In this document: positions 1 through 64,000 of the stretch, piece by piece
Position numbering within the stretch: position 1 is the first letter of the stretch
Layout of the letters: every line of letters begins with the position of its first letter
Virus record (IMG/VR): IMGVR_UViG_3300026097_000805
Coordinates: 96,001 to 160,000 of that record
Reading direction: 5' to 3' (one strand)
Origin: a virus
DNA length: 64,000 bases
Notes under the pieces: model-generated
What the model saw: the letters and a program-made list of their open reading frames with translations, nothing else
Told to the model about the DNA's origin: nothing
Database searches by the model: none
Program-made: the position numbers and the translations under genes

Positions 1-20491: not shown

Positions 20492-20565
20492 TGGCACCGG
20501 TCCAGGGAATCGAACCCCGAGTTTCAGTTTTGGAGACTGACGTGTTGCCATTACACTAGACCGAT
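20492..20565 (-). tRNA. trnW: tRNA-Trp(CCA)
   Basis: Cloverleaf, loop CTCCAAA, CCA. Confidence 0.92.
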
Positions 20566-20586
20566 ATAAAACTTTTTCCTCCTACT

Positions 20587-20626
20587 AAAAATAAAAAACC
20601 CCTGCTAATATCTCTACTAGCAGGGG
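20587..20626 (-). terminator. Intrinsic terminator of attenuator A (upstream of the Trp...Phe array)
   Basis: CCCCTGCTAG-N8-TTAGCAGGGG stem followed by TTTTTTATTTTT. Confidence 0.9.
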
Positions 20627-20651
20627 TGCGTTAAATAACTTTTCTTGACTA

Positions 20652-20729
20652 CTATGTCAAAAGCACACTCCTGCCTTCGCTAAACCAGCGAATGCAATAT
20701 TGTTGAATATGTTTCATCATTGTAGTCAT
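20652..20729 (-). CDS. Leader peptide A (25 aa, MTTMMKHIQQYCIRWFSEGRSVLLT)
   Basis: Translated by hand; lies between a promoter and a terminator, ends TAG TAG, and includes the antiterminator 5' strand. Confidence 0.8.
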   Translation of the reverse strand: MTTMMKHIQQYCIRWFSEGRSVLLT

Positions 20730-20766
20730 TTCTATTTCTCTTTGTTTAATTTCTTAGTATGTGTAT

Positions 20767-20795
20767 ACTATACACGTTTATTTATCTTCTGTCAA
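20767..20795 (-). promoter_or_regulatory. Sigma70-type promoter for leader A with nested ATAAATA motif
   Basis: TTGACA-N17-TATAGT; GATAAATA within the spacer (20779-20786). Confidence 0.8.
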
Positions 20796-20810
20796 CCGTT
20801 TATTTTACTT

Positions 20811-20834
20811 TTTGACAATTTAGATACAATATTT
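20811..20834. repeat. 24-nt inverted repeat, downstream arm
   Basis: TTTGACAATTTAGATACAATATTT, exact reverse complement of 22211-22234. Confidence 0.95.
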
Positions 20835-20838
20835 TAAA

Positions 20839-20913
20839 TGGTACACCGTAGGGGAATCGAACCCCTCTTTCCTGCGTGAAAGGCAAGCGTCCTAACCGAT
20901 AGACGAACGGTGC
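20839..20913 (-). tRNA. trnE: tRNA-Glu(TTC)
   Basis: Cloverleaf, loop CTTTCAC, CCA. Confidence 0.94.
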
Positions 20914-20918
20914 ATATA

Positions 20919-20995
<77 letters not shown>

Positions 20996-21001
20996 AATAA
21001 T

Positions 21002-21094
21002 TGGCGGTGAGGGTGGGATTTGAACCCACGGAACGCTATTAACGTTCGTCTGTTTTCAAGACAGGTGCAATAAGCCGGACTCTGCCACCTCACC
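21002..21094 (-). tRNA. trnS: tRNA-Ser(TGA)
   Basis: Loop CTTGAAA, long variable arm, G73, CCA. Confidence 0.93.
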
Positions 21095-21101
21095 AATAAA
21101 T

Positions 21102-21397
21102 TGGCAGCCCGTTAGCCACACACCGTTGGAATGATGCTTGTGACCCCTACACTGTAATAGCCCTGCTGTCTAGTTTATCAGTCTAGGGCACAAACTATTG
21201 TTTAGGTATAGGACTTTTGCTTCTCACTAAAGACCGCCACGGACCAACGGACGGCACTCTTTAGAACTAACACTAATGCAAAGAGCAAGTGGTTAACCAA
21301 TGCATCGACCTAGTTACTTGATAGACTATATCATATCTTTCGCTACTATCGGGCGGTTCAGGCCCTTATCGCCGTCTCTTTCGAGCTAGTGTGTAGT
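21102..21397 (-). ncRNA. Unidentified ~296-nt structured RNA inside the tRNA array
   Basis: Occupies a tRNA-like slot, ends GCCA, has no T-arm; many hairpins and long-range pairings (see findings). Confidence 0.65.
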
Positions 21398-21473
21398 TGG
21401 TAGCGGGAGCAGGAATCGAACCTACCTCAGTCCGGCTTATGAGACCAGTGAGTTCCCAGAACTCTATCCCGCA
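21398..21473 (-). tRNA. trnM: tRNA-Met(CAT), initiator-like
   Basis: Loop CTCATAA; 1:72 mismatch (T:T) and GCGGGA acceptor resemble fMet tRNA, although the anticodon stem lacks three consecutive G-C pairs. Confidence 0.85.
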
Positions 21474-21476
21474 ACT

Positions 21477-21550
21477 TGGAGCGGATACCGAGAATCGAAC
21501 TCGGACGATCACGTTGGCAACGTGAGAGGCTACCTTTACATCATATCCGC
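21477..21550 (-). tRNA. trnG: tRNA-Gly(GCC)
   Basis: Loop TTGCCAA, U73, CCA. Confidence 0.92.
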
Positions 21551-21554
21551 AATA

Positions 21555-21630
21555 TGGTGGAGATACGCGGGATCGAACCGCGGACCTGAAGCTTGCAAAG
21601 CTACTGCTCTCCCATCTGAGCTATATCCCC
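21555..21630 (-). tRNA. trnA: tRNA-Ala(TGC)
   Basis: Loop TTTGCAA, G3:U70, CCA. Confidence 0.95.
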
Positions 21631-21635
21631 ATTAA

Positions 21636-21712
<77 letters not shown>

Positions 21713-21719
21713 TTTAATA

Positions 21720-21802
21720 TGGTGCCCTGGGGGAGACTCGAACTCCCACTCCGAAGAACTGGTACCTAAAACCAGCGTGTCTACCAATTCCACCACCAGG
21801 GC
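21720..21802 (-). tRNA. trnL: tRNA-Leu(TAG)
   Basis: Loop TTTAGGT, variable arm, CCA. Confidence 0.93.
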
Positions 21803-21808
21803 AATTTA

Positions 21809-21883
21809 TGGTGCTGATGGAGAGAATCGAACTCCCAATCTACGCATTACAAGTGCGTTGCCTTACCATTCGGCCACATCAGC
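21809..21883 (-). tRNA. trnT: tRNA-Thr(TGT)
   Basis: Loop CTTGTAA, CCA. Confidence 0.94.
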
Positions 21884-21889
21884 AATATT

Positions 21890-21964
21890 TGGAGCGGGTG
21901 GACGGGATCGAACCGACGACACCTGACTTGGAAGGACAGTGCTCTACCACTGAGCTACACCCGC
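21890..21964 (-). tRNA. trnG: tRNA-Gly(TCC)
   Basis: Loop CTTCCAA, U73, CCA. Confidence 0.93.
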
Positions 21965-21968
21965 AATA

Positions 21969-22057
21969 TGGCGGAGCGACTGGGAGTCGAACCCAGTGAA
22001 CGCGGTTAGCGTTCTACGGATTAGCAATCCGCTGCATTACCATCCTGCCCCCGCTCC
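21969..22057 (-). tRNA. trnS: tRNA-Ser(GCT)
   Basis: Loop TTGCTAA, long variable arm, CCA. Confidence 0.93.
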
Positions 22058-22066
22058 GTATGTGTT

Positions 22067-22122
22067 TGGCTCTACCCTCCCCTCTGGGCGATTTAACTAA
22101 CGAGGCATCTTGCGTTAGTACC
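22067..22122 (-). other. 56-nt non-tRNA unit ending in GCCA
   Basis: Lies between tRNA-Asn and tRNA-Ser; ACTAACG/CGTTAGT stem; no T-arm. Confidence 0.4.
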
Positions 22123-22127
22123 ATGTT

Positions 22128-22202
22128 TGGCTCCCGGTGTTGGAATCGAACCAACCAATGACGGATTAACAGTCCGCTCCCCCACCTTGGGGGCAACCGG
22201 GA
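22128..22202 (-). tRNA. trnN: tRNA-Asn(GTT)
   Basis: Loop CTGTTAA, CCCC/GGGG D-stem, CCA. Confidence 0.9.
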
Positions 22203-22210
22203 ATAAACCT

Positions 22211-22234
22211 AAATATTGTATCTAAATTGTCAAA
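22211..22234. repeat. 24-nt inverted repeat, upstream arm
   Basis: Exact reverse complement of 20811-20834. Confidence 0.95.
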
Positions 22235-22261
22235 GAGCGTGTAGCAAGTTCTTCTTGCTAC
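22228..22261 (-). promoter_or_regulatory. rrn-like boxB hairpin plus boxA
   Basis: GTAGCAAG-AAGAA-CTTGCTAC hairpin, then GCTCTTTGACA (boxA consensus TGCTCTTTAACA-like). Confidence 0.7.
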
Positions 22262-22272
22262 GTTATGTATAT

Positions 22273-22301
22273 ACTATACTACTTTATTCTGTGCCTGTCA
22301 A
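22273..22301 (-). promoter_or_regulatory. Sigma70-type promoter directly upstream of the Asn...Glu array
   Basis: TTGACA-N17-TATAGT. Confidence 0.8.
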
Positions 22302-22321
22302 CTACTATTTTGCCTTAAACC

Positions 22322-22360
22322 AAAAAAAAACCTTCCTTGCTGTGTGCTTGGAAGGTTTTT
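22322..22360 (-). terminator. Intrinsic terminator of attenuator B
   Basis: AAAAACCTTCC-N13-GGAAGG followed by T9. Confidence 0.9.
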
Positions 22361-22384
22361 GGAATCTTGTTAGCTAATGCTCGC

Positions 22385-22474
22385 TTACGTTCCGCAACCC
22401 TCCAGGCATAGACTACCCGCTGGATTTTCCGATCCAGGTGTCCATGTATCTAATGTGAGTACGAATGTAAACAT
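22385..22474 (-). CDS. Leader peptide B (29 aa, MFTFVLTLDTWTPGSENPAGSLCLEGCGT)
   Basis: Translated by hand; AAGGA SD, GATAAATA motif upstream, includes the antiterminator 5' strand. Confidence 0.8.
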   Translation of the reverse strand: MFTFVLTLDTWTPGSENPAGSLCLEGCGT

Positions 22475-22563
22475 TGAAAGTTTTTTCCTTATTAACTATG
22501 CATTTATTTATCATCTAGATAAAAAACACGCACATATTGGCTTATTTTTGGAACTTTGCTGTG

Positions 22564-23160
22564 TTAATATCTCTTAGGATGAATAAATGAAGAAATAGAA
22601 AATCTACCATCTATTGCATCATCCGACTGCATTTTTACCGGTTCTACATTATGTATTAAACAACTGGGAAATAGCACAGTTCTTGCATTCTTCAGTTGAA
22701 TATTGTTGCCTGCAATATTAAAATCTCCACCTGTAAACTTTTTTGGTTCCTTAAATAACCATGTAATACACGACATCAAAGCTGTATCTGCATGAGGCTT
22801 GTAATAGTCGCCTTCATTGTACCTTGATAACAACACGTCATACTCGAACTCACAAAATAAGAATTCAAAAAAATTACTTTTGCTTGCTAAACTTTGCTTT
22901 ATCTGTAGATCATAAAGTTTTTTATGAACATTAATAATATCACTATATTCCGGATTTATCACTTGATGAATCCAGATTCCTTTATTCTTTTTTAAATCTT
23001 GGCCTGTTAGATCAATTGCTGACCCAGTATTATTAGGGTTAAGCAACTTTGAAGACAAAAATGATACTTCTTTCCAAATTGCAGAAATTTCTTTGTCGTC
23101 AAAAAAATTGTCTATAATAGCAACAGGTAAGTCTTTTACTTTAAGGATTTGTAAATGCAT
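22564..23160 (-). CDS. 2OG-Fe(II) oxygenase (prolyl-hydroxylase-like)
   Basis: YKPHAD (HxD), GGDF, FPS..IHNV, RFS motifs. Confidence 0.85.
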   Translation of the reverse strand: MHLQILKVKDLPVAIIDNFFDDKEISAIWKEVSFLSSKLLNPNNTGSAIDLTGQDLKKNKGIWIHQVINPEYSDIINVHKKLYDLQIKQSLASKSNFFEFLFCEFEYDVLLSRYNEGDYYKPHADTALMSCITWLFKEPKKFTGGDFNIAGNNIQLKNARTVLFPSCLIHNVEPVKMQSDDAIDGRFSISSFIHPKRY

Positions 23161-23165
23161 TTGAT

Positions 23166-23612
23166 TTACTTACTAAATTTTAGCGTATAAGTCTTACCAT
23201 TGTTCCAAAACTTAATTGTGCTATGACTATAAACTTCTCGCTGGCGTTCTTCATATCGTGTTTCGATCGAGCATTGACGCTCCGTACGATAGCCTGTGAC
23301 GCTTTGCTTGGACTGATTTTTATCAGCGGCAATCATACCTCCAATAACGGCGCCAGCTGCCGCACCTTTGTCGTCACCCGAAGCACCTTTGCCAATAAGG
23401 CCACCAATAATCATACCACCTAGTACATCTCCTGCACTAGCACCACTTCCAGTCTGGCCGTACACAGGTACCTGTACATCCTTGCATACCTCTACACGAT
23501 ATGGCTCTTGTTCGATTACAGTTTTATAATGATCTTGTGTGACACCACGAACATTTTCTGCAAGTGCAGGAGTTGCAATTAACATACACGAAGCAACAAT
23601 AAATTTTCTCAT
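23166..23612 (-). CDS. Exported glycine-zipper protein
   Basis: Signal peptide; GGMIIGGLIG...GAAAGAVIGG. Confidence 0.7.
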   Translation of the reverse strand: MRKFIVASCMLIATPALAENVRGVTQDHYKTVIEQEPYRVEVCKDVQVPVYGQTGSGASAGDVLGGMIIGGLIGKGASGDDKGAAAGAVIGGMIAADKNQSKQSVTGYRTERQCSIETRYEERQREVYSHSTIKFWNNGKTYTLKFSK

Positions 23613-23962
23613 TTTATATCCTCTCTATACCATCCAGTATTGTATTCATCTACAATGTTTACATTATTTACACGATCATAACGGAAACTGCGCCATCCTT
23701 TAGCATTTACGTCCCATACACTCACAACAGCATCTGAGACTTTTCGAACAGCTTTTTGAGTCATAGGATCTTTCTTAGTTGCTGGCGGTTTCATGTCTTC
23801 ACGCAAGGTACAGGTCATAACACGCTTGTCACCGTCTAATTTAGTAAAGTCAACTACGAGCACATTTTGTTCTAGTAATCTTTCTAAATCTTCACGTACA
23901 GGAATACCTTTGAGTGTTGCTACTGTCTCAGCGACTTGAGACGACTTTATCTGCGAATCCAT
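23609..23962 (-). CDS. Small SH3/WYL_2-like phage protein
   Basis: [15 protein letters not shown] and VWDV...GWRSFR motifs. Confidence 0.55.
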
Positions 23963-24545
23963 TTTCTACTGCTTCCTCTGCTGTTAAGAACGTATCAAAC
24001 TTCATAGTTTCAAACAGTTCTTCATAAGACTTGTTTGCTGTGTTGTGTTTAACATACAGCTCTGTAAGACGCTTGTTGATCTTCTGCGACTCTTCGTAAT
24101 GACGTTTTGCATCTTCAAACTGTAGCTCTTGAACATGCACACTGCCACTTGTACCTGGAGTACCTGAGCTTACACGATGGATCATCGTACGGCTTTCTGG
24201 CAATACAACTCGCTTTCCTGGCGTGCCTGCTTGTGCAAGGAACGAACCCATTGAACATGCTTGGCCCATTACAATAGTGCGTATATCGGGCTTAATAAAC
24301 TGCATAGTGTCGTAAATAGCAAGTCCTGCTGTGACAGCGCCTCCGGGCGAGTTAATGTACAAACTAATTTCTTTGTCACTGTTTTGACTTTCTAGATATA
24401 GCAACTGTGCTACAATCAAATTGGCCATATTATCTTCTACTGGACCGTTCAACATCACAATACGGTCTTTCATCAATCGGCTGTAAATATCGTATGAACG
24501 TTCGCCGCGACTTTCTTGTTCTACTACCATTGGAATTAGTGGCAT
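23928..24545 (-). CDS. clpP: ATP-dependent Clp protease proteolytic subunit
   Basis: [22 protein letters not shown] (catalytic Ser), MIH (catalytic His). Confidence 0.95.
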
Positions 24546-25402
24546 TATCGGCCCTCCTTAATATATTGTACTTTTGGACCTTTTGAAGTAAACTCCATTC
24601 CGGCCATATTTCCTACATAAATCTTACCGTTCCAGCTCATGCGTATTCTGTTGCCTGCTACAAAAGCATCAAATTTTTGTTCTTCTTTGAAGTTATCTAC
24701 TTCCGCTTCGACGCTTACATCACTCTTTGTATTTGTAAGCATCACTTTATCATCTACTATAGTTCTCATTTCTTTCCTAACAATTTAAGATTCAGTACAA
24801 AGTTTTCTACTAGTAGTTTAACAATGATTGCGCCGTCTGTCAATGGATTTCTTTCCATTTCAAGCACATGAGTTGCCATCATTATGTAGGCTTGTTCTTC
24901 GGTAATGTTTAGTTCGCTCCAATCAATAGGGTCTATTGACTCGCCTTCTTTTGCTAGAATAACCAGGTTTCTAACTGCCTCGTCATCTACTTCGAACATA
25001 TCAGTCATCTGTATTTTCAAACCCTATATTTAGAAGACTGTCTGCTAAAATAATATCATCTTCGATGTCGTCTTTCTTTGCTTTAATTGCTGCCATGTCT
25101 GCGGCAGTAAATTTTACGTCTTTGCCACTAACTCGTAGTTCTTCTTCTAAACGAAAAATCTTTTCTAAGCTTCCTGGTCCTTCCCAAATATCATTCATTA
25201 CTTGGTTTATTTTTTCTAAAGGCACTCTACGAATTCTATATTGTCCAAAATACCTCTGTAGAAATCCGTGAAATACACTTGGAATTAAATCGTGTGCAGA
25301 GAAGTTAAATGTCCCATTAAATCCATTTGGATGAAAAGGATCTTCTAAATACTTTGGATTGTTATAAAATTCAATTGTGCTTTCAATATTAGTTTGATAC
25401 AT
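24545..25402 (-). other. Three small hypothetical ORFs (24545-24769, 24766-25020, 25001-25402)
   Basis: Tightly packed, overlapping ORFs in operon orientation. Confidence 0.5.
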
Positions 25403-25410
25403 AGGTTTCC

Positions 25411-25815
25411 TTAATTTACTAGTTGTGATACTAAATTCATTGCTACTGCTGTGCCTGTGATGCTCGAGCCAATCATAATAGCTCTGTCACTCCACGCCAT
25501 GCCCACATATACCCATGCCATACTGGCTACAAGATATGCAAACTGTCCATACATGCCTAGTCCTGCTGAGATAAGAAATACTCCAGCTACTGCTAAAATT
25601 GTAGCAGTCCACTTAACATACCAGTCCGGTGTTCCTGTAGGCGTAGTAGGTGTTAGATCCTCTACTTCTGTTTGTAGTTCTGCAAGTTCTTCTTTGAGGC
25701 GTTTGCGTTCTTTAGAAAGTTCCATTGCAAGATTGCGAGCTCTACTTTCAGAACTTGCTTCCTTGTATTCTTCTTTAGCTATTTCTTGTGTTTCAGACAA
25801 TTTGTTCGATCTCAT
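25411..25815 (-). CDS. Coiled-coil plus membrane hairpin protein
   Basis: Charged N-terminus; DWYVKW followed by hydrophobic helices. Confidence 0.5.
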   Translation of the reverse strand: MRSNKLSETQEIAKEEYKEASSESRARNLAMELSKERKRLKEELAELQTEVEDLTPTTPTGTPDWYVKWTATILAVAGVFLISAGLGMYGQFAYLVASMAWVYVGMAWSDRAIMIGSSITGTAVAMNLVSQLVN

Positions 25816-26503
25816 ATTTTGCGCCTAGTGCGTAGACATTGTAATCATAACCTATAACTTTTGTTATACTGCCGGTTTCGCTTTTAATATTAACTTTACC
25901 TTGTTGTGCAAGAAACTGCCAAGCAGCCAATCCCATGTCAGTCAGCGGAAACTGTAGCCTTACAAGATAGTTGTCGGGTGTACGCCAATACTGTATGTCC
26001 AGCTTGCTACGGCTGCTTCTACGCTTTACTGTGCCTACATATTCAATAGTAGTATGCAAGCCGTGTTGCTGTTTATTGGGCAAGCTGGTGTGTGCATTAA
26101 AGATAGCTTCTGTTGCCTTGTCTTCTTCATAGAAGTCAGGCAGCTTCAACAACGGACTAACACTGTCCTTGTTGACGCGACGAGGCGATTCAATCAAGTC
26201 ATCCACAGCCAACATAAACTTTGAAATACGTGTATTCTGTAGGCGCCGCATTAGAATCTTGTTGCGAAAGTGCTTGCGCACAACAATAGCTCGTTCTCTA
26301 TCTTCTGCTTCGATAGTATCTTTAATAGAGGTATAGCCATGCAATACTTCTGCAATCTCACTATATTGGTTGCCTGTGCGAAGCATAGCACACACTATTG
26401 CCAGAGGATCGTTATCAAACTCTAGATACACGGGCTCTGAAAGGCCTGCCTGTGCTTGATTACAATCCCACTCAGTCCACTCGTCTATCGCGACTGTGTT
26501 CAT
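25793..26503 (-). CDS. Hypothetical protein
   Basis: Probable start MNTVAI directly after the upstream stop. Confidence 0.5.
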   Translation of the reverse strand: MNTVAIDEWTEWDCNQAQAGLSEPVYLEFDNDPLAIVCAMLRTGNQYSEIAEVLHGYTSIKDTIEAEDRERAIVVRKHFRNKILMRRLQNTRISKFMLAVDDLIESPRRVNKDSVSPLLKLPDFYEEDKATEAIFNAHTSLPNKQQHGLHTTIEYVGTVKRRSSRSKLDIQYWRTPDNYLVRLQFPLTDMGLAAWQFLAQQGKVNIKSETGSITKVIGYDYNVYALGAKYEIEQIV

Positions 26504-26504
26504 T

Positions 26505-27224
26505 TTAGTCCCAAAGATTTTCGTAGTATTTGCCAAAGAGCCTAAAGCCATTTGAAATCCTTTCTTGATATTTCTTTCTACCTTCCCAATCATACTCTTT
26601 GGTATCATTAGGTCCACGAACCATTTCACTCATACCACCTTTAAGTGTCTTGAACTGAATATCACTTTCGCCTGTTTCAAACTGATCTTCCCAACTATCA
26701 TCTAGTTTGCTTTCAAACGCAAAAATCATTTCGTCCAGTACCCAGTCCCAACGTTCAAAGAACTTTTCGTCTGTAGTACCGTCGTACTCGTATTTCCTCG
26801 TATCAATCTCGTTAGCTCTCAAAGACTCAGGCACATCTTCCATATCTACGTTAGGAGCACCGTGCTTGGTTGCTTTTAGCTGTACAAGCATGGGCAAGAT
26901 AATGTGTGCAAGTGTTTCATCCATGCTCCAAGTGTCCCAGCGATCAATATGCACTTGAATCTTACGCTGCTTCTTTGAGTGTGCCCAGCTTAGGAAACGT
27001 GCTAGCAGAGTTTCGTGACGATTACGATCCCACCCATGTATTTCACCTACTTTAGGATCTGGCTCTACACTACCGTGAGCCAGCCATTCACCAAAGTTGT
27101 GTACCCAGTCTGGCTTACGGGGAATGCCATATTCGTCTTCTACTGGCTTTGCCCAAAAGCAAAGTTTTTCAGCGAGCTGATATGGGCCGATCCAGTTTGT
27201 GTATGGTCCTATACGTACTTTCAT
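26505..27224 (-). CDS. Hypothetical phage protein
   Basis: Probable start MKVRIG; W..DEMIFAFE and GF.LFGKYY.NLWD motifs seen in large phages. Confidence 0.55.
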   Translation of the reverse strand: MKVRIGPYTNWIGPYQLAEKLCFWAKPVEDEYGIPRKPDWVHNFGEWLAHGSVEPDPKVGEIHGWDRNRHETLLARFLSWAHSKKQRKIQVHIDRWDTWSMDETLAHIILPMLVQLKATKHGAPNVDMEDVPESLRANEIDTRKYEYDGTTDEKFFERWDWVLDEMIFAFESKLDDSWEDQFETGESDIQFKTLKGGMSEMVRGPNDTKEYDWEGRKKYQERISNGFRLFGKYYENLWD

Positions 27225-27371
27225 TTCTTGTTCCTTGTTGTACACTTGCCGCTCATGCACATTGAACAATAGTGCTTGCGGTCTTCATGCTCGAATCCAT
27301 AAGCTATTATAACATCACATCCGTCACAGAGCAAGGCCCCACGGCCTCCATTAAATTTAACTTGTGCAACT

Positions 27372-28192
27372 TTATATTGCTTCGTCATAATTAACTACCT
27401 TGACATTGCGTTCTTTGCCTTCGATGGTAAATGTTCTTGCATACTCTAATGCATCGTTGATGTCGTCAAACAACACAGGACGCAGGTCCCACATGTCACA
27501 CGACCCTGTGTCTTCTGTGACAAAGATCCAATCGTCTTTGCCGTCCAAACATACCATTATCGCCCAAGGTTGATCTGTGTAATCTTCAAGACTCATTCCA
27601 GGTAAATCCACAAAAATAATCGCCTCTAGGGCATTGTCCGTTATTAAATCCAATATCTCGATTCTCGCCGCCACCTAGAAATGCAAATACACCTCCAGTT
27701 GCGCCAAACATCAATACCATTCCAATTATTACTTCTTTCATACGCCTGCCTCTTTTCTCAGTTCTTCTGCTCGTTCCATTAGGAAACTGTACTGCTTGAT
27801 GTCACCGTTTCGCTGTGCCTTTTGAGCAACTTCCAGTGTTTCCAAATACTTTTTCTTTGCTTTTTCTTTAGGCGATTTAAATAGTCCAAACATTATCCTT
27901 CCTTCTCTAAATCCCACTGTACCTTATTAGGTGGTGCTGGAGGAGTTCTTGACTTCTCCTTGGTGAATACATAAAAAGTAAAGAACAAACAAGTAAGAAG
28001 CACGGTGTGTCCAATAATGTTGTATCCAATAAACAGTAGTTCTGCTGTGTAGATACCAAAGCCGATACACCACATTGCCGCAAGTAGATTGCTTGCTAAG
28101 AACTTGTATTCCATAGGACTGTTGCGTAGTCCGTTCTTTGTAGCATCCAAGATGCCGTAGGCAAAAGTGCCCAAGTTAATCCAACCTCTCAT
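27372..28192 (-). other. Small hypothetical ORFs (27372-27674, 27893-28192 and shorter)
   Basis: Packed minus-strand ORFs; one is membrane-like. Confidence 0.45.
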
Positions 28193-39943: not shown

Positions 39944-40378
39944 CTATGCGTTTTCTTCTTTGTAGGCTGCTAATGTTTTAGTAAACTTATTAGCATGAGA
40001 ACGTTCTGCTTTGGCTAGTGTTTCAAACCAATCTGCGATCTCATCATACCCTTCGTCACGAGCTGTCTTAGCCATTCCTGGGTACATGTCTGTATATTCA
40101 TGTGTCTCTCCTGAAATAGCACTTTCAAGAGCTTCTTCTACAGACTTAGCTGGAAGCCCAGTTTCTGGATCACCAGAACCACCTTCAATTAGGTATTCCA
40201 TGTGACCGTGTGCGTGACCAGTCTCGCCTTCTGCTGTATTACGAAATACATTGGCTACATCTGGTGCGCCTTGAATATCTGCTTCGTTTGCAAAGTAGAG
40301 ATAACGACGATTGGCTTTTGATTCGCCTGCGAAAGCATCTTTCAATGCCTGTTCTGTTTTAGTACCTTTTAGGCTCAT
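39944..40378 (-). CDS. rbr: Rubrerythrin (ferritin-like domain only)
   Basis: [29 protein letters not shown]. Confidence 0.92.
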
Positions 40379-40494
40379 AGTTTCCTCCTTTTGTTGTAAA
40401 ACTACATGTATATTATACAGAGTATTTACATAGAAATCAACTATAAAATGCGTGGTTTATAATGTTATTTTTAAATAGACCTAATAGACTAAAT

Positions 40495-40950
40495 CTATTT
40501 TGCAAAAGCAACCAGTCCCCAAATGCCAAATCCTATCAGCGCAACCACGCCCACAACTGCACCAACTATGATCAAAGTGTTTTGAAGTGCAGCTTTTCTT
40601 TTCATCTTGGCACGCTTCTTTTGTTTCTCTTCTTCTTCACGAGATTTTTTCATGTCTGATTGAAACTTTAACCAATCATCCCACATGCCGCCGCGACCTT
40701 GATAGATCATCATGTTCTTCAACTCTTCTTCTTGTTTCTTGAGTTGTTCAGCGGCCATGAACGCTTGCAGATCACTTTTGTATCCGTGTTCATGTGCTTT
40801 CTTTTGTATTTCGGTTTTCAGTCCGAAGTATTCCGCGACTGCTTCACCAGCCTCGTATATTTCTTTGCCGTTCTGTATGCTTTGTTTGATGACGTCAAAC
40901 GCGGCATTAGCGGCTGCTAATTCAGCGATCATAGTGGTGCCCTCCTCCAC
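40495..40950 (-). CDS. Hypothetical protein with C-terminal TM helix
   Basis: ORF with GGAGG SD. Confidence 0.5.
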   Translation of the reverse strand: MEEGTTMIAELAAANAAFDVIKQSIQNGKEIYEAGEAVAEYFGLKTEIQKKAHEHGYKSDLQAFMAAEQLKKQEEELKNMMIYQGRGGMWDDWLKFQSDMKKSREEEEKQKKRAKMKRKAALQNTLIIVGAVVGVVALIGFGIWGLVAFAK

Positions 40951-40963
40951 TAATACTATTTAT

Positions 40964-41500
40964 CTACACACTGCTCTCTCTACGAATGCTCAAAGCACGA
41001 TGAGCAGGATATAGCTCTATGCTAACCTTGTTGTTTTGATTGCCGCCTAGTATCCTATAATACTTTACGTTTCCAATAATAACCTCGCCAAAATAAAATC
41101 CAACATGCCCCTGCCAAGATACATTACCTCTGGGGAATACTACAATGTCTCCTGTGCGAGGTTCATCAACTTCTGTGCCCCAATGGAGGAAGCTTCTAGC
41201 TGTAAGAGGATATTCACTTACACTACTACTTCCATCTATGCCGCTGTCACGCAACACCGCATTTACGAATGCCGCACACCACTCTGTGCGCACAGGATCT
41301 ACTCCAGTGAGATCTTTCAATTCTGTTCTATGGCTGTATTCTCCATAGTCCAAATATTGAAATGCTATCATTGCGGTATGTAGTGCAGGTTCAGGCTTTT
41401 CAAAAAAAGGACGACTCTGCGGGAAAGGTATTTGGTCGCTAGGAGCTTCAGCGGAGCTACATCCTGCCAACAGCATCAATGATAAAAGTAAAGACCTCAT
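40964..41500 (-). CDS. TIGR02594-like NlpC/P60/CHAP peptidoglycan hydrolase, lipoprotein
   Basis: LAGC lipobox; WCAAFV, GHVGF, LGGNQ. Confidence 0.8.
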   Translation of the reverse strand: MRSLLLSLMLLAGCSSAEAPSDQIPFPQSRPFFEKPEPALHTAMIAFQYLDYGEYSHRTELKDLTGVDPVRTEWCAAFVNAVLRDSGIDGSSSVSEYPLTARSFLHWGTEVDEPRTGDIVVFPRGNVSWQGHVGFYFGEVIIGNVKYYRILGGNQNNKVSIELYPAHRALSIRRESSV

Positions 41501-41511
41501 TATTCAATCCT

Positions 41512-42147
41512 TTACATATCATTCAAAGGATTATCAAGTGCTTCTTGTAGCAACTCTCTAATGTCTTTGTCCAGCTGACGCATGTCTTCGTCTATACGAC
41601 CTTCAGTTGTTCGCATTGTATCACGCACATCTTTTTCAGTTTCTCTGTTAAGACTTTCAACTTCACGGATGCTTTGTGCAACATCCTTCTCAACTTGATT
41701 CATATCGTTGCGTACACCTTCAAGTGTTGCTTCAATGCTTGCCTGTGCTGCTTTTACGCGAGCTTCTGACTCATCTACTTTGTCTTCCATTCTGTCTACT
41801 GCTTGTTCAGTTTTTAGAATATCATCACGTAGTCCGTCTTTGATGTCGCGAGTGTAATCAACTGCTTCTTCCAATTTGATTTCAATTAGAGACATTCTTT
41901 CATCGTAGCTTGCCATAAGCTCTTGATACTCTTGCTGTTGATCAACAAACGCTATTGCTTCTTCAATTTTTTGATACATCAAGAAGCCCCCATATAGTGA
42001 ACCAATTACAGCACCAATTACACTTACAAGTGCTGTTGCACTTACGAACGTCACTTTTATACCAAACACACGAAACTCTTTGTTCTTTAGATTTTCTATG
42101 CCCTCTTCCATATTTTCTAGGCTTTCACCTAAGTCTTTGTCAGCCAT
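41512..42147 (-). CDS. Membrane-anchored coiled-coil protein
   Basis: One TM segment followed by a long heptad region. Confidence 0.55.
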   Translation of the reverse strand: MADKDLGESLENMEEGIENLKNKEFRVFGIKVTFVSATALVSVIGAVIGSLYGGFLMYQKIEEAIAFVDQQQEYQELMASYDERMSLIEIKLEEAVDYTRDIKDGLRDDILKTEQAVDRMEDKVDESEARVKAAQASIEATLEGVRNDMNQVEKDVAQSIREVESLNRETEKDVRDTMRTTEGRIDEDMRQLDKDIRELLQEALDNPLNDM

Positions 42148-42162
42148 TGCCCTCTCCTTAAA

Positions 42163-42540
42163 TTAGAAACGCTTTTGTGTTCCTATAACAATTCCTCTAT
42201 CAAAACTGCCATCTGGTTGTACTTGTCCACCTGGCATTGCCCATATAGTTAAACTATCTGTGACTTCATACCCTAAACGCACAAATGGTGTCATAGGTAT
42301 ATCAAATTCTTCTTGTATTCCATCGTAGCCAGTTGCCCATCCTAGCTCAATAAAACTGTCATCTGTAAAGTTCCAACTCTTTTTAGCATACAAACTAACA
42401 TTGCTTTCGCTGTTGTATGTGACACCAACAGCATAATGACTCTGCGTTTCATATTCTACAAAAGGATGATACTTGTTAAATTCAGCGTCATTAAAGCCTG
42501 CGTGTATGCTTAGTGCTAGTCCAAAACTAATAGGATCCAT
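42163..42540 (-). CDS. Small outer-membrane beta-barrel-like protein
   Basis: Alternating aromatic beta pattern; C-terminal Phe. Confidence 0.5.
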   Translation of the reverse strand: MDPISFGLALSIHAGFNDAEFNKYHPFVEYETQSHYAVGVTYNSESNVSLYAKKSWNFTDDSFIELGWATGYDGIQEEFDIPMTPFVRLGYEVTDSLTIWAMPGGQVQPDGSFDRGIVIGTQKRF

Positions 42541-42835
42541 TTTTCATTCCTTTATATTCTTTATTTAATTCGCCCTTAAGAATACGCTTTTCTACTTTAA
42601 AGGCAGTGTTGTCCTTTGTACTGCGTGTTTCGTATTCGCCAGTATTTACCCATTCGCTGGTCCAATAAACCACAGGAGATTTTTTAGTTTTGTTTCTCAT
42701 TGATAGTTCCTTGTCCAAGCTGGTGTTCTGCCAAGATCTTTATAATCAGATACCGCTATACCTATCCATCCCCAAGCATGTCCTACAGCTACGCCGCCAA
42801 GTAAGCCTACTATTACAATAATCAGAGCCAGTAAA

Positions 42836-45094
42836 TTAGTTCTCATACTGACTCCTCACCATTTGTCTGTGTAGTGCATCACTTGCACCATTAAACAGTC
42901 CTGCTCTTGGGTTGTCATATGTTTTTTGATCTTCGTACACACCTTGATCATTGTATATGTCGCCACCTGGCATTTGTGGCTGTTGATATGCTCTAAAGTT
43001 TGGATTGTATCCTAGCAGTGCTGCTTGTGCATCTTCGTCATCTGATCCTGCTAGTGCTTCTGCTACCAGTGCATCCTCTTGTGCGTTCTGCGATTCAACT
43101 GATGCTTCAGCACTTTCTTCTGCTGTTTCCTCTGCGTCTGCTACAGCTTGTGTAATCAAAGTTGATGTTATATCATTTATTATTTGATTGATAGGGTTAG
43201 TAGGATCGTTAAGCATTGCCAGTTGTGTTAGTGCTTCATTTGATGTAGCAAGGTCTTGTTCGCCTGTGATGTCATTGGTTTCAACTGCGCCGCCGCTTGC
43301 TAATGGATTGCTGTCTTGTGCAGTTTGTCCTGTGCTTGCGAAGTCAGTAGAGCCAAACGAATCATTTGACTGCGATCCGTTGTTTGATCCTGTTGCACCA
43401 TTTTGTGATTCACCATTGTCTGACCCACTGGCAAAACTTTGTCCACCGTTTGAGTTAGAACCAAACTCAAAGTTGCTTCCGCCTTGAATGCCGCCATTTG
43501 CACTTGTGCTGCCCGTAGGATCTACACTTGTTAGTGTGCTGCTTACACCGCCAGACTCAGACAAGCCAATGCCTGCGCTTGCTTGTGCCGCTGCTGTGCT
43601 TGATGATACAGCACTGTTGGCTACATTGTTAGCCGCATCTAATGCACTTAACTGTGTTGCGTTTAATCCTGTGCCCGCTGACTTTGTTTCGTCTGATGCT
43701 TCTGTGGTTGCTTGTTCAGTTGTTTCTTGTACAGGATCTGGTGTTGCTTCTGCTACTGCTTCTTGTACAGGATCTGGTTCTCCTGTTGCTTCTGCTACTG
43801 GATCTGACATTCCGTTGTCTGAGCCCGTATCTGAACCGTCATCTATAACTGCACCAGTTGCGTCAGCAAGTTGTTCAGTGGTTCCCGTAGTATCGTCAAA
43901 TGTTCCTGTACTACCATCGTTTGCAGTAGTTTGCACACTTGCGACTGCTCCAGTGTTTACATCATCTATTGTGTTGGTGCTTGCAATCTGTGCCATCATA
44001 GCATCATTGTATCCAGGACATGCAGGATCGTATAGCGGATCTGCAATGCACTGACTGGTTAACAAAGTATCTTCAACCGTAGTATCTTCTGCCGCAGGAT
44101 TGCCTGTGTATCTGTAATTCAGTTTGATTGAAGGATTTGCAAACTCTGGACCATAGTATCCTGCCCAGTATCCCAAATCTCTACCAGTCACGCTCAGTTC
44201 AATCTCTGACAGCGTATTTACATCAAACGGGTTAGCGAATGTTTCTTCTCCACTAACAGTTGTCCATTGTTCTATATATTGACTGTAGTCATAGGTTTTA
44301 GAAAAAACTGCGTTTCCTTGTGTATCACGGATAACAACTTCCACATAAAAAGTATCAGGAGTGTTTCTACCATTACCACTGTCTTTGTAGCCAGCATCTA
44401 TGTTCTTCACGCTCCACGAATAGTTGTAGCCTGTTGCTTCTACGCCTGCTTCTTCTAGTGCGATGTTTATTGCGGCGAGGTTTGTTAGCGTTTGTTGGAC
44501 ATATCCAAAGTTAATCTGTCCATCCGCCGCACCAACGTATTGATCGTTAATAGTAGGACATGATCCGCCTGAAGTTCCGCCCCATCCTTGATTGAGAGTA
44601 TAACATCCATCCCAATACTGAGAAGTGTCGCCCATTAAGTCACCTGTCTGCATTACTATTTGATCTGGAAAGCCGTTGGTCCAGTCCATTTTGTCAATTT
44701 GTACATATGAGTAAGTTGAGTCCACTGCTCTATCTTTACAGATATCTGAACGACCTATATATACTTGGTTTACATCATCACGAATGCAGATGTATTCATT
44801 TCCTAGCACACCGTCTGTGCCAGTTGTAAATCCTTCACTATAAAAATACTCACCAACCTCATATCCTTGTTTGATCAACAGTTCAGTTAGGTCAGCAAGG
44901 TCTGTGTATTGACTATTTGCAAACGGGTTTTCTTTAGAATAAGTAGGAGTTGGCTCAGCAGTCTGAGTCGTAGTAGGCTCAGCCATAGCAGGTTCTTGGT
45001 AAGTCTCTTGCGCTAGTGCAGGATTATATGCCCAGAAGCAGAGTAAGCAAGCCAGCAGCAAGGATACCTTGGACTGCACCTTCAACTTTATCAT
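42836..45094 (-). CDS. Exported 752-aa protein with low-complexity acidic linker
   Basis: Signal peptide; CIADPLYDPACPGY motif; A/S/G/T/E-rich region. Confidence 0.6.
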   Translation of the reverse strand: MIKLKVQSKVSLLLACLLCFWAYNPALAQETYQEPAMAEPTTTQTAEPTPTYSKENPFANSQYTDLADLTELLIKQGYEVGEYFYSEGFTTGTDGVLGNEYICIRDDVNQVYIGRSDICKDRAVDSTYSYVQIDKMDWTNGFPDQIVMQTGDLMGDTSQYWDGCYTLNQGWGGTSGGSCPTINDQYVGAADGQINFGYVQQTLTNLAAINIALEEAGVEATGYNYSWSVKNIDAGYKDSGNGRNTPDTFYVEVVIRDTQGNAVFSKTYDYSQYIEQWTTVSGEETFANPFDVNTLSEIELSVTGRDLGYWAGYYGPEFANPSIKLNYRYTGNPAAEDTTVEDTLLTSQCIADPLYDPACPGYNDAMMAQIASTNTIDDVNTGAVASVQTTANDGSTGTFDDTTGTTEQLADATGAVIDDGSDTGSDNGMSDPVAEATGEPDPVQEAVAEATPDPVQETTEQATTEASDETKSAGTGLNATQLSALDAANNVANSAVSSSTAAAQASAGIGLSESGGVSSTLTSVDPTGSTSANGGIQGGSNFEFGSNSNGGQSFASGSDNGESQNGATGSNNGSQSNDSFGSTDFASTGQTAQDSNPLASGGAVETNDITGEQDLATSNEALTQLAMLNDPTNPINQIINDITSTLITQAVADAEETAEESAEASVESQNAQEDALVAEALAGSDDEDAQAALLGYNPNFRAYQQPQMPGGDIYNDQGVYEDQKTYDNPRAGLFNGASDALHRQMVRSQYEN

Positions 45095-46073
45095 TGCGTC
45101 TTGTCTCCTGTTCTATGTTGGTTGGTTGCATCTCAGGATTTGCTTCCCATTGTGCTCTGGCTTCTGCGCCAATTGAACCATCAAACGGACAAGGTGTTCC
45201 TGCCATTTCCATAGCACGATATACGTTAGGATCTTGACACATCAAACTAACCGCCGCAACTTTCATGCCCATATTGTAGAGTGTTTTGGAGTTCTTTAGT
45301 CGCTCACAGTTCATATCGCGAACATGTCCGCCGCCTGATGCACCTAATATCTGTGTTTGTACAGCCGCTGAATATGTCACAGTACAAGTGTCATTGCCAC
45401 CCATTTGCACAGTAGGAGCAATAGCAGTTGGAGGTGGTGATTTGATAGTCTGTGTGATCTCACTAGTGTTATTATTGTTGTTGTTATTGGTATTGGTGTT
45501 TTCTGATGTACTGTCTACAGTTGTATTATTAGTATTGTTGTTTGTGTTGGTATTTGTGTTATTACTAGTCACATTACTGTTTACATTTTGATCAATAGTT
45601 TGATCAATTGTGCTGTCAGTGGTTTGATTGATTGTGCTATCGTTGGTACTGTTGATAGTGCTGTTGTTGGTATTATTGGTGGTCTGATCAATTGTGCTGG
45701 TATTAACATTTGTGTTGGTATTGGTATTGTTTGTACCCCCACTTAAAATATTATTATTAGTATTAATATTCGTGTTGGTGCTAGTACTATCAACGGTTGT
45801 GTTGTTAGTATTTAGATTAGTATTTGTGTTCGTGTTGGTATTTGTACTGTTTATAGTGCTAGTATTGACATTAGTGTTGGTGTTTGTACTGTCAATAGTA
45901 GTATTGTTTGTGTTTGTGTTTGTAGAATTTACTGTACTGTTTGTTGTAGTATTGCTGTCTGTACCTACATAGCTAGAGCTGTCGTAGGTGACGCCGTCCA
46001 CAACAGTCTCTGCAACTGCCGTAGTACCGTAAGTAAGTGTGATGGCTGCGACCATCCATAGCATCTTTTTCAT
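45024..46073 (-). CDS. Exported protein with long Asn/Thr repeat and Cys-containing domain
   Basis: Signal peptide; TNTNTN repeats; CERLK...MGMKVAAV..MCQD...GTPCP. Confidence 0.6.
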   Translation of the reverse strand: MKKMLWMVAAITLTYGTTAVAETVVDGVTYDSSSYVGTDSNTTTNSTVNSTNTNTNNTTIDSTNTNTNVNTSTINSTNTNTNTNTNLNTNNTTVDSTSTNTNINTNNNILSGGTNNTNTNTNVNTSTIDQTTNNTNNSTINSTNDSTINQTTDSTIDQTIDQNVNSNVTSNNTNTNTNNNTNNTTVDSTSENTNTNNNNNNNTSEITQTIKSPPPTAIAPTVQMGGNDTCTVTYSAAVQTQILGASGGGHVRDMNCERLKNSKTLYNMGMKVAAVSLMCQDPNVYRAMEMAGTPCPFDGSIGAEARAQWEANPEMQPTNIEQETRRNDKVEGAVQGILAAGLLTLLLGI

Positions 46074-46152
46074 CTGAAGCCCCCGAATTATAGAAGAACG
46101 CCCTCACGCTCTACTATTAGTATTTATAGCCAGAGATTGAAAATATATAAGA

Positions 46153-47847
46153 CTATTTAATTTTGAAATTAAATCCTGCAGGGGGTTTAGTAGCGTAGAA
46201 ATAACTTCCTGCTTCTAGTTTGATATCTCCGTCGAACACAGGCGGATAAATTACATCAAACTTACTAAAACTTGCTTGATCACCTTTGGCTGTCAGTGTA
46301 GTCATAACTTGAATCATGTTAGAACTTTCAAGGACTGTGGCAAAGAAGCTGTAGGTTTGTTCTTTGTCTTCGTTGAATTTGTCAGCTACCATTCTTGCAA
46401 GGCTTGCTGTTGAATGATAGCTTACTCTATACAAAGGATGATCTGTTTTTGGTTTATAACCTGGATAATTTATGGTCATCTCGTAGAATTTGCCATTATC
46501 TATAGCCATTAATGCTTCGGCATCATTTGGATTACTTGTTAATACTTCGTATGCTTGATTAGCAACTTCTGCAGTAATTAATCCCATATCAGCTGCTAAA
46601 TCAAATGCAACCTTTTTACCTGATGAAGCTTCAATAACTCTTAGTCTTGAAATGTATTCTGCATATCGTTCTTCAAAGTCTGGCACACGTTCCTTTATCA
46701 CTTCTAGCTTATTATTAATAGTATCAATGATGCTTGAAATACTTGCCGCGGCACCGCCTCCCTTATCTTTTGAACTTACTCCAATTCTACTACCGTTTGG
46801 TGTGATTAAATAACTATCAACTAGTTTTTCTGCAATGTCTTCAGGAAATTCAACCTGTGTAATACTAGTAAATTTAGTGCCTGGGTCTAACAGTCCTAAT
46901 AATTGTTCTTCCGCGGCTTGAATTGAACCTGTGACATTAATACCTCTAGTGATAGCAAGGGGTGCTGCTACTTCGCCAAATTCTACTTCATAATTTGCTT
47001 TGTATTCAGGATTGATAGTAGTAGGTGCACCTCCTAAATTTTCTAGTAGTTCAACAAGCGTTGTTTGATCTTCTGGAGCAATCTTATCTTGTACACCTCT
47101 TTGAACTTCTGAAATAAGATTGTTAATAGAAATAACACGATCAGTAATACCTACTTCTAATGGGCCAAAGTTTACATTTCCTGATCTACCTGTAGCTCCT
47201 GCCGCTCGTTTTTGTTCTAGTTCAATGCCTACAGCTTTACAATCTCTAACGAAATGCGATACCTGCCAAAAAATATGCCCGTCTGTCTTTTTAGCCGCAT
47301 AGTATTTTCCGACCCATTCGCGACCTTTTTCACTTGTTAGTTCAACTACTAGAGCAGCGAAGCCCGTGCTAGGTTTTTGGCCTCCTGTCCACTTAATAGT
47401 GTCAACATTCATACCAGTTGCTTCTTTTAGTTCTGCGGCAAATTGTTCTTCTGGATCTGCTGATGACACACCTTTGTTTTCTAATTCTTGTAGTGCAGCA
47501 TCTGAAAGGAAGTTAATATTGCTAGTTGCAATTTTTTGTAAATCGCTAGGATTGCTAGTTTGTAGGATATTATCTATTTCGCTTTGTAGTGCTGAATCTA
47601 GTTCTGTTGCATTGTTAAACTTTGCTTGTAGTTGTTTGATATATCCTGGCGATAGTGTAGAAGACGCATACTTTAATGTTCTTTCGTCAGTAGGAAATTT
47701 CCATGCATTAGTTGCTTGCACAACAGTACCATCTGGCTTAGTAAAGCTAGCACCGCGGCCGCCTTGTGTATCAATAACTGTGCCTATGATACCACGATTG
47801 GCTTCAAAAAGTTTCTGTTCTACTAATCTAAATTCACGATAACGCAT
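46153..47847 (-). CDS. Hypothetical protein (564 aa)
   Basis: Long ORF preceded by CATAAATA. Confidence 0.55.
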   Translation of the reverse strand: MRYREFRLVEQKLFEANRGIIGTVIDTQGGRGASFTKPDGTVVQATNAWKFPTDERTLKYASSTLSPGYIKQLQAKFNNATELDSALQSEIDNILQTSNPSDLQKIATSNINFLSDAALQELENKGVSSADPEEQFAAELKEATGMNVDTIKWTGGQKPSTGFAALVVELTSEKGREWVGKYYAAKKTDGHIFWQVSHFVRDCKAVGIELEQKRAAGATGRSGNVNFGPLEVGITDRVISINNLISEVQRGVQDKIAPEDQTTLVELLENLGGAPTTINPEYKANYEVEFGEVAAPLAITRGINVTGSIQAAEEQLLGLLDPGTKFTSITQVEFPEDIAEKLVDSYLITPNGSRIGVSSKDKGGGAAASISSIIDTINNKLEVIKERVPDFEERYAEYISRLRVIEASSGKKVAFDLAADMGLITAEVANQAYEVLTSNPNDAEALMAIDNGKFYEMTINYPGYKPKTDHPLYRVSYHSTASLARMVADKFNEDKEQTYSFFATVLESSNMIQVMTTLTAKGDQASFSKFDVIYPPVFDGDIKLEAGSYFYATKPPAGFNFKIK

Positions 47848-47870
47848 ACTAATTCCCTACTTTGAAGTAT

Positions 47871-48563
47871 TTATGCTACTTTAGGAAACAACATGTCTCT
47901 ACAGAACAAGTCAACGTCCTCTTCTGGCAAGCCTAGGCTTTTCATTGTACGAGGAGTGTGCGGATTTTGTTGCTGGTTGTGTGCATAATAGTTTTGTGAT
48001 GCAATAACTAAGTCTCTATCCCCAAAGCCCACAAACTCAGGTGCTTCTTCGAGGTAAGCACGTAGATTATCTAGTGCTAGTTCTATAATTGCAACTGCTT
48101 CTTCTTCAGTGTTTACATTGCCTGCGGCTAGCATATGATCTGAAAAGATGTTGCGAGCCCATTCAGGTAGTTCACGCTTTTTCTTTGGAATAAACTCTGC
48201 TACACTTTCTGCATAACCTTCCATCATAGGATGTTCTGGGTTTGCACTTGCACTAAAGTCAAGGAATGCCCCTGTCATTTTGTTCTTACCAGCGATAACA
48301 TCAAATCCAAAGATAGGTGCATCACTGTTTAGCACAGGCATACAAGTCACATGCATCATCCAAAGGCCCTTTGAATCTCTTGCGTCAACTACATCGATGT
48401 GTGCTCGTCTCACACTATTGTTTTGCCATGTACGATTGATCCAACCACTGCCTGGCTTGTTAAAATTTTCCAGTCCTGGCTCTTTATATTCTACAGCATA
48501 GTGGTCAAACAGATTGATAATTTCTTTCTGGCATTCTATAAGCTTAGTCCAGATAATGCTCAA
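47871..48563 (-). CDS. Ferredoxin-dependent bilin reductase (PcyX/PcyA-like)
   Basis: RRAHI, MMH...P...DAPIFGFD.IAG, GAFLDFS, R.LPEWA.NIFS, QNYY...Q..NPHT; adjacent to heme oxygenase. Confidence 0.85.
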   Translation of the reverse strand: MSIIWTKLIECQKEIINLFDHYAVEYKEPGLENFNKPGSGWINRTWQNNSVRRAHIDVVDARDSKGLWMMHVTCMPVLNSDAPIFGFDVIAGKNKMTGAFLDFSASANPEHPMMEGYAESVAEFIPKKKRELPEWARNIFSDHMLAAGNVNTEEEAVAIIELALDNLRAYLEEAPEFVGFGDRDLVIASQNYYAHNQQQNPHTPRTMKSLGLPEEDVDLFCRDMLFPKVA

Positions 48564-49104
48564 TGTCTAACTCCATTAGTTCTTGAAATAATTTTGTGCT
48601 AAATTCAAAACATCTACGAGCTTCGTCTGCCATGCCGTCGTGTGTTTTTGCTCTGATTGCTTCTTTTGTACTAGCAATATCACCTTCGAACTTGTACATA
48701 CGTCCTTCACCTGGAGCCTTGCGAGCAATCATTTGTCCGCCGCTTAGATCGCCCATATGTAGAACATAAATGTGTGCCATAATAGCATCAGGATCTTGTA
48801 ATTTGTCTTTCATATGAGTCATAAATTCGTCAGTGCTCGGCAATACTACAGGTGCTTCTTTTCGGTTCCATAGTTCAAGAAAATCTTGCTCAATAGCTAT
48901 TTTCCTACGTATGTCAATTGGCAAGTCTGCTAGTAATCCGTGTGCTGTTGCAAGCGCCTCGATTAAATCATATTTTTTATGTTGGTTCCAAAGATATGTA
49001 GCATAAAATTCAGGGTTAATGCGGCCGCTCATTAACACCTTAACAAATGCCTGCCGTTCTGCATCTGTGTGTTGTTCTTTAGTAAGTTCTTTTAAATTAC
49101 TCAT
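48544..49104 (-). CDS. hemO: Heme oxygenase
   Basis: LKE.T...H..AE, AH.YV..MGDLSGGQMI, EA...F. Confidence 0.9.
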   Translation of the reverse strand: MSNLKELTKEQHTDAERQAFVKVLMSGRINPEFYATYLWNQHKKYDLIEALATAHGLLADLPIDIRRKIAIEQDFLELWNRKEAPVVLPSTDEFMTHMKDKLQDPDAIMAHIYVLHMGDLSGGQMIARKAPGEGRMYKFEGDIASTKEAIRAKTHDGMADEARRCFEFSTKLFQELMELDIEHYLD

Positions 49105-49415
49105 TCTGTTTCCATTTTAATTACAAGAGGAAAGCCATTTTCTCTACTAGCTGTAATTGCTTCTGCTGTTTTTTGTTCTGCTATTTCGTATGTATACACA
49201 CCTACTACTCCAGAACCTTCATTGTGAATCGTAAGAGTAATTTTTTCAGCAGTCTCTTGACTGTGTTTAAAAATAGTTGTTAATAGACCGATTACCCATT
49301 CCATTGGAGTTTTTTCATCGTTAAGCATTATAATTTTATATTTTTTTGGTTCTTCAATATCTTTTTCAATCTTTTCATCTATCTTGATATCTTCTAAAAT
49401 ATCTACATCACTCAT
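49101..49415 (-). CDS. clpS: ClpS N-end rule adaptor
   Basis: Y.IIMLNDE.TPME.V, IH..G.GVVG.Y..EIAE.K, GFPL. Confidence 0.92.
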   Translation of the reverse strand: MSDVDILEDIKIDEKIEKDIEEPKKYKIIMLNDEKTPMEWVIGLLTTIFKHSQETAEKITLTIHNEGSGVVGVYTYEIAEQKTAEAITASRENGFPLVIKMETE

Positions 49416-49433
49416 TGTTATCCCCTTTAGTGC

Positions 49434-49459
49434 AAAAAATGGGGGAGCTTAACTCCCCC
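49434..49459 (-). terminator. Intrinsic terminator after hsp20
   Basis: GGGGAG-N5-CTCCCC stem followed by a T-tract. Confidence 0.75.
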
Positions 49460-49468
49460 TAGACTCGA

Positions 49469-49939
49469 TTACTCGCCGTCGGTGTCAATTGCTTCTTGTA
49501 CATGACCATTCCAGTCAGTAATAGCAATCTTTTTAGGTTGTAGTTCTTCTGGTACTTCACGCTTAAGGTGTACATTAAGCATACCTAAGTCAAGGCCAGC
49601 ACTTACTACTTCTACATGGTCAGCTAGTGTAAACTCTCTACGGAAGTTGCGTCCACCGATTCCTTTGTGTAGATAGTTTACATGTTCATCGCCTTTCGGA
49701 GATGTACCTTCAATACGAAGAATGTTCTTATCTTTAGTCACGTCTAAATTATCCATACCAAAGCCTGCGACAGCTATACTAATCATGTATTCGTCGTCGT
49801 TAATTTGCGCTATGTTGTATGGTGGATAACCGTTTGACTGTGAATTAGCAAAGTTTCTTTCTAATTCGTCGAACATTCTATCAAAGCCAATAGTTGCTCT
49901 GTGGAATTGAGGTAGGTCTAGAGTTGTTAGTCTTGTCAT
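49469..49939 (-). CDS. ibpA: Small heat shock protein
   Basis: IGFDRMF, YPPYNI, AVAGF, YLHKGI..R.F.R.F.LA, GMLNV.L.R.VPE. Confidence 0.95.
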   Translation of the reverse strand: MTRLTTLDLPQFHRATIGFDRMFDELERNFANSQSNGYPPYNIAQINDDEYMISIAVAGFGMDNLDVTKDKNILRIEGTSPKGDEHVNYLHKGIGGRNFRREFTLADHVEVVSAGLDLGMLNVHLKREVPEELQPKKIAITDWNGHVQEAIDTDGE

Positions 49940-50003
49940 TTTGTTTCTCCTTTATAAAAGCAAGATTAATGTAATGTAGAACCCTTTCGGCATCCTACAT
50001 TAC
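49940..50003 (-). promoter_or_regulatory. ROSE-like RNA thermometer in the ibpA 5' UTR
   Basis: 5' hairpin, then CTTGCTT able to pair with the AAGGAG SD with a bulged G. Confidence 0.65.
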
Positions 50004-50041
50004 TATTTATACACAGAATTATCTAAACTGTCAAGTTTTGA

Positions 50042-64000: not shown

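Follow-up and report, generated by a model that had tools for sequence, protein, structure and literature searches.

Comparison with homologues indicates that the 296-nt gap between the tRNA-Met and tRNA-Ser(tga) genes (21102–21397, minus strand) holds two separate, conserved and folded small-RNA genes in tandem, with module A lying 5′ of module B. Our overall reading, which we consider somewhat likely, is that both are small RNAs which occupy tRNA slots and are processed to maturity by tRNA enzymes, module B being tRNA-like.

The gap between tRNA-Met and tRNA-Ser(tga)

The window, by which we mean the whole 64,000-nt stretch of DNA analysed, belongs to a 179.6-kb IMG/VR virus record with an estimated completeness of ~50 %. 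Its phage DNA ligase showed at most 36 % identity to that of any cultured phage, and DNA near-identical to the window is present in marine, saltern and seawater metagenomes. Two arrays on the minus strand carry 20 tRNA genes in total, most of them packed 1–8 nt apart without elements of the kind described here. The gap adjoins the CCA of tRNA-Met at its 5′ end and reads GGGCUGCCA at its 3′ end (at 21102). The first-pass annotation, which had described it as one pseudoknotted RNA with a CCA end, quoted the coordinates and every motif exactly; it was also right that the stretch begins directly after the tRNA-Met CCA. ARAGORN (introns allowed) and the Rfam tRNA model call no tRNA in it.

No ORF longer than 32 aa lies wholly within the gap, and a 48-aa and a 42-aa frame enter it from the flanking tRNA-Met gene. 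Along with the covariation found in homologues, this bears out the earlier call of a non-coding, structured RNA locus within a tRNA operon. A σ70-like promoter heads the first tRNA array, which includes modules A and B, and no terminator as strong as the attenuator hairpin at 20598–20627 was found in the operon, where two weak consensus matches were the only candidates. Position, the single upstream promoter and the lack of a comparably strong terminator suggest that both modules are co-transcribed with the tRNAs in a polycistronic precursor, in line with the co-regulation that had been proposed. Contigs from an RNA library (run X15) cover only 21142–21254, at low depth; we set them aside as evidence because contigs cannot show transcription or RNA ends.

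Elsewhere on the minus strand of the window, 58692–59076 encodes a permuted two-piece tmRNA (tag ANDNYAPETALAA), which also matches the alphaproteobacterial type (86 bits) and so hints at an alphaproteobacterial host. Three contigs carrying module B were binned with Marivivens or Flavobacteriaceae MAGs and are probably phage contigs. A ‘tRNA-Met(cat)’ at 20012–20082 (minus strand) scores only 29.6 bits, just at the threshold of Rfam, and its D region is unusual; locus L003 has the same weak gene.

The folding energy of the gap gave z = +0.21 against shuffles for the whole region and z = −0.31 and −0.86 for its two halves, no better than the shuffles. Potential helices of ≥7 bp (G–U allowed) numbered 39, compared with 27 ± 5 in shuffles, and helices of this length are common by chance in such a sequence. 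A single sequence gives no proof of structure, so the question was settled by comparison of homologues.

A search of 21102–21397 against Rfam 15 with permissive filters returned no family at E ≤ 10; the models for which a cmscan-type check had been suggested (GOLLD, ROOL, RNase P, Y RNA and group I) gave nothing overlapping the gap at that threshold. Readings as a hairpin ribozyme, RNase P RNA, group I intron or riboswitch were set aside, having no Rfam support. Neither the 296 nt nor two module B homologues matched GenBank phages by blastn, and the flanking sequence returned tRNA matches only; at blastn sensitivity, no cultured phage appears to carry module A or B. Near-identical copies were found in several marine and saltern metagenomes.

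Each module is present once in the phage genome. The two are unrelated and occur apart in other contigs, from which we conclude that the 296 nt are a module A placed before a module B. The covariance model of module A (R1) found no module A across the other module B loci. Collecting homologues and checking covariation, as had been advised, showed both modules to be conserved with compensatory pairs, and the families so obtained are small (7 sequences for module A and 12 for module B), all their members belonging to related phages. Gene order in the tRNA arrays of this clade is highly fluid. Both module types are embedded among tRNAs with spacers of just 3–11 nt, and in L003 the Met and Ser(tga) genes are adjacent with neither module between them.

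Several other elements of these arrays were noted. Two GC-rich gaps, of 112 nt between Gly and Met (L128:10340–10451, plus strand) and 145 nt between Leu and Pro (L003:1237–1381, plus strand), look structured and match nothing compared. In L131, a phage contig of 342 kb, ARAGORN called a CUA-anticodon tRNA at 990–1064 (minus strand), which it labelled Pyl, and in L122 a tRNA-Ser(act) at 3190–3279 (minus strand); the two may be suppressor or odd-anticodon tRNAs. An ORF of ~22 aa with a zinc-ribbon-like CxxC...CxxC pattern is conserved between tRNA genes in L003 (1003–1068, plus strand) and L084 (~1635–1710).

Table 1. Positions in the window of the two predicted small-RNA genes, their structural elements and the flanking features
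Feature	Position	Strand	Evidence
Promoter, σ70-like, at head of first tRNA array (with modules A and B)	22273–22301	−	11/12 consensus matches
tRNA-Met(cat), encoded CCA, upstream of gap	21398–21473	−	ARAGORN and Rfam
Module A, predicted cloverleaf-shaped (four-way junction) small RNA	21265–21397	−	CM R1, 79.3 bits
Module A P1, 5′ strand ACACUA (partner UAGUGU, 21270–21275)	21387–21392	−	100 % of cells paired
Module A P2 hairpin, CUC-GAAA-GAG	21376–21385	−	2/3 pairs compensatory
Module A P3 arm, with CGAU/GUCG as invariant base, an AUA-tipped variable hairpin and an insertion specific to the window	21306–21371	−	
Module A P4 arm, AUGCA/UGCAU, ~20-nt conserved loop	21276–21305	−	Two compensatory pairs
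Module B, predicted tRNA-like small RNA ending GCCA	21102–21272	−	CM R2, 128.4 bits
Module B H1 and H1b hairpin, 10-nt loop GUUGGUCCGU	21227–21264	−	Compensatory pairs: H1 7/8, H1b 4/6
Putative pseudoknot, 5′ strand GGUCCGU in H1b loop	21239–21245	−	97.6 % of cells paired with 21106–21112
Module B H2, long arm with conserved base, variable in length and sequence	21146–21212	−	
Module B H3 hairpin, invariant UUCCA (T-loop-like) in loop	21117–21142	−	98.3 % of cells paired
Putative pseudoknot, 3′ strand ACGGGCU, mimic of acceptor 3′ strand	21106–21112	−	Covariation and duplex energy
Module B 3′ terminus GCCA, single-stranded, with a discriminator-like G before CCA	21102–21105	−	11/12 homologues
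tRNA-Ser(tga), downstream, 7 nt past GCCA	21002–21094	−	ARAGORN and Rfam

Conserved folds of modules A and B

Module A measures ~95–120 nt across its family and has highly conserved loops, with a ~25-nt lineage-specific insertion in P3 of the window copy (alignment A2). Its fold is the RNAalifold consensus. Across the seven sequences of A2, 95.8 % of cells are paired and 12/31 pairs show changes on both sides; 0–1 of 500 shuffles were as good, and slid controls paired at 35–46 %. P1 covaries at two pairs (A–U/G–C and U–A/C–G), the variable hairpin of P3 contains six compensatory pairs and P4 reads ACACA/UGUGU in relatives versus AUGCA/UGCAU in the window. Some of the stems noted earlier map onto this fold. 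The inner part of AACTAG..ATGCA/TGCAT..TTAGTT is P4, whereas its outer part, AACTAG/TTAGTT, conflicts with the conserved P1; the first of the GAAA tetraloops caps P2 and is backed by covariation.

Loci for the module A search were fetched via the neighbouring phosphoesterase gene (54 loci) and then by pattern scans. Searching the 54 loci with the element by blastn and nhmmer gave one weak match, which was the first module A homologue. In L003, whose array is the closest to that of the window, a 96-nt gap elsewhere corresponds to the first ~130 nt of the element and shows compensatory changes relative to it. Six distinct copies, all short forms, besides that of the window were recovered (L003, L068, L084, L097, L107 and L111), each between two tRNA genes, and a last viral scan that dropped the GAAA loop requirement yielded no new member. 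A further variant of module A (P1 GCACUA/UAGUGC; P2 CCU-UUCU-AGG) is present in a saltern contig, in flanks unlike those of the window. On the 3′ side of the module A copy in L111, the tRNA-Leu gene that comes next (~2560–2650, minus strand) seems to be interrupted after the D arm by an insertion encoding a GIY-YIG-like homing endonuclease.

A ~1-kb RNA family containing the motif GACGGCGAUAAG was considered as a member of the module A family and rejected, as P1 and P2 are absent and R1 scores only 18–21 bits. At L072:40–1135 (plus strand), the stretch is non-coding, with a strong promoter at one end and an intrinsic terminator at the other, and is rich in GNRA-capped hairpins; it is also conserved in L065, L095, L098, L099, L101, L102, L105 and L108–L110 (~11 marine contigs). 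It has no Rfam match at E ≤ 0.01 and shares the motif CUAGUACGAAAGCGACGGCGAUAAG with module A, and it may represent an undescribed large RNA.

Module B is ~130–175 nt long across its family and was recovered in 12 distinct copies (the window and 11 others). An exact pattern based on the element’s 3′ half found no match, and a comparison of this half with the phosphoesterase-linked loci and five whole related contigs returned nothing. Metagenome contigs of four runs over the region comprised full-length copies ~96–97 % identical to it and a loose end whose 3′ end had diverged; the homologues were reached by a pattern from this diverged end, two more scans and a scan of a prokaryote genome collection. 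L122 and L128 carry module B alone, directly behind a tRNA, and the order in L128 (Met, module B, Ser(tga)) reproduces the slot of the window. In L119, L121 and L123, module B is preceded by another element of ~75 nt.

The structure of module B was derived from alignments A4–A6 and model R2, A6 having been fitted to the model; 91.6 % of cells are paired and 15/31 pairs are compensatory, with none of 500 shuffles as good and slid controls at 35–48 %. H1 (21259–21264 with 21227–21232) encloses H1b (21249–21255 with 21233–21238), and a linker leads to H2. The H2 arm ranges from ~30 to 75 nt; most homologues have a paired base here, in place of which L119 has CUUACAAC/GUUGUAAG. UUCCA is present in all 12 rows at the loop of H3, after which an invariant GGCUAACGG leads to the 3′ end. 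The tRNA-like CCA end reported in the first-pass annotation is a property of module B, whose GCCA is kept by 11 of the 12 copies; L122 ends in ACUA, without CCA. Two further stems from that annotation are recovered with covariation, CTAAAGA/TCTTTAG as H1 and CCTATAC/GTGTAGG as the base of H2, while GCCC.CTAG/CTAG..GGGC falls in the tip of H2, which is lineage-specific, and is no more than plausible.

The ~75-nt element directly 5′ of module B, ‘module C’ (L121:3045–3120, minus strand; L123; L119:~865–936, plus strand), is conserved, starts with AUACUGUG, ends with CACUGUAUAUAG and has hairpins of its own. A ‘module D’ of ~120 nt lies just 3′ of module B in L129 and L131 and before tRNA-Met in L121; it starts with UGACCCAACGUCACUG and ends with ...GGACUGCCA. 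Module D shares with module B a stretch resembling AAAGAGUGC and an end in CCA, and so may be its relative.

Probable loop–tail pseudoknot and proposed role of module B

The 3′ tail has the family consensus ACGGNCY. The loop strand GGUCCGU, preceded by an invariant GUU (21246–21248), probably pairs with the tail to form an H-type pseudoknot helix, and covariation lends this moderate support. Among the 12 copies, three of the seven pairs vary yet stay paired (G·U in 6, A–U in 3 and G–C in 3; G–C in 11 and A–U in 1; U–A in 8, C–G in 1 and U·G in 1, with 2 broken) and the other four never vary. Both broken cells (L119 and L129) fall in one pair, equivalent to 3–70 of a tRNA. The covariation score was matched by 2 of 500 shuffles, slid registers pair at 14–56 % and the duplex energy is −10 kcal/mol in the window (−6.7 to −13.8 in the family). 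A natural variant at 21245 (G to A in the RNA) converts G·U to A–U in this helix. Two other partners were considered and rejected: GGGUC of H2 fits the loop less well than the tail does where position 1 is A (judged by eye), and a small GGC/GCC hairpin suggested by RNAalifold for the tail is disrupted in L122 and has less strength than the pseudoknot. The crossed pairings first proposed were wrong, and the loop–tail pairing within module B is supported instead.

The pseudoknot helix resembles a tRNA acceptor stem. Compared with the 5′ acceptor strands of the 160 tRNAs in these loci, the module B helix is nearest to tRNA-Glu (mean 1.6/7 mismatches), followed by Asp (2.8/7), with at least 3 mismatches for other classes. 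The tRNA-Glu of L133 (GGCCCGU/ACGGGCU plus G plus CCA) is identical to the pseudoknot and end of module B in L132, and its 3′ acceptor strand is the same as the tail ACGGGCU of the window. CCA is encoded by 156/160 of these tRNAs, and the marks read from the module B sequence comprise U at −1, a purine (G or A) at +1 and R73-CCA. On account of the Glu-like acceptor helix, the GCCA and the UUCCA hairpin, we call module B tRNA-like, and it may descend from or imitate tRNA-Glu. Six invariant nucleotides lie between H3 and the acceptor strand, and both the D arm and the anticodon loop are missing, so that its shape is not that of a canonical tRNA.

In the route that we propose, the enzymes that mature the neighbouring tRNAs would excise modules A and B from the precursor. 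As no base lies between the pseudoknot helix and H1b, the two could stack into ~13 bp, with the 7-bp loop–tail helix resting on the 6-bp H1b and ending in single-stranded GCCA; this pseudoknotted mimic of an acceptor arm would sit beside the T-loop-like hairpin and the variable arm. RNase P and 3′ trimming would then recognise the mimic, the 3′ end being trimmed to CCA. Cleavage of module B by RNase P is a step that we put forward tentatively. The cut may fall between 21246 and 21245, directly behind the invariant U, giving a two-piece RNA held together by H1/H1b, through which the 5′ piece, here with module A, would stay annealed. Loop 1 cleavage of an H-type pseudoknot by bacterial RNase P is reported to require a 3′ RCCA and to work best with U at −1 (Kosek et al. 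2025, PMC12710915).

Mature module B would act in trans by presenting a tRNA 3′ end to a protein that reads such ends; candidate partners are EF-Tu, a synthetase, RNase P, the CCA-adding enzyme and a host toxin that targets the ends of tRNAs. The role of tRNase decoy suggested in the first-pass annotation is possible. A more ambitious version, which we consider speculative and rather unlikely as a whole, would make module B the first tRNA-like structure class found in dsDNA phages: a pseudoknot-built mimic of the tRNA-Glu acceptor, cut by RNase P in loop 1 to a two-piece RNA and deployed in trans so as to engage or misdirect host factors acting at tRNA 3′ ends (defence toxins by which the CCA end is modified or cleaved, maturation or charging enzymes), with the arrays of the clade serving as a reservoir of further RNA cassettes (module A, ‘C’ and ‘D’).

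Other explanations account for part of these data. The elements could act in cis only, punctuating processing or folding as RNase P or RNase E entry sites or as insulators that release or balance the flanking tRNAs, without any trans product. Their constant location between tRNAs, with spacers of 3–11 nt only, and the marks of an RNase P substrate on module B fit such a role; most tRNAs in the arrays, however, are 1–8 nt apart and do without these elements, the modules vary in position relative to particular tRNAs, and the long near-invariant loops (the P4 loop of module A; GGCUAACGG and UUCCA of module B) suggest a specific partner. We judge this explanation unlikely.

It is quite improbable that module B is a true charged molecule, aminoacylated with Glu, for example, and serving as a substrate or donor in the manner of plant-virus ends. 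The 7-bp helix followed by G and CCA, nearest to tRNA-Glu with its bacterial G73, would suit charging, but GluRS identity elements lie mostly in the anticodon loop and D arm. Module B has neither, its 3–70 pair varies and is broken twice, and L122 is without CCA. In favour of charging, TYMV-type ends, whose acceptor is also pseudoknotted, are aminoacylated (PMC12710915).

Decayed tRNA genes, or neutral spacer without a function of its own, would be consistent with the great fluidity of the arrays, with MFE z-scores near zero and with a module B helix that could be a relic of a tRNA-Glu acceptor. Decay does not readily explain loops conserved along with compensatory stems in 7 and 12 divergent copies, a cassette kept at different array positions or the near-identical copies in several marine and saltern metagenomes, and we regard it as highly improbable.

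Scarcely credible, and largely refuted, is the original proposal of one 296-nt pseudoknotted RNA closed by 5′–3′ pairing, possibly a miniature relative of GOLLD or ROOL: the quoted complementary segments do exist and GOLLD does occur in related arrays, but the two halves are independent cassettes in other contigs, helices of 7 bp are expected by chance, GOLLD and ROOL gave no match even at E = 10 and the three long-range or crossed pairings fail because each strand belongs to another conserved, covarying helix. For CTACACAC with GTGTGTGG, the 5′ strand is part of P1 of module A (CUACACAC) and the 3′ strand is the 3′ half of H3 (GUGUGUGG), kept in 12 homologues. For TAGCTCG with CGGGCTG, the 5′ strand belongs to P1/P2 of module A, while CGGGCUG is the pseudoknot tail that pairs with the loop GGUCCGU. 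For CCGTTGG with CCAACGG, the partner is not conserved, reading CCACUCU or similar in homologues, and the variant at 21245 would give an A × C mismatch.

Comparison with known RNAs

Phage tRNA clusters are now mainly seen as answers to codon mismatch and to host tRNA-cleaving defences. Against this background, the modules represent two new RNA families in tRNA slots with comparative structural support, adding to the non-tRNA cluster RNAs known since T4 species 1 and 2. Module B gives this a concrete predicted design (a pseudoknotted acceptor mimic, U at −1, a 7-bp helix and GCCA), and the result suggests a wider set of uncatalogued RNA cassettes in the tRNA arrays of marine phages.

GOLLD and ROOL, with which the locus had been compared, are several-fold larger and form multimeric cages, ROOL being ~580 nt long, whereas the modules measure 95–175 nt and match neither model. 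Both RNAs are found in phages and prophages, often near tRNA islands, and GOLLD often exceeds 800 nt (PMC12286853). The GOLLD 3′-domain model (RF02032; gathering score 150 bits) had no match in 20480–21480 at E ≤ 10 and none in the window’s own array, while positive controls scored 186 bits (L003) and 195 bits (L121). ROOL and the other large ornate RNAs in Rfam 15 gave no match either, and the region splits into parts of ~130 and ~170 nt. Of the two options first offered, a small member of the GOLLD/ROOL class or a new class, the former is not supported, and no Rfam family matches the locus. The GOLLD copies of the related arrays (L003:2413–2872, plus strand; L121:1700–2162, minus strand) are elements of their own, each with an embedded tRNA-like gene.

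Module B is not called as a tRNA by the Rfam model (RF00005) or ARAGORN in any of its 12 copies, with introns allowed or not. Models of RNase P RNA, tmRNA and Y RNA-like elements found nothing over 21102–21397 at E ≤ 10, nor over module B in five other loci. Comparison of its copies does predict the ~7-bp helix followed by single-stranded NCCA by which tRNA-like structures are recognised. A two-piece tmRNA resembles the form proposed for module B in building its acceptor end from distant strands and in holding its pieces together by base pairing; module B differs in that it lacks a tag frame, its acceptor strand adjoins no canonical T arm and no tmRNA model matches it.

A biochemical parallel is an engineered biotin-aptamer pseudoknot with a GCCAC trailer, an H-type structure that RNase P cuts in loop 1 when a 3′ RCCA is present and with a preference for U(−1) (PMC12710915). 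Module B has the corresponding parts (loop 1 GUU, a 7-bp stem and GCCA) and is a candidate substrate; the engineered one is an artificial RNA of 33 nt.

T4 species 1 and 2 RNAs (rnaC and rnaD) are small, stable, derived from tRNA precursors and of a function that is not known (PMC2330249). Like the modules, they are small non-tRNA RNA genes within a phage tRNA cluster, for which co-transcription is suggested here. In the T4 sequence, rnaD ends in ...GCACCA and rnaC contains a T-arm-like hairpin. The T4 RNAs differ from the modules in sequence, structure, size and fold: R1 and R2 found no match in T4 68000–76000, and inspection of rnaD by eye revealed no comparable loop–tail pseudoknot.

The tRNA-like ends of TYMV-type plant viruses (Tymo_tRNA-like) have an H-type pseudoknotted acceptor ending in NCCA, as predicted for module B. 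The TYMV tRNA-like structure is an RNase P substrate of the pseudoknot type, and ends of this type are also substrates for valylation, as cited in PMC12710915. The Tymo_tRNA-like model (RF00233) found no match in the element and a weak one, of 16.8 bits, on tRNA-Glu (20839–20907) only. Plant-virus ends form the 3′ terminus of an RNA genome and have retained an anticodon-like arm, whereas module B is a free-standing gene in the tRNA operon of a dsDNA phage, and its loop strand, unlike theirs, lies ~130 nt upstream of the tail. Judged by analogy, the predicted architecture of module B is nearest to these plant-virus ends, while the T4 species are the nearest counterparts of the modules in place and kind.

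Follow-up and report, generated by a model that had tools for sequence, protein, structure and literature searches.

A leader ORF that lists the codons of a downstream tRNA array in a large uncultured phage: a candidate attenuator ahead of the array's own promoter

Leader-peptide attenuation is textbook biology for amino acid biosynthesis. The enterobacterial attenuators (the trp, his, phe and leu leaders and the multivalent thr and ilvGMEDA leaders) combine a short leader ORF, an intrinsic terminator and an antiterminator that shares a strand with the terminator; their stop codon places the ribosome over the antiterminator strand, and codons of more than one kind are sensed. The unit described here, termed unit B, is drawn to the same plan. 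It differs from the enterobacterial attenuators in that the genes downstream encode tRNAs rather than biosynthetic enzymes, that its leader holds about one codon for each of 11–12 tRNA species, where theirs have runs of one to three kinds of codon, and that a strong independent promoter lies between the terminator and these genes.

Control of this type can also be directed at the decoding apparatus. In E. coli, the Phe-rich leader of the pheST attenuator controls phenylalanyl-tRNA synthetase. Both pheST and, as drawn, unit B are leader-peptide attenuators that tie the output of part of the decoding machinery to how much charged tRNA is available, but pheST senses one amino acid, has a protein-coding target and is not found in a phage. 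The T-box leaders of Gram-positive bacteria bind one uncharged tRNA directly, without translation; there too the state of the tRNA pool sets the choice between terminator and antiterminator, whereas in unit B the ribosome would be the reader and many tRNAs would be polled at once. With regard to the controlled genes, a cryptic long tRNA array in cyanobacteria is induced under translational stress (PMC8421152). Like the array behind unit B, it is an accessory tRNA array, and its expression rises when translation is impaired in cyanobacteria; unlike that array, it lies on a bacterial chromosome, and the text of the paper mentions no attenuator, leader or terminator. Full-text literature searches found no published description of leader-peptide control of tRNA genes.

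Anatomy and relatives of unit B

The window analysed here is a stretch of 64,000 nucleotides, comprising bases 96001–160000 of a 179,647-base IMG/VR virus record that is estimated to be about half complete. All features of unit B and of the tRNA arrays discussed below lie on the minus strand (Table 1). Two arrays were identified. Array 1 encodes, in order, tRNA-Asn, Ser-GCU, Gly-UCC, Thr-UGU, Leu-UAG, Pro-UGG, Ala-UGC, Gly-GCC and Met and, after a gap of ~300 nt, Ser-UGA, Asp and Glu, and is the presumed target of read-through from unit B. Array 2 encodes Trp, Ile, Tyr, Lys, Gln, Cys, Met and Phe. Unit B is a paralogue of attenuator A, the unit ahead of array 2, and stands at the head of array 1. 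The two share the same building plan and the same upstream A/T-rich motif, both have codons that match their own array, and both belong to families conserved in the same relatives.

Table 1. Positions of unit B, its neighbours and its homologues. Coordinates are those of the window or, where a locus is named, of that relative.
Feature	Position	Strand	Remarks
2OG-Fe(II) oxygenase gene	23160-22564		upstream neighbour of leader B
Conserved upstream region of unit B	22520-22480	minus	
9-nt A/T-rich motif	22512-22504	minus	common to the attenuator A promoter spacer
Shine-Dalgarno-like AAGGA	22490-22486	minus	11 nt before the leader B start codon
Leader ORF B	22474-22385	minus	predicted ORF; 29 codons plus stop codon (22387-22385)
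Checklist core	22450-22409	minus	codons 9-22
Small hairpin in the core	22437-22420	minus	fold; 6 bp, -5.8 kcal/mol
Segment 2	22408-22389	minus	antiterminator 5' strand; last 7 ORF codons; ends 2 nt before the stop codon
Segment 3	22365-22346	minus	contains the terminator 5' arm; partner is segment 2 (antiterminator) or segment 4 (terminator)
Intrinsic terminator	22360-22322	minus	stem 22360-22326, -15.3 kcal/mol; nine-U run ends at 22322
Array 1 promoter, sigma-70 type	22301-22273	minus	perfect -35, 17-nt spacer, -10 5/6 (11/12 overall)
Array 1	22202-20839	minus	12 tRNA genes; ARAGORN
Attenuator A promoter	20795-20767	minus	
Attenuator A leader	20729-20652	minus	
Attenuator A terminator	20627-20598	minus	followed by the 8-tRNA array
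Array 2	20565-19932	minus	8 tRNA genes; ARAGORN
Leader B homologue	L066 2449-2538		unit also on two further contigs
Leader B homologue	L195 7225-7320		
Leader B homologue	L084 3310-3405		two further copies
Leader B homologues	L088, L209, L210		

The leader ORF begins 90 bases past the oxygenase gene, and other genes in the neighbourhood encode a WYL_2 protein, a ClpP homologue, a metallophosphoesterase and an ATP-dependent DNA ligase. We found no close relatives among cultured phages, as a DNA search matched single tRNA genes only, and the neighbouring phosphoesterase shared at most 55% identity with proteins of cultured phages. The ClpP homologue is full-length (window 23928–24545; Pfam E = 1e-64), and the window also holds a phage-encoded tmRNA gene (58692–59076) with a 13-residue tag. 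Together with the tRNA arrays, these genes suggest a heavy investment of the phage in translation quality control.

Relatives were reached through the phosphoesterase gene (54 IMG/VR loci, several of them with tRNA arrays) and then by motif searches, in which the leader-A motif, the small hairpin and the closing-helix motif recovered the family. The 2OG-oxygenase gene, used as a search seed, led to four distant contigs, none of which carried tRNAs; a direct search with the back-translated core pattern gave no matches; and a metagenome scan with a hairpin-based pattern yielded chance matches only among the matches listed (at least 120 stretches).

Six IMG/VR relatives (L066, L084, L088, L195, L209 and L210) carry leader B, with 28–31 codons from a conserved start, ahead of an array that begins with tRNA-Asn. 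Counting this phage, the seven leaders fall into three sequence lineages, one of which contains five of them. The lineages have in common a Thr-x-Gly-Ser-x-Asn-Pro stretch, the length of the ORF and the Shine-Dalgarno spacing, and little else; in the seven-unit alignment they align poorly outside the terminator. Unit B follows an oxygenase gene here and a WYL_2-like gene in L084, and still other genes take this position in L066, L209, L210 and L195. This makes at least four different upstream genes in all, which indicates that unit B travels with the array. Two further relatives, L136 and L144, share the array head but lack unit B: the upstream gene, in L136 a homologue of the oxygenase, is followed by a promoter, a boxA-like leader and tRNA-Asn.

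Several relatives contain additional ORFs around these elements. A conserved ORF of 15–18 codons, rich in Trp, Lys and Tyr and preceded by a strong Shine-Dalgarno sequence, begins directly after the terminator U-run of leader B in L066 (2605–2652), L088 and L209, and after that of leader A in L019 (1441–1497); it is absent from this phage. This ORF would be expressed only on read-through. In L008, an ORF at 301–610, near the end of the contig, lies directly upstream of tRNA-Asn, in the slot that other relatives use for the promoter and the boxA leader; by its Cys/His pattern, judged by eye, it looks like an HNH homing endonuclease.

Leader codons and the tRNA content of the arrays

The predicted ORF of leader B has a start codon and a ribosome-binding site, although the Shine-Dalgarno spacing of 11 nt is long, and on these signals it is presumably translated. 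An overlapping ORF of 33 codons in another frame (22514–22413) was rejected, as it is closed early in the relatives. The interval 22322–22520 had no match among Rfam families, and a candidate reading of the leader as a tRNA remnant was also rejected.

Codons 9–22, the checklist core, were found to be identical in sequence to the list given by an earlier sequence-only reading of this DNA, which had proposed that the core samples even the isoacceptors of the 12-tRNA array. Under standard, generic bacterial wobble rules, this proposal was borne out: 13 of the 14 codons have a cognate tRNA in array 1, and between them they reach all 11 of its elongator species, including both Gly and both Ser isoacceptors. 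The sole exception is the Trp codon, whose cognate tRNA is encoded in array 2, and the Met tRNA of array 1 is accounted for by the start codon of the leader. The regulatory codons therefore match the controlled genes and are concentrated in the leader, as single codons of many kinds and not as the runs of classical attenuators. Since each codon occurs only once or twice, the response to a shortage of a single tRNA should be shallow.

Leader ORF B ranked first in coverage of array 1 among the 654 ORFs of 20–45 codons in the six frames of the window, and leader A ranked first in coverage of array 2 in the same set. None of ~15,000 windows of 14 codons, taken from long ORFs of this phage, covered the 11 array 1 species. 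The sequence-only reading had itself cautioned that the amino acids concerned are common. For the ORF as a whole this caution is justified, as a random 29-codon gene stretch covers all 12 species with p = 0.02, but the core is exceptional in its density. Coverage by the whole leader was less significant for B (p = 0.013–0.07) than for A (p = 2e-4 to 5e-3).

Similar densities were found in relatives, for all of which the null was drawn from the genes of this phage. In L084, which represents an independent lineage, 12 of 12 species were covered within 14 codons (0 of ~15,000 windows); the corresponding values were 12 of 12 within 18 codons in L210 (p = 7e-5 per window) and 10 of 11 within 14 codons in L066 (p = 4e-4 per window). 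Whole leaders covered 12/12, 12/12, 13/13, 10/10, 10/11, 11/12 and 12/14 species of their own array in the seven phages. When the three lineages were pooled, strictly cognate synonymous codons were used at 36 of 50 informative positions against 27.5 expected (p = 0.007, with this phage's own codon usage as the null).

Within a phage, each leader was a better match to its own array than to the other one. In the five phages with both leaders, B covered 91–100% of array 1 and 33–56% of array 2, and A showed the reverse. A finer correspondence, in which the codons of leader B would track the isoacceptors present in each phage, had been suggested as a check by the sequence-only reading and failed to appear: the fit of B to its own array was 1.635, compared to 1.634 for the arrays of other relatives. 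For leader A, tracking was weak but visible (1.449 for its own array, 1.380 for those of other phages). Leader B codons did not follow tRNA gains and losses between phages. In the commonest lineage all five leaders retain a Tyr codon, whereas only L088 and L209 have tRNA-Tyr in array 1; a GCC-type Gly codon is retained where its tRNA is missing; and Arg-UCU in L195, Trp and Phe in L088 and Val-CAC in L066 are tRNAs without a leader codon. Between lineages, leaders and arrays agree to some extent: in this phage and in L084, leader B lacks a Tyr codon and array 1 lacks tRNA-Tyr, and in both phages the codon is located in leader A and the tRNA gene in array 2. The leaders therefore represent the core tRNA set of the family, and they change more slowly than the arrays themselves.

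Further observations concern leader A and related leaders. In L084, leader A (8736–8837) lists 13 of the 13 tRNA species of its array, in which three Arg tRNAs are matched by three types of Arg codon and two Lys tRNAs by two types of Lys codon; most of the last 13 codons of this leader are of the array-1 type. In L007 (1653–2120), a longer leader of 34 codons, with codons of the array-1 and array-2 kinds and 18 of the 20 amino acids, has its own promoter and terminator and stands at the head of tRNA genes for Asn, Pro, Trp, Tyr, Phe and Cys, with no promoter behind the terminator; the 270 nt before its tRNA-Asn hold tRNA-like T-arm remnants. In L210, the 87-nt spacer between tRNA-Ile and tRNA-Lys (2893–2979) occupies the slot of tRNA-Tyr in this phage and in L008. 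It was considered as a tRNA candidate and dropped, as neither ARAGORN nor Rfam recognised it; leader A of L210 still has a Tyr codon.

Alternative RNA structures and promoters

An intrinsic terminator lies between leader B and the genes presumed to be under its control, and the relatives have terminators in the same place that are stronger than the one in this phage, in which the G+C core of the stem (22355–22331) contributes -10 kcal/mol. The antiterminator proposed from the letters alone was recovered by an unbiased duplex search in a slightly longer form, the pairing of segment 2 with segment 3 at -19.5 kcal/mol. Folded as one strand, it reached -21.7 kcal/mol (z = -3.0), which exceeds the stability of the terminator, and the two structures are mutually exclusive. 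The small hairpin formed by the CTGGAT and ATCCAG repeats also folded as had been predicted, and its inner 4–5 bp are kept in all relatives. It may serve for pausing or timing, or it may simply be a by-product of the conserved Gly-Ser-x-Asn-Pro codons.

We then modelled the ribosome footprint at each codon in six variants of the unit. With the P site at or before codon 18–21, 9–11 bases of the terminator 5' arm were sequestered in all six variants, at a nascent dG of -18 to -30 kcal/mol; with the P site anywhere from codon 22–23 to the stop codon, essentially no arm bases were sequestered and the terminator formed. In silico, the antiterminator that excludes the terminator is thus freed by a stall and blocked by a ribosome at the stop codon. 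In this phage it is whole through P-site codon 18 and gone at P-site codon 22. The concern that the last cognate codons lie close to segment 2 proved well founded: stalls with codons 20, 21 and 22 in the A site (P-site codons 19, 20 and 21) left 9, 7 and 4 of the 15 arm bases sequestered, so these codons are only partly effective. Because the antiterminator fades over this interval, Gly-GGT, Ser-AGT and Leu-CTA would be poor sensors.

In every variant the last 7–8 codons pair with the terminator 5' arm, and when the 3' part of the leader was shuffled the pairing was lost (p = 0.000–0.012 per variant). The three lineages have three distinct terminator arms, each with its own matching leader end, and in L195 the leader end has been rewritten while its pairing with the shared arm is retained. 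This maintenance of pairing by different sequences in diverged lineages argues for continuing selection. When leader ends and arms were swapped among units, this phage, L084 and L195 paired best with their own arm; L066 and L210 did not. When the full transcript was folded at equilibrium, the optimum usually still contained the terminator; because of this, the model depends on the order of co-transcriptional folding, as in the classical cases.

Transcription could reach the leader by more than one route. A search for a sigma-70 promoter ahead of leader B in this phage gave no match of at least 9/12. The region 22520–22480 has the spacer motif of the attenuator A promoter with poor hexamers, and is at best a weak sigma-70 promoter; a good promoter at the equivalent position (11/12) was found in L084 only. 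L066, L195, L209 and L210 retain both the 9-nt A/T-rich motif and the Shine-Dalgarno spacing. Three copies of the motif lie on the minus strand of the window (22512–22504, 20786–20778 and 9989–9981), the third ~20 nt upstream of a gene that begins at 9960. The number of copies is not significant alone, as 13 of 100 shuffles reached three matches. The motif may be a phage-specific promoter element.

Array 1 has a near-consensus promoter of its own between the terminator and tRNA-Asn, and every relative with unit B has one to three such promoters (10–12/12) between the terminator and the first tRNA. A promoter upstream of the leader is therefore not the sole route of transcription into the array, and unit B can only add read-through; it cannot gate array 1. 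The sequence-only reading, which took the unit for an attenuator, named constitutive termination at 22322 among the outcomes that would speak against it. Even complete termination at this site would leave array 1 transcribed from its own promoter. Because this promoter follows the terminator, the regulatory leverage of unit B may be small. Attenuator A differs from unit B in these respects. A consensus promoter precedes it and none follows it, for which reason it can truly gate its array, and its codon statistics are stronger.

Array 1 is also flanked by a 27-nt inverted repeat (window 22237–22211 and 20834–20808, minus strand). The 5' copy opens with a boxA-like motif directly past the array promoter and a short hairpin, and the 3' copy lies just upstream of the attenuator A promoter; both copies are kept in L066, L136, L144, L195 and L209. 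The arrangement looks like an rrn-style leader–trailer helix.

Competing explanations and the proposed role of unit B

With modest confidence, we favour the interpretation that unit B works as a leader-peptide attenuator which adds demand-dependent read-through to the output of the array's own promoter. RNA polymerase would enter from the 2OG-oxygenase operon or from the weak promoter-like region ahead of the leader and transcribe the leader with a ribosome behind it. When reading is smooth, the ribosome at the stop codon would cover segment 2, the terminator would form and the transcript would end. A hold-up at any of codons 9 to ~19, each read by a different array 1 tRNA species, would leave segment 2 free to pair with segment 3 as it emerges; no terminator would then form, and the polymerase would continue past the array promoter and boxA-like leader and transcribe the tRNA genes. 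The strong promoter of the array would provide the basal supply, and unit B would act as a demand-dependent supplement rather than an on/off switch.

The unit could instead be an insulating terminator that ends the upstream operon and shields the tRNA promoter, the ORF serving to keep segment 2 covered by ribosomes, and termination thereby efficient, and its codons acting as no sensor. This is compatible with a terminator that, in every relative with the unit, precedes the promoter of the array itself, with the lack of a second terminator in the stretch from the 2OG-oxygenase gene to the leader, with the two relatives that do without the unit (L136 and L144), and with the failure of the leaders to track tRNA content on a fine scale. 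We nevertheless consider it unlikely. An insulator needs neither an ORF of conserved start and length nor a conserved antiterminator that is stronger than the terminator, it leaves unexplained why 11 of 11 or 12 of 12 array tRNAs are represented within 14 codons in two independent lineages, and it does not account for a unit that stays with the array whichever of at least four different genes lies upstream. Equally, unit B might be a decaying copy of an A-type unit which lost its promoter once the array had acquired rrn-style promoters, and which has no regulatory role. The upstream region does look like a degraded A promoter, with the same spacer motif and poor hexamers, the unit is missing from two relatives, the leader codons lag behind tRNA loss, and the related leader of L007 still directly heads an Asn-first array with no promoter between. 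Decay is hard to reconcile with an ORF, a Shine-Dalgarno sequence, a terminator and an antiterminator that are all intact in three lineages despite near-complete divergence outside the constrained parts, which makes this explanation quite improbable.

A product acting in trans, either the peptide of 29 residues or the ~150–190-nt terminated leader RNA, would make the likeness to an attenuator secondary. Leader peptides and attenuator RNAs that act in trans have published precedent (PMC7298713, PMC6614838), as in the Sinorhizobium trp leader, and the Gly-Ser-x-Asn-Pro stretch is conserved in all lineages here. That stretch coincides with the RNA hairpin, though, and outside it only the composition of the peptide is conserved, not its sequence; substitutions between close relatives stay among the amino acids served by array 1, and there is no known target. 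We give this explanation hardly any credence.

If unit B works as the attenuator drawn here, the phage gauges decoding speed at about 12 codons at once, in a leader of only ~190 nt, and answers with the matching tRNAs. This would bear on why phages carry sets of tRNA genes, and on how they cope with host tRNA loss or with defences that target tRNAs. The locus also carries a caution: the switch precedes an independent strong promoter, and to call the array 'gated' would overstate what the sequence supports. A broader reading, which we put forward tentatively as possible rather than probable, is that large uncultured phages have two-tier tRNA operons, in which a constitutive rrn-style promoter and boxA leader provide the basal level, and a checklist leader polls every encoded tRNA species in one ribosome pass and releases extra polymerases only when a codon is slow. 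Such slowing might follow, for example, from host tRNA depletion, from an anticodon-nuclease defence or from entry into a host with different codon usage. If this is true, these operons would constitute a viral feedback loop in which the ribosome measures the tRNA supply and the tRNA genes are the output.
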